From: a virus
Direction: 5' to 3' (one strand)
IMG/VR virus record: IMGVR_UViG_3300045988_057690
Location: 1 to 39,663 of that record
Length of the DNA stretch: 39,663 bases
Part shown: one piece after another, positions 1 through 39,663 of the stretch
How positions within the stretch are numbered: position 1 is the first letter of the stretch
Layout: the number at the start of each line of letters is the position of its first letter
The notes under the pieces: model-generated
Told to the model about the DNA's origin: nothing
Database searches by the model: none
The model's input: the letters and a program-made list of their open reading frames with translations, nothing else
Made by a program: the position numbers and the translations under genes

Positions 1-55
1 TCTAAGTATACCACGCATTGCGTGGTAAGTCAAGGGGGGTTGTAAAAAAATCTGA
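1..55. repeat. Terminal 55-nt identity with 39609-39663 (circular closure)
   Basis: Exact match read from the sequence: tctaagtataccacgcattgcgtggtaagtcaaggggggttgtaaaaaaatctga. Confidence 0.95.
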
Positions 56-229
56 CGTAAAATTGACGTGGCGGCGGGGTGGAAATGGGGTAGACTGGTA
101 ACAGATGGAGGTGGTGGAGGATGGTGCCGGATGATACGGCGTTTTGCACAAAAACGGGGCGCGAAGCAGGGTGAAAAAGGCTGCCAGAACCGCCAAAATT
201 GTAGCAGTTACCAAAAAATGATAAACGCA

Positions 230-258
230 TTGAAATTGGTAAAAATGATATGTAAAAT
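230..258 (+). promoter_or_regulatory. Candidate sigma-A type promoter upstream of the ParB-like gene
   Basis: TTGAAA (230-235), 17-nt spacer, TAAAAT (253-258). Confidence 0.4.
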
Positions 259-332
259 GGAGATAAGACGTTAGATATGACAGAAAGGACGGAAAATAGC
301 TGAGGAAAGGCATCAAATGGAGTTGAAAATAC

Positions 333-914
333 ATGAAGGTAACAGACAAACAACTGGACGCACTTGTGCCGTATGCCGCAAACGCAAAAAAGCACGATAA
401 GCGGCAAATCAACAATGTGGCCGAAAGCATTAAACAGTACGGGTTCGTGCAGCCGATTGTAATTGATCGTGACGGCGTGATCGTAATCGGACACTGCCGC
501 GCTCTGGCGGCAAAGAAGCTGGGCATGGAAGAAGTACCCTGCGTGTGTGTGGACGATCTGACACCGGAGCAGGTGAACGCCCTGCGGCTGGTGGATAACA
601 AAAGTGCGGAAGATGGCGCATCATGGGATTTTGACCTTTTAGCGGGCGAACTGCCTGGCCTTGACCTTTCGGCGTTTGATTTTGACTTAGATATCGAGGA
701 TGAGGACGATTACGGCGTTGACTTTTCTTTGCCAGATGGCAACAAGCCAGAAATTTGTCAGATGACATTCACCCTCCACACCAAACAAAAAGAACTAATT
801 GAATATGCAATGTCGTGTGTGGAAGATGAAATAACCGAAACATTCGGAAACACCAATAAAAACGGTAACGCATTGCATGAGGTGATACGGCAATGGGCAA
901 CGCAAAAAACCTGA
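333..914 (+). CDS. ParB N-terminal (ParB/Srx-fold, nuclease-like) domain protein with acidic C-terminal half
   Basis: 193 aa. Motifs LVPYAANAKKHD...YGFVQPIVIDRDGVIVIGHCRALAAKKLG are typical of the ParB N-terminal domain. Confidence 0.7.
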   Translation: MKVTDKQLDALVPYAANAKKHDKRQINNVAESIKQYGFVQPIVIDRDGVIVIGHCRALAAKKLGMEEVPCVCVDDLTPEQVNALRLVDNKSAEDGASWDFDLLAGELPGLDLSAFDFDLDIEDEDDYGVDFSLPDGNKPEICQMTFTLHTKQKELIEYAMSCVEDEITETFGNTNKNGNALHEVIRQWATQKT

Positions 915-1624
915 TTGTAAAAGTTATCCCGAGCAAGGTTGCCGTTCCATTTGTGAAAACGCACCATTACAGCGGTAAGGTCGTGAACAACAGCAATCTG
1001 CATTTTGGTGTATTTTACGAGGGACGGCTTCACGGGGTCATGTCCTTTGGCCCGTCACTGGATAAGTCTAAAATCCAAGGGCTTGTCGATGGGACGGGAT
1101 GGAACGAATTCATCGAACTAAACCGCATGGCGTTTGACGATGTTTTGCCGCGCAATAGCGAGAGCAGAGCGATTGCGATTGCAATGAAGCTAATCCGAAA
1201 GAACGCTCCACAAATCAAATGGGTCATTTCGTTTGCGGATGGGTGTTCGTGCGGAGACGGGACGATATACCGAGCGAGCGGTTTTGTTTTGACGGCAATC
1301 AAGCCTAACGGTAATCTGGTGCAACTCCCAGACGGCGAGAAAATACACAAGATGACCCTCGAAAGTAATCCAACATCCCCACGAAAGGAACTTGGCGGAA
1401 AAAGCTATTACGATATAACCGGCGGAAACTTCAATTTCAAAAAATATGTGACTTATGTTGGTGGCGAGATTTTGACCGGATACCAACTCCGGTATATCTA
1501 TTTTATTGACCCGTCATATAAAGAGCGGCTTACTGTCCCCGTCATTCCGTTTTCCAAAATTGACGAAATTGGAGCGGGAATGTATAAAGGCGAAAAGGTA
1601 ACGCAAGCAGAAAGGCACCAGTGA
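893..1624 (+). CDS. GNAT-fold, Mom-like putative DNA-modification acyltransferase
   Basis: 243 aa. The pattern VPFVKTHHYSGK...NSESRAIAIA...GDGTIYRASGFVL resembles proteins annotated as the Mom family; this is recalled, not searched. GAGGTGA RBS. Overlaps the ParB-like gene by 22 nt. Confidence 0.5.
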   Translation: MGNAKNLIVKVIPSKVAVPFVKTHHYSGKVVNNSNLHFGVFYEGRLHGVMSFGPSLDKSKIQGLVDGTGWNEFIELNRMAFDDVLPRNSESRAIAIAMKLIRKNAPQIKWVISFADGCSCGDGTIYRASGFVLTAIKPNGNLVQLPDGEKIHKMTLESNPTSPRKELGGKSYYDITGGNFNFKKYVTYVGGEILTGYQLRYIYFIDPSYKERLTVPVIPFSKIDEIGAGMYKGEKVTQAERHQ

Positions 1625-1635
1625 CACGGCAATAT

Positions 1636-1710
1636 GCGGCGGTAGTTTAACGGCAGAACGTTCCGCACCCTGCGGAAAAATGGCGGTTCGATTCCGACCT
1701 CGCTGCTCCA
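1636..1710 (+). tRNA. tRNA-like element, nominal anticodon CCC (Gly), non-canonical
   Basis: Acceptor stem GCGGCGG/TCGCTGC (two G-U pairs) followed by T then CCA. D arm GTTT/GAAC. Anticodon stem TTCCG/CGGAA with loop CACCCTG (A, not U, at position 33). T arm GGCGG-TTCGATT-CCGAC(C) needs a bulged A. Confidence 0.5.
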
Positions 1711-1748
1711 AAACGCCGTGTGCTAGGTACGAAGAAAGGAGGGTGTAT

Positions 1749-2075
1749 ATGGCGAGGCCACGAAAAGAGATAGATCGAAAGCAGTTTGAAATGCTGTGCG
1801 CCCTACAATGCACCCTCCTGGAGATATGCGATGCTCTTGATGTGACGGATAAAACCTTAGACAGATGGTGCAAACGTACCTACGGTGAACGTTTCTCCGA
1901 AGTATTCGCAAAAAAAAGAGGCAAAGGTAAAATTTCTCTCCGGCGAATGCAGTGGCAGCTTGCAGAAAAGAACGCAACTATGGCAATCTGGCTCGGGAAA
2001 CAGTACCTCGACCAAAAGGATACTGTTGAGCAGAACATCAATACAGAGGGCGTTAAGGTGATAATAGATGTCTGA
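1749..2075 (+). CDS. terS: Terminase small subunit
   Basis: GAAAGGAGGG RBS before ATG 1749. HTH-like N-terminus and KGKISLRRMQWQLAEKNATMAIWLGKQYL motif. Sits immediately upstream of TerL. Confidence 0.75.
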   Translation: MARPRKEIDRKQFEMLCALQCTLLEICDALDVTDKTLDRWCKRTYGERFSEVFAKKRGKGKISLRRMQWQLAEKNATMAIWLGKQYLDQKDTVEQNINTEGVKVIIDV

Positions 2076-3312
2076 CATTCATCTGTCGGAAAAGATAGGT
2101 TCCGCATTTTACGGTGTGGCCCATGATGTTTTTACCCACGGGCACACGCACTACGATTTTAGCGGTGGCCGTGGGTCACTCAAATCCTCCACGGTGTCTA
2201 TCCTGGTCCCCCTGCTGTTGATGCAGCGGGAGAATAAGGACTGCCATGCGCTGGTGCTGCGCAAGGTGGGCAACACGATCCGCGACAGCGTATATGCGCA
2301 GTACATCTGGGCAATCGGTGAGCTAGGCGCTGCGGATTATTGGGAGGCAAAGGTGGCCCCCATGGAGTTGATCTATAAGCCCACCGGCCAAAAAATCATG
2401 TTTCGGGGCGCGGATGACCCGATGAAGATAAAGTCTATCAAGGTGCCGTTTGGCTATATCGCCGTGACGCACTTTGAAGAGAAAGACCAGTTTGCCGGTC
2501 GCGCGGAAATCCGAACCATTTTACAGTCCACCATGCGCGGCGGCTCGGTGTTCTGGAACTTTGAGAGCTATAACCCGCCGATCTCCCGCGACAACTGGGC
2601 CAATAAGGACAGCCTGGAGGAACGCGCCGACCGCATGTGCCACAAGTCCACATATCTGGAGGCCCCGCCCGAGTGGCTGGGTCAGCAGTTTTTGGATGAG
2701 GCGGAACACCTGAAGGAGACGGACGAACGGGCTTATCAGCACGAATACCTTGGAATCCCGGTGGGAACCGGCGGCAATGTGTTTGGCAACCTGGAGCTGC
2801 GCAACATCACAGATGAGGAGATAGCGCATTTCGACAAGCTCTATCAGGGGGTGGATTGGGGCTGGTTCCCGGATCCCTTTGCTTTTATCCGACTGTATTA
2901 TGATCGCAGCCGGGAAAAGATATACCTGATAGATGAGATATGCCAAAACAAGCTGACAAACGAGGACAGCGGGCGTATCATCGCCCAGCGTGGCTATAAG
3001 GACACCCGCATCATCTGCGACAGCGCAGAGCCTAAGAGCGTGGCGGACTACAGGGCCATGGGCCTCCCTGCACAAGAGGCCATCAAGGGGCCGGGGTCCG
3101 TGGAATACGGGATGAAGTGGCTCCAGCGGAGGAAGATCGTCATTGATCGCCGCCGGACCCCGAACGCATATAACGAGTTTGTAGGCTATGAGTATGAGCG
3201 GAACAAGGACGGCGACATTATCAGCGGATACCCAGACGCGAACAACCACCTGATTGACGCGACGCGGTACGCTCTGGAGCCTGTCTCCCGCCGGATGGGA
3301 GTTATTGCATGA
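2068..3312 (+). CDS. terL: Terminase large subunit (PBSX/Terminase_3-like)
   Basis: 414 aa. Walker-like region GGRGSLKSS and a C-terminal nuclease region (ICDSAEPKS...NHLIDATRYAL). Confidence 0.9.
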   Translation: MSDIHLSEKIGSAFYGVAHDVFTHGHTHYDFSGGRGSLKSSTVSILVPLLLMQRENKDCHALVLRKVGNTIRDSVYAQYIWAIGELGAADYWEAKVAPMELIYKPTGQKIMFRGADDPMKIKSIKVPFGYIAVTHFEEKDQFAGRAEIRTILQSTMRGGSVFWNFESYNPPISRDNWANKDSLEERADRMCHKSTYLEAPPEWLGQQFLDEAEHLKETDERAYQHEYLGIPVGTGGNVFGNLELRNITDEEIAHFDKLYQGVDWGWFPDPFAFIRLYYDRSREKIYLIDEICQNKLTNEDSGRIIAQRGYKDTRIICDSAEPKSVADYRAMGLPAQEAIKGPGSVEYGMKWLQRRKIVIDRRRTPNAYNEFVGYEYERNKDGDIISGYPDANNHLIDATRYALEPVSRRMGVIA

Positions 3313-4739
3313 GCAACGAGGTTATTGTAAAACTCAATGAGCTGGGCTATACCACCATTCCGGGGGAGTTTTACGGCAAGGTGGTCGATTGGAAAAGCTG
3401 GTATCAGGGAGACGTGAAGGGGTTCCACCGGTATAAGCGCTACAACGGCAACGACTGGGTGGACTGTGAGCGCGTGTCCCTGGGCATGGGCAAGAAAGTC
3501 TGCGAGGACTGGGCCAACCTCTTGATGAACGAGAAGGTGCAGATCACCCTGGAGGGCGAACAGGAACAGGCGTTTGTGGATCGCGTCCTCGAAGAGAACA
3601 ATTTTGCTGTGAAAGCCAATGAGATGCAGGAGATGAAGTCCGCCCTGGGTACTGTGGCCTACGTCCCCCGCGTGGTGGGGCAGGAAGTCAGCGAGGGCGG
3701 GGAAATCATCCCCGGAAACGCCTCCAGCATCATGATCGACTACGTTACCATCGAGCACATTTACCCCTTGGCGTGGCAAAATGGCTGCATCACGGAGTGC
3801 GCCTTTGCCTCCGTGGTGAAGCGTGGGGAGCACGAATACCTGTACCTACAAATCCACCGCAAGGAGGATAATGGGAACTACCTGATCGAGAATCGAATCT
3901 ACCGCTATGATAACGAGCATCTGGCGGATGAGGTGCTGGTGAACGTCGAGGGATTTGAGAAAATCCCCCCCGTGCTGCATACCGACAGCAATAAGCGGCA
4001 GTTTGTGATTGATCGCCCCAACATCGCCAACAACATCAACTATTTGCTCCCGGTGGGTGTGTCGGTGTTGGCGAATGCCATCGGGGCGCTCCAGGGCGTG
4101 GACAAGGCGTTTAACTGCTATGTCAATGAGTTTGATAACGGCGCTCTGCTGCTGGCCGTCAAAATGCCCGCCACCAAATACGACGATGGAAAGCCGACGC
4201 TGGATAGTCACGATGGGCGGTTTTACTTGCTGCCTGAGGATACGACGCAGGGCAGCGTCGTGGACGCGATTTCCCCCCAGCTGCGCACCAATGAGCTTAA
4301 TATCGGCCTCCAGGACCAGCTTAACCTGCTGTCCAGCAAGTGCGGGTTCGGGGAGACTTATTACCGATTCGACGGCTCCTCTGTGGCGACGGCGACACAG
4401 GTGATCTCGGAGAACTCCAGCATGTTCCGCACCATAAAAAAGCACGAGATCATCCTGGAGCAGGCCTTGAAGGAGCTTTGCCGGATTATCCTCCGCCTGG
4501 GCAACACGGCGATGGGGGCTGAACTTAACGAGGACGTGGAGATCAGTATTGACTTTGATGATAGCATTATCGAGGATAAGCAAACGGACTTCACCCGCGA
4601 CCTCCAACTGCTGAATGCCAACATCATGAACGACTGGGAATTCAGGGCAAAGTGGATGAACGAGGATGAAGCGACCGCAAAGGCTGCGCTGCCAAAGATG
4701 CAGGACATGGTGGACGAGGAACAGTCGGAGGTGGAGTGA
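3309..4739 (+). CDS. Portal protein (SPP1 gp6-like)
   Basis: 476 aa, follows TerL with an ATGA overlap, acidic C-terminus. Confidence 0.85.
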   Translation: MSNEVIVKLNELGYTTIPGEFYGKVVDWKSWYQGDVKGFHRYKRYNGNDWVDCERVSLGMGKKVCEDWANLLMNEKVQITLEGEQEQAFVDRVLEENNFAVKANEMQEMKSALGTVAYVPRVVGQEVSEGGEIIPGNASSIMIDYVTIEHIYPLAWQNGCITECAFASVVKRGEHEYLYLQIHRKEDNGNYLIENRIYRYDNEHLADEVLVNVEGFEKIPPVLHTDSNKRQFVIDRPNIANNINYLLPVGVSVLANAIGALQGVDKAFNCYVNEFDNGALLLAVKMPATKYDDGKPTLDSHDGRFYLLPEDTTQGSVVDAISPQLRTNELNIGLQDQLNLLSSKCGFGETYYRFDGSSVATATQVISENSSMFRTIKKHEIILEQALKELCRIILRLGNTAMGAELNEDVEISIDFDDSIIEDKQTDFTRDLQLLNANIMNDWEFRAKWMNEDEATAKAALPKMQDMVDEEQSEVE

Positions 4740-4999
4740 TGAAGACGAGGACAATCGAAGTAAACACATACGAAGTCGGAGACATCCTTGATGTCCGGGC
4801 GCTGAAAGCGCAGCACATGAAGCCCGCATTGACCACGGCGAAAAAGTGCCTTTTGCTTAATTGCCGTTGCATCAGAGGCGGCCTGTTTTCGTATGAGGTC
4901 CTAACGAACGAAATGAAAAAAGCCTCCATTACGCCGGAAGAATTGGGCGGAGAAAAGTATATTGGGAGTATCAGCCTGAGCGAGTTGGTGGATGAGTGA
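4736..4999 (+). CDS. Hypothetical protein
   Basis: 87 aa. Translationally coupled on both sides (ATGA and GTGA overlaps). Confidence 0.5.
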   Translation: MMKTRTIEVNTYEVGDILDVRALKAQHMKPALTTAKKCLLLNCRCIRGGLFSYEVLTNEMKKASITPEELGGEKYIGSISLSELVDE

Positions 5000-6174
5000 A
5001 ATACCCATTTACTCCCGAGATCCTCGACGCTCTCCCCGAAGAGCTTGCGGACCTCTACCGCAATCTGGAGGATACCTTGTTGATAGAGATATGCTCCAGG
5101 CTCAAAGCCAAAGACCAGCTTAACGAAGTGACGGTGCAGGATATCCGGGCGCTGCGCTCCCACGGCATCCCTCTGAAGGATATCGAAAGGGCCATCCGCA
5201 AGGCCACCGGCATCAGTGAGAAAAAGCTGAAGGAGCTGCTGGACGATGTGGTGGAGCGAAACCAGCAATACTATACCGGCATCATCGACCTGGCCCACAT
5301 CACCCAGCCCGAAACCCTTTTGAGCATCGAGGACACCTGGGCCATCTATGAGCAGACCCGGCAGGAAATGCGCAACATCACCCGTTCCATGGGCTTTTTG
5401 GTGGACGGCGGGCGGACGATGCTCCACCCGGCGAAAGCGTACCAGTGGGCACTTGATAACGCGGAGATGCAGGTGCAGAGTGGGGCCATCAGTTACAACC
5501 AGGCTATCCGGTCAGCGGTGCGGCAGCTTGCCCAAAGCGGCCTGAAAATCGTCGATTATGAGAGCGGGCACCGCGATCAGATCGACGTGGCCGCCCGCCG
5601 GGCTGTCATGACAGGGGTATCTCAGCTCTGTGCAAAGTACACGGAGCAATCCGCCGAATACCTCAATACCCCGTATTTTGAGGTCTCCGCCCACGCTGGG
5701 GCGCGGGATAAGCCTGGAAAGTCCCCATGGTCCTCCCACAAGGCATGGCAGGGACGTGTGTACTCCGTCAGGGCCGGCGACATCTATCCCAACATCTACG
5801 ACGTGTGCGGCCTGGGGGCTGTTGACGGGCTGGAGGGGGCCAACTGCCGCCACCGGCGCTATCCATGGGTAGAGGGCGTGATGGAGCGCACCTATACCGA
5901 TGAACAACTGGCCCACATCGACGATGGGGTGGGCTGCACCTACGACGGCAAGAGCTATACGGCCTATGAGGCCACGCAAATGCAGCGCCGCGTGGAGCGA
6001 CAAATCCGGGCGGTGAAGCGCCTGAAAATCAGCAATAAGGCTTCTGGGTTGAATGATGAGGCGCGGGCCGCAAACATCAAACTGCGCCGCCTGAACGTCA
6101 AATACAGGGAGTTTAGCGCAGCGGCAGGGTTGACGCCGCAGTGGGAGAGAACGAAGGTGGAGTATGAGAGTTAA
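4996..6174 (+). CDS. Minor head / head-morphogenesis protein (SPP1 gp7 / Mu F-like)
   Basis: 392 aa. Lies after the portal gene. Conserved C-terminal region ANCRHRRYPW. Confidence 0.75.
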   Translation: MKYPFTPEILDALPEELADLYRNLEDTLLIEICSRLKAKDQLNEVTVQDIRALRSHGIPLKDIERAIRKATGISEKKLKELLDDVVERNQQYYTGIIDLAHITQPETLLSIEDTWAIYEQTRQEMRNITRSMGFLVDGGRTMLHPAKAYQWALDNAEMQVQSGAISYNQAIRSAVRQLAQSGLKIVDYESGHRDQIDVAARRAVMTGVSQLCAKYTEQSAEYLNTPYFEVSAHAGARDKPGKSPWSSHKAWQGRVYSVRAGDIYPNIYDVCGLGAVDGLEGANCRHRRYPWVEGVMERTYTDEQLAHIDDGVGCTYDGKSYTAYEATQMQRRVERQIRAVKRLKISNKASGLNDEARAANIKLRRLNVKYREFSAAAGLTPQWERTKVEYES

Positions 6175-6355
6175 AATCAGGAATTACGAAGGAATCCTGC
6201 TCGAAGCTGAATCCACCATGCATGTATTGCGAGATTTCTGTAGCGAGATGGTACGAGAAATTACATATCGAGTTGTGATTTTGTGTGATGATAGCGCAAA
6301 AATCGAGCTTGACGGCGTACCCCCCATTGAAATTGAGGTTATCAATGGACCATGA
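6164..6355 (+). CDS. Hypothetical small protein
   Basis: 63 aa ORF that overlaps its neighbours. Confidence 0.4.
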   Translation: MRVKIRNYEGILLEAESTMHVLRDFCSEMVREITYRVVILCDDSAKIELDGVPPIEIEVINGP

Positions 6356-6539
6356 TGAGATTTTACAGGCTATCGAGGCCATCCTGAAGCGCGGCAATGA
6401 CGCTGAGATCAGACGGAAAGGCGACGGCGTAGTGGTTCTGGAAGTCCAGAAAAAGATCAAATATAACTCAAACGAGCAGTCGCCTGGCGGCGGGGTCGGT
6501 TACGGTCCCGGCCAGTTTACGGTATATCGAGAATATTAA
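6345..6539 (+). CDS. Hypothetical small protein
   Basis: Internal ATG at 6345 (MDHDEILQAIE...), 64 aa. Confidence 0.45.
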   Translation: MDHDEILQAIEAILKRGNDAEIRRKGDGVVVLEVQKKIKYNSNEQSPGGGVGYGPGQFTVYREY

Positions 6540-6573
6540 CCTCTGTGCAATCGGGCACGGGGAAGGGCAATGA

Positions 6574-6621
6574 GAGCCAAACGATACGCAGATTTTGCGT
6601 GTTGTTTGGCTCTTTTCTTTT
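6574..6621 (+). terminator. Rho-independent terminator
   Basis: GAGCCAAAC ... GTTTGGCTC stem with an inner ACGCA/TGCGT stem, followed by TTTTCTTTT. Confidence 0.75.
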
Positions 6622-6740
6622 CGGTAAAACCTGCGAATTTCCGCAGATTTTATAAAAATTTGGCTATCTGCAAGCCTAAAAGTGCAGGCGGGAGGGTCAC
6701 GGCGACGACCTAAAAAGCCTATCCCGTAAGGAGAGACAAC

Positions 6741-7310
6741 ATGAAGAAGGAAGAGCTGCTGAGTCTCGGCCTGACGGAAGAGCAGGCGGACAAGGTCATC
6801 GTCATGAACGGTTTGAGCATCGAAAACCTCAGAAAGGCTGCTGAGAACGCGAAAGCGGACAAGAAAGCCCTGGAGGAACAGGTGAAGGACCGCAATAAGG
6901 ACATCGAAGACCTGAAAGCAAAGGTAAAGGCTGACGTGGATGCTGACGCTATCCGAAAGCAGCTGGAGGAGTTGCGGGGCAAGTATGACAAGGAGACTGA
7001 GGCCTATAAAGCCCAGCTTGCCCAGCGTGACTACCAGAGTGCTGTAGACAAGGCCATCGCTGACAGCGGGGTCAAGTTTACGTCAAAATCCGCCGAAAAG
7101 GCTTTCCGGGCTGAAATCAAGCTCGAAATGAAGGACGGCGCACTAGCCGGGTTTGACAAGTACCTGGAACAGGCGAAGTCCAACGACCCGAGCGCCTTTG
7201 TCAAGGCTGGGGGCCGTATCGACACCCAGGGGTCGCTCGAAGGCGGCGCTGGCGGCGATAAGGCACCCACCACTTTGGCGGGCGCTCTGCACGCAAAATA
7301 TGACAAGTGA
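6741..7310 (+). CDS. Head scaffolding protein
   Basis: 189 aa, charged coiled-coil (KADKKALEEQVKDRNKDIEDLKAKV), immediately upstream of the capsid gene. AAGGAGAG RBS. Confidence 0.8.
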   Translation: MKKEELLSLGLTEEQADKVIVMNGLSIENLRKAAENAKADKKALEEQVKDRNKDIEDLKAKVKADVDADAIRKQLEELRGKYDKETEAYKAQLAQRDYQSAVDKAIADSGVKFTSKSAEKAFRAEIKLEMKDGALAGFDKYLEQAKSNDPSAFVKAGGRIDTQGSLEGGAGGDKAPTTLAGALHAKYDK

Positions 7311-7330
7311 AAAAGAAAGGATGAAGTGTA

Positions 7331-8329
7331 ATGCCTATTACCCTTGCTGAAGCAAAGGTCGGTATGGCCGATAAGGTCGACCAGATGATTGTCGACGAGT
7401 TCCGCCGAAGCTCCCTGTTGCTGGACAAACTGGTGTTTGATAACGCCATCTCCCCCGGCACTGGCGGCAGCACCCTGACCTATGGTTATATCCAGCTCAA
7501 GACCCCCTCCACCGCGGCCATCCGTGCCATCAACACCGAGTACACCGCCAACGAGGCAAAGCGCGTCGAGAAGACCGCAAAGGCCATCATCATGGGCGGT
7601 TCCTTCTCCGTTGACCGTGTGCTGCAGAACACCTCCGGTGCTGTTGACGAACTGGCGTTCCAGGCTTCCGAGAAGATCAAGGCCACCCGGAACACCTTCC
7701 ATAATGCCGTCATCAACGGTGCCGCCGCCGCTTCCGGCGCTGGTTATGTGACCAACACCTTTGACGGTCTGCGTAAGCTGCTGGACGGCAGCTCTAACGA
7801 GTTCACTACCGACATTGATCTGTCCGACGCGTCCAAACTGGACAGCAACAGCAACGCCTTTGTCGATCAGCTTGACCAGCTCGTCCACGCTGTGGACGGG
7901 GATGTGACCATGCTGATGATGAACGGCGATATGCTGCTGAAAGTCCGTGCCGCCGCCCGTCGGGCTGGTTACTATGATCGCTCCAAGGATGACTTCGGCC
8001 AGACCGTGGAGACCTTCGCCGGTATCCCCCTAATGGACATGGGCAAGTACTACAACGGTTCCAACTCCGTGGACGTTATCGGCACCTCCACCCCCAGCGC
8101 AAGCGCTGCCGGTACTTCCAGCATCTATGCTGTGAGCATCGGCTTGGACGGCTTCCATGGTATTTCCCCCACCGGCAACAGCGTGATCTCCAGCTACATG
8201 CCCGACATGACCGCTCCCGGGGCCGTCAAAACCGGAGAAGTCGAGCTGGTGGCCGGCGTTGTCCTGAAGAACACCCTGAAAGCCGCCGCCCTGAACGGCA
8301 TCATCCTGAAGCCCAAGGCCGGCGGCTGA
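7331..8329 (+). CDS. Major capsid protein
   Basis: 332 aa. Position after the scaffold gene. Strongly biased codon use. Confidence 0.85.
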   Translation: MPITLAEAKVGMADKVDQMIVDEFRRSSLLLDKLVFDNAISPGTGGSTLTYGYIQLKTPSTAAIRAINTEYTANEAKRVEKTAKAIIMGGSFSVDRVLQNTSGAVDELAFQASEKIKATRNTFHNAVINGAAAASGAGYVTNTFDGLRKLLDGSSNEFTTDIDLSDASKLDSNSNAFVDQLDQLVHAVDGDVTMLMMNGDMLLKVRAAARRAGYYDRSKDDFGQTVETFAGIPLMDMGKYYNGSNSVDVIGTSTPSASAAGTSSIYAVSIGLDGFHGISPTGNSVISSYMPDMTAPGAVKTGEVELVAGVVLKNTLKAAALNGIILKPKAGG

Positions 8330-8348
8330 TAGAGAGGAGCTGACCTGA

Positions 8349-8783
8349 ATGGCGTATGTCGATTATGACTACTACCACAACACCTACATGGGTGCCGTGG
8401 GCGAGGAGGACTTCAAGCGGCTGGCTGTCCGGGCCAGCTCCTACCTCGATTACTACACCATGGGCAAGGCCGCCGCTTCCGCAGACACGGACCCGGTAAA
8501 GATGTGCTGCTGCGCCCTGGTGGATAAGTACGCCATCATAGAGACCGCCCAGGCCCTGGCGACAAAGAGCATTTCCACCGCCGGGGCCTCCGAGGTGAAG
8601 AGCGAAACGGTAGGCGGTTACTCCCGCACCCTTGCCACCGGCGGGGAGAGTGCGAACGCTGCACTCAGTGCCCTGGAGGAGGCCAAAAAGGCCCTCCCTG
8701 GCGTGTGCGTGGAGTATCTGGCCTATACCGGCCTGCTGTATCGGGGGAGGGGGTGCGGCTGTTGTACGCCCCCCACACCGTGA
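8349..8783 (+). CDS. Head-tail connector / head completion protein
   Basis: 144 aa. Position after the capsid gene. Confidence 0.55.
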   Translation: MAYVDYDYYHNTYMGAVGEEDFKRLAVRASSYLDYYTMGKAAASADTDPVKMCCCALVDKYAIIETAQALATKSISTAGASEVKSETVGGYSRTLATGGESANAALSALEEAKKALPGVCVEYLAYTGLLYRGRGCGCCTPPTP

Positions 8784-9211
8784 CCATCTACAACGTCGTG
8801 CGGGAGGTCGACCCTGCGACGCTCGATGAGAGAGAGACAGCCTACATCACCGTGTTACACGGAGTGATGCTCCAGGCTTCCAAGGGCGCAAATGTGCGCA
8901 CCAGCGGCCTGGAGGGTGCCGATGCAGCGGATCTGTTTATACCCTTTGACGTGGAGGCGGTGGACGGAAAGACCGGCGCGACGAAGCAGTACATTGGGCC
9001 GCAAGCGTTCAACGCCGCCGCTGATAAGAGCGGCCTGTGGACCCTCTCCTATAAAGGGGAGGGCGGGGAAACCCTGTTTGTGAAGGGCGAATTTGTTTCA
9101 GACAACCTCGATATCGTCCAGTGGCACGATGATTGCTACACCGTGACTAAAGTCGACGCGAAGGACTTTGGCAGCCCGGATATGCAGCATTTTGAGGTGG
9201 GTGGGGCCTGA
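8753..9211 (+). CDS. Head closure / head-tail adaptor protein
   Basis: GTG 8753 preceded by GGGAGGGGG. The ORF is open from 8705. Function assigned by position. Confidence 0.5.
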   Translation: MRLLYAPHTVTIYNVVREVDPATLDERETAYITVLHGVMLQASKGANVRTSGLEGADAADLFIPFDVEAVDGKTGATKQYIGPQAFNAAADKSGLWTLSYKGEGGETLFVKGEFVSDNLDIVQWHDDCYTVTKVDAKDFGSPDMQHFEVGGA

Positions 9212-9630
9212 TGGGACTGAGCTTTACCGTGGACACCAGCGGCATGACGGCAATCAAGGAGACCATCGAGACCGCCTCCGAGCGGGCGGAGCACATCCTG
9301 GCTATCCAGGTGGAGAAGGACACCATCCCGTTTGTCCCGATGCGAGAGGGCGACCTGACACGCAGAACACGTGTTGTTGGATCGGACATCATCTACCCTG
9401 GGCCGACATCCAAATATTTGTATTTTGGAAAGCTCATGGTGGACCCCAACACCGGGAGTTCCTTCGCCCCGAAGGGAGGAACAAAAGTCCTGACGGACCG
9501 GAATCTTGTGTTCAGGCGAGACCATCACCAACAGGCACAATCCCACTGGTTCGAGGCATCCAAGGCCCAAAACCTTGAAAAATGGCTAAGAATTGCCGGA
9601 AAGCTGGTGAAAAATGGCGGAAAAAGCTAA
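9211..9630 (+). CDS. Neck / minor capsid-type (tail-joining) protein
   Basis: 139 aa, ATGA-type coupling with the upstream gene. Function assigned by position. Confidence 0.55.
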   Translation: MGLSFTVDTSGMTAIKETIETASERAEHILAIQVEKDTIPFVPMREGDLTRRTRVVGSDIIYPGPTSKYLYFGKLMVDPNTGSSFAPKGGTKVLTDRNLVFRRDHHQQAQSHWFEASKAQNLEKWLRIAGKLVKNGGKS

Positions 9631-10066
9631 GAGAGCAGTCCCGGCAGCGGAGGAGGACCAGGTGTCCCGAAAGCTGCTGGTCTGGCTCAATACCTTCCCT
9701 GACAAGCCGGTAGACATCATCCGGTTTGAGTTTCTTCCCGAGGATACCGCCGCCATGGCCTTGTCCACTATCCAGGCCACCTATATCATGCGGCGTTATA
9801 TCCTGGGCGGATATCAGGCGGAATATCAATTTAAGGTGATATACCGCCTGAAACCCGGCAACAGCAACGATAAACGGCTCAGAGCTGACGAAATTCTGAA
9901 TGCACTAGGTGATTGGGCGGCCAGTGAGGCCATGCCAGACATCGGAGAGGGCAGAAGGGTCATCCGCATCGAGCCGACAACCAGGTCCTCCCTGTTTGCG
10001 ATGTATGAGAACGGGGATGAGGACCACCAAATCCTTATGAAAATGGAATACGAGGTGAACGTATAG
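9614..10066 (+). CDS. Tail completion / neck protein
   Basis: 150 aa. Lies immediately before the major tail gene. Confidence 0.55.
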   Translation: MAEKAKRAVPAAEEDQVSRKLLVWLNTFPDKPVDIIRFEFLPEDTAAMALSTIQATYIMRRYILGGYQAEYQFKVIYRLKPGNSNDKRLRADEILNALGDWAASEAMPDIGEGRRVIRIEPTTRSSLFAMYENGDEDHQILMKMEYEVNV

Positions 10067-10067
10067 T

Positions 10068-10598
10068 ATGGCCGCAAAATACACGATCAAAGGCAATAAC
10101 GGCGAAGCTGTCTCACGTGATTTGATGGTTACGTACATCAACACCGGGACCGGAGAAGCCCCTGTTTGGTCTGCAATGGGCCGCACCGTAGAGGACAGCA
10201 GCGTGGACTATGACTATTCCCAGGAAAGCAAGACCGACATCCTGGGCGAGACCCACGTCACCGCCAAAACCCCCACTACTACGCAGACCTTCAGCGGTAA
10301 CAACCTCCTGGCCGGGGATGCGGTGCTGAACCACATCCTGGACATGACGGTGGTCCGCCGGAGCGTGTCCGAGGCACTGAATCAGGACCTCCTGATTGCG
10401 CACCTGTACCTGACCGACAGCGAGGGCAATGCCTTTGCCGAGCGCTGGAAGTCCTCCTCCGTGCTGCTGACCACCAACGGCGGCGCTGGCGGCGATATGC
10501 TGGCCAGCGACATCGAGGTAACTTATGGCGGCACCCGTGAGACTGGCACCGTGAAAAAGGGTGTTAGCGGTGCTCTGGAGTTTACTGCTGACACCTAA
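10068..10598 (+). CDS. Major tail (tube) protein
   Basis: 176 aa. Position before the chaperone and tape-measure genes. Confidence 0.75.
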   Translation: MAAKYTIKGNNGEAVSRDLMVTYINTGTGEAPVWSAMGRTVEDSSVDYDYSQESKTDILGETHVTAKTPTTTQTFSGNNLLAGDAVLNHILDMTVVRRSVSEALNQDLLIAHLYLTDSEGNAFAERWKSSSVLLTTNGGAGGDMLASDIEVTYGGTRETGTVKKGVSGALEFTADT

Positions 10599-10604
10599 GA
10601 CAAC

Positions 10605-10628
10605 GGGCGGGGGCCACATCCCCCGCCC
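10605..10628 (+). other. GC-rich hairpin after the major tail gene, with no U-tract
   Basis: GGGCGGGGG ccacat CCCCCGCCC. Confidence 0.4.
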
Positions 10629-10648
10629 TCAAAAGAAGGGAGAACCAC

Positions 10649-11071
10649 ATGAAAGAACTCACCGTAGAGACCGGCGTAGTTACCTACAGCATCAACGGCG
10701 GAAAGTGTACCTTGTCCTTCAATCCCACCGATTCCGTGTTCGTGGAGAGGCTTTTCGGCGTGTTCGAGGTCCTGGACAAGAAACAGGAATCCTATAATGC
10801 GGAGATGGAGAAGGACACCAGCAACCGGGAGAAGTTTGAACTGGCCCGCAAGATGGATGAGGAGATGCGGGACCTTATCAATGAGGCCCTTGGCACTGAT
10901 ATCTGCAGCGCTCTGTGCGGTGAGATGAGCATGTACGCCTTGGCTGACGGCCTTCCCGTGTGGGCGAATCTGCTGTTCGCCATCATCGACGAGATTAACA
11001 CCACCTCTGCCCGAGAGATGAAGCAGACCAACAGCCGAATTGATAAGTATCTGAAAAAGTACCACCGATGA
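10649..11071 (+). CDS. Tail assembly chaperone
   Basis: 140 aa, acidic. Lies between the tube and tape-measure genes. Confidence 0.6.
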   Translation: MKELTVETGVVTYSINGGKCTLSFNPTDSVFVERLFGVFEVLDKKQESYNAEMEKDTSNREKFELARKMDEEMRDLINEALGTDICSALCGEMSMYALADGLPVWANLLFAIIDEINTTSAREMKQTNSRIDKYLKKYHR

Positions 11072-11619
11072 ACTACTATCTGCCGACCTCTGTCGATGTC
11101 AACGGGAATGAGTATCAGATCGACACCGACTACCGTACTGTCCTTATCACTTTGGAGGCCCTATCCGACCCAGAGCTGACCGATCAGGACAAAGCAGAGG
11201 TCATGCTATCCAACTTTTTCGCCGACTTTCCTGGGAAAATGCCGCCGGAAGACTATGCAGAGGCTGTGAATCGGTGCTTCGCGTTTATCAACCTGGGGGC
11301 GGATCAAAAGGACGTGAAAAGCGGCCCTAAGTTATTGGATTGGCAGCAGGACTTCCCCCTGATCGTTGCCCCTATCAACAGGGTCATGGGCACGGAGATT
11401 CGTGCCCTGGAATATCTCCATTGGTGGACTTTTATCGCCGCCTATAACGAAATCGGAGACTGCACCTTTTCGCAGGTAGTCAACATACGCAATAAGCGGG
11501 CGATGGGCAAGCCTTTGGACAAAGGAGAACGAGAATTCTACCGAAAAAACCGGGAATTAGTTGATTTTCAGAAGAAATACACATCGGAAGATGATGAACT
11601 TATCAGCAAGTGGGTGTAA
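11068..11619 (+). CDS. Gp15-family protein (second tail chaperone position)
   Basis: 183 aa. MNYYLPTSVDVNGNEYQIDTDYRTVL resembles the Bacteriophage Gp15 family (recalled). ATGA overlap with the previous ORF. Confidence 0.6.
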   Translation: MNYYLPTSVDVNGNEYQIDTDYRTVLITLEALSDPELTDQDKAEVMLSNFFADFPGKMPPEDYAEAVNRCFAFINLGADQKDVKSGPKLLDWQQDFPLIVAPINRVMGTEIRALEYLHWWTFIAAYNEIGDCTFSQVVNIRNKRAMGKPLDKGEREFYRKNRELVDFQKKYTSEDDELISKWV

Positions 11620-11631
11620 GGAGGTGAGACC

Positions 11632-14286
11632 ATGGCCGAGGCTGATGGGTCCGTACTCATCCACGTTGACCTGGACGATAAAGAATCCGTTACCAGGCTG
11701 AAACAGCTGGAACGGCGCATCGAGACCCTTAACAACAAAATCTATTACAAAAAGCAGGACAGATTGCCCATTGAAAAGCAAGTCTCCGAGCTGGGCGTTG
11801 CTCTCGACCAGGCAAAGGCACGGCTGGAGGAGCTGCGCTCCGCGTCCGCTGGGGACGAAGCCATTAAGGAGCAAGAGGCAACTGTAAAGGCCCTGCAAAC
11901 CCAGTTTGACCAGTCGGACAACGCCCTGAAAAGAATGGACAAGTCAATCGAGGACGGAACCCGAGAACTGGGCCGAATGTCGGACGAAGCCGGACGGCTG
12001 GCCGGAATCGTCGCCGGAATTCAGGCGAACGCTGCGGGGCTTGCCGGGGAGACCGAACAGGCCGCCTCCGCATCGGGGGCGAACGCAGACGCCACCGCCC
12101 AGGCCGCAGCCGCCGCCGGGGGCACAGCGGACAACCTGGAACGGGCCGGAGCAGCGGCGGCGGAAGCCACCGGTAAAACAGAAGGCCTGTCCGACGCGAT
12201 GAAAGAGGCGGACAAGCGGGCGGACAAGTTCACGAAGCGCATCATGGGCCTTGCAAAGCGCGTCTTTGTGTTCTCCCTCATTACCAGCGGCCTCCGCTCC
12301 GTCCGGGACTGGTTCGGCAAAGTTTACCAGACCAACGACCAGGCCACCGCCGCCGTGGGCCGCCTGAAAGGCGCTCTCATGGCTATGGTGCAGCCGCTTG
12401 TCAACGTGTTTATCCCGGTGTTTACCCGGCTGGTAAACCTCCTCACGACCCTCGCAAGCTATGGGGCGACCATCACGGCGACCCTGTTCGGCACCACAGC
12501 AGAAAAATCCGCCCAGGCGGCAAAGGGCCTGAACGAGGAGACTAAGGCCCTGGACAAGACCGGGAAAGCAGCCAAAAAGGCAGAAAAGTCCCTGGCCTCT
12601 TTCGATGAAATCAACCAGATCGGCAGCAATTCCGCGGAGGACGCAGGCGGTGGCGCAGGGGCCAGTGCAGCAGATGCGCCGGATTTTGATAGCGTGGTCG
12701 GGCAAAAGCTAGACGCACTAACCGCCATCGTGAGCGGTGCCCTCCTTGCGCTGGGTGCTATCCTGGTGTTTTCCGGGGCAAACGTGCCCCTGGGCCTGGG
12801 CCTAATGGCAATCGGTGCCCTTGGCCTGGCAGCCACCATCATGGCAAACTGGGATACCATCCAGGACGCTCTACAGGGGCCTATCGGCATCGTGACCGCC
12901 ATCATAAGCGCCGCTCTTTTGGCTATCGGTGCCATCCTTCTTTTCTCAAACGGGAATGTCGCTTTGGGCCTTGGGCTTATGGCCGCTGGTGCGGCTGGCC
13001 TAGCAACCGCCGCCTCCGTAAACTGGGGCGTGGTGCAGGAACTTTTGCAAGGGCCTATTGGGGTCGTGACAGGGCTTCTGAGTGGCGCGCTCCTTGTTTT
13101 GGGCGCGGTTCTCGCGTTCTCCAACACAAATATCCCCCTCGGGATTGCGCTTATGGCTGTCGGTGCGGCTGGCCTTGCTTCCACTATGGCCGTAAATTGG
13201 GACACCATTTCCACGTTACTGCGCGGCCCGATTGGAGAGATTTTCGCGCAAATCAGCGGAGCGCTTTTGGTAACTGGTGCAATCCTTGCGTTTTCCAACG
13301 TCAATCTCTACTTAGGCATTGCCCTTATGGCCGCCGGTGCAGTTGGCCTGGCGACCTACACCGTCGCAAATTGGGACACTATCTCCACCTTATTAAAAGG
13401 CCCTATTGGAGCGATTACCGCCCTTGTCAGCACTGCGGTTTTGATGCTGGGCGCAATCCTTGCGTTTTCGACGGTCAATATCCCCCTGGGTATTGCCCTC
13501 ATGGCCGCCGGTGCAATCGGCCTTGCCGCCACCATGACCCTCAACTGGAATACCATCGTGGAGCAACTTGGCGGGACTATATCCGCCGTTACCATCATCA
13601 TAAGTGCCGCCCTCCTGGCCCTTGGAATCATCCTCTTTTTGACTGGGGCAGCGGCTCCTTTGGGCCTGGGCATGATCGTCGCCGGGTCTGCTGGTCTCGC
13701 AAGCGCAGCGGTCCTGAATTGGGACTTTTTCAAGGACAAAATTGCCGATGTTTGCAACGGGGTCAAAGACTGGTGGAACAACAACATGGCGCAATATCTC
13801 ACCTGGGAATATTGGGCTAACCTTGGCAAGAATATCCTCGACGGTTTTGTGAATGGAATAAAGTCGAAGATTGATTCCGTTTTGAACATCGTGTCCAACG
13901 TGACGTCGAAGGTCACGGGCGCTTTTGGCGGTGCGTCAAAGAGTATTCGGAATGCCGCTTCCGGCGGCGGTTCCATCGGCACCAGGGCCTCCGCCCGGGC
14001 CATGCCGTCCATCAACACGGCCAGAATCCCCCACCTTGCCACCGGCGCAGTCATCCCCCCGAACCGCCAGTTTTTAGCGGTGCTGGGTGACCAGACGCAG
14101 GGCAATAACATTGAGGCCCCTGAATCTGCCATCGAGGCGGCGGTGGCTCGTGGCATTGCAAACAGCGGCCTGGGCAGTCAGACGGCTATCCTCCAAATTG
14201 GGGAGCAAGAGTTTGGCCGCCTGATTTACTCCCTGAACAATCAGCAGGTCCAGCGTGTGGGCATCAAATTGGGAGGTGCGACGTGA
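11632..14286 (+). CDS. Tape measure protein
   Basis: 884 aa. Coiled-coil N-terminus, then six hydrophobic Gly/Ala-rich repeats. Lies in the tail module. Confidence 0.9.
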   Translation: MAEADGSVLIHVDLDDKESVTRLKQLERRIETLNNKIYYKKQDRLPIEKQVSELGVALDQAKARLEELRSASAGDEAIKEQEATVKALQTQFDQSDNALKRMDKSIEDGTRELGRMSDEAGRLAGIVAGIQANAAGLAGETEQAASASGANADATAQAAAAAGGTADNLERAGAAAAEATGKTEGLSDAMKEADKRADKFTKRIMGLAKRVFVFSLITSGLRSVRDWFGKVYQTNDQATAAVGRLKGALMAMVQPLVNVFIPVFTRLVNLLTTLASYGATITATLFGTTAEKSAQAAKGLNEETKALDKTGKAAKKAEKSLASFDEINQIGSNSAEDAGGGAGASAADAPDFDSVVGQKLDALTAIVSGALLALGAILVFSGANVPLGLGLMAIGALGLAATIMANWDTIQDALQGPIGIVTAIISAALLAIGAILLFSNGNVALGLGLMAAGAAGLATAASVNWGVVQELLQGPIGVVTGLLSGALLVLGAVLAFSNTNIPLGIALMAVGAAGLASTMAVNWDTISTLLRGPIGEIFAQISGALLVTGAILAFSNVNLYLGIALMAAGAVGLATYTVANWDTISTLLKGPIGAITALVSTAVLMLGAILAFSTVNIPLGIALMAAGAIGLAATMTLNWNTIVEQLGGTISAVTIIISAALLALGIILFLTGAAAPLGLGMIVAGSAGLASAAVLNWDFFKDKIADVCNGVKDWWNNNMAQYLTWEYWANLGKNILDGFVNGIKSKIDSVLNIVSNVTSKVTGAFGGASKSIRNAASGGGSIGTRASARAMPSINTARIPHLATGAVIPPNRQFLAVLGDQTQGNNIEAPESAIEAAVARGIANSGLGSQTAILQIGEQEFGRLIYSLNNQQVQRVGIKLGGAT
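12715..13745 (+). repeat. Six tandem 174-bp (58-aa) coding repeats inside the tape measure gene
   Basis: The Asn-Trp codon anchor (AAYTGG) recurs at 12847, 13021, 13195, 13369, 13543 and 13717, exactly 174 nt apart. Confidence 0.9.
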
Positions 14287-14681
14287 ACTATATCAAAATC
14301 AACGGGCGTGTCTTTGATGTGAATGTCGCCATCTCGGAATATGAGGAAAATTTCAACGTCCTGGACGGCCCCAATGCGGGCCGCTCCAGTGGCGTGGGCC
14401 GGATGATTCGGGACGTGCTCGGGTGCTGCATCGGCCACAAGGTCACAGTGTTCCGCCGGGGCAATGATTACAAGGGATACGATGAGTTTTGGAACTACCT
14501 GAAAGCCCACTCCGTAGACGATTCCGTGCAGCTGGAGGCCGCCGATGGACAGAAAACCATTGCCTATCAGGCGTACTACACTAGCGCCTCACACAGCATT
14601 GAGCGGGTTGAGAACGGCATCAACTACTGGGGGGAGATATCCGTCAACTTTATCCCCATGTATCCCCAAATCACACCGTAA
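14283..14681 (+). CDS. Tail-module protein in the distal-tail (Dit) position; function uncertain
   Basis: 132 aa. GTG start overlaps the tape-measure stop codon. Confidence 0.6.
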   Translation: MNYIKINGRVFDVNVAISEYEENFNVLDGPNAGRSSGVGRMIRDVLGCCIGHKVTVFRRGNDYKGYDEFWNYLKAHSVDDSVQLEAADGQKTIAYQAYYTSASHSIERVENGINYWGEISVNFIPMYPQITP

Positions 14682-14693
14682 GGGGGGATAAGG

Positions 14694-16739
14694 TTGGATT
14701 ATATCAAAATCGGGGACCTTATTTTCCAACGAAATCCCGCCGTGGAAAATATGCGGTTGGAATCTTGCAATATCTACAAAGAGAAGGCATTGGACAGCAC
14801 GTCCCTTGCCTTTGATACCATGTCTGCCAAACTCTACACTACCACCGCCGGGAAGGAACTGGAGGCTGTCCCCATCAACACCCCGATCATCGTATACCGG
14901 GGCGACGAAGTATATTCCACCTTTTTGATGGTCTCCGCCTCCCGGACCGGCCCATACACCTACACACTGGAGGCACAGTCTCCGTTAGGCCGCCTATCCA
15001 CCATGTCACACCCCGGCGGAATCTACACCGGCCAGCGGGTGGAGGACGTGGTGAAGGATATCTGTGGAAGTATTCCGGTCCTGGTGGAAACCATGTACGC
15101 AGACATCCGCCTGTTTGGCTGGCTCCCCTACACGAACCCGCCGCAATCCTCCGCTCGGGACAACCTTGTTCAAGTCCTCTTTGCCATTGGGGCCTATCTC
15201 TCTACGGACCTTAACGGGGTGCTCCGAGTAGAGAAACTGTGGAATGGTATTGCTTCAACTATTGATCTCTCCTATAGCGGGGGCCGGGTGAAGTACGGTG
15301 CAGCGGTGTCCGCTGTCATGGTGCTGGAACACCAGTATATTGTTGGAGAAGAGGAACAAAAGCTCTTTGAGGGCGTAGCGGCAGACGGCTACATCGTTAC
15401 CTTTGACGATCCCATGCACTCCCTGTCTGCCACCGGGTTCCGCATCCTGGATTCTGGAGCGAACTACGCAAAACTGTCTGCCGGGTCGGGTGTCCTGACG
15501 GGAAAGAAGTACATCCACAATACCCGCCAAATCATCAAATCGGTTACGGAAAACGCCGCCGAAAACGTCAAATCCATCACAAACGCGACGCTAGTATCAC
15601 AGATGAACTCTATCGCGGTGGCCCAGCGGTTAGCTGACTACTACCAGAACACCACCACGATATCCACCGGCATCGTCACCACCATGGAAAAGCCTGGCTA
15701 TGTGGTGCGGGTATATGACCCGTATGAAAAGATGATGGTCAATGCTTGTATTCAGTCACTCGACATCACTCTCTCCAACACGCTCAAGGCCACGATGGAG
15801 GCTATGGTGGGCTATATCCCGCCGAATGACATTGGCGACTACTACGACGCAGTGGACATCATCACCTCGGACACGACATGGACCTCCCCTGTTGACGGTG
15901 AAATCACCGTTGTTGTGGTCGGAGGCGGCGACGGCGGCCAGGGCGGCGGAGCCGGACAGCACAATAACGGCGGCAACAACTACTATATCGAATCCGGTGG
16001 TATTGCCGGTCTTCCTGGCCCTGGGGGTAAGATTTACCGGGCCGTGCTCAATGTCACACTCGGACAACAGTTTGCGGTTCACGTTGGGCCGGGCGGCATC
16101 GGCGGCGACCCTGGCACGTCGAATGGTGAAGAAGGTTCCCTGGGTACGGAGGGCGGAGCGACAACCTTTGGTTCCCTTTCCTCTGCCAACGGATCCAGCC
16201 TGGAAAACGGATGGGTGGACCCAACCACGCTCCGAGGGTTTGGTCTCCCCGGAAATCCCGGCGTCAATGGCGCACACGGCGGCAAGAGCGCCCAAAAGGG
16301 CGATGACGTGGAGTTTGGCGGCAAGACCTACACCGGCGGCGACCCGGGCCGTGCAAACGGCGGCACCGGCGGTGGCGGCGGCGGCGCTGCTGTGGGCAGT
16401 CCGGGCTTTAAGGGCGACGACGGCAGCGTGGACAAGGACGGCACCAAAAACGGCGGCAAGGGCGGCGACGGCGGCCCGGCCACCATCCCCGGCGCAGACG
16501 GCACGGACTACGGCTGTTCCGGCAGCGGCGGCCACGGCGGCGGCGGCGGCGGTCAGGGCGGCACGGCCCGATTTTCTTACGGCGGCGGCAACGGGGCAGC
16601 TGGTTCACGGGGCGGCAACGGGAAGCCGGGGGTCGTGCTGTTGTACTACCGGCAGCCCCGGCAGACAGTGAGCGGCTGGGGCGTGACCAGCAAGGGACAG
16701 TGGCGGCTGGATAAGTATGGGCGGCGGTGCATTGTGTAG
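14694..16739 (+). CDS. Tail tip (Tal-position) protein with a C-terminal glycine-rich domain
   Basis: 681 aa, TTG start. The C-terminal ~250 aa are very Gly-rich (GGGDGGQGGGAG...GGHGGGGGGQGG). Confidence 0.75.
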   Translation: MDYIKIGDLIFQRNPAVENMRLESCNIYKEKALDSTSLAFDTMSAKLYTTTAGKELEAVPINTPIIVYRGDEVYSTFLMVSASRTGPYTYTLEAQSPLGRLSTMSHPGGIYTGQRVEDVVKDICGSIPVLVETMYADIRLFGWLPYTNPPQSSARDNLVQVLFAIGAYLSTDLNGVLRVEKLWNGIASTIDLSYSGGRVKYGAAVSAVMVLEHQYIVGEEEQKLFEGVAADGYIVTFDDPMHSLSATGFRILDSGANYAKLSAGSGVLTGKKYIHNTRQIIKSVTENAAENVKSITNATLVSQMNSIAVAQRLADYYQNTTTISTGIVTTMEKPGYVVRVYDPYEKMMVNACIQSLDITLSNTLKATMEAMVGYIPPNDIGDYYDAVDIITSDTTWTSPVDGEITVVVVGGGDGGQGGGAGQHNNGGNNYYIESGGIAGLPGPGGKIYRAVLNVTLGQQFAVHVGPGGIGGDPGTSNGEEGSLGTEGGATTFGSLSSANGSSLENGWVDPTTLRGFGLPGNPGVNGAHGGKSAQKGDDVEFGGKTYTGGDPGRANGGTGGGGGGAAVGSPGFKGDDGSVDKDGTKNGGKGGDGGPATIPGADGTDYGCSGSGGHGGGGGGQGGTARFSYGGGNGAAGSRGGNGKPGVVLLYYRQPRQTVSGWGVTSKGQWRLDKYGRRCIV

Positions 16740-16970
16740 GCCCTCTCAGTCAGCTGCGCTGACAGCTAGCCCTATCCCTTTTGTCCCTTCGGGACATTTC
16801 CCCTTGACAAGGGGAATCGGCCTTTGACAAGGGAGCCAGCCCTCTCAGTCAGCTGCGCTGACAGCTCCCCCAAAGGGGGAGCCAAGGGACGGGGGGACGG
16901 CGGGCGGCTGATAGCCGCCCCTACAAGAGACCACGAAGGCGGGTGTAGGGGCGGATAGTATCCGCCCGGA
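16740..16970. repeat. Intergenic cluster of short palindromic hairpins that includes a perfect 28-bp direct repeat
   Basis: GCCCTCTCAGTCAGCTGCGCTGACAGCT at 16740-16767 and 16839-16866. Additional inverted repeats: GTCCC/GGGAC, CCCCTT/AAGGGG, CTCCCCC/GGGGGAG, GGGCGGCT/AGCCGCCC, GGGCGGATA/TATCCGCCC. Confidence 0.85.
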
Positions 16971-16987
16971 CGATGAAGGAGGTAAAC

Positions 16988-17974
16988 ATGCCAACGGTAG
17001 AAGAACGACTTGCGGCGCTGGAGACCAAACTGGCCGCCCTGACGGAAACAACGCCCACGACCTATTACGAGCACCAATACTCCGGGGAGGAGATCGACAA
17101 CGCCGTCGCCCGCGCCCTGCCCAACGGGGCAATCGACCAGGCAGCGGGCACGTTTGTGCGGCCGAATTTGCTGGATAACTGGTATTTCGGGCGGCCGGTG
17201 AACCAGAGGGGGAAGAGTGAGTATACGGGGTCTGGGTATACGGTGGATAGATGGACAGCGAAAGAAGGAGTTGTCTCTCTATCGTCCGGTGGGCTGACCT
17301 TGCAAAACAGTACGTGGCTCGACCAAATAATCGAAAATCTCATTGAAAACCGCATCTATACGATATCGCTTTTGACTGCTAACGGAGTGCTCCTCGCTGG
17401 GACAGGACTACTCAACAAAGACAGTTTTATTTCCGTCCGAATTGATGGTGGCGGGTACATTGACATTTCTTATCATGCGGATGTATCCGGATACTACGTG
17501 GAGCTGGCGAGAGCGGATGCTGCCCAGCCACTTAGCATCCTCGCCGCCAAGCTGGAACTCGGCCCCACCCAGACCCTGGCGCATCGGGAGGGCGACCGGT
17601 GGGCGCTCAATGAGGTGCCGGACTATGGGGAGCAGCTGCGGAGGTGTCAGAGGTACTATATCAAGTATGATACCATCAAAGCAAATGGGTACATCTCTAA
17701 CGCTGCAAAATCGTACTATATGCCGATTTTTCTGCCGGAGGCCCTGCGCACCACCCCGACAATACTTGGTACGCCTAAAATCCGCGTGCGATTTAACGGC
17801 GGTTACAGTTCGAAATTTGTCGGCGGCACGTTCACCGCGCCGGACAGTTGGGGGGTCACGGCTATATCGGCAAATGCTGTCACTTTGGCATTTAATGTAA
17901 ACACAGCAGTTGATCCCAATAACATACCGGTATCCATAGAGGTGGAGGGCCTTGAGCTATCTGCCGAGCTATAA
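16988..17974 (+). CDS. Tail fibre / receptor-binding protein
   Basis: GAAGGAGG RBS before ATG 16988. N-terminal coiled coil (VEERLAALETKLAAL). Last gene of the tail module. Confidence 0.65.
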   Translation: MPTVEERLAALETKLAALTETTPTTYYEHQYSGEEIDNAVARALPNGAIDQAAGTFVRPNLLDNWYFGRPVNQRGKSEYTGSGYTVDRWTAKEGVVSLSSGGLTLQNSTWLDQIIENLIENRIYTISLLTANGVLLAGTGLLNKDSFISVRIDGGGYIDISYHADVSGYYVELARADAAQPLSILAAKLELGPTQTLAHREGDRWALNEVPDYGEQLRRCQRYYIKYDTIKANGYISNAAKSYYMPIFLPEALRTTPTILGTPKIRVRFNGGYSSKFVGGTFTAPDSWGVTAISANAVTLAFNVNTAVDPNNIPVSIEVEGLELSAEL

Positions 17975-17989
17975 AGAGGAGATAACAAC

Positions 17990-18268
17990 ATGGATATTAA
18001 GCTGCATGGGGCCCAGGCCCCCAAGAGCCGGGTGTATATCCTGACGGACGAGGCCGGGCGGGTGCTGCGGCTGGAGGGGGAGTATTCCCTCCCTGCCGAC
18101 CTGACCGGCTGGATCCTCATCGAGGAGGGACCAGCCTGCGACCGGCTCAATCTGGCGCAGAGCCACTATCTGGACGGCCCCCTGTACGACTACCAGGGCC
18201 GCCCCCGGTACCGGTGGGACGGGGTGGCCCTCCAGGCCATCGACTACGACGCGGAGGTGGGAGTGTGA
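17990..18268 (+). CDS. Hypothetical protein (fibre-associated position)
   Basis: 92 aa ORF with RBS AAGAGGAG. Confidence 0.55.
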   Translation: MDIKLHGAQAPKSRVYILTDEAGRVLRLEGEYSLPADLTGWILIEEGPACDRLNLAQSHYLDGPLYDYQGRPRYRWDGVALQAIDYDAEVGV

Positions 18269-18576
18269 CCATCTGGGAAACGCTGACGGCCTGCGCCTGC
18301 TCCTCCGGCCTCACCGGCCTGGTGCTGGCCCTACTCCAGCGCCACTGGAGCCGCCAGGACAAGCAGGACTGCATCGTCAACGCCCTCAAGGTGCTGACGG
18401 TGGACCGGGTGAGGTATTTGGCCCGGTGCTACATCAAGGACGAGGACGTCTCCCTGGAGGACAAGGAGAATTTGCAGGACATGCACCGGGCCTATAAGGC
18501 CCTGGGGGGCAACGGGCATCTGGATACCGCCATGGAGGCGGTGGAGAAGCTGCCCATCCGCAATGAAGGGAGGTGA
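18265..18576 (+). CDS. Membrane-anchored hypothetical protein (lysis-cassette position)
   Basis: GTG 18265 after GGAGGTGGGAG. N-terminal hydrophobic helix (LTACACSSGLTGLVLALL). Confidence 0.55.
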   Translation: MTIWETLTACACSSGLTGLVLALLQRHWSRQDKQDCIVNALKVLTVDRVRYLARCYIKDEDVSLEDKENLQDMHRAYKALGGNGHLDTAMEAVEKLPIRNEGR

Positions 18577-18860
18577 AAAACATGGAGAACATCGGGATCG
18601 CCAACGTGGGCATTGCCAGCGTGGCGGCCATCACCGTAATTTGCTACCTGGTGGGGTTGATCGTCAAGGCCAGCGGCCTGAATGATAAGTACATCCCCAT
18701 CTGCTGCGGCGTGGCCGGAGCGGCGCTGGGCGTGGCCGGGCTGTATCTGGGCCTGCCGGAGTTTCCCGCCCACGACCCGCTGACCGCTCTGGCTGTGGGC
18801 ATCGTGTCCGGGCTGGCGGCGACGGGGGCCAATCAGGTTTTCAAGCAGCTGGGGAAATAA
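18573..18860 (+). CDS. Holin
   Basis: 95 aa with several predicted membrane helices and a charged C-terminus. Lies upstream of the endolysin. Confidence 0.75.
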   Translation: MKNMENIGIANVGIASVAAITVICYLVGLIVKASGLNDKYIPICCGVAGAALGVAGLYLGLPEFPAHDPLTALAVGIVSGLAATGANQVFKQLGK

Positions 18861-18867
18861 GTTAGGA

Positions 18868-18916
18868 GTTAGGAGTGATGAGATAGGAGTTGAACTCATC
18901 ACTCATCACTCCTAAC
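18868..18916. other. 15-bp inverted repeat within a repetitive TAGGAGT / ACTCATC element
   Basis: GTTAGGAGTGATGAG (18868-18882) pairs with CTCATCACTCCTAAC (18902-18916). Confidence 0.6.
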
Positions 18917-18960
18917 TCATCCCTGAAAGAACACTATCGACTATAGAAAGGAAGTTTTTT

Positions 18961-19209
18961 ATGAACACCAATATCCTGTACGACATCTACACCATCAACC
19001 ACCAGACCCCCGGCGAGGACCTGACCGTCTCCATGGCTAAGTTCCAGGCCCAGCTCCCCGGCGTTCTGCCCCACGAGGAGGCCAAGGTCATGCGGGAGTT
19101 CATTGGCCGCCACGGCAAGGCCCTGGCCATGGCGTTCCGCAAGAGCAAGGCCACTTTCCAGGCGGTGGCCGAAGTCCTCTATGCCGAGGACAACGAGGCC
19201 GCCCAGTGA
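18961..19209 (+). CDS. Hypothetical protein
   Basis: 82 aa. Its stop overlaps the endolysin start. Confidence 0.55.
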   Translation: MNTNILYDIYTINHQTPGEDLTVSMAKFQAQLPGVLPHEEAKVMREFIGRHGKALAMAFRKSKATFQAVAEVLYAEDNEAAQ

Positions 19210-19979
19210 GGCTGCACAGAGCCCTGCTGACCCACAACGACTGTTACATCAAGGGCCGCACCATTAAGCCCAAGGGCGTGATGGTCCACAGCACCGGAGC
19301 CAATAACCCCTGGCTCCGGCGCTATGTGGCCCCGGATGACGGGCGGCTGGGGGCACCCAGCCCCCGACACTGGAACCAGGGCGGCGTGGGGGCCTGCGTC
19401 CACGCCATGATCGGCAAAACCGCGGACGGAAGCGTAGCCGTCTACCAGACCCTGCCATGGAATATGCGGGGGTGGCACTGCGGGCGCAGCGGCAACGACA
19501 CCCACATCGCCTTTGAGATCTGCGAGGACGGGCTGACCGACGAGGGCTATTTTCAGGCCACCTATCAGGCCGCCGTGGAGCTGACGGCGTACCTGTGCAA
19601 GCTGTACCATCTGGACCCCCAGGCCGACGGGGTGGTGCTGTGCCACAGCGAGGGCTATGCCCGGGGCATTGCGTCCAACCACGCCGACGTGATGCACTGG
19701 TGGCGCAAGTTTGGCGTGGACATGAACGACTTCCGGGCCGACGTGGCGGCGGAAATGCGAGGAGGTGATGACATAATGGATGCACATGTGCGGCAGATCG
19801 TCCGGGAGGAGCTAGTTGCCTATCATATCCGGCTGGCGGAGCTGCCGCCCAGCGACTGGGCCAGAGACCAGCTGTCCGCCGCCGTGGCCGCCGGGATCAC
19901 CGACGGCAAGCGGCCACAGTCCCACGCCACCCGGCAAGAGGTGGCGATCATGGTGCGCAAGGCGCTGGAGGGCAAGTAA
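19206..19979 (+). CDS. Endolysin, N-acetylmuramoyl-L-alanine amidase (Amidase_2/PGRP-like) with a C-terminal wall-binding-like segment
   Basis: 257 aa. VMVHSTGANNPW...HAMIGKTADGSVAVYQTLPW...GWHCG...THIAFEICED. Confidence 0.85.
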   Translation: MRLHRALLTHNDCYIKGRTIKPKGVMVHSTGANNPWLRRYVAPDDGRLGAPSPRHWNQGGVGACVHAMIGKTADGSVAVYQTLPWNMRGWHCGRSGNDTHIAFEICEDGLTDEGYFQATYQAAVELTAYLCKLYHLDPQADGVVLCHSEGYARGIASNHADVMHWWRKFGVDMNDFRADVAAEMRGGDDIMDAHVRQIVREELVAYHIRLAELPPSDWARDQLSAAVAAGITDGKRPQSHATRQEVAIMVRKALEGK

Positions 19980-20061
19980 CCCTCAATAAAAAAGAAAGGG
20001 CATTGGACGGCACTATGCCCACGCCGAAAGGCGCTCCGCAAGTCCATGTATCGGTGATATC

Positions 20062-20319
20062 ATGGACCAACAACACCGGGCCATCAGGGCCTGTATATCC
20101 AGCATGGCCCCCAGAAGGGCCGTGGAGTATATCCGATCCTTTGAGTTACCGGACGAAGAGGCCGCGTGTCTGATCGAGTGCGACGTGCGGCGGAGATCAT
20201 ACGTGCAGACTGCTGACCGGTTGCACATTTCGCCCGAGACCATCAAAAAGCGCCGCCGCCGCGCCTACAAGAAAATGGCGGACGAATTGAATAACAGGAC
20301 CCAAACAAAGACCTTTTGA
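20062..20319 (+). CDS. Small sigma-70 region-4 / LuxR-type HTH protein
   Basis: 85 aa. SYVQTADRLHISPETIKKRRRRAYKKM is an HTH followed by a basic helix. Confidence 0.55.
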   Translation: MDQQHRAIRACISSMAPRRAVEYIRSFELPDEEAACLIECDVRRRSYVQTADRLHISPETIKKRRRRAYKKMADELNNRTQTKTF

Positions 20320-20347
20320 GGACCCTTTGTTTGGGTCCTTTTTTTGT
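20296..20347 (+). terminator. Rho-independent terminator
   Basis: 15-bp stem AGGACCCAAACAAAG / CTTTGTTTGGGTCCT followed by TTTTTTTG. It overlaps the stop codon. Confidence 0.85.
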
Positions 20348-20375
20348 ATTATCAAAACAGAAAGAAGGTGGCCCG

Positions 20376-20753
20376 ATGTATCGCTATTACAACCCATCAC
20401 CGACAGGGAAAAATGTAGGTGATTGCACTGTCCGGGCCATTGCAAAAGCCACCGGGAAGAGCTGGGGAGAGGCATATCTAAGCCTCGCCGTCCAAGGGTA
20501 CTTAATGGGTGATATGCCCAGCGCAAACGCCTGTTGGGGGGCCTATCTGCGCAAGCTGGGGTTCGTCCGGCGGATGCTGCCGGATAGCTGCCCCGAGTGC
20601 TACACCCTCCGGGAGTTTGCGGAGGACTACGATCAAGGGACCTATATCGTCGCCCTGTCAGGGCACGTGGTATGCGTGGAGGACGGGGTGATTTGGGATA
20701 GTTGGGATTCCGGCGGCGAAGTGCCGCTGTATTACTGGGTAAAGGAGCATTGA
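20376..20753 (+). CDS. Putative papain-fold cysteine peptidase/amidase
   Basis: ATG 20376 after GAAGGTGG. Candidate catalytic arrangement GDCTVRAI (Cys) ... SGHVVCVEDG (His) ... WDSWD (Asp). Confidence 0.45.
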   Translation: MYRYYNPSPTGKNVGDCTVRAIAKATGKSWGEAYLSLAVQGYLMGDMPSANACWGAYLRKLGFVRRMLPDSCPECYTLREFAEDYDQGTYIVALSGHVVCVEDGVIWDSWDSGGEVPLYYWVKEH

Positions 20754-20754
20754 T

Positions 20755-21189
20755 ATGGCATATACACCTTACGGCTACAATCCGTACTATCCGCCGCCCA
20801 TGCAGGACAATTTGATGCAGATGCGGCAGCAGTTCCAGCCACCGGCCCAGCCAGCCCCAGCGCCCCAGCAGGGTATGATCTGGGTGCAGGGAGAGACCGG
20901 AGCCAAAAGCTACATGGTAGCCAGCGGCAACACCGTCCCCTTGTGGGACAGCGAGAACCAGACTATCTACATCAAGTCGGTTGACGCTTCCGGCATCCCG
21001 TCCATGCGCGTCCTTGACTACACGGAGCGGACAGTGGCCCCTAAGTCCACCGCCGCCACACCTGGCGTTGACTACGCTCCACGCAGTGAGTTGGAGGCAT
21101 TGACCCGCCAGGTCGCAGACCTGAAAGCCCAGGTCGCGGCCCTGTCCGAAAAGAAAGACGGCGGAGAGGAGGGTGTGAAGCGTGGCTAA
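20755..21189 (+). CDS. Hypothetical protein with a Pro/Gln/Tyr-rich N-terminus
   Basis: 144 aa. MAYTPYGYNPYYPPPMQDNLMQMRQQFQPPAQPAPAPQQ. Confidence 0.6.
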   Translation: MAYTPYGYNPYYPPPMQDNLMQMRQQFQPPAQPAPAPQQGMIWVQGETGAKSYMVASGNTVPLWDSENQTIYIKSVDASGIPSMRVLDYTERTVAPKSTAATPGVDYAPRSELEALTRQVADLKAQVAALSEKKDGGEEGVKRG

Positions 21190-21400
21190 CCCCTTGTTCC
21201 AGGCCCTGGTCGGTGGGCAAATGCCCGGCCCCATGGGCCAGTTTCAGCGCATGATGCAGCAGTTTCAGCAGTTCAAGGCGAACTTCCAGGGCGACCCCCA
21301 GCAAGAGGTGCAGAAGCTCTTACAGAGCGGGAAAATTACGCAGCAGCAACTCGACCAGATACAGCAAATGGCAAAGCAATTCCAAACCATGTTGAAATAA
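21182..21400 (+). CDS. Gln-rich small protein
   Basis: 72 aa, GTG start after GGAGAGGAGGGTG. Confidence 0.5.
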   Translation: MANPLFQALVGGQMPGPMGQFQRMMQQFQQFKANFQGDPQQEVQKLLQSGKITQQQLDQIQQMAKQFQTMLK

Positions 21401-21450
21401 AAATCAATATCGTGGCCACGATTTGATGAATAAACAAAAGGAGTGATTTT

Positions 21451-22218
21451 ATGTCTCTTTCCGATGGTATGCCCACTATGACTATGCCTGTTGCCCCTGC
21501 GAACACCGGTAACGGTGGTGGATTCGGCTGGGGTGGGGAAAGCATTTGGATGATCGTACTGTTCCTGATTTTTGCCGTTTTTGGTTGGGGCGGCAACGGC
21601 TGGGGTGGCAACGGAAACAACGGCGCCGCCGATAACTACGTCCTTGCCAGCGATTTTGCGACCCTCCAGCGGCAGATTGACAGTGCGGCGTCCACCATTG
21701 AGCGCAAGGGCGATATCACCCAGCAGGGCATTTGTGACGGCTTCTACGCCATGAACACCACTCTGCTGAACGGCTTTGCCGGTGTCAACCAGAACATGAG
21801 CAACGGTTTCCAGACCGCTGAACTGTCCCGGTGCAACCAGCAGGCCGCCTTGATGCAACAGCTCAATGCCATGCAGATGCAGGCCCAGCAGTGCTGCTGT
21901 GACCAGCGGGCTGACACTGCACAGGTGCGCTATGACATGGCCCAGCAGGGCTGCGAGACCCGCAACGCCATCCAGACGGCTACCCGTGACATCATCGATA
22001 ACGCCAACTGCAACAGCCGGGCCATCCTGGACTTCCTGACCCAGAGTAAGTTGCAGGATCTCCAGAGCGAGAACCAGGGGCTGAAGCTGGCGGCGTCTCA
22101 GGCCGCCCAGAACAACTACCTGATCTCCCAGCTGCGGCCCACGCCCATTCCGGCCTATGCCAGCTGTAACCCATGGGCGGGCGGAAGCTACACGGGATGC
22201 GGCACCTGCGGCTGCTGA
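21451..22218 (+). CDS. Membrane protein with a Gly/Trp-rich N-terminus and a Gln/Asn/Cys-rich body ending in CGTCGC
   Basis: 255 aa, AAAGGAGTG RBS. Hydrophobic segment IWMIVLFLIFAVFGW. Cysteine clusters QQCCCDQ and GCGTCGC. Confidence 0.65.
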   Translation: MSLSDGMPTMTMPVAPANTGNGGGFGWGGESIWMIVLFLIFAVFGWGGNGWGGNGNNGAADNYVLASDFATLQRQIDSAASTIERKGDITQQGICDGFYAMNTTLLNGFAGVNQNMSNGFQTAELSRCNQQAALMQQLNAMQMQAQQCCCDQRADTAQVRYDMAQQGCETRNAIQTATRDIIDNANCNSRAILDFLTQSKLQDLQSENQGLKLAASQAAQNNYLISQLRPTPIPAYASCNPWAGGSYTGCGTCGC

Positions 22219-22290
22219 CAACTGCATAGTGCAATAGCTTTTTCGTGAGCTCACGAAAATGATCGGCCCCGAGCCGATACTGACAATAAT

Positions 22291-22323
22291 GCGGCGGGGC
22301 AATAGCTCCGCCGCTGTATTTTA
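22291..22323 (+). terminator. Terminator-like hairpin, one of four hairpins between 22239 and 22342
   Basis: GCGGCGG ggcaatagct CCGCCGC followed by TGTATTTTA. Neighbouring palindromes are TTTTCGTGAGCTCACGAAAA and GGGTCGAttTCGACCC. Confidence 0.5.
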
Positions 22324-22362
22324 ACCGGGTCGATTTCGACCCCTTTAGGAAGGAATGATTTT

Positions 22363-22560
22363 GTGAAAACGGTTGACGAACTTAAGCAGGAATTTGTCGA
22401 TCACATTGCAACTCTGGACAAGAGTGAAATGAGCATGTACGATCTTAGCAATTATGCCGATCTTTTGCGTAAAGCGGACGAATTATTTGCGCCCAGCTAC
22501 GCGGAAATGATCGCAAATGGTGCGTTTGCCCCTTTTGGGGCAAATCAGAGAAAGGAGTGA
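22363..22560 (+). CDS. Hypothetical small protein
   Basis: 65 aa, GTG start after GGAAGGAA. Confidence 0.45.
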   Translation: MKTVDELKQEFVDHIATLDKSEMSMYDLSNYADLLRKADELFAPSYAEMIANGAFAPFGANQRKE

Positions 22561-22567
22561 TACCAGT

Positions 22568-22990
22568 ATGGCTGAGTTTAGTAATTCTAGCATTGCTTTG
22601 GTCCCTGCCGGGCAGAACGTCCCACTGACCGAAACGGCGGTCAATAGCAAGCCCTGTATCGTGCATCGTCAGGGCGCAGGCGTTGTCACGCTTCGCGGCC
22701 TCACCAATCAAAATCGCGCCCTGTTTAGGGTCTCCTATGGCGGCAACATCGCTATTCCCACTGGAGGCACGGTCGAGGCCATCACGGCGGCGCTTGCCAT
22801 CAACGGAGAGCCGCTGACCAGTGCAACGGCGACTGTCACGCCTGCGGCGGTAGCGAACTACTTTAACATTTATGTTTCCGCACAGGTCTGCGTCCCGAAA
22901 GGCTGCTGCCTGACGGTCGCAATGGAAAACACCAGCACTCAGGCCGTCAACTTCTCCAACTCGAATCTGACGGTTGAAAGAATCGCGTGA
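22568..22990 (+). CDS. BclA C-terminal-domain-like (TNF/C1q-type jelly-roll) protein without a collagen stalk
   Basis: ATG 22568 after AAAGGAGTG, 140 aa. The pattern of beta-strand motifs and the C-terminal ending LTVERIA resemble the BclA C-terminal domain ending IIIEKVA (recalled). Confidence 0.4.
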   Translation: MAEFSNSSIALVPAGQNVPLTETAVNSKPCIVHRQGAGVVTLRGLTNQNRALFRVSYGGNIAIPTGGTVEAITAALAINGEPLTSATATVTPAAVANYFNIYVSAQVCVPKGCCLTVAMENTSTQAVNFSNSNLTVERIA

Positions 22991-23003
22991 AAGGAGAGAG
23001 GAC

Positions 23004-23399
23004 ATGAGCAAGAAAGCAATGTATGATCTGCGCAATATGCTCTGCAAAGAGCTGGACGAGATCGCCCGTAAGGGTGAGCTGGGGGCCGGGGACCTGGATA
23101 TCGCCCACAAGCTGACCGACACCATCAAGAACATCGACAAAATCGAGATGCTGGAGGAGGGATATAGCCGGGACGGCGACTACTCCGAGGGCCGGTACTC
23201 CCGTGAAGGTGACGAACGGGCCTCTTATGGCCGGGGCAACTCCTACGCCAGACGGGGCACCCACTACGTCCGGGGCCATTACAGCCGGGACGGACGCAAG
23301 GAGGATATGCGGCGGCAGCTCCAAGATATGCTGGACCAGGCCGATGATGACAGTATCCGCAACGCCATCCAGCGCTGCATGGATAGCGTAGACTGGTAA
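23004..23399 (+). CDS. Hypothetical protein with an Arg/Tyr/Gly/Ser/Asp-rich low-complexity core
   Basis: ATG 23004 after AAGGAGAGAGG. Core EGYSRDGDYSEGRYSREGDERASYGRGNSYARRGTHYVRGHYSRDGR. Confidence 0.6.
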   Translation: MSKKAMYDLRNMLCKELDEIARKGELGAGDLDIAHKLTDTIKNIDKIEMLEEGYSRDGDYSEGRYSREGDERASYGRGNSYARRGTHYVRGHYSRDGRKEDMRRQLQDMLDQADDDSIRNAIQRCMDSVDW

Positions 23400-23418
23400 G
23401 GAGAGGGGGTAACTCCCC

Positions 23419-23742
23419 ATGTTGGACGAACGAGAAATAAACGCATGGATCGCCCGTCTCGAAGCAGAGGATTCCAGTTGGAACGTCTATGAGCGCCTTG
23501 CCATCCTCTACGCCATCCGTGGGCGTAACGACCAGCGGGATATCAGCCCCTCCCCCGTCATGTATTCCGCTGCTGCGCCCCCTGATACGGTGGCCCAGTA
23601 CGGTGACACGGACTTTCTCCAGGCTGTCGCCAGGAAGTCGCCTGATAAGCTGTGGCCCATCATGGACGAGTTGATGGACAGCCTTGCAATCACCAACAGG
23701 CGCGTCTATGATAATGTCATGCGCAAAATAGATAGGATTTAA
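23419..23742 (+). CDS. Hypothetical protein
   Basis: 107 aa, AAGGAGAGGGGG RBS. Confidence 0.6.
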   Translation: MLDEREINAWIARLEAEDSSWNVYERLAILYAIRGRNDQRDISPSPVMYSAAAPPDTVAQYGDTDFLQAVARKSPDKLWPIMDELMDSLAITNRRVYDNVMRKIDRI

Positions 23743-23750
23743 TCAAAGAC

Positions 23751-23799
23751 GTGGGCTAAATCGACATATAACCGCCGGTTTAGCTCACGTTTTCGTTTT
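23751..23799 (+). terminator. Rho-independent terminator
   Basis: GTGGGCTAAA ... TTTAGCTCAC (one G-U pair) followed by GTTTTCGTTTT. Confidence 0.65.
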
Positions 23800-23839
23800 A
23801 GGTATATTTGCTGTTGCCTAATGCTAAGAGAAAATATGC

Positions 23840-25186
23840 CTAAACTGGCGTTACAAAAAACGCACCGTTATCATCCGCCTCGATGCGCTGCACCGTTCTG
23901 GCCCAAAAGGCCTTTTTTTGTGCCCTGGTCATGCTAGGGTACTCCTCCAATTGGCACTTTATTTCTGATATTGGGGTCGGGGGAGGGGCCATCTTCTGCA
24001 CCATCTCCAGCGTTTCCAGTTGTTCCTTTAGACCTGCATAGTCCTTTTTATAGTCCTCTATCTCAATTAGATCCGATAGATACAAGTCTTTGAGCTTCTG
24101 CATTTTGCGCCGGATAGATTCCGGGGTGACTGCCGGGGCTTTTTCTTTTTTGGCCCTCTTTTCGACCTGGAACCGGTAAGCCTCTATGAGATGCACGATC
24201 TCCCGTAAAAGATAATCTTCCAATACATCCTCTTTGACGCGGTGGACGTGTTTGCACGTTCCCTTAATCATCTTTGTTCGGCACCTATAATAGATATACG
24301 TGTATGTCTTCCCGTTCTCCCCCTTTATCTTTGTTTCTGATTGCATCGATTTCCCACATTCGCGGCACACAAGCAGCCTAGAAAAGAGGTATACGCGATC
24401 TGCATTTTCGGACGAATTCCGGGTGCTCCTCCGAGCGAGTATAGCGTTCGCCAGATCAAAGTCTTTTTTGTCTATCAACGCGGGAAAAGCGTTCTCAACT
24501 CCATACGCCTCCCCAATATATAGCCTGTTCTTGATGTATCGCACAAAGTTATTGTATGTCCGGGTTATCCCGTAGCGCTCACGCATATATTTCGATACGC
24601 CCAGGGCGGACTGCAATGCAATATACTGGGCAAACATATCACGGGCTATATCGGCCGTTTCCGGGTCGATGGTATAGTGGCTGTTCACTACCTTTATCCC
24701 GAGGGGAGCCTTTGCATTCGTTGACTGACCCTTTGCTTTTTTTGCCTCTGTAATAAAGCGGATTCGTTCGCTTGTCCGGTCCGCTTCGTCCTGCGCCACG
24801 GACAGCATGATATTGACTTTGAGCCGCCCGGACGCTGTTCTCGTCTCGTAGTCCTCTTTGGTAGCCTGCCACGACACGCCGCACCTGTCTAGGATATCCT
24901 GGACGGCGTAGTAGTTCCCAACGTTGCGGAACCATCTGTCCAGCTTAATAAACAGGATGACATCGACCTTGTGCGCCTCGCAATCGCTTAGTAGCCGCAG
25001 CAGATCGGGGCGCTTCGTGTACGGCTTCCTGGCCGATATCCCGGCATCGCTATACACCCCCACCACATCCATGCCGTTCTTCTCTGCATACGCTTTCAGG
25101 GAGTTTAGCTGTTCCTGCAGCGACAACCCGTGCTTTGCCTGTTCCTCCGTGGACACCCTGACGTAGAGTGCAGCTCTTTGTTTCAT
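23840..25186 (-). CDS. int: Large serine recombinase (integrase)
   Basis: 448 aa. Resolvase N-terminus AALYVRVSTEEQ with catalytic Ser, a recombinase domain, a zinc ribbon CRECGK...YYRC and a C-terminal coiled coil. Confidence 0.95.
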   Translation of the reverse strand: MKQRAALYVRVSTEEQAKHGLSLQEQLNSLKAYAEKNGMDVVGVYSDAGISARKPYTKRPDLLRLLSDCEAHKVDVILFIKLDRWFRNVGNYYAVQDILDRCGVSWQATKEDYETRTASGRLKVNIMLSVAQDEADRTSERIRFITEAKKAKGQSTNAKAPLGIKVVNSHYTIDPETADIARDMFAQYIALQSALGVSKYMRERYGITRTYNNFVRYIKNRLYIGEAYGVENAFPALIDKKDFDLANAILARRSTRNSSENADRVYLFSRLLVCRECGKSMQSETKIKGENGKTYTYIYYRCRTKMIKGTCKHVHRVKEDVLEDYLLREIVHLIEAYRFQVEKRAKKEKAPAVTPESIRRKMQKLKDLYLSDLIEIEDYKKDYAGLKEQLETLEMVQKMAPPPTPISEIKCQLEEYPSMTRAQKKAFWARTVQRIEADDNGAFFVTPV

Positions 25187-25195
25187 GTGGTAACC

Positions 25196-25609
25196 TCACC
25201 CTCTAAAAAAACCGACTGTAGACGCACAATTATCCAGCGTGACCGCATACATGGCGATCAGTGCAACAACAACTATCAAGCCAAACACGATCCTACGCAG
25301 CATCTTCACGCTTCGCTCCAGCAAATCCTGCTTCTCACGCTCGACTTTGAGTTGCCGTTCCATCAACTCACGCTCGGACGGAGTAGGCTCATCTCCCGGG
25401 TCATCCGGCACGATTCCAAATATTTTGTCCAGGCTGACCCCCAGGACAGCACAAATAGGCCCGACAGTGTAGACGGACGGCGACTTTGAGGCAGACGAAA
25501 AGAAATTGTTTACCGTGGAAATGTTCACGTCCGATTTGTCCGCGACATCCTGATTCGTCAGCTTTTTCCGTTCCTTCGCCTCACGGCAAATATCCTGCAA
25601 GGGCATCAT
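25196..25609 (-). CDS. XRE-family HTH regulator with coiled coil and C-terminal transmembrane anchor (repressor candidate)
   Basis: ATG 25609 after AGGAGGTGGGG. HTH KLTNQDVADKSDVNISTVNNFFS. C-terminal helix IVFGLIVVVALIAMYAV. Ends 10 nt upstream of the int start. Confidence 0.75.
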   Translation of the reverse strand: MMPLQDICREAKERKKLTNQDVADKSDVNISTVNNFFSSASKSPSVYTVGPICAVLGVSLDKIFGIVPDDPGDEPTPSERELMERQLKVEREKQDLLERSVKMLRRIVFGLIVVVALIAMYAVTLDNCASTVGFFRG

Positions 25610-25850
25610 AAAGCCCCACCTCCTACTGTTTTCTAGCAGTTTGGCGGGGCTTTCCAAGGTTTTATTCGCACAGTCACACAAAAGCCAGCCCAAAAGATGG
25701 AAATAATAGGTTGTTCTGCCAAACTGCATTATGGTAAATTGTGGATAAGGTAAATGGAACAAAAGTTCCACACCACGCCCCGGCCTGCTGCCTGTTGCGG
25801 AGGGCGGCAGGCCGGGGTAAACTGAGGGAAAATGGAAAGAGAGGTACACC

Positions 25851-26009
25851 ATGACACGTGACAATCAGGCGCTTAGACCGCCCCAGGAATCGACGGACAA
25901 CTGCGATATCATCGCAGCAAAAAAGGAACTGCTTGACAAAGTTGGATTGTTGTCCGAAAATGATTGTATCAGCATCCTGCTCATCCTGAAAATAAGGGGG
26001 TTACTATGA
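25851..26009 (+). CDS. Hypothetical 52-aa protein, divergent from the repressor candidate
   Basis: Not in the ORF track because it is under 60 aa. AAAGAGAGG RBS. Its TGA overlaps the ATG of the next ORF. Confidence 0.4.
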   Translation: MTRDNQALRPPQESTDNCDIIAAKKELLDKVGLLSENDCISILLILKIRGLL

Positions 26010-26200
26010 ACCACGATTACACAGGACACCTGGACAAGCTCGTTTTTGACGGCATCGAAATTAAGGGGCACGTGAGCGACATCATCCTGGGGCTGAAGGA
26101 GCTTTCCGGGAAGTTGGACACGCTCATCGCATTGCAGCAAGTTGAAGTATCACTCCTGCAACAGCGGCAAGAGCCGCAACAGCAGAAAGCGCCGCGGTAA
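26006..26200 (+). CDS. Hypothetical 64-aa protein
   Basis: ATG 26006 after AAGGGGG. GC-rich third codon positions over the first ~40 codons match the phage's usage. Confidence 0.45.
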   Translation: MNHDYTGHLDKLVFDGIEIKGHVSDIILGLKELSGKLDTLIALQQVEVSLLQQRQEPQQQKAPR

Positions 26201-26327
26201 CGACAAACCGCCTATTCTCACGCTTTTCCCACTCTGCACGCTTCCTCGCAGCTACTTTCCAGTCGTTCGCTTCTGCGTTGGCCCTGAGCTTGTCTTGCGG
26301 GTCCGACGGAAAAAATGCTGACATCAT
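26124..26327 (-). CDS. Small tail-anchored membrane protein
   Basis: 67 aa. AGGAG RBS and ATGA coupling to the upstream HTH gene. C-terminal helix VVTAALSAVAALAAVAGVILQLAA. Overlaps the 3' end of the 26006-26200 ORF by 77 nt. Confidence 0.4.
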   Translation of the reverse strand: MMSAFFPSDPQDKLRANAEANDWKVAARKRAEWEKRENRRFVVTAALSAVAALAAVAGVILQLAAMR

Positions 26328-26782
26328 CTCATCTCCTGCAATTTCTTGTTGACCTCATCCAGGACGGCCAGCAGTGTTGTCCGATCATCCGTTTTGCGGA
26401 TAAAATCTAAGAGCGCATCCTTGCCCCCGCCAACTTCGGCGGGGGCTTCTTTTTTTGCGTTCTTCCCCCGCTCCACCTCGATCAGCCGCTTAACCTCCTC
26501 GATATCCTCCAGGCACTTCTGCGTCTCCTCTTCGGTGGGGCCGGAGTGGAGGAGGATCTCTTCGGGGGTGGTTTGGAGGAGGAGGCACATTTTGGCGGCC
26601 TCTTCGGGGGAGGGGAGGTTCTTAGGCGCTGGCTTTCCATCCTTTTCGCGTCTATTCCAGTCTGTTACCCAGTTGTGTGCTCGCCCCATTCGTTCGCAAA
26701 AGACGACATAACTGCGGCATGTTTTTTTAATTAACGAATTGGTTGCTGACAAGTTTAATTTAACGATTTTCCTGCGAGACAT
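26324..26782 (-). CDS. HTH DNA-binding regulator (second repressor-like protein)
   Basis: ATG 26782 (a GTG at 26794 is also possible). HTH-like LSATNSLIKKTCRSYVVFCERMGRAHNWVTDW. Confidence 0.65.
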   Translation of the reverse strand: MSRRKIVKLNLSATNSLIKKTCRSYVVFCERMGRAHNWVTDWNRREKDGKPAPKNLPSPEEAAKMCLLLQTTPEEILLHSGPTEEETQKCLEDIEEVKRLIEVERGKNAKKEAPAEVGGGKDALLDFIRKTDDRTTLLAVLDEVNKKLQEMR

Positions 26783-26796
26783 AGTTGCAAACACCC

Positions 26797-26825
26797 TTTA
26801 CAGGCTATAATATGTAGGTTATAAT
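26797..26825 (+). promoter_or_regulatory. Candidate promoter for the 26847 gene within a divergent control region
   Basis: TTTACA (26797-26802), 17 nt, TATAAT (26820-26825). A second TATAAT lies at 26806-26811 after TTGCAA. Confidence 0.5.
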
Positions 26826-26846
26826 GAAAAGAAAGGAGGTGCCAAA

Positions 26847-27098
26847 ATGTTCCAAACTAGGACACAGATCAAAAACCGAATCCGATTTTTAGAGGAGAAG
26901 GTAGGCGCACTGGAACAGTCACTAAAATTATCAAACGAAAGCAACCTAGGAAAGTGTCGTGGTGTGTTTTGTATCGGCTGCACCCATGCTGTTTGGTATC
27001 AGCACGGGAATTTCTCGAAAAAAGTTATTGGGTGCGACGTTGACGTGCCGTGTGAACACTTTTCAAGAGCAAAGAGGGCAAACGACCGGACCGAATAA
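26847..27098 (+). CDS. Cys-rich hypothetical protein
   Basis: 83 aa, AAAGGAGG RBS. Cysteines in CRGVFCIGCTH...GCDVDVPCEH. Confidence 0.6.
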   Translation: MFQTRTQIKNRIRFLEEKVGALEQSLKLSNESNLGKCRGVFCIGCTHAVWYQHGNFSKKVIGCDVDVPCEHFSRAKRANDRTE

Positions 27099-27428
27099 CT
27101 GCATAAACGAAACGACCAGGCTTAAAACAGCGATAAACGTAGTGATGGCGTAGGGAACCCAAAAATTCCTTCCATCACGACGGCGTTGCTCGATGTAGGC
27201 TTTTCCGGCAACTTCGATTTTATACCCGATTGCTTCATAGTCATTTATTCCGTTGACAACAACAATCTGGTTGACCTCGGATATATAACCCGCTTTCAGC
27301 AAGGAGGTTATATGTTGGCTTTGATGTTTCCTCTCATCTTCGCCCGTGATCGCATTGATTTCATCAATCGTCATTTGGCCTTTTTTGTATAGGGCCTTCA
27401 ATAGTTTATAGGTTTTTTTATCGAACAT
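27063..27428 (-). CDS. Winged-HTH (MarR-like) protein with a C-terminal transmembrane anchor
   Basis: 121 aa. YKLLKALYKKGQMTIDEINAITG followed by a hydrophobic C-terminus AITTFIAVLSLVVSFMQLF. Convergent with the 26847 gene and overlaps it by 36 nt. Confidence 0.6.
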   Translation of the reverse strand: MFDKKTYKLLKALYKKGQMTIDEINAITGEDERKHQSQHITSLLKAGYISEVNQIVVVNGINDYEAIGYKIEVAGKAYIEQRRRDGRNFWVPYAITTFIAVLSLVVSFMQLFGPVVCPLCS

Positions 27429-27463
27429 ATCTTGAATAAAACACTCCTAGAGAAATTTCATTT

Positions 27464-27504
27464 CCGCCCTTTTGTGCATTTATTACAAATGGGCGGTTTT
27501 ATTT
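27464..27504 (+). terminator. Terminator-like hairpin, rightward sense
   Basis: CCGCCC-T-TTTGT ... ACAAA-T-GGGCGG followed by TTTTATTTAT. Confidence 0.45.
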
Positions 27505-27541
27505 ATAGCCATATTGCTGGCTAAAAATAAGTAGAAATAAA

Positions 27542-27570
27542 TTGACAGGCTATAAAAAATACGCTATAAT
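27542..27570 (+). promoter_or_regulatory. Consensus sigma-A promoter, rightward
   Basis: TTGACA (27542-27547), 17-nt spacer, TATAAT (27565-27570). An ATG at 27578 lies at about the +1 position. Confidence 0.7.
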
Positions 27571-27796
27571 AACTTACATGAGAACTCAATCAGGCAACAA
27601 AAAACCAAGCCCCCAAATAACTTCTTGTTTTTTGCGGGTTTATAGCCGATATTCTGTTGGCTGACACTTACATGATAACGGCTAGTTCTTTGTTTGTCAA
27701 GATGGTTTCTCATATGTTGATGCGGCGGGGATAGGCAGTCGGCGCGAGCGTATCCCCCGGGGTTATCAGGGACCAGCGGGAGTGCCATTCCCGCTG

Positions 27797-27834
27797 GAAA
27801 ACAAAGGCCGGCGGGAGCACTATTCCCACCGGCC
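27797..27834 (-). terminator. Rho-independent terminator, leftward sense
   Basis: On the minus strand: GGCCGGTGGGA atagtgc TCCCGCCGGCC (one G-U pair) followed by TTTGTTTTCC. Confidence 0.65.
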
Positions 27835-28167
27835 AATGTCCAAATTTGTTTACCCTTTGCCCCGTGCAGGCTTTCGCCGCTTGCAATAGTGCTACAAGTT
27901 CTTCTGGAGCCTCACCACTTTCGCAGTTTTGGTTCTGCGCATTGCCTTCTCGCTGGTAAGCAATCGGGAGTACTTAATACGGTGGGATATGATAGGCATA
28001 TCACCATGAGTTTTTAGCTCTTCACTGAGCGCTCCGCCGTATTAGTTGCTGCATTTGACCAGTTTTAAGTGCTTTGGTGCCACTATTGCGACCCGTTTGT
28101 GAGGGAACAGGCAAAGTCAAAAATTTGGTCACATGACCACCACCTTTGATTTTGCCCTTAGAGGGCT
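27798..28167 (-). ncRNA. Candidate ~370-nt structured non-coding RNA, leftward, of unknown family
   Basis: Bounded by a near-consensus promoter (28174-28202) and an intrinsic terminator (27797-27834). No ORF with a credible RBS. Nested helices: 27883-27891/28081-28089, 27975-27985/28034-28044, 27986-27991/27997-28002. Confidence 0.45.
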
Positions 28168-28173
28168 GGAGGA

Positions 28174-28202
28174 ATTATAGCAAATATCCCCGTCGCCGTC
28201 AA
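28174..28202 (-). promoter_or_regulatory. Near-consensus sigma-A promoter, leftward
   Basis: Minus strand TTGACG (28202-28197), 17-nt spacer, TATAAT (28179-28174). A weaker rightward TTGCCC-18-TATAGC (28152-28181) overlaps it. Confidence 0.7.
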
Positions 28203-28230
28203 CGAGAACTCATATAAAGGAGGAATGATT

Positions 28231-28470
28231 TTGACACTGGAGGACCTTCGCATCCGGGCAGGCCTCTCTCAGCTTGACGTTGGGAGACGGCTGAACGTAA
28301 CGCAGTCCGCTGTATCCCATTGGGAGCGTGGGGACTACAACATCGCCCGGAAGTATCACAAAAAGCTGGCCCGGCTGTATCAGGTCACGCCGGGCGACAT
28401 CGTGGCCGCCTATAAGGCCGCCATCGCCGCAAAATGCGGAGAAGGGAAAGGCTATGAGAAAGAAACCTGA
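28231..28470 (+). CDS. Cro/CI-type XRE HTH regulator, first early gene
   Basis: LEDLRIRAGLSQLDVGRRLNVTQSAVSHWERG. TTG 28231 sits 7 nt after AGGAGG (28218-28223). An ATG at 28225 is also possible. Confidence 0.8.
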   Translation: MTLEDLRIRAGLSQLDVGRRLNVTQSAVSHWERGDYNIARKYHKKLARLYQVTPGDIVAAYKAAIAAKCGEGKGYEKET

Positions 28471-28603
28471 GTACAAGATCATCTGGACCGCACCACCCGA
28501 CCCCGAGAAGATCATGGAGGCGTTTGGCCGGGTCTGGTGCGAGGCCCACGACATGGAGTTTGTGGGGGTGTACAAGGTCGGAGATGCGACGCCCTCACGC
28601 TGA
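28454..28603 (+). CDS. Hypothetical 49-aa protein
   Basis: ATG 28454 after GGAGAAGGGAAAGG. Confidence 0.4.
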   Translation: MRKKPEYKIIWTAPPDPEKIMEAFGRVWCEAHDMEFVGVYKVGDATPSR

Positions 28604-28618
28604 AAGGAAGGAAATCAA

Positions 28619-29209
28619 ATGAAAGAGATCAAAGTTCGGCTGACCTTCACGGAGCCTATCCTGGGGACCAGCCCCGCAGACCCGGACATCTACCGCAAGT
28701 TCATCGGCAGCAAGGCCCCGGACGCAGCAAGCGTCGAGGATGAGGTGGCCTCCCTGGGCGCTGACACCGTAGCCGAGAAGGCTATGACTGTGTTCCCCCG
28801 TCTGGACGATGGTACGCCGTATTTGTACGACTACCAGATCAAGGGCTTTTTCAAGGACACGTGCGGCGGCCTACGCAAGGTGAAGGGGACGGTCAGTGAG
28901 AAGATCAAGGCGTACAAAAAGGAGATCGACAAGCTGATCTTCCCCGAACCCCGCACCATCCCCCTGCTGTTCGAGGGCGAAGTCGGGGAGTGCCAGAGGC
29001 CCCTTCGGGCGCAGACGGCCCAGGGTGAGCGTATCAGCCTTGCTATGAGTGAGGAAATTCCCGCCGGGGCGACGTGCGAGTTTACGGTGGTTTGCCTCTG
29101 CGACGATCACGAAAAGGCCGTTCGTGAGTGGCTGGACTACGGGAGATTTTCCGGCATCGGTCAGTGGCGGAACAGTGGGAAAGGTAGGTTCTGCTGGGAA
29201 GAGCTTTGA
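28619..29209 (+). CDS. Conserved-looking early protein of unknown function with a glycine-rich C-terminal loop
   Basis: 196 aa, GGAAGGAAA RBS. Ends ...YGRFSGIGQWRNSGKGRFCWEEL. Confidence 0.7.
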   Translation: MKEIKVRLTFTEPILGTSPADPDIYRKFIGSKAPDAASVEDEVASLGADTVAEKAMTVFPRLDDGTPYLYDYQIKGFFKDTCGGLRKVKGTVSEKIKAYKKEIDKLIFPEPRTIPLLFEGEVGECQRPLRAQTAQGERISLAMSEEIPAGATCEFTVVCLCDDHEKAVREWLDYGRFSGIGQWRNSGKGRFCWEEL

Positions 29210-29211
29210 TA

Positions 29212-29380
29212 AGCAACGGAATTGTCTCGCGACGTTACGAGGGGCAGAGCGACGGCACGGAATTGCAAGGAGAAGCATCGAGAAGGAAGCGCGGCCATGG
29301 AATTGTGACGTTCTGCATTGCAATGGTATGGCACCGAAACGATTTGCAAAGGAAAGGCTCTGCGTCGCCATGGAACTGAG
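29212..29380. repeat. Four iteron-like repeats (A/C)(C/T)GGAA(T/C)TG in an ORF-free stretch
   Basis: ACGGAATTG at 29216 and 29257, ATGGAATTG at 29297, ATGGAACTG at 29370. Spacings are 41, 40 and 73 nt. Confidence 0.6.
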
Positions 29381-29606
29381 ATGCGGGGCAAAGATCGAAT
29401 CGGGCAGAGAGGTAACGCTAAGGTATTGATGAGCTTGGAGGAGCCACGCGACGGCGATGCAAAGCTGCGTAATGACAAGCAAAGCAAAAAAGAAAGCCCT
29501 GTCCGGTGCGCTATACCGAACAGGGCGAAGGAACGAATCTCAACCACAAGATATTGTGTTCCCGCTGTTATTATATCACACCAGCGGGGGAAAGGCAAGG
29601 GATAAA

Positions 29607-29747
29607 ATGAATAGACAGAGGACCCGCCGGGAGCGGGCCGCCCGCTGGGCGGAGTTTTGGGCCACGTTGGCCGTAGCCGGCTGCATCGGCCTGGTGTGGC
29701 TGTTTGGTGTGTATTGCGGGTTTGCCATTGTGCAGGCTGCGTGGTGA
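29607..29747 (+). CDS. Small membrane protein
   Basis: 46 aa. Basic N-terminus MNRQRTRRERAARW followed by a hydrophobic helix. Confidence 0.45.
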   Translation: MNRQRTRRERAARWAEFWATLAVAGCIGLVWLFGVYCGFAIVQAAW

Positions 29748-29763
29748 TGGAGGAGGAATAACG

Positions 29764-29940
29764 ATGGACAAGGTCAAGTGTTATACCTGTGCGATGCTGT
29801 CTGTGATGCAGGACGAGGCGCTGGAGGACATTGAGAAGCTGGATGTGCTGGAGGTGCTGATGGAAGCCCGGAATATTGAGAGGGCCACGGCGGCGGCCTG
29901 GAAGACCTATGAGATGGACAAGGAGGCGCAGCAGGGATGA
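29764..29940 (+). CDS. Hypothetical small protein
   Basis: ATG 29764 after GGAGGAGG, 58 aa. ATGA coupling to the next gene. Confidence 0.5.
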   Translation: MDKVKCYTCAMLSVMQDEALEDIEKLDVLEVLMEARNIERATAAAWKTYEMDKEAQQG

Positions 29941-30413
29941 CCATCTATGACATTGACAGCGCCATTGCTGCGCTGGTGGACCCGGAGACCGGGGAGCTGG
30001 GCGACTATGAGGCGTTCCAGCGGCTGCAGCTGGCCTGGGAGGCGAAGATCGAGAACCTGGCCCTGCTGTACAAGGAGACCCGGGCCACGGCGGAGGCCAT
30101 CAAGGCCGAGGCGGACAGGCTGCTCCAGCGCCGGAGGGTGCTGGAGCACAACATGCGCCGGATGCAGGAGTATCTGGCCCTGGTGCTGGACGGGGAGAAA
30201 TTCAGCTCCCCCCGGTGTACGGTGAGCTACCGCCGGAGCGAGGGGACGGAGACCGACCCGGAGTTCATCGACTGGGCACGGGAGCACCGGCCCGAGCTGC
30301 TGATGGAGCAGCAGCCCAAGATCGACACGCAGCAGCTGAAGCGGGAGCTGAAGGACGGCCTGGCGTGTGACTACGCCCGGCTGGTGGAGCGGCAGAACGT
30401 GCAGGTGAGGTGA
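29937..30413 (+). CDS. Siphovirus Gp157-family protein
   Basis: 158 aa. MTIYDIDSAIAALVDPETGEL... and the coiled-coil pattern. Lies upstream of the Sak-type recombinase. Confidence 0.7.
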   Translation: MTIYDIDSAIAALVDPETGELGDYEAFQRLQLAWEAKIENLALLYKETRATAEAIKAEADRLLQRRRVLEHNMRRMQEYLALVLDGEKFSSPRCTVSYRRSEGTETDPEFIDWAREHRPELLMEQQPKIDTQQLKRELKDGLACDYARLVERQNVQVR

Positions 30414-31054
30414 CGGACATGAGCGAAAACATGAGATATTACGCCGCCATGAAGGAGTGCCCGGACAACGCCAAGAAGGTCATTCAGGCGGGCAAGCTGA
30501 AAGGCAAGACGGACATCAATCCCATGTGGCGCATCAAGGTACTGACGGAGACCTTCGGCCCCTGCGGCGAGGGCTGGAAAACGGAGAACACCCAGTATTG
30601 GACCACGCCGGGGGCCGAGGGCGAGGTGGTGGCCTGGTGTAGCCTGGAGCTGCGGTATAAAGAGGGCGAGAGCTGGTCCCTCCCCGTGTTGGGCATTGGC
30701 GGGGCCATGCTGGTGGACACCCAGAAGGGCAAGCTGACCACCAACGACGATGCCTTTAAAATGGCGTACACGGATGCCATCAGTGTGGCCTGCAAGGCCC
30801 TGGGAATGGCGGCGGACGTGTATTGGGACAATGACCGGACCAAGTATGATAGGCCCGCTCCCCCGCCCGCCATACGCTGCGAGCGGTGCGGCCACGACAT
30901 CAAGCCGATGCGCAGCGGCGGCATGGTGTACACCCCGGAGGAGATCGCAGAAAACAGCCAGAAGGCCTATGGCTCCACCCTGTGCTGGGCCTGCATGAAA
31001 GCCGTTAAGGCGGAAAAGACCCGGGAGGAGGCCACCGATGAAAACGCCGGTTGA
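30410..31054 (+). CDS. Rad52/Sak-family single-strand annealing recombinase with a C-terminal zinc ribbon
   Basis: NPMWRIKVLTETFGPCGEGW and AFKMAYTDAISVACKALGMAADVY motifs. CERCGH...CWAC. The start is GTG 30410 or ATG 30419. Confidence 0.7.
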   Translation: MTDMSENMRYYAAMKECPDNAKKVIQAGKLKGKTDINPMWRIKVLTETFGPCGEGWKTENTQYWTTPGAEGEVVAWCSLELRYKEGESWSLPVLGIGGAMLVDTQKGKLTTNDDAFKMAYTDAISVACKALGMAADVYWDNDRTKYDRPAPPPAIRCERCGHDIKPMRSGGMVYTPEEIAENSQKAYGSTLCWACMKAVKAEKTREEATDENAG

Positions 31055-31724
31055 CACGGTGAAGGGCCGGATCGTGGGCTATGACGAACGGACGGGCGAG
31101 GTGCTCATCCGGGCCCGCTATGATGACTGGCCCACCATGTGCAAGCGGGAATACAGGGAGTGCCTGGTGCAGATGGTGGACGGGCGGCCCCTGAGCGACA
31201 GGCAGCGGCGCATGTGCTACGCCCTGCTGCGGGAGATCAGCGACTATACCGGCCAGGACGTACATTCGGCGAAAGAATACCTGAAGCTCCGGTTTCTGGC
31301 GGATGACTTTGGGGAGACGGCGGACAGGATCTTTTCCCTGTCCAACGCCCCCATGAGCCTGGTATGTGCCTTTCAGCGGTATTTGGTGCGGTTCATCGTG
31401 GAGTACGACATCCCCTGCCGGGTGCCGCTGCTGGAGTACGTGGACGATATCCCGGACTACATCTATGCCTGTCTCATCGCCAAGAAGTGCTGCATCACCG
31501 GCCAGAGCGCCCAGCTCCACCACGTGGACCGGGTGGGCATGGGCCGGGACCGGGACGACATCATCCACGAGGGCCTGGAGGTGCTGCCCCTGAGCGAGGA
31601 AAAGCACCGGGAGGCCCACACCATGAGCGATGCAGAGTTTTTCGACAAGTACCACCTGCCCGGCGGAATCGTGATGGACAAGACCTTGTGCCGGATTTAC
31701 GGATTGAAGGCAAAGCGGAGGTGA
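31038..31724 (+). CDS. Putative HNH-type nuclease (HNHc_6-like)
   Basis: 228 aa. LHHVDRVGMGRDRDDIIHEG...PLSEEKHREAH. Confidence 0.55.
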   Translation: MKTPVDTVKGRIVGYDERTGEVLIRARYDDWPTMCKREYRECLVQMVDGRPLSDRQRRMCYALLREISDYTGQDVHSAKEYLKLRFLADDFGETADRIFSLSNAPMSLVCAFQRYLVRFIVEYDIPCRVPLLEYVDDIPDYIYACLIAKKCCITGQSAQLHHVDRVGMGRDRDDIIHEGLEVLPLSEEKHREAHTMSDAEFFDKYHLPGGIVMDKTLCRIYGLKAKRR

Positions 31725-31728
31725 GGCA

Positions 31729-32475
31729 ATGGCAAGAGAGTACACCCCCCTCCCCTTTGAGTTTTTGGACGAGATGGACCTACTCAGCGACGAGGAATAT
31801 GGCCGCCTGATCCGGGCCATGCAGGCCTATTCCATCACCGGGGAGGACAGCCCCCCGCCTGGGCAAGAGCGCTTTTTCTGGAAGCGGGCCAGGAACGTGG
31901 TAGACCGATACACGGACAGCTATGAGAGCCGCCGCCAGACCCTGCGGGAGAACGGGAAAAAAGGCGGAAGACCGCAGAAACCAGATGGTTTTTCTGAAAA
32001 CCAAACGAAACCAAACGAAAGCAAAAAAAGCCAAACCAAAACCAAAACCGAAACCAAAACCAAAGCCGAAACCAAATCCGAAGAGAATACCCCCCAAAAT
32101 CCCCCCACTGGGGGCGGGGCGTTTGAAGCCTTCTGGGCGGTTTACCCGCGAAAAGTCGGGAAACTAGCTGCTAAGAAAGCTTTCGAGCGGGTGGACGTGC
32201 CCCTCGAAACACTCCTGACCGCATTGCGACGGCAGAAGTGCAGTGCTCAGTGGACGGCAGAGAACGGGCGGTATATCCCAAACCCAGCGACCTGGCTGAA
32301 TCAGGGCCGCTGGGAGGACGAGGTGCGGCCGGAACAGCAGGAATTCCAAACGGGGAACCCGTTTTTGGAGCTGCTGGAGGAGGCGAGAGACCGTGACGGA
32401 GAAGGAGACGCTGGGGGTGATGTCGGTGCTGAAAGCGGCCTACCCAAGCTATTACCGGGACATGAAGCGCACTGA
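31729..32475 (+). CDS. Replisome organizer (DnaD / SPP1 G38P-like) replication initiation protein
   Basis: 248 aa. N-terminal LSDEEYGRLIRAM, a Lys/Thr low-complexity linker, C-terminal FWAVYPRKVGK...YIPNPATWLNQGRWEDE. Confidence 0.6.
   Translation: MAREYTPLPFEFLDEMDLLSDEEYGRLIRAMQAYSITGEDSPPPGQERFFWKRARNVVDRYTDSYESRRQTLRENGKKGGRPQKPDGFSENQTKPNESKKSQTKTKTETKTKAETKSEENTPQNPPTGGGAFEAFWAVYPRKVGKLAAKKAFERVDVPLETLLTALRRQKCSAQWTAENGRYIPNPATWLNQGRWEDEVRPEQQEFQTGNPFLELLEEARDRDGEGDAGGDVGAESGLPKLLPGHEAH
31996..32082. repeat. A-tract / GAAACCAAA repeat array inside the replisome organizer gene (origin candidate)
   Basis: aaaaccaaacgaaaccaaacgaaagcaaaaaaagccaaaccaaaaccaaaaccgaaaccaaaaccaaagccgaaaccaaatccg. 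Confidence 0.7.
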
Positions 32476-32827
32476 GGCGTTCGCCGTGGTGGGCCTGTGG
32501 CAGAGCGCATTCCGGGACGAGCCGGTGGAGTGGGTGGCCCAGGCGGTGCGGGACTTTATCTCCCGGGACGCCAAGGGCTTTCCACCCAGCATCGGAGCCA
32601 TAAAGCAGGCGGTGCTTCAGCTGCCCCGGCGGGCGGAGCCGGAGACGGCGGAGTGGTCGGCCCTGCGCCGGGAATGGGCCAGGCTGCGGGCCATGAGACG
32701 GGCGGCGGGGCTGCCCGAGACGGCCTGTCAGGCCATGGAGCACGGCATGAGCGGGCGGGACTATCTGGCCGCCCTGGACGGGGCGCAGCTGGCGCTGGGA
32801 GGTGCGGAGTATGCTCTGGACGGATGA
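32393..32827 (+). CDS. SPP1 G39P-like helicase loader
   Basis: GTG 32393 after GGAGGAGG. LKAAYPSYYRDM...VGLWQSAFRDEP...FPPSIGAIK. Confidence 0.5.
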   Translation: MTEKETLGVMSVLKAAYPSYYRDMKRTEAFAVVGLWQSAFRDEPVEWVAQAVRDFISRDAKGFPPSIGAIKQAVLQLPRRAEPETAEWSALRREWARLRAMRRAAGLPETACQAMEHGMSGRDYLAALDGAQLALGGAEYALDG

Positions 32828-32984
32828 CCCGGTGCGGGACGCGGAGGCGTGGGCGGAAGCGTATCTCAATGGAGCGCCGTGTTGTGACCGGTGCGGTGAG
32901 ATGCTGGAGGGCCACGGCTACCGCATCGGCGGGGACCTGATCTGCCCCGCCTGTTTGGACAAGTATTACCGAGAGGAGATTTGA
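32811..32984 (+). CDS. Small zinc-ribbon protein
   Basis: ATG 32811 after GGGAGGTG. CCDRCGE...CPAC. Confidence 0.5.
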   Translation: MLWTDDPVRDAEAWAEAYLNGAPCCDRCGEMLEGHGYRIGGDLICPACLDKYYREEI

Positions 32985-32986
32985 GG

Positions 32987-33412
32987 ATGCTGAACAAGAT
33001 CATCATCATGGGCCGCCTGACCCGGGACCCGGAGCTGCGGCGGACCCAGAGCGGGACGGCGGTGGCCGGGTTCGCCCTGGCGGTGGACCGGGACTTCAAG
33101 GACCAGGCCACGGGAGAGCGCGGCGTGGACTTTATCGACTGCGTGGCCTGGAGCCACACGGGGGAGTTTGCCAGCCGGTACTTTGCCAAGGGACGCATGG
33201 CCGTGGTGCAGGGCCGCTTGCAGCTGCGGGACTGGACGGACCGGGACGGCAACAAGCGGCGCAGCGCCGAGGTCGTGGTGGAACAGATGTACTTTGGCGA
33301 CAGCAAACGGGACGAGGGCGGCACCCGGGCCGGGAGCTACCAGCCCCGCGTCACTGAGCCGGAAGACGAGTTTGCGGAATTGGAGGGCGACGATGGCGAC
33401 CTTCCCTTCTGA
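32987..33412 (+). CDS. ssb: Single-stranded DNA-binding protein
   Basis: MLNKIIIMGRLTRDPELRRTQSGTAVAGFALAV... OB-fold and acidic tip DDGDLPF. Confidence 0.95.
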   Translation: MLNKIIIMGRLTRDPELRRTQSGTAVAGFALAVDRDFKDQATGERGVDFIDCVAWSHTGEFASRYFAKGRMAVVQGRLQLRDWTDRDGNKRRSAEVVVEQMYFGDSKRDEGGTRAGSYQPRVTEPEDEFAELEGDDGDLPF

Positions 33413-33566
33413 GCCGAAAGTCCGGCGCTGGAATATCCGGTGTCCGTATCCCTGTGAGGGGTGCAAAAAATCCGCGTGCTTTGGGATCAGCTGCGAGGCG
33501 TGGCAGGACTGGTTCCGGTGGTATTGGGCCGGGCTGCGGCGGAAATATCTGAACCGAAATAACTAA
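33393..33566 (+). CDS. Cys/Trp-rich small protein
   Basis: ATG 33393 after GGAGGG, 57 aa. Overlaps the end of ssb. Confidence 0.4.
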   Translation: MATFPSEPKVRRWNIRCPYPCEGCKKSACFGISCEAWQDWFRWYWAGLRRKYLNRNN

Positions 33567-33585
33567 ATGACAGGAGGAAATCAGC

Positions 33586-33951
33586 ATGAACAAAATGACC
33601 AGAGAGTCCATCTTGCAGATGGGCCGGGGAGCCTTTGCCGAGCGTGCGGACTACGAGATGCGCAAGGTGATCGACAACATCCTGGACCCTAACACCAAGG
33701 CAACGGCCAAGCGCAAGATCACCCTCACGCTGGAGATGGTGCCGGACGAGGAGCGCTCTCAGATCAGCGTGGCCGTGACCGCAAAGTCTGCGCTGGCTCC
33801 CACCCATCCCGCCAGCACTACCCTGTTTGTCAGCGCCGATGATAACGGCGAGATGGTCGTGGTGGAGGCCGTGCCCCAGGTCCCTGGTCAGATGGCCATG
33901 GACGGCGAGATCCAAGACGAGCCAAAAATCCTGAAACTGATGAAAGCGTAA
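33586..33951 (+). CDS. Hypothetical early protein
   Basis: 121 aa, AGGAGG RBS. Confidence 0.7.
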   Translation: MNKMTRESILQMGRGAFAERADYEMRKVIDNILDPNTKATAKRKITLTLEMVPDEERSQISVAVTAKSALAPTHPASTTLFVSADDNGEMVVVEAVPQVPGQMAMDGEIQDEPKILKLMKA

Positions 33952-33967
33952 AAGGAGGAAAAACATT

Positions 33968-34681
33968 ATGCTGGCTAAAATGATCGACAAAATCGTGGCT
34001 TTGAAGCAGACCCAAATTTTTGACATCGACGGTGAGCACTACACCGACGGGGACATGACCCGCATTCCACCCCATGTGGACCGCCCCCGGTCCATCAACA
34101 TGTCCGGCCTGGACAGCATCTGCAAGCTGATCCGCACGGAGCAGGAGAAAATCGGTGCCACCATTATGGTGCAGGTGAGCTCCTATAAGCAGGTGGACGT
34201 GATGACTACTTATCTCCCTGACTTTTCCCGGAATGCGCTGTACAGCGCCGTGGCCGATGCTCCCGGTATCCGCACCGGATGGCGGAGCCAGGAGGAGGCA
34301 CTGATCGAGCTGCGCAGCCTGTTTGTGCCTAACGCCGGAACTGAATATCTGCTGGACTTGCTATCCCACATGAGCGAGAACAGCACTGTGACCAGCAAGG
34401 ACAACGGAGTGACCCAGCAGGTGGAGGCCCGCCAGGGCGTGGACCTGAAGGCTATGGTGGCCGTAAAACCCAGGGTCAAACTGATCCCCTTCCGCACCTT
34501 CTTGGAGGTGCCCCAGCCGGAAAGCGAGTTTCTGCTGCGGGTGGACAAGGACAATGGCGTGGGCTTTTTTGAGGCCGACGGCGGCATTTGGAAGCTGGAG
34601 GCAAAGAGCAACATCGCCAAATACTTTGAGGAGCACTTAAAAGACCTGGTCGATGCCGGGAACGTCGTTGTGATGCAGTAA
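33968..34681 (+). CDS. Hypothetical early protein (possibly YfdQ/DUF2303-like; unverified)
   Basis: 237 aa, AAGGAGG RBS. Confidence 0.7.
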   Translation: MLAKMIDKIVALKQTQIFDIDGEHYTDGDMTRIPPHVDRPRSINMSGLDSICKLIRTEQEKIGATIMVQVSSYKQVDVMTTYLPDFSRNALYSAVADAPGIRTGWRSQEEALIELRSLFVPNAGTEYLLDLLSHMSENSTVTSKDNGVTQQVEARQGVDLKAMVAVKPRVKLIPFRTFLEVPQPESEFLLRVDKDNGVGFFEADGGIWKLEAKSNIAKYFEEHLKDLVDAGNVVVMQ

Positions 34682-34736
34682 GGCTGACCCCCGGGGGCAG
34701 GAAAACGCCCCCGGGGGGGAAAAACGGAGGTAAAAC

Positions 34737-35153
34737 ATGGAACTGAACGTAAAACTGGACCCGATGGCCTTTCTGCCGGAGCGGGCGCACCCCACCGATG
34801 CGGGGCTGGATCTGAGGACGCCCCACGACGTGCTGGTGATGCCGGGCGTGGGGGCCGTGGTCAACACGGGGGTACATATCCAGCTGCCGCCCGGGACCGT
34901 TGGGATGCTCAAGAGCAAGAGCGGGCTTAACGTCAAGCACGGGATCGTGAGCGAGGGCGTGATCGACGAGGGCTACACGGGCACGATTTTAGTCAAGCTC
35001 TATAACCACGGCCCCAGGTCGGTACAATTTAAGCGGGGCGACAAGATTACCCAGCTGGTGGTGCTGCCGGTGGTGTACCCCGACGTGGTCCAGGCGGAGG
35101 AGATTACCGGCGGACCCCGAGGGGATGAAGGATATGGGAGTACGGGGAGATGA
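34737..35153 (+). CDS. dut: dUTP diphosphatase (trimeric dUTPase)
   Basis: AGLDL, GMLKSKSGL, VIDEGYTG and RGDEGYGSTGR motifs. Confidence 0.95.
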   Translation: MELNVKLDPMAFLPERAHPTDAGLDLRTPHDVLVMPGVGAVVNTGVHIQLPPGTVGMLKSKSGLNVKHGIVSEGVIDEGYTGTILVKLYNHGPRSVQFKRGDKITQLVVLPVVYPDVVQAEEITGGPRGDEGYGSTGR

Positions 35154-35201
35154 GGTCCACTGTGGGACACAAATTTAAGTTCGTAGAGGAGGTGGTTTTG
35201 C

Positions 35202-36553
35202 ATGGTTAAGCTGCTCATTGGCGGTTCTCCATGCACTTAGCCCACTGGAGCATCGCACAGACGAAGCACCGTGAGACCAAAGCAGAGGGTATCGGATGGG
35301 AACTGTTTTTGAACTATAAGATCGCTCTGGACAAGTACCAGCCGGATTTTTTCCTGTACGAAAACAATAAAAGTATGTCGCCCGCTATCCGGGCGCAGAT
35401 CACGGCGGAGTTAGGCGTGGAGCCTGTACTCATCAACTCTGCGCTGGTGTCAGCGCAAAACCGTCAGCGGCTATATTGGGTTGGCAGACGGAACCCGGAC
35501 GGCACATACAGCCAGGTGGCGGTGGAGCAGCCGGTGGACCGTGGGATTATCCTGCGCGACATTCTGGAAAGCAGCGTCTGCTGGCGTGAAAAGGCGTACA
35601 CGCTGAAAGCGAACTATGCCAACGCCGGAGCGGTCAACGGAGTGGACGGCGGCCATTTTCCCGCAACCATGGCGGCGGAGCCGGTGAGGATCGGGACCAT
35701 TGAGAATGACGCAAAGAACCAGGCTTTTGACAGTCAGCAATACCGTGTTTACAGCCCGGATGCCAAAAGCGTAACCCTCTGCGGGAATGGCGGCGGCTTG
35801 GGCGCAAAAACTGGGCTTTATGCCGTCTCCGTCCGCGTCGGCGCTATGCCGAACAAGGACGGAGAACTGGGCACAAGCCAGAGCCGCCGCATATACAGCA
35901 CGGACGGGAAAAGCGTTTCCCTCCAGGCAAGGCCAAACGGCGGCGGGGCTGACGGAGCAGCTACCGGCCTGTATGCGGTGCCTGCCGGTATGGCGTGGCG
36001 TGGGCGCGACAACGGTTCGGCCTTTGAAATGAGGGGCGACCAGAAAAGCAACGCCGTTGCCGCAACCGGACACCAAAGCCGCCTGGTGATTGAGGCGGCG
36101 GACGGAAAAGAAATCCCAGTTTACGAGGTTCGCGGAGGGCGGATCACCATCAAAGGAAAGACATACCCCATTAAATTGGCAGACGGATTTTACATCATTC
36201 GCAAGCTGACCGTTACCGAGTGTAAACGCCTCCAGACCGTGCCGGACACATACGCCTTTCCCGTCAGCGATACGCAGGCGTATAAAATGCTGGGCAACGG
36301 CTGGACCGTGGACGTGATTGCCCACATTATGAGCCATTTTACCGGACTGACGGAGGAGCCGGTGGAAGTGCTTTCCATGTACGACGGTATGAGCTGCGGC
36401 CATATCGCGCTGGACAAGCTTGGCGCAGATGTCGCAGCGTACTATGCGACCGAGATCGACAAGTACGCCGTCCAGACCACCAAACACAACTACCCGGATA
36501 CCGTACATCTTGGGGATGCGTTCCAGGTACGGGGAGCTGATTGGGGCGTTTAA
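35202..36553 (+). pseudogene. Circularly permuted DNA (cytosine-5) methyltransferase with motif order IV-X then I-III; reading frame broken inside motif IV
   Basis: AGGAGG RBS, then ATG 35202 gives MVKLLIGGSPCT and stops at TAG 35238. The long ORF (35231-36553, frame shifted by 2) continues HWSIAQ...FFLYENNKSM...SAQNRQRLYW...RKLTVTECKRLQTVPDTY...MLGNGW and then LSMYDGMSCGHIAL...EIDKYA...GDAFQV at the C-terminus. Confidence 0.7.
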
Positions 36554-36588
36554 GCTGACAAAGCGCCGCAAAGGAGGAAAAAGCGGAA

Positions 36589-37185
36589 ATGAAAAACGAC
36601 ACGTTGGGCCTGTACGGCCCGGAAGATAGCAGATACCTTAACCTGGTGGCCCGCCGGGCGGCGGAGAACGGCATTAAGACGGCTTGGGTGGCCGGGCCCA
36701 CTCCCGGCTGCGTGGCCTATGTGGCCGACACGGATGCCGGGTGGCCGATGTGGCCGCTGACCCCCGAGGAGGACGTGGATCGTATCCAGCACCAGGGGCA
36801 GTCCTGCTGTGCGGCAGCGGCGCTGATGCACATGAATCGCGTGCCTGGGTGGACTGCGTGCATCATCGGACGGGGCCACGCTGTCCAGGGCCTGGCAGAT
36901 GCCATGATGGAACTGGGGTACATGGTAAACCAGTGTAGCAGTACCGCCTTGGATATGCGTTATCGGGCAGCCCGGGCAGAGCTCATTGTCAACAGCGCCC
37001 CGGCTGTGGATGAGAGTGTGCTGTGGACTATTGCCCCACGAACCGCAGTCATTGATATTGGCGGAGGTATGGGACGGCTGCGTGGCCGAATTGGGTATGT
37101 ATCACGGGAGGACATTGGGGCCCAGAACATTGCGGAGCTGCTGCGCCGGGTGCGGCAGCGGATCGAGGAGGAACAGGATGGCTGA
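36589..37185 (+). CDS. Truncated FolD-like (methylene-tetrahydrofolate dehydrogenase/cyclohydrolase-like) protein
   Basis: 198 aa. CIIGRGHAVQGLADAMMELGYMVNQCSS...AELIVNSAP...RTAVIDIGGG matches the FolD NAD(P)-binding domain pattern. The N-terminal catalytic domain is shortened. Confidence 0.55.
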   Translation: MKNDTLGLYGPEDSRYLNLVARRAAENGIKTAWVAGPTPGCVAYVADTDAGWPMWPLTPEEDVDRIQHQGQSCCAAAALMHMNRVPGWTACIIGRGHAVQGLADAMMELGYMVNQCSSTALDMRYRAARAELIVNSAPAVDESVLWTIAPRTAVIDIGGGMGRLRGRIGYVSREDIGAQNIAELLRRVRQRIEEEQDG

Positions 37186-37510
37186 CTATATCACCAAAGA
37201 GTCCGTGCATACGATGGTTCGGCACCTCGCAAAATTTGCGTGGGCTTCACCTATTAACAGTGAGCGCCGCATCACGGTGGACACAGACGATGTTCATTTT
37301 GGCATAGACAAAATCCCCGCCGCCGACGTGGCCCCGGTAGTGCATGGGCGGTGGCTAAAGCCGTTTTGGGCGATGGATAGACAACGTGTTTGCTCCGTAT
37401 GCCAGAGCACAGTGCGGATGCCGTCGTTTGATCCGGGCGAATATGCAGAATATCCCGGATGTCCGTGGTGCCTTGCCAAAATGGACGGAGGTGCTGACCA
37501 TGACACCTGA
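37178..37510 (+). CDS. Hypothetical protein with a C-terminal Cys4 cluster
   Basis: ATG 37178 overlaps the upstream stop. CSVC...CPWC. Confidence 0.55.
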   Translation: MADYITKESVHTMVRHLAKFAWASPINSERRITVDTDDVHFGIDKIPAADVAPVVHGRWLKPFWAMDRQRVCSVCQSTVRMPSFDPGEYAEYPGCPWCLAKMDGGADHDT

Positions 37511-37796
37511 TGATCTTGACCAGGCAATCGCCTGGTTTGGCAATCGGCGCCCCCAGATGCCGGGGGCACGGAAGATGTACGGGCTGGCTTATGCGGCACT
37601 CAAAGCCATAAAAGTAGATCAAGAGCAGTTGGAGGGCCTGAGCCGGGATGATCTAATCGCGGTGGTGCATTATCTCAGGGCGGCCTGCATCAACCGGGGA
37701 AAGCTGATTGATCGGCTAGAGGATGAAAACTACCAGCTTCGGCAAAAAGACAGTGCAAGCGAAACCAAAAACGTGGATGCGTTGAACCAGACATAG
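37500..37796 (+). CDS. Hypothetical protein
   Basis: ATG 37500 after GACGGAGGTG, 98 aa. Confidence 0.55.
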   Translation: MTPDDLDQAIAWFGNRRPQMPGARKMYGLAYAALKAIKVDQEQLEGLSRDDLIAVVHYLRAACINRGKLIDRLEDENYQLRQKDSASETKNVDALNQT

Positions 37797-37900
37797 GGAA
37801 CGAAGAACACGACTACACGCCCGTTCCGCTGGAACATGCAAAGAAACTTGTACTGAAATATCAGGACAAGCTGAATAGGATGAAAGAGGAGGTAAACTAA

Positions 37901-38092
37901 ATGCTCAGAGTAGGCCAAAAGGTAATGAGGACCCCGGCTCTGCTGACGCAGGCCGGTGAGGGCAATAAAGAGGTCCACCGGCCAATGACCGGGAAAGTGG
38001 TGTATGTCCACCCGGAGGGACGGTATCACATGGTAGCGTTTGAAACGCGGGGTGGTATTGTCAGAGAGTGTTTTGATGGGGCGGATGACTAA
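37901..38092 (+). CDS. Hypothetical small protein
   Basis: 63 aa, AGAGGAGG RBS. Confidence 0.6.
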   Translation: MLRVGQKVMRTPALLTQAGEGNKEVHRPMTGKVVYVHPEGRYHMVAFETRGGIVRECFDGADD

Positions 38093-38394
38093 TGGAAATC
38101 AGAGAGATGTTGCCCGAAACCGAAATCCTCGCTCAGATGGCCGTGGAGGCCCTGGAACTCAAAAACGCCGCATCAAGGCTCAGAAGGTTGCTGGATGCTG
38201 GAAACCCAAAACAGGCCGATATCTCCGAGGCGTGGACACGGTTGCTGGAGGAGTATGGCGATGTGCAGAACTGCGGGGAACAGCTTTTGAGCGGGCTTGA
38301 TATGGACGTGTGCGCGGCGATGCGGGCGGAGAGGATGGATGAGTGGAAACGGCAGATCGAAAGCGAGATGGACGGCGGCGCGTCCGGGCCATAA
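38092..38394 (+). CDS. Hypothetical acidic protein
   Basis: 100 aa, TAATG coupling to the upstream gene. Confidence 0.6.
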   Translation: MEIREMLPETEILAQMAVEALELKNAASRLRRLLDAGNPKQADISEAWTRLLEEYGDVQNCGEQLLSGLDMDVCAAMRAERMDEWKRQIESEMDGGASGP

Positions 38395-38430
38395 AACGCA
38401 AAATCGAGAGAGTGCTGTAAGCATAGCAAT

Positions 38431-38459
38431 ACCCCCGGGCCGGTGTGCGGCTCGGGGGT
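38431..38459. terminator. GC-rich hairpin between convergent transcription units
   Basis: ACCCCCGGGCCG gtgtg CGGCTCGGGGGT (one G-U pair); no clear U-tract. Confidence 0.4.
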
Positions 38460-38524
38460 GTTGCTGTCTATCAGCAGGCCCAGGTCTCGATGGTGTGGGC
38501 GCGAATGTTTCGGGGCCCCCACAA

Positions 38525-38896
38525 TTACTCTTCCTTGTCGTCCTTTTCACCGAATACCCCTTGACGCCATTCATTGAATTCTTGATCCAAGTGTGCTAGA
38601 TAGTCCTCACGTGTAGCAAAGTCCCCGATAATGCAAGGGATATTGTTGATTCTGTACACCTCAAAAGCGTGAATGGCGGCGAAGCGAAGCGCGATTTTGC
38701 CACCACGTAAACTCTCATCACTGGGTTCGTCCCCCACAGGGGCAAGAGCCTTTGCAAGCCGGTCCATCTGAGCATCATGCCACGATTCCCATTCCTCATT
38801 CGACGAAAAGCGTAGCGGCTCTTGAGATTCTCCAAAGGCCTTCCCAGCAGCAGAGATTGCTGTGAATTCTTCCATTTCCATACTATCAAACATCAT
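38525..38896 (-). CDS. Acidic 123-aa protein of unknown function
   Basis: ATG 38896 after CCCAGGAGGA. Very acidic (MMFDSMEMEEFT...EEWESWHD...GEKDDKEE). Lies behind the palindrome-containing promoter. Confidence 0.65.
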   Translation of the reverse strand: MMFDSMEMEEFTAISAAGKAFGESQEPLRFSSNEEWESWHDAQMDRLAKALAPVGDEPSDESLRGGKIALRFAAIHAFEVYRINNIPCIIGDFATREDYLAHLDQEFNEWRQGVFGEKDDKEE

Positions 38897-38931
38897 TTTG
38901 TCCTCCTGGGCTTGCCCCTCTTGATGATCTA

Positions 38932-38960
38932 AGTATACCACGCAATGCGTGGTAAGTCAA
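38932..38960 (-). promoter_or_regulatory. Leftward promoter with a 19-bp palindromic operator in the spacer (copy A)
   Basis: Minus strand TTGACT (38960-38955), 17 nt, TATACT (38937-38932). Palindrome TACCACGCA-A-TGCGTGGTA at 38936-38954. Confidence 0.7.
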
Positions 38961-39036
38961 TGGGCTCTGCAAAAAAATCTGAAAAAATTCCCCGGACCAA
39001 CCGGCCCGGGAGTGTTGTTATATCAGTGTTTCCGCC

Positions 39037-39573
39037 TCATTTCAGTGCGTCGATAATTTTGGACGCATTGCTTTCTGCAAAAACGGTTTCGATCTTGCCA
39101 ACCAGGGCCTTGTCGATATGGCCCATATCGTGGGCGATCTTCATGGGGCGGTAGTCCGAAAACCACGCCTCGACGGTCTGGCCGCTCTGCTGGGCCAGCT
39201 CGGCCATTTTGGCGCGGCCAGCCTCGCTGGCCTTATCCAACTGGATCGCATCGGCCAGCCGGAAAAACCGGCTGAGATCGATCTTCAGGCGGAACAGATC
39301 GGCCATAAAACTGGTGCGGAGCTTATCAGCAAAGGCGATCTGCTTATCGGATACGCCGGTGATCTCGGGGAGGTGATAGCCCTCCATGTAGTTCTCCAGG
39401 GTGGCCTGCTCCTTTGCCCTCTTAGCGGCATAGTAGCAATCGGGGCAGATGGTGATGTTGTCTTTGGCCCACTCCGTGTAGCTGGATGCATCGGCGGAAT
39501 TGTTGCAGGTGTGGATGTGCTCAAATTCCTTGCCGCATTTAGTGCAGGTAAGCATGATCTTAACTCTTGCCAT
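39037..39573 (-). CDS. Zinc-ribbon protein of unknown function
   Basis: 178 aa. CTKCGK...CPDCYY N-terminus. AGGAGGA RBS shared with copy A. Confidence 0.7.
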   Translation of the reverse strand: MARVKIMLTCTKCGKEFEHIHTCNNSADASSYTEWAKDNITICPDCYYAAKRAKEQATLENYMEGYHLPEITGVSDKQIAFADKLRTSFMADLFRLKIDLSRFFRLADAIQLDKASEAGRAKMAELAQQSGQTVEAWFSDYRPMKIAHDMGHIDKALVGKIETVFAESNASKIIDALK

Positions 39574-39608
39574 TTTAGTATCCTCCTGGGCTGTGCCCCT
39601 CTTGATGG

Positions 39609-39663
39609 TCTAAGTATACCACGCATTGCGTGGTAAGTCAAGGGGGGTTGTAAAAAAATCTGA
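39609..39663. repeat. Terminal 55-nt identity with 1-55 (circular closure)
   Basis: Exact match to the window start. Confidence 0.95.
39613..39641 (-). promoter_or_regulatory. Leftward promoter with a 19-bp palindromic operator in the spacer (copy B; identical to nt 5-33 through circular closure)
   Basis: Minus strand TTGACT, 17 nt, TATACT. Palindrome TACCACGCA-T-TGCGTGGTA at 39617-39635. Confidence 0.7.

Follow-up and report, generated by a model that had tools for sequence, protein, structure and literature searches.

About 0.8 kb of DNA (27429-28224) without a convincing protein gene separates a Cro-like HTH gene from a 121-aa ORF on the opposite strand in the window, that is, in the whole 39.7-kb (39,663-nt) stretch of viral DNA analysed here (Table 1). 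This gene-free stretch holds a self-contained gene for a structured RNA of ~370 nt on the minus strand, composed of a near-consensus promoter (P_RNA), a 5′ domain of ~205 nt, the Rfam motif FuFi-1 and an intrinsic terminator. This unit is kept as a whole in more than 100 temperate-phage and prophage loci of gut Clostridia, viral and MAG loci included. An earlier, sequence-only reading of the stretch had proposed a large structured phage RNA, made as a leftward transcript of ~370 nt that ends at an intrinsic terminator. Both proposals are borne out: the 3′ half is FuFi-1, the 5′ half forms a conserved domain whose helices covary, and sequence conservation among relatives is bounded by P_RNA on one side and by the terminator on the other. 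The alternative of a decayed pseudogene is refuted by the relatives, which carry the same RNA, and no protein gene, at the homologous position.

A promoter scan of the window returned four sites of at least 11/12, three of which lie inside the 0.8-kb region. The two strong promoters proposed earlier, P_opp on the plus strand (12/12) and P_RNA on the minus strand (11/12), are among these four best sites; promoter P2 had been missed. A blastn search in distant mode with positions 27429-28224 found no match among 50,697 cultured-phage records, so no characterised phage could be used as a guide.

Table 1. Features of the RNA gene and its surroundings (columns: feature, position in the window, strand, description)
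Cro-like HTH gene, 81 aa	28225-28470	+	Pfam HTH_3 5.9e-12; PHROG repressor/regulator families
Inverted repeat, promoter-side copy	28185-28203		GTTGACGGCGACGGGGATA on the minus strand
P_RNA	28202-28174	-	TTGACG-17-TATAAT, 11/12, extended -10 TG; start predicted near 28167
Predicted ~370-nt transcript	28167-27798	-	5′ domain, then FuFi-1, then terminator
H0a, 5′-terminal hairpin	28166-28154	-	GCCCUCUAAGGGC; in every clade, with differing stem sequences
H0b hairpin	28147-28126	-	UGGUC/GACCA with Shine-Dalgarno-like AAAGGUGGUGG; NUG start codon at loop/stem junction
Candidate small ORF	28132-28022	-	36 codons, GTG start; relatives mostly 12 or 22 codons
5′ domain core	28105-27961	-	H1, H2, H3, H4, hairpins A and B (RNAalifold)
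H1, closing helix	28098-28092 with 27968-27962	-	97.7% paired; 5/6 pairs compensatory
H2	28084-28081 with 28071-28068	-	pair 176:193 is U-A in 24 sequences, C-G in 19
H3	28062-28049	-	RNAalifold
H4	28046-28038 with 27981-27972	-	91-93% paired; 8/9 pairs compensatory
Hairpin A	28030-28017	-	checked alignment-free
Hairpin B	28002-27986	-	checked alignment-free
FuFi-1 RNA (RF02986)	27960-27802, 159 nt	-	full model, 1-175 of 175
Intrinsic terminator	27834-27798	-	11-bp stem (27834-27824 with 27816-27806), then UUUGUUUU
Sibling hairpin	27797-27773	-	partial copy of the terminator stem, no U tract; specific to this window
Inverted repeat, distal copy	27715-27733		GTTGATGCGGCGGGGATA on the plus strand
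Promoter P2	27700-27672	-	TTGACA-17-TATCAT, 11/12
Hairpin with A-rich and U-rich arms	27592-27632		between the start sites of promoter P2 and P_opp; read from sequence
P_opp promoter	27542-27570	+	TTGACA-17-TATAAT, 12/12
121-aa ORF	27063-27428	-	phrog_12206, function unknown; hydrophobic C-terminus; first gene past the RNA

A two-domain RNA with its own promoter and terminator

The 3′ part of the transcript matches FuFi-1 at 124.3 bits, about twice the gathering score of 59.6 (E = 7e-27, Rfam scan), and the match contains the GCAGAACCAAAACUGC hairpin, the GGGUAAACAAAUUUGG single-stranded stretch and the 3′ intrinsic terminator. Helices P1, P1a, P2, P3 and P4 and the terminator of FuFi-1 are 88-100% paired among relatives, and most of their pairs change on both sides. 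Invariant or near-invariant unpaired stretches are the GCAGAACCAAAACUGC hairpin loop, GGGUAAACAAAUUUGG, UAAAAC, GUCGCAA and UUGCCUG.

FuFi-1 is an orphan motif described in 2017, and its function is not known (Weinberg et al., PMC5737381). That paper places it among motifs with properties suggesting a sophisticated biochemical function, notes that motifs of this class rarely occur in 5′ UTRs and that self-cleavage was not seen, and describes a Rho-independent terminator at the motif end. Three other motifs in the paper belong to the same class, with a complex fold, a Rho-independent terminator, a placement atypical of 5′ UTRs and a function not known; those three are tied to one neighbouring protein family, whereas FuFi-1 is tied to the cI/cro position and to variable HTH genes. 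No publication on FuFi-1 after 2017 was found in the literature searched.

The RNA in the window is a new member of this known family, and its anatomy and genomic context are newly described with respect to Rfam and to the main text of the 2017 paper. In contrast to the Rfam entry, the motif accounts for just the 3′ ~40% of the transcript in the window as well as in all relatives examined; a 5′ domain of ~205 nt with its own covarying helices precedes it, and the RNA unit has a fixed place in the cI/cro region. FuFi-1 is a motif of Firmicutes or Fusobacteria; the loci sampled here are from Firmicutes (Clostridia) and their phages. Genome hits with FuFi-1 are MAGs of Lachnospiraceae, Eubacterium, Acetatifactor and Acutalibacteraceae.

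No Rfam family matches the 5′ ~205 nt. This domain lies upstream of FuFi-1 in each of 39 further viral loci and is present, at least partly, in all seven MAG loci with enough upstream sequence; the 250 nt upstream of FuFi-1 are 75-82% conserved in 46 of 47 viral loci. Covariation was evaluated in an alignment not fitted to any structure, in which 93% of cells are paired as compared to 34-44% in slid controls. Two of the helices had been seen by eye in the sequence-only reading: the pairing of 27975-27985 with 28034-28044, which was found as an inverted repeat and is helix H4, and the inner hairpin at 27986-28002 (hairpin B), which persists in at least nine versions that differ in stem sequence. 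A third proposal, 27883-27891 with 28081-28089, stands as sequence complementarity (9/9) and falls as a family helix, being 73% paired with no real compensation, where true helices are more than 88% and slid controls 36-44% paired. This long-range helix, tested as a loop pseudoknot, was rejected as a family feature on these figures; it also clashes with hairpin P3 of FuFi-1 and with the better-covarying local hairpin (pair 176:193).

The 5′-terminal hairpin H0a has stems that differ by clade (GCCU/AGGC and GCCG/UGGC, for example) and that are longer in loci L004, L056 and L068. Hairpin H0b, noted earlier as a palindrome at 28125-28138, is 91% paired across the family and lacks covariation because both of its arms are conserved. 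The two domains may also dock onto each other. Pairing of CCAAAUUU with AAAUUUGG is possible in 80% of cases, both sides being invariant, and that of CCC with GGG in 100%, with one covarying pair (C-G in 32, U-A in 6 and U-G in 4 sequences); the predicted CCC:GGG docking onto the FuFi-1 single-stranded stretch is suggestive only.

The ends of the RNA are predicted from the -10 box at 28179-28174, which places the start near 28167, and from the end of the U tract near 27798, which together give the length of ~370 nt. Both the -35 and the -10 box of P_RNA are conserved in 30 of 30 unique relatives aligned. At the other end, the program called a terminator hairpin at 27834-27806 followed by TTTGTTTT, and the same stem is the terminator stem of the Rfam FuFi-1 model. 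In the alignment of relatives 97% of it is paired, and 10 of the 11 pairs have compensatory changes; the L001 clade has an imperfect U tract (UUAUGUUUU). The two sibling hairpins described earlier, at 27773-27797 and 27806-27834, are both found among the inverted repeats of the region.

The sense RNA has a folding energy of -127.6 kcal/mol (z = -3.1). The antisense strand folds equally well (z = -5.0), so that folding energy alone cannot tell which strand is transcribed, but the many G.U pairs in the covarying helices indicate a minus-strand transcript. Beyond FuFi-1, weak Rfam hits in 27424-27641 (RsaJ, RUF1 and others) are far under the cut-offs and attributable to chance.

Place of the RNA gene in the cI/cro region

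In relatives, the RNA gene is flanked by a divergent Cro-like gene on one side and, on the other, by a repressor-like gene on the same strand with a promoter of its own. A divergent ORF is found directly upstream in 79 of 93 loci (14 of the 38 unique ones match HTH_3), and a same-strand ORF downstream in 82 of 95. Among 42 unique downstream ORFs, 20 match HTH_3 or HTH_26, three Peptidase_S24 and three Phage_CI_repr, and others belong to PHROG repressor families. The repressor-like gene lies about 200-250 nt beyond the terminator; the earlier suggestion that the RNA occupies the position expected for cI is corrected accordingly, as the RNA does not replace cI. In the window, this spot is held by the 121-aa ORF. 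Its relatives (L048-L051) are without FuFi-1, so the 121-aa gene is not linked to the RNA. Candidate repressors lie further left, namely an ORF at 26324-26794 with C-terminal homology only and an HTH_3 protein at 25196-25606.

The RNA is far better conserved than the flanking cI/cro alleles: the ~370-nt fold keeps 75-97% identity among phages with cI and cro genes too divergent to align. A comparison of the RNA with downstream 5′ UTRs by RNAduplex was set aside, as it gave meaningless full-length duplexes and non-significant z-scores.

Past the terminator, most loci have the same-strand promoter P2 after ~45 nt and P_opp on the opposite strand ~140 nt beyond it. Promoter P2 of the window is the counterpart of the promoter ahead of the repressor-like gene in relatives; most loci have TTGACA-17-TACAAT (11/12) after the terminator and before the downstream gene. 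P_opp recurs at the same relative position, with at least 10/12, in 32 of 50 unique loci. It faces promoter P2, with predicted starts ~88 nt apart in the window, and also converges on P_RNA. No rightward promoter of at least 10/12 lies nearer to the Cro-like gene than P_opp in any locus. Likewise, no plus-strand terminator was called between P_opp and 28225, and the path is clear in relatives as well. The earlier idea of a convergent-transcription switch gains support from this recurrence of P_opp and from the absence of a rightward terminator before the Cro-like gene.

In several relatives the P_opp -35 box is surrounded by palindromes that are specific to the immunity type and have arms as long as 17 bp; a palindromic operator is missing at P_opp of the window. 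The hairpin at 27592-27632 was not called as a terminator by the program, and relatives have a conserved GGGGGCU-GGUUUUU element at the corresponding position. A type I toxin-antitoxin system (par/Fst) was considered for the module of promoter P2 and P_opp and rejected: convergent promoters and a shared hairpin are present, but the starts are only ~70-90 nt apart and the only ORF there (28 aa from 27580) is not hydrophobic.

Two copies of an inverted repeat bracket the RNA gene, and related loci of the clade have exactly two; in relatives, one copy directly follows the terminator, where the window has its sibling hairpin. Differences between the copies are transitions that keep G.U pairing in a rightward transcript in 20 cases against 6, and in ~14 against 1 in the core, a bias that reflects perhaps 8-10 independent events in a repeat confined to one clade. 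A role of the repeat as a cI operator was rejected because the same repeat accompanies different cI and cro alleles, and a role of its distal copy as an opposite-strand promoter because a -10 box is missing.

Possible functions of the RNA

As the face-to-face promoter pair just past the terminator is conserved, the RNA gene is probably antisense within the rightward early leader. P_opp would be the repressor-controlled early promoter, face to face with the repressor-side promoter P2, and its transcript would have to cross the RNA gene in antisense before reaching the Cro-like gene. The RNA gene itself would act on the lysogeny side of the switch. Polymerases from P_RNA would collide with rightward early transcription, and the RNA, if abundant, could pair with leaky early transcripts because of its perfect complementarity to the early leader. 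Collision and pairing would set a threshold for the expression of the Cro-like and early genes. We consider this lysogeny-side RNA gene opposing early rightward expression the best mechanism, with a probability of roughly one in three; the conserved fold would probably make the RNA stable and most likely provide it with a binding partner.

As a working analogy only, the predicted layout recalls the pR/pL switch of coliphages 186 and P2, where convergent lytic and lysogenic promoters are subject to transcriptional interference (PMC6593788, PMC7498355). In both settings two promoters converge, here promoter P2 and P_opp with predicted starts about 70-90 bp apart in the window and in most relatives, with a repressor-like gene behind one and the Cro-like and early genes behind the other; operator-like palindromes lie at the presumed lytic promoter in several relatives, though not in the window. 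Unlike in 186 and P2, the layout here derives purely from sequence prediction, as do all start sites and the transcript from P_opp to cro, the hosts are Gram-positive, the proteins are unrelated, and the early leader contains a convergent 370-nt RNA gene, placed after the promoter pair and before the Cro-like gene. To our knowledge, coliphages 186 and P2 have no such extra RNA gene in their early leaders.

Further observations bear on opposition by interference and antisense pairing in both directions. The palindromes at the -35 box of P_opp in relatives speak for it, and the G.U-keeping transitions point to a rightward transcript. On the other side, interference or antisense pairing by itself leaves a 370-nt fold with invariant unpaired stretches unaccounted for, and a highly structured RNA pairs poorly with its own complement. 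The window is without a palindromic operator at P_opp, and the G.U bias in the inverted repeat comes from few events in one clade. Also, Weinberg et al. (PMC5737381) treat FuFi-1 as a candidate for a sophisticated function and not as an antisense RNA.

An only slightly less likely alternative is that the RNA acts in trans through its fold, being expressed from the prophage or at an early stage of infection and binding a conserved partner such as a host factor, the ribosome, RNA polymerase or a component of defence or anti-defence. The position in the switch would then only set the timing, and the antisense relation to the early leader would be incidental. Unpaired stretches that are invariant or nearly so, conservation far beyond the flanking cI/cro alleles, and a promoter and terminator of its own are consistent with such a role, as are the listing of FuFi-1 with motifs whose properties hint at a sophisticated function, their rarity in 5′ UTRs and the lack of self-cleavage in PMC5737381. 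The partner is, however, hypothetical, and a trans role leaves the fixed orientation and position relative to P_opp, promoter P2 and the inverted repeat unaccounted for.

Somewhat less likely, the extended FuFi-1 RNA may be an RNA component of a new kind in the switches of temperate phages: the two-domain RNA of ~370 nt, antisense in the lytic leader, would sense or bind an input through its fold and thereby alter early (Cro-side) expression. The input could be a host factor, the ribosome, reached through the near-perfect Shine-Dalgarno sequence, or a metabolite.

That Shine-Dalgarno-like sequence belongs to the candidate small ORF in the 5′ part. No ORF inside the region matched a family in a Pfam search. 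The earlier statement that the region has no ORF with a credible ribosome-binding site is not strictly true, since AAAGGTGGTGG at 28147-28137 (AAAGGAGGTG in relatives) precedes this ORF. The 5′ end could accordingly be a messenger in a dual-function RNA, with the Shine-Dalgarno-like sequence and the NUG codon directing translation of an ORF of 12-36 codons, whose function would be either a peptide (M-[TS]-x-[LF]-L-x-L-P-[AV]-[PL]-...) or a translation event that unwinds H1 and remodels the RNA. In keeping with this, nearly all loci have AAAGGAGGUG 7-9 nt ahead of GUG or UUG, an in-frame AUG stands one codon upstream where UUG has become UUA (L031/L043 and L053/L065), ORF lengths cluster at 12 or 22 codons, and codons 11-14 overlap the 5′ strand of H1. 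We nevertheless find a messenger role unlikely, and the ORF is probably not selected as a peptide. Its entropies by codon position (0.305, 0.502 and 0.376) show no third-position bias and are not coding-like; lengths vary among 12, 22 and 36 codons, relatives differ by frameshifts (L005 against L001 after codon 17), and nucleotide conservation is unchanged beyond the early stops of L004 and L037. The 12-codon stops are merely A/U-rich versions of helix H1, pairing is predicted for both Shine-Dalgarno-like halves and for the start codon (in H0a extensions and H0b), and L068 has CUG at the start position.

A leader or attenuator acting in cis, much as a riboswitch, and controlling read-through of its own terminator into the repressor-side genes seems improbable. 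The RNA does lie upstream of a repressor-like gene on the same strand in most relatives, has a complex fold ending in a terminator, and has the imperfect U tract of the L001 clade; yet the 11/12 promoter intervenes before the downstream gene in most loci, and the gap to that gene is about 200-400 nt. Covariation in the terminator stem is free, no covarying anti-terminator to match it was seen, and the downstream genes vary by locus, the window having its unrelated 121-aa ORF. Such motifs are, moreover, rarely in 5′ UTRs according to Weinberg et al. (PMC5737381).

That the RNA is itself the immunity factor in place of a protein repressor, as with P4 CI or P1/P7 c4, is very improbable and the earlier proposal of RNA-only immunity finds no support: the RNA adjoins the early gene, has a strong promoter and is complementary to any rightward leader, but repressor-like proteins stand beside it in most relatives, with candidates also in this phage, the RNA cannot set immunity specificity since phages that differ in their cI and cro alleles have nearly the same RNA, and the Rfam scan suggested earlier gave no hits to ROOL or GOLLD and, with both strands covered at the gathering threshold and at E up to 5, none to c4, P4 CI or related immunity RNAs. 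The P4 CI, P1/P7 c4, lambda OOP and P22 sar RNAs are small RNAs of about 70-80 nt, encoded in or beside the immunity region, which fold into simple stem-loops, end at intrinsic terminators and show complementarity to early or regulatory transcripts; of these, P4 CI and c4 arise by processing of a leader and target short complementary sites. The present RNA shares with them its place at the immunity region, the intrinsic terminator and complementarity to a predicted early transcript. It differs in being five times longer, in its multi-domain fold and invariant unpaired sequence, and in coexisting with protein repressors.

Meaning for FuFi-1 and for gut phages

The Rfam FuFi-1 motif represents under half of the predicted transcript, with a second covarying domain preceding it. 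An RNA gene at one defined place in the cI/cro region, in fixed orientation to a promoter pair, provides a lead to FuFi-1 function and turns an orphan motif into a testable hypothesis on the control of prophage induction. For annotation, "empty" control regions of 0.8 kb in such phages should be called neither pseudogenes nor gaps. If the fold does sense an input and alter early expression, the RNA would be a governor of lysis-lysogeny common to many phages of gut Clostridia, whatever their cI/cro immunity type. It is carried by temperate phages of Lachnospiraceae and Oscillospirales, which abound in the gut of humans and animals. If their switches include an RNA layer, this would matter for the induction of prophages in the microbiome.

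Identity and extent of the predicted leftward RNA

To the left of the region 27429-28224 is a leftward 121-aa ORF (27063-27428), and to its right a rightward Cro-like gene of 81 aa with an HTH_3 match (28225-28470); none of the ORFs within the region has a Pfam match. A consensus scan found four sites of at least 11/12 in the whole 39.7-kb window, three of them inside this region. The leftward and rightward promoters (P_RNA and P_opp) and the terminator proposed in the sequence-only reading were all recovered by scans, and its complementary segments, hairpins and palindrome are every one present; a second leftward promoter (P2) had been overlooked. From a predicted start near 28167, the RNA would be ~370 nt long. 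G+C content is 34% in the promoter-rich 27429-27720, versus 49% in the RNA gene and 56% in the whole window.

Features of the window with coordinates, strand and supporting values
Feature	Position	Strand	Remarks
GP20-b RNA (RF03003)	6662-6721	+	57.1 bits vs 36.2
Serine integrase	23840-25186		
HTH_3 protein	25196-25606	-	
Fourth strong promoter	26797-26825	+	TTTACA-17-TATAAT, 11/12
Terminator-like hairpin	27464-27506	+	CCGCCCTTTTGT-9 nt-ACAAATGGGCGG then TTTTATTTAT
Promoter P_opp	27542-27570	+	12/12 (consensus scan, sigma-70-type)
Promoter P2	27700-27672	-	11/12 (consensus scan, sigma-70-type)
Promoter P_RNA	28202-28174	-	11/12, extended TG (consensus scan, sigma-70-type)
Terminator	27834-27806 then TTTGTTTT	-	called by terminator scan; last hairpin of the FuFi-1 match
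FuFi-1 (RF02986)	27960-27802	-	124.3 bits vs cut-off 59.6; full model covered
FuFi-1 helices and terminator	within 27960-27806	-	88-100% paired; most pairs compensatory
H1, new closing helix	28098-28092 with 27968-27962	-	97.7% of cells paired; 5/6 pairs compensatory
H4	28046-28038 with 27981-27972	-	91-93% paired; 8/9 pairs compensatory
H2, local hairpin	28084-28081 with 28071-28068	-	81% paired; central pair a clean switch, U-A 24 / C-G 19

Side features of the region include a partial duplicate of the terminator stem at 27773-27797, the 'sibling' hairpin, which lacks a U tract and occurs only in this window; relatives carry an inverted-repeat copy at that position, straight after the terminator. 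The terminator-like hairpin just upstream of P_opp, which the scan did not call because of its 9-nt loop, would shield P_opp from rightward transcription coming from the left. Outside the region, the fourth strong promoter precedes an 83-aa ORF without a family match (26847-27098, +), which is convergent with the 121-aa ORF and overlaps its 3' end.

At gathering thresholds, Rfam gave two matches across the whole window, FuFi-1 and GP20-b RNA, the latter just 5' of a structural-module ORF (6741-7310). All defining features tested are present, so the window element clearly belongs to the FuFi-1 family. The earlier suggestion of a large structured phage RNA thus holds, with the terminator as the final FuFi-1 hairpin, whereas the families it had named (c4, ROOL and GOLLD) were not matched, and a permissive Rfam scan of both strands gave nothing else credible in the region. 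FuFi-1 was first described by Weinberg et al. (2017; PMC5737381), whose passages on the motif give its function as not known, place it seldom in 5' UTRs and report no self-cleavage. Our literature search found FuFi-1 mentioned in no other paper.

Relatives were collected with sequence patterns from conserved cores, so the sample is biased towards close relatives. Exact-core patterns gave 47 IMG/VR viral contigs, a pattern from the upstream region 59 contigs (FuFi-1 confirmed by Rfam in 11 of the 14 newly added loci), and a FuFi-1 pattern 8 MAG contigs (Lachnospiraceae, Eubacterium, Acetatifactor, Acutalibacteraceae), all eight confirmed at 111-148 bits. A broader FuFi-1 pattern returned 53 additional loci, 14 of them chance matches; nhmmer found FuFi-1 in the other 39, each with the 5' domain immediately upstream. 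About 250 nt upstream of FuFi-1 are 75-82% conserved in 46/47 loci, including those whose FuFi-1 shares no more than about 74-77% identity with the window. The conserved block runs from the promoter, which reads TTGAC-17-TATAmT in every aligned sequence, to the terminator; the 370 nt beyond are unconserved, except for partial matches in two loci. The predicted RNA is therefore larger than the Rfam motif, with a conserved 5' domain. Two of the related viral contigs also carry other RNA elements: a pemK RNA motif (RF02913, 72.5 bits; L057 11436-11535, -) and a tRNA gene (L059 1007-1078, -).

Covariation in the two-domain fold

A MAFFT alignment of 45 unique full-length elements, built with no reference to structure (alignment A1), was evaluated with RNAalifold and explicit pair counts. 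All helices together have 93% of cells paired, versus 34-44% when the partners are slid by 1-3 columns. One H1 pair, for example, occurs as C-G 15, U-A 14, U-G 8 and G-C 5 times. Hairpin A (28030-28017) is retained across many different stem sequences, and a 5'-terminal hairpin (28166-28154) is found in every clade. The many G.U pairs assign the predicted structure to the minus strand; folding energy by itself does not discriminate between strands.

Two of the three helices seen by eye in the sequence-only reading stand: 27975-27985 with 28034-28044 corresponds to H4 and covaries, and the inner hairpin (28002-27986, hairpin B) persists across many different stem sequences. The third, 27883-27891 with 28081-28089, is a perfect 9-mer complementarity in this window but only 73% paired family-wide, with no real compensation; it competes with H2 and the FuFi-1 hairpin P3, and it was rejected as a conserved feature. 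Contacts between the 5' domain and an invariant single-stranded stretch of FuFi-1 are possible (CCC 28105-28103 with GGG 27855-27853; CCAAA with UUUGG).

Position in the cI/cro switch

The window genome is temperate and siphovirus-like, and rightward of its Cro-like gene it carries Gam-like and exonuclease-like early genes. Among relatives, a small divergent ORF starts 15-220 nt upstream of the RNA start in 79/93 loci (HTH_3 in 14 of 38 unique ones), and a same-strand ORF starts 60-520 nt past the RNA in 82/95. The 42 unique same-strand ORFs include 20 with HTH_3 or HTH_26, three with Peptidase_S24 and three with Phage_CI_repr, and four more types missed by Pfam were assigned to PHROG repressor or regulator families. 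This predicted gene content places the RNA gene within a cI/cro switch and not, as the sequence-only reading had suggested, in place of cI. Its reading as a decayed pseudogene is refuted. What the region holds is a conserved gene in its own right, which codes for a structured RNA of two domains and keeps the same place and orientation in the switch.

Unlike its relatives, this phage has the unrelated 121-aa ORF in the repressor-like-gene slot. The ORF's own relatives in other phages (L048-L051) occur without FuFi-1, so it appears to be an accessory gene that was inserted and is read from P2; it belongs to phrog_12206 (function unknown) and has a hydrophobic C-terminus. ORF 26324-26794 (-) has no Pfam or PHROG family match and shares only its C-terminal 35 residues, at 60% identity, with the relatives' repressor-like proteins, which hints at a modular repressor whose DNA-binding end has been exchanged. 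The HTH_3 protein adjoining the serine integrase, with its hydrophobic C-terminus, is another repressor candidate.

Promoter layout and possible modes of action

All start sites, transcripts and protein-DNA interactions considered here are predictions from sequence. In most loci, some 45 nt beyond the terminator, there is a promoter on the same strand (TTGACA-17-TACAAT, 11/12), followed ~140 nt further on by one on the opposite strand; the two are the counterparts of P2 and P_opp. These face each other, with predicted starts about 70-90 nt apart (about 88 nt in the window) and a conserved hairpin between them (27592-27632 in the window, one arm A-rich, the other U-rich). The -35 box of the opposite-strand promoter is enclosed, in several relatives but not in the window, by long palindromes that vary with immunity type, a pattern that a repressor operator would be expected to show. 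In the window's clade, the RNA gene sits between the two copies of an inverted repeat of 14-17 bp (17-19 bp at 28185-28203 / 27715-27733 in the window); each locus has exactly two, and the repeat is common to phages with different cI and cro alleles. Its copies differ mostly by transitions that keep G.U pairing in a rightward transcript (20 versus 6; in the core ~14 versus 1), which hints at a long-range stem within the early leader that may serve as a processing site. No other rightward promoter of at least 10/12 lies nearer the Cro-like gene in any locus, and no rightward terminator was found on the path from P_opp to that gene. The promoter layout, the relatives' palindromes, these two absences and the G.U-keeping repeat suggest an early rightward transcript that begins at P_opp and runs antisense through the RNA gene.

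Among RNAs, P4 CI, P1 c4, lambda OOP and P22 sar come closest; all are far smaller and simpler, and none matches here. For the P2/P_opp geometry, the closest working analogy is with coliphage 186 and its face-to-face pR/pL switch (PMC6593788, PMC7498355); here the arrangement is predicted only. Relative to Rfam and to what the 2017 paper says of the motif, three things appear to be new: the conserved domain at the 5' end, the constant cI/cro setting and the three-promoter layout with its bracketing inverted repeat.

We tentatively propose, with a probability of roughly 0.35, that the RNA gene acts on the lysogeny side. Convergent transcription from P_RNA would oppose early rightward expression and the abundant RNA would pair with leaky early leaders, together setting a threshold for Cro-side expression. 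The main weakness of this proposal is that such a role does not require the elaborate conserved fold. A role in trans that depends on the fold and on some binding partner could coexist with it and is possible, if somewhat unlikely.

A function through a translated 5' ORF, or as a dual-function RNA, is improbable. Nearly all loci carry a strong Shine-Dalgarno-like sequence (AAAGGUGGUGG in the window, AAAGGAGGUG in relatives) 7-9 nt 5' of GUG/UUG, and where UUG became UUA, in two lineages, an in-frame AUG lies one codon upstream. Translation is possible. A selected peptide is unlikely because the ORF has 12, 22 or 36 codons, its early stops are merely A/U-rich versions of H1, relatives differ by frameshifts, conservation runs on beyond the stop codons, variability is not concentrated at third codon positions and the Shine-Dalgarno-like motif is predicted to be paired. 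Still less probable is a cis attenuator of the repressor operon, since a promoter intervenes between the two, and immunity by RNA only is scarcely credible.

The 5' domain varies naturally. Two MAG contigs (L066 and L069) have a ~70-nt insertion with extra hairpins, L033 is missing the H4 region, and several loci have a shortened 5' domain; L054/L063 and L076-type loci are also among the variants, which would serve as natural deletion mutants.

Follow-up and report, generated by a model that had tools for sequence, protein, structure and literature searches.

The DNA we analysed, referred to here as the window, is a stretch of 39,663 nt of phage sequence. Towards its right-hand end it carries two minus-strand genes, A and B, each preceded by a regulatory cassette (P3 and P2, respectively; Table 1). 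The original prediction described the two cassettes as near-identical copies, and the alignment agreed with this: P2 and P3 share ~90% identity over 70 nt without gaps, and ~88% over ~82 nt when one indel, located inside the leader, is allowed. A neutral promoter scan of nt 38000-39663 returned two sites in all, P2 and P3, both on the minus strand. Both scored 10/12, with the TTGACT-17-TATACT arrangement that had been proposed and with a TG extended -10. The predicted AGGAGGA ribosome-binding sites are also in place, each with a start ATG 3' of it (38896 for gene A, 39573 for gene B). As for the T-tract that had been noted 5' of each -35 hexamer, it is present in both copies, although near P3 it is partly the tail of the gene B terminator. 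The position of this terminator indicates that gene B and gene A are separate transcription units.

The cassettes contain a 19-bp palindrome, TACCACGCA-N-TGCGTGGTA, which is present without mismatch in P2 and P3, as had been predicted, and which fills the 17-nt spacer and runs into the -10 element. The chance expectation for such a palindrome in the window is 0.02, even at ≤3 mismatches. Its core is CCACG-N5-CGTGG, with half-site centres 10 bp apart, and a search of the rest of the window for the half-site found nothing above chance, in keeping with the earlier report of no further copy. Three other identities for the palindrome were considered and rejected. The consensus ruled out a LexA box. 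A MerR-type activator site needs a spacer of 19-20 bp, while the spacer here has the optimal 17 nt and, compared with MerR-type promoters, P2 and P3 show near-consensus hexamers plus a TG extension and no over-long spacer. Finally, the 1-nt loop ruled out a hairpin or terminator.

Table 1. Features of the cassette region and of the window ends (positions in the window)
Feature	Position	Strand	Remarks
Assembly overlap	1..55		Exact duplicate of 39609-39663; in identical relatives an additional 474 bp stands here
Cargo gene A	38525..38896	-	123 aa, acidic (pI 4.4)
Cassette P3	38901..38982	-	Predicted to drive gene A; promoter, palindrome and alignment analyses
P3 ribosome-binding site	38901-38907	-	AGGAGGA
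P3 -10	38932-38937	-	TATACT
P3 operator palindrome	38936..38954		TACCACGCAATGCGTGGTA
P3 -35	38955-38960	-	TTGACT
P3 A/T tract	38971-38982	-	
Gene B intrinsic terminator	38990..39011	-	
Cargo gene B	39037..39573	-	178 aa
Cassette P2	39581..39663	-	Predicted to drive gene B; promoter, palindrome and alignment analyses
P2 ribosome-binding site	39581-39587	-	AGGAGGA
P2 -10	39613-39618	-	TATACT, TG in front
P2 operator palindrome	39617..39635		TACCACGCATTGCGTGGTA
P2 -35	39636-39641	-	TTGACT
P2 A/T tract	39652-39663	-	

The original prediction had also let P2 continue into nt 1-55 through circular closure of the genome. These 55 nt are instead a 100% duplicate of the last 55 nt of the window, that is, an assembly overlap of the k=55 type and not a continuation of the cassette. 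The k-mer overlap marks the window as a circularised assembly: it has 39,608 nt of unique sequence, nt 39663 is in truth followed by nt 56, and the number of cassette copies is two, not three.

When IMG/VR was scanned for the exact 19-mer, 72 contigs were found; by our own rough estimate, 18 fixed bases would give ~1 chance match in a collection of that size. The palindrome stands directly 3' of a TTGACA-like hexamer, with its last two bases starting a TAnnnT -10, in 71 of these 72 contigs. The looser pattern TTGAC-N3-CCACG-N5-CGTGGTA retrieved at least 119 IMG/VR contigs, and >150 independent phage promoters keep the palindrome in this register with their -35 and -10. Their consensus, built from 110 non-redundant promoters, consists of an A/T-rich tract, cTCTTGACAT, aCCACGCAaTGCGTGGTA, TaATA and an A-rich leader. 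Several loci have a second operator copy ~31 nt upstream, 5' of the -35, and one promoter has a copy in its leader. BLASTN of the cassette region against 50,697 GenBank phages gave no match. Judged by this distribution, the cassette is a widespread, portable promoter-operator module of family-wide use and not a local invention.

We also scanned one genome per species for 185,579 species. About a dozen matches came from Firmicutes, nearly all of them in prophage-like cargo contexts; the promoter-type matches were from Oscillospiraceae, Acutalibacteraceae, Enterocloster, Merdimonas, Eubacteriaceae, Clostridium and Megasphaera. Many matches to the 19-mer in Thiotrichaceae MAGs belong to a REP-like repeat and were judged unrelated, as were sites in Chloroploca located 5' of an acyl-CoA synthetase gene.

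Clustering of the ORFs around the operator loci revealed one family present in nearly all of them, an XRE-type HTH protein encoded downstream on the same strand. With a profile of its HTH domain, 65 of the 72 loci that have the exact palindrome proved to carry the gene behind the promoter, preceded by one to four small, mostly acidic cargo genes. Six of the seven remaining loci have ≤1.1 kb of downstream sequence, and the seventh (L028) is not a promoter context, which leaves 65 positives among 65 informative loci. More broadly, when 168 operator promoters are taken together, the HTH gene occupies one of the first five gene positions behind 107 of them, with 0 to 4 genes preceding it in the operon, and in L123, L124, L157 and L172/173 a second operator promoter directly follows it. 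The association held in the reverse direction. Eighty IMG/VR loci were chosen by the HTH peptide motif alone, and among the 76 with enough upstream DNA a promoter-embedded palindrome was found upstream on the same strand in 61 and on the opposite strand in none.

Natural variation of the operator provided a second connection between the two partners. Variants such as TATCACGCAAAGCGTGATA, CGCCACGGACTCCGTGGTA and TACCACGAAATTCGTGGTA change symmetrically, and all leave the CCACG-N5-CGTGG core and its 10-bp spacing of half-site centres. We compared 82 distinct protein/operator pairs (Fisher test 1e-14, kinship ignored): an Arg five residues past the invariant Trp (W+5) goes with operator C8/G12 in 70/70 pairs, and HTH proteins without this Arg go with G, A or T at position 8 in 12/12. 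The non-Arg proteins fall into several sub-lineages, some being close kin of Arg-bearing proteins. Such covariation would be expected of a dimeric repressor that reads the bases directly, and it counts against both a host factor and a purely structural DNA element; from it we infer that the HTH protein would bind the palindrome and repress. The operator of the window is C8/G12 and matches the HTH protein of its relatives (..EDWERGARS). The earlier suggestion that a dimeric regulator bound in the spacer would occlude RNA polymerase thus gains support from the register kept in >150 promoters, from the symmetric variants and from the Arg-C8/G12 pairing.

These data bear directly on whether the palindrome could instead be the site of a host-encoded regulator, with the two cargo genes answering a host signal. 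The window, taken alone, has no cognate regulator, and the exact 19-mer does occur in a promoter-like position before era and leuA-like host genes in two MAGs, in addition to the Chloroploca sites. The species-wide scan, however, yielded nothing resembling a host regulon, the phage HTH gene lies in cis in every informative locus, its sequence covaries with the operator, and genomes that match the window at 100% identity encode it (see below). We consider control by a host regulator very improbable.

Where, then, is the repressor of the window? A six-frame search with the HTH profile found no family member in it; the sole match was a generic Cro-like XRE gene (28225-28470; 15 bits) with a different recognition helix, and none of the five HTH genes originally put forward as candidate regulators belongs to the family. 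Relatives of the window gave the answer. The gene A protein occurs, 100% identical, on six longer contigs (L203-L208), the closest relatives, and all six carry the HTH gene (~100 bits) in the same island as gene A, which is flanked by the ParB_N/Mom/terminase late genes on one side and by the end of the early operon on the other. The island is organised in L204 and L206 as three units, with P1 in front of a 115-aa HTH gene, P2 in front of gene B and P3 in front of gene A. L206, a contig of 40,047 nt, is 100.000% identical to the window, with 0 mismatches over 8,814 + 11,139 (19,953) nt. Their one difference is an extra unit, with a period of 474 bp, between identical 85-nt cassette copies; it contains cassette P1, the 115-aa HTH repressor gene and a terminator. 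The HTH gene of L206, given the 100% identity of this contig to the window, indicates that the regulator is phage-encoded, and the idea that the host might supply it was not supported.

The window would thus lack P1 and the repressor through loss of a single repeat unit flanked by identical 85-nt copies, either by collapse in the assembler or by real homologous recombination; as far as these alignments go, the cognate regulator is the phage's own either way. P2 is identical to the 85-nt repeat, R, which occurs twice in L204 and L206. Read as its reverse complement, the window starts at the first base of R and stops 55 nt into R, which matches a path through a de Bruijn graph in which the repeat is a separate node; otherwise the chance of contig ends falling in this way on R is ~1 in 40,000. 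At the HTH-less junction the window agrees at 100% identity with a 2.2-kb contig (L288) recovered from 3 samples, and L205 has a hybrid P2/P3 cassette and no gene B, which indicates that cassette copies do recombine in nature. Both observations would fit a window that is a true natural deletion variant, in which the 85-nt repeats recombined, the repressor was lost and expression of genes A and B became constitutive. Against this, the contig ends at base 1 and base 55 of the repeat, just as a branch of the assembly graph would give, the same breakpoints (base 1 or base 56 of R) recur in two other assemblies, L289 and L287, and ~40-kb contigs from five or more samples carry the HTH unit. Loss in the genome itself is less probable than not, but of some weight. 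Should the window represent a real genome, P2 and P3 would escape regulation there unless the repressor came from another prophage. Expression of genes A and B would then extend to the lysogen, in the manner of morons; this concerns the state of the window and not the nature of the cassette.

The L205 hybrid also modifies the claim that duplication of the cassette implies selection for strict co-regulation. That claim stands in part, as the cassette is apparently a portable module used throughout the family, and its copies are in addition recombination breakpoints. One might go further and see in the palindrome a structural or recombination element of the DNA (a cruciform or a recombinase site, for example) found in promoters by chance; the breakpoints at cassette copies and the REP-like repeat containing the 19-mer in Thiotrichaceae MAGs could be read in this way. 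Yet its position relative to -35 and -10 is fixed in the 110 non-redundant promoters, its half-sites are spaced by 10 bp, it covaries with an amino acid of the linked HTH protein, and 85 nt of plain homology explain the recombination that is seen. A purely structural role is scarcely credible to us.

The proteins of the HTH family have 54-236 aa and share the motif GLSQxxFAxxxxIPxRT[LI]EDWExGxRxxPxY. A confident fold prediction (pLDDT 92.7) comprises an N-terminal three-helix domain, for which no structural match was found, and an XRE HTH at the C-terminus. Among solved structures the latter comes closest to 2ppx, HigA2, C.Kpn2I and ImmR, all of them weak matches; a PDB profile search returned 2ppx, HigA2 and 7xi5 alone (E = 0.026), Foldseek placed Aca7 (9lx1) at rank 40 (E = 4), and Pfam recognised HTH_3 only. 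Weak similarity to MqsA and HipB was also seen, and the likeness to antitoxins of the HigA2/MqsA type is as great as to any Aca. Database names for the family are 'putative transcriptional regulator' or 'antitoxin'. Streptococcus phage Javan242 encodes an HTH homologue (31% identity) in the same layout after the lysin gene, with two copies of a related operator, ACGCAATGCGT, and the promoter TTGACA-ATATACGCAATGCGTGT-TATAAT. AcrIIA32 (8YE6) was not matched by this homologue; its presence in Javan242 points towards a leaning of the family to the Streptococcus Aca12/Aca13 group.

The genes that accompany the HTH gene are far more diverse. The first ORF behind the operator promoter belongs to many unrelated families, and the cargo as a whole makes up 62 unrelated families, mostly small and acidic. 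Gene A had no family match in Pfam, PHROGs or NCBIfam, and its relatives amount to three 90%-identity clusters in all among 5.8 billion proteins. Gene B, for which the same three resources gave nothing useful, encodes a protein with a CxxC...CxxC zinc ribbon at its N-terminus and a helical domain after it, and has ~50 homologue clusters, all unnamed. Its AF2 model is confident (pLDDT 93); no fold match was obtained in the PDB beyond an E7-CR3-like zinc ribbon, and the matches in BFVD were to uncharacterised metagenomic phage proteins only. Back-translated searches for both genes in IMG/VR found nothing. Homologues of gene B do occur behind the same operator promoter, upstream of the HTH gene, in L005, L016 and L078. 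Two cargoes have recognisable relatives: a 67-aa protein in L128/L135 matches AcrIC5 (35.2 bits against a Pfam gathering cut-off of 27), and L166 encodes an ArdC-like protein of 265 aa that gives a PHROG anti-restriction match at 1e-23. No match to a known anti-defence family was obtained for genes A and B or for about 58 further cargo families. Judged from these comparisons, genes A and B belong to a hypervariable cargo pool; by their context they are probably anti-defence genes.

The similarity to HigA2, together with the weak resemblance to MqsA and HipB and the one family member that is named 'antitoxin' in NR, raises the question of whether the HTH protein is the antitoxin of a HigBA/MqsRA-like module, with the upstream genes as toxins and the palindrome as the operator of the module. 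HigBA operons do have the toxin gene first, the antitoxin gene second and an operator in the promoter. But the more than 60 unrelated upstream families, mostly small and acidic, include no match to a toxin family, 0 to 4 genes precede the HTH gene, and in L204 and L206 it stands alone behind P1. Moreover, cargo genes are also found behind promoters of their own without an HTH gene, and AcrIC5-like and ArdC-like proteins are among the cargoes. We regard a toxin-antitoxin module as improbable.

The transcribed leaders share features of their own. An SD-like [TC]AAG[AG][GA] box lies within the first 20 nt in 53/110 family leaders, compared with 6/110 in a control stretch, and the leaders tend to form a short GC-rich hairpin of variable stem sequence (mean MFE z-score -1.24). 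The P2 and P3 leaders have CAAGAG followed by GGGC..GCCC, and Rfam had no match near the gathering score in nt 38300-39663. Box and hairpin may serve mRNA stabilisation, or control at the RNA level of the sort suggested for other Aca operons (PMC13551039).

Starting from what the sequences themselves show, namely how the cassettes are built and conserved, their linkage in operons with the HTH gene, the covariation and the absent unit, we infer a scheme for binding, repression, timing and cargo function. Most probably the cassette is a strong promoter that carries the operator of a small, phage-encoded XRE-type HTH repressor, in an acr-aca-like arrangement. The promoter, with its A/T-rich tract, near-consensus -35, 17-nt spacer and TG-extended -10, would be of the sigma-A type, and the spacer would act as the operator of a dimeric repressor, the phage's own. 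The complete phage would have three such promoters in the island between its early and late operons, P1 serving the 115-aa repressor gene, P2 gene B and P3 gene A. On phage entry these promoters would fire without any phage factor; as the repressor builds up it would bind the palindrome across -35/-10 and silence its own promoter and those of the adjoining cargo genes. The logic of such a circuit would be that of an acr-aca anti-defence operon.

Two practical consequences follow from the analysis. The combination of a -35 TTGACA, the operator nnCCACG-N5-CGTGGTA and a linked HTH motif, IPxRT[LI]EDWExGxR, gives a search handle for candidate anti-defence genes in phages of gut Firmicutes, where very few are known; it has marked ~60 unrelated hypervariable families of small proteins, genes A and B included. 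The second is a caution for readers of circularised metagenomic phage contigs: an 85-nt regulatory repeat lets the assembler or the phage drop the regulator gene, leaving an apparent 'orphan operator', and a self-contained circuit may then look regulator-less.

A wider reading, tentative when taken as a whole, combines several ideas: an unnamed family of Aca-like HTH proteins, a search handle, shuffling of cassettes, leader RNA control and an inhibitor in the N-terminal domain. The HTH family may be a so far unnamed Aca-like regulator of phages of gut Clostridia and Negativicutes, bearing in mind that the comparison with Aca12 and Aca13 is by description only. The operator and the Arg-C8/G12 rule could give access to more than 60 new anti-defence gene families. 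The 85-nt cassettes could act as linkers for homologous recombination, so that cargo is shuffled like an integron array, and the same recombination could spontaneously delete the repressor unit and give rise to derepressed phage variants. Similarly, the leader, with its CAAGAG box and GC hairpin, could add RNA-level control as in Aca1/Aca2. As in AcrIIA32, inhibitory activity could reside in the HTH protein itself, in its conserved N-terminal domain.

How does the module compare with known systems? XRE regulators such as the HigA2/MqsA antitoxins and the C (controller) proteins of restriction-modification systems share with it the HTH fold, the xRTLxxWExG motif and autoregulation through palindromes in their own promoter; in contrast to them, the HTH protein described here comes without a toxin or restriction-modification partner, and its N-terminal three-helix domain has no structural counterpart. 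The regulatory-sequence-guided discovery reported for archaeal viruses (PMC11065993) used the same principle, in that a conserved strong promoter and regulatory motif marks unrelated early anti-defence candidates, including genes without an adjacent regulator, although the setting here is bacterial and both motif and regulator differ.

The closest parallels are the acr-aca operons. Aca operators lie within promoters, and Aca proteins control adjoining operons (PMC9410906, PMC12282945, PMC13551039). As in those operons (PMC6765145, PMC9410906), we found a strong early-type promoter with an inverted-repeat operator across -35/-10, small variable genes (there, of anti-defence function) placed first and the gene of the HTH autorepressor, here a predicted one, last, and some promoters with two inverted repeats. 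Aca6, Aca9 and Aca10 are HigA2-like HTH_3 proteins, as is the HTH protein here. By contrast, the latter had no match to a named Aca in the PDB profile, Foldseek and Pfam searches, the hosts are gut Clostridia and Negativicutes, a single cargo has a family-level Acr match, and the window is without an aca-like gene. Aca13, which is the C-terminal domain of AcrIIA32, likewise acts at inverted repeats between -35 and -10 (PMC12282945, PMC13551039, PMC8934645). More generally, in Aca11-Aca13 of Streptococcus mobile elements one regulator governs its own and an adjoining promoter and, as here, an additional N-terminal domain is combined with a DNA-binding C-terminus; aca12 operons also have a predicted RNA hairpin in the 5' leader. 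Compared by description only, Aca13 differs from the family analysed here in being described as lacking a canonical HTH, and Aca12 in being reported from Streptococcaceae phages only. The survey in PMC13551039 covers Aca1-12 and Aca14 and does not mention CCACG-N5-CGTGG or Clostridia. Even so, by analogy the layout as a whole (strong promoter, internal operator, variable cargo, HTH autorepressor last, extra promoters) is that of acr-aca, and on the comparisons made here the module is probably the promoter-operator of an Aca-like phage repressor, common in phages of gut bacteria. The control of several adjacent anti-defence operons by one Aca protein, as reported in PMC13551039, is exactly the P1/P2/P3 layout that we found in L204 and L206.

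Comparison of L205 with L204, both among the closest relatives of the window that carry gene A (L203-L208), revealed that in L205 gene A is preceded by a hybrid of P2 and P3, the cassettes of gene B and gene A in this family, and that gene B is missing. This hybrid reflects natural recombination between cassette copies. Throughout L203-L208, the differences in island content fall at the cassette boundaries.

The two ends of the window share an exact 55-nt terminal redundancy, which is a k-mer overlap left by circularisation. The window breaks exactly at the boundary of the 85-nt repeat (a cassette copy), and the 'circle' was thus probably mis-closed or derived from a mixed population. The ParB-repeat-gene B junction of the window, without the HTH regulator gene, is present at 100% identity in contig L288, found in 3 samples, and of two further contigs, L287 and L289, one begins at base 1 of the repeat and the other at base 56.

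The protein encoded by gene B gave a confident fold (pLDDT 93), whose N-terminus is predicted to form a zinc ribbon resembling papillomavirus E7 CR3, while comparison of the modelled helical domain with the PDB returned no match. Gene B and two other cargo families have in common the motif G[ST]xKQ[IV]x[WFY]A.

As regards the 5' leaders, the two window copies and 110 related promoters have a common SD-like box, [TC]AAG[AG][GA], close to the transcript start, together with a short GC hairpin whose stem sequence is variable; box and hairpin may stabilise the mRNA or provide a site for control at the RNA level. In some related promoters the spacer operator is preceded, at a distance of about 31 nt, by a second copy, and one promoter has a full operator copy within its leader. 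In L002, L011, L031 and their relatives, three direct repeats of TTTGGTCA, spaced 11 nt, are found some 40-66 nt ahead of the -35, immediately upstream of the A/T tract, and may be the site of another regulator.

Coordinates of the features in the window and in the comparison loci
Locus	Position	Feature
Window	1-55; 39609-39663	Terminal redundancy
Window	38909-38931; 39589-39612	5' leaders
Window	39037-39573	Gene B
L205	9880-10000	P2/P3 hybrid cassette
L204	9262; 9943	Cassettes compared with L205
L288	whole locus (2.2 kb)	ParB-repeat-gene B junction
L248	2163	Second upstream operator
L218	1069	Second upstream operator
L259	6941	Second upstream operator
L243		Second upstream operator
L166	950	Second upstream operator
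L070	8479	Second upstream operator
L283	3779	Operator within leader
Window	12730-13723	Six tandem units
Window	11632-14286	884-aa ORF
Window	16740-16772; 16839-16871	33-nt direct repeat
Window	18857-18920	Inverted repeat
Window	19206-19979	257-aa ORF
Window	26797-26825; 27542-27570	Promoter-like repeats
L074	~5513	19-mer before era (Acutalibacteraceae MAG)
L113	~3225	19-mer before leuA-like gene (Clostridium MAG)
L100, L105, L107		19-mer before acyl-CoA synthetase gene (three Chloroploca genomes)
L285	1800-1830; 3525-3555	Javan242 promoter pair

The window contains other repeats. A 174-nt (58 aa) unit occurs six times in tandem within the 884-aa ORF, probably a tape-measure-like protein by its position. 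The 33-nt direct repeat (94% identity), 3' of a 681-aa ORF, has the palindrome CAGTCAGCTGCGCTGACAG in each copy, and a near-perfect inverted repeat (26-nt arms, 1-nt centre) occupies the intergenic region ahead of the 257-aa ORF. Close to the serine integrase gene, the regulatory region carries two promoter-like repeats, TT(T/G)ACAGGCTATAA...TATAAT. These make up an operator set of their own, presumably that of the lysis-lysogeny switch.

The exact 19-mer of the operator also occupies a promoter-like position ahead of host genes in five loci. Among L073-L121, in Thiotrichaceae and Gammaproteobacteria MAGs, a REP-like repeat with dozens of copies, CGTTACCACGCAGTGCGTGGTAACG, has this 19-mer as its core and follows AACGCTGGTGCGTTA; this repeat is unrelated to the phage module.

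Finally, Streptococcus phage Javan242 (L285) carries a pair of promoters identical to each other, TTGACA-ATATACGCAATGCGTGT-TATAAT, flanking an operon located after the lysin gene. The last gene of this operon encodes a 104-aa HTH homologue, and the homologue and its operon may correspond to the published Aca12/Aca13 group.
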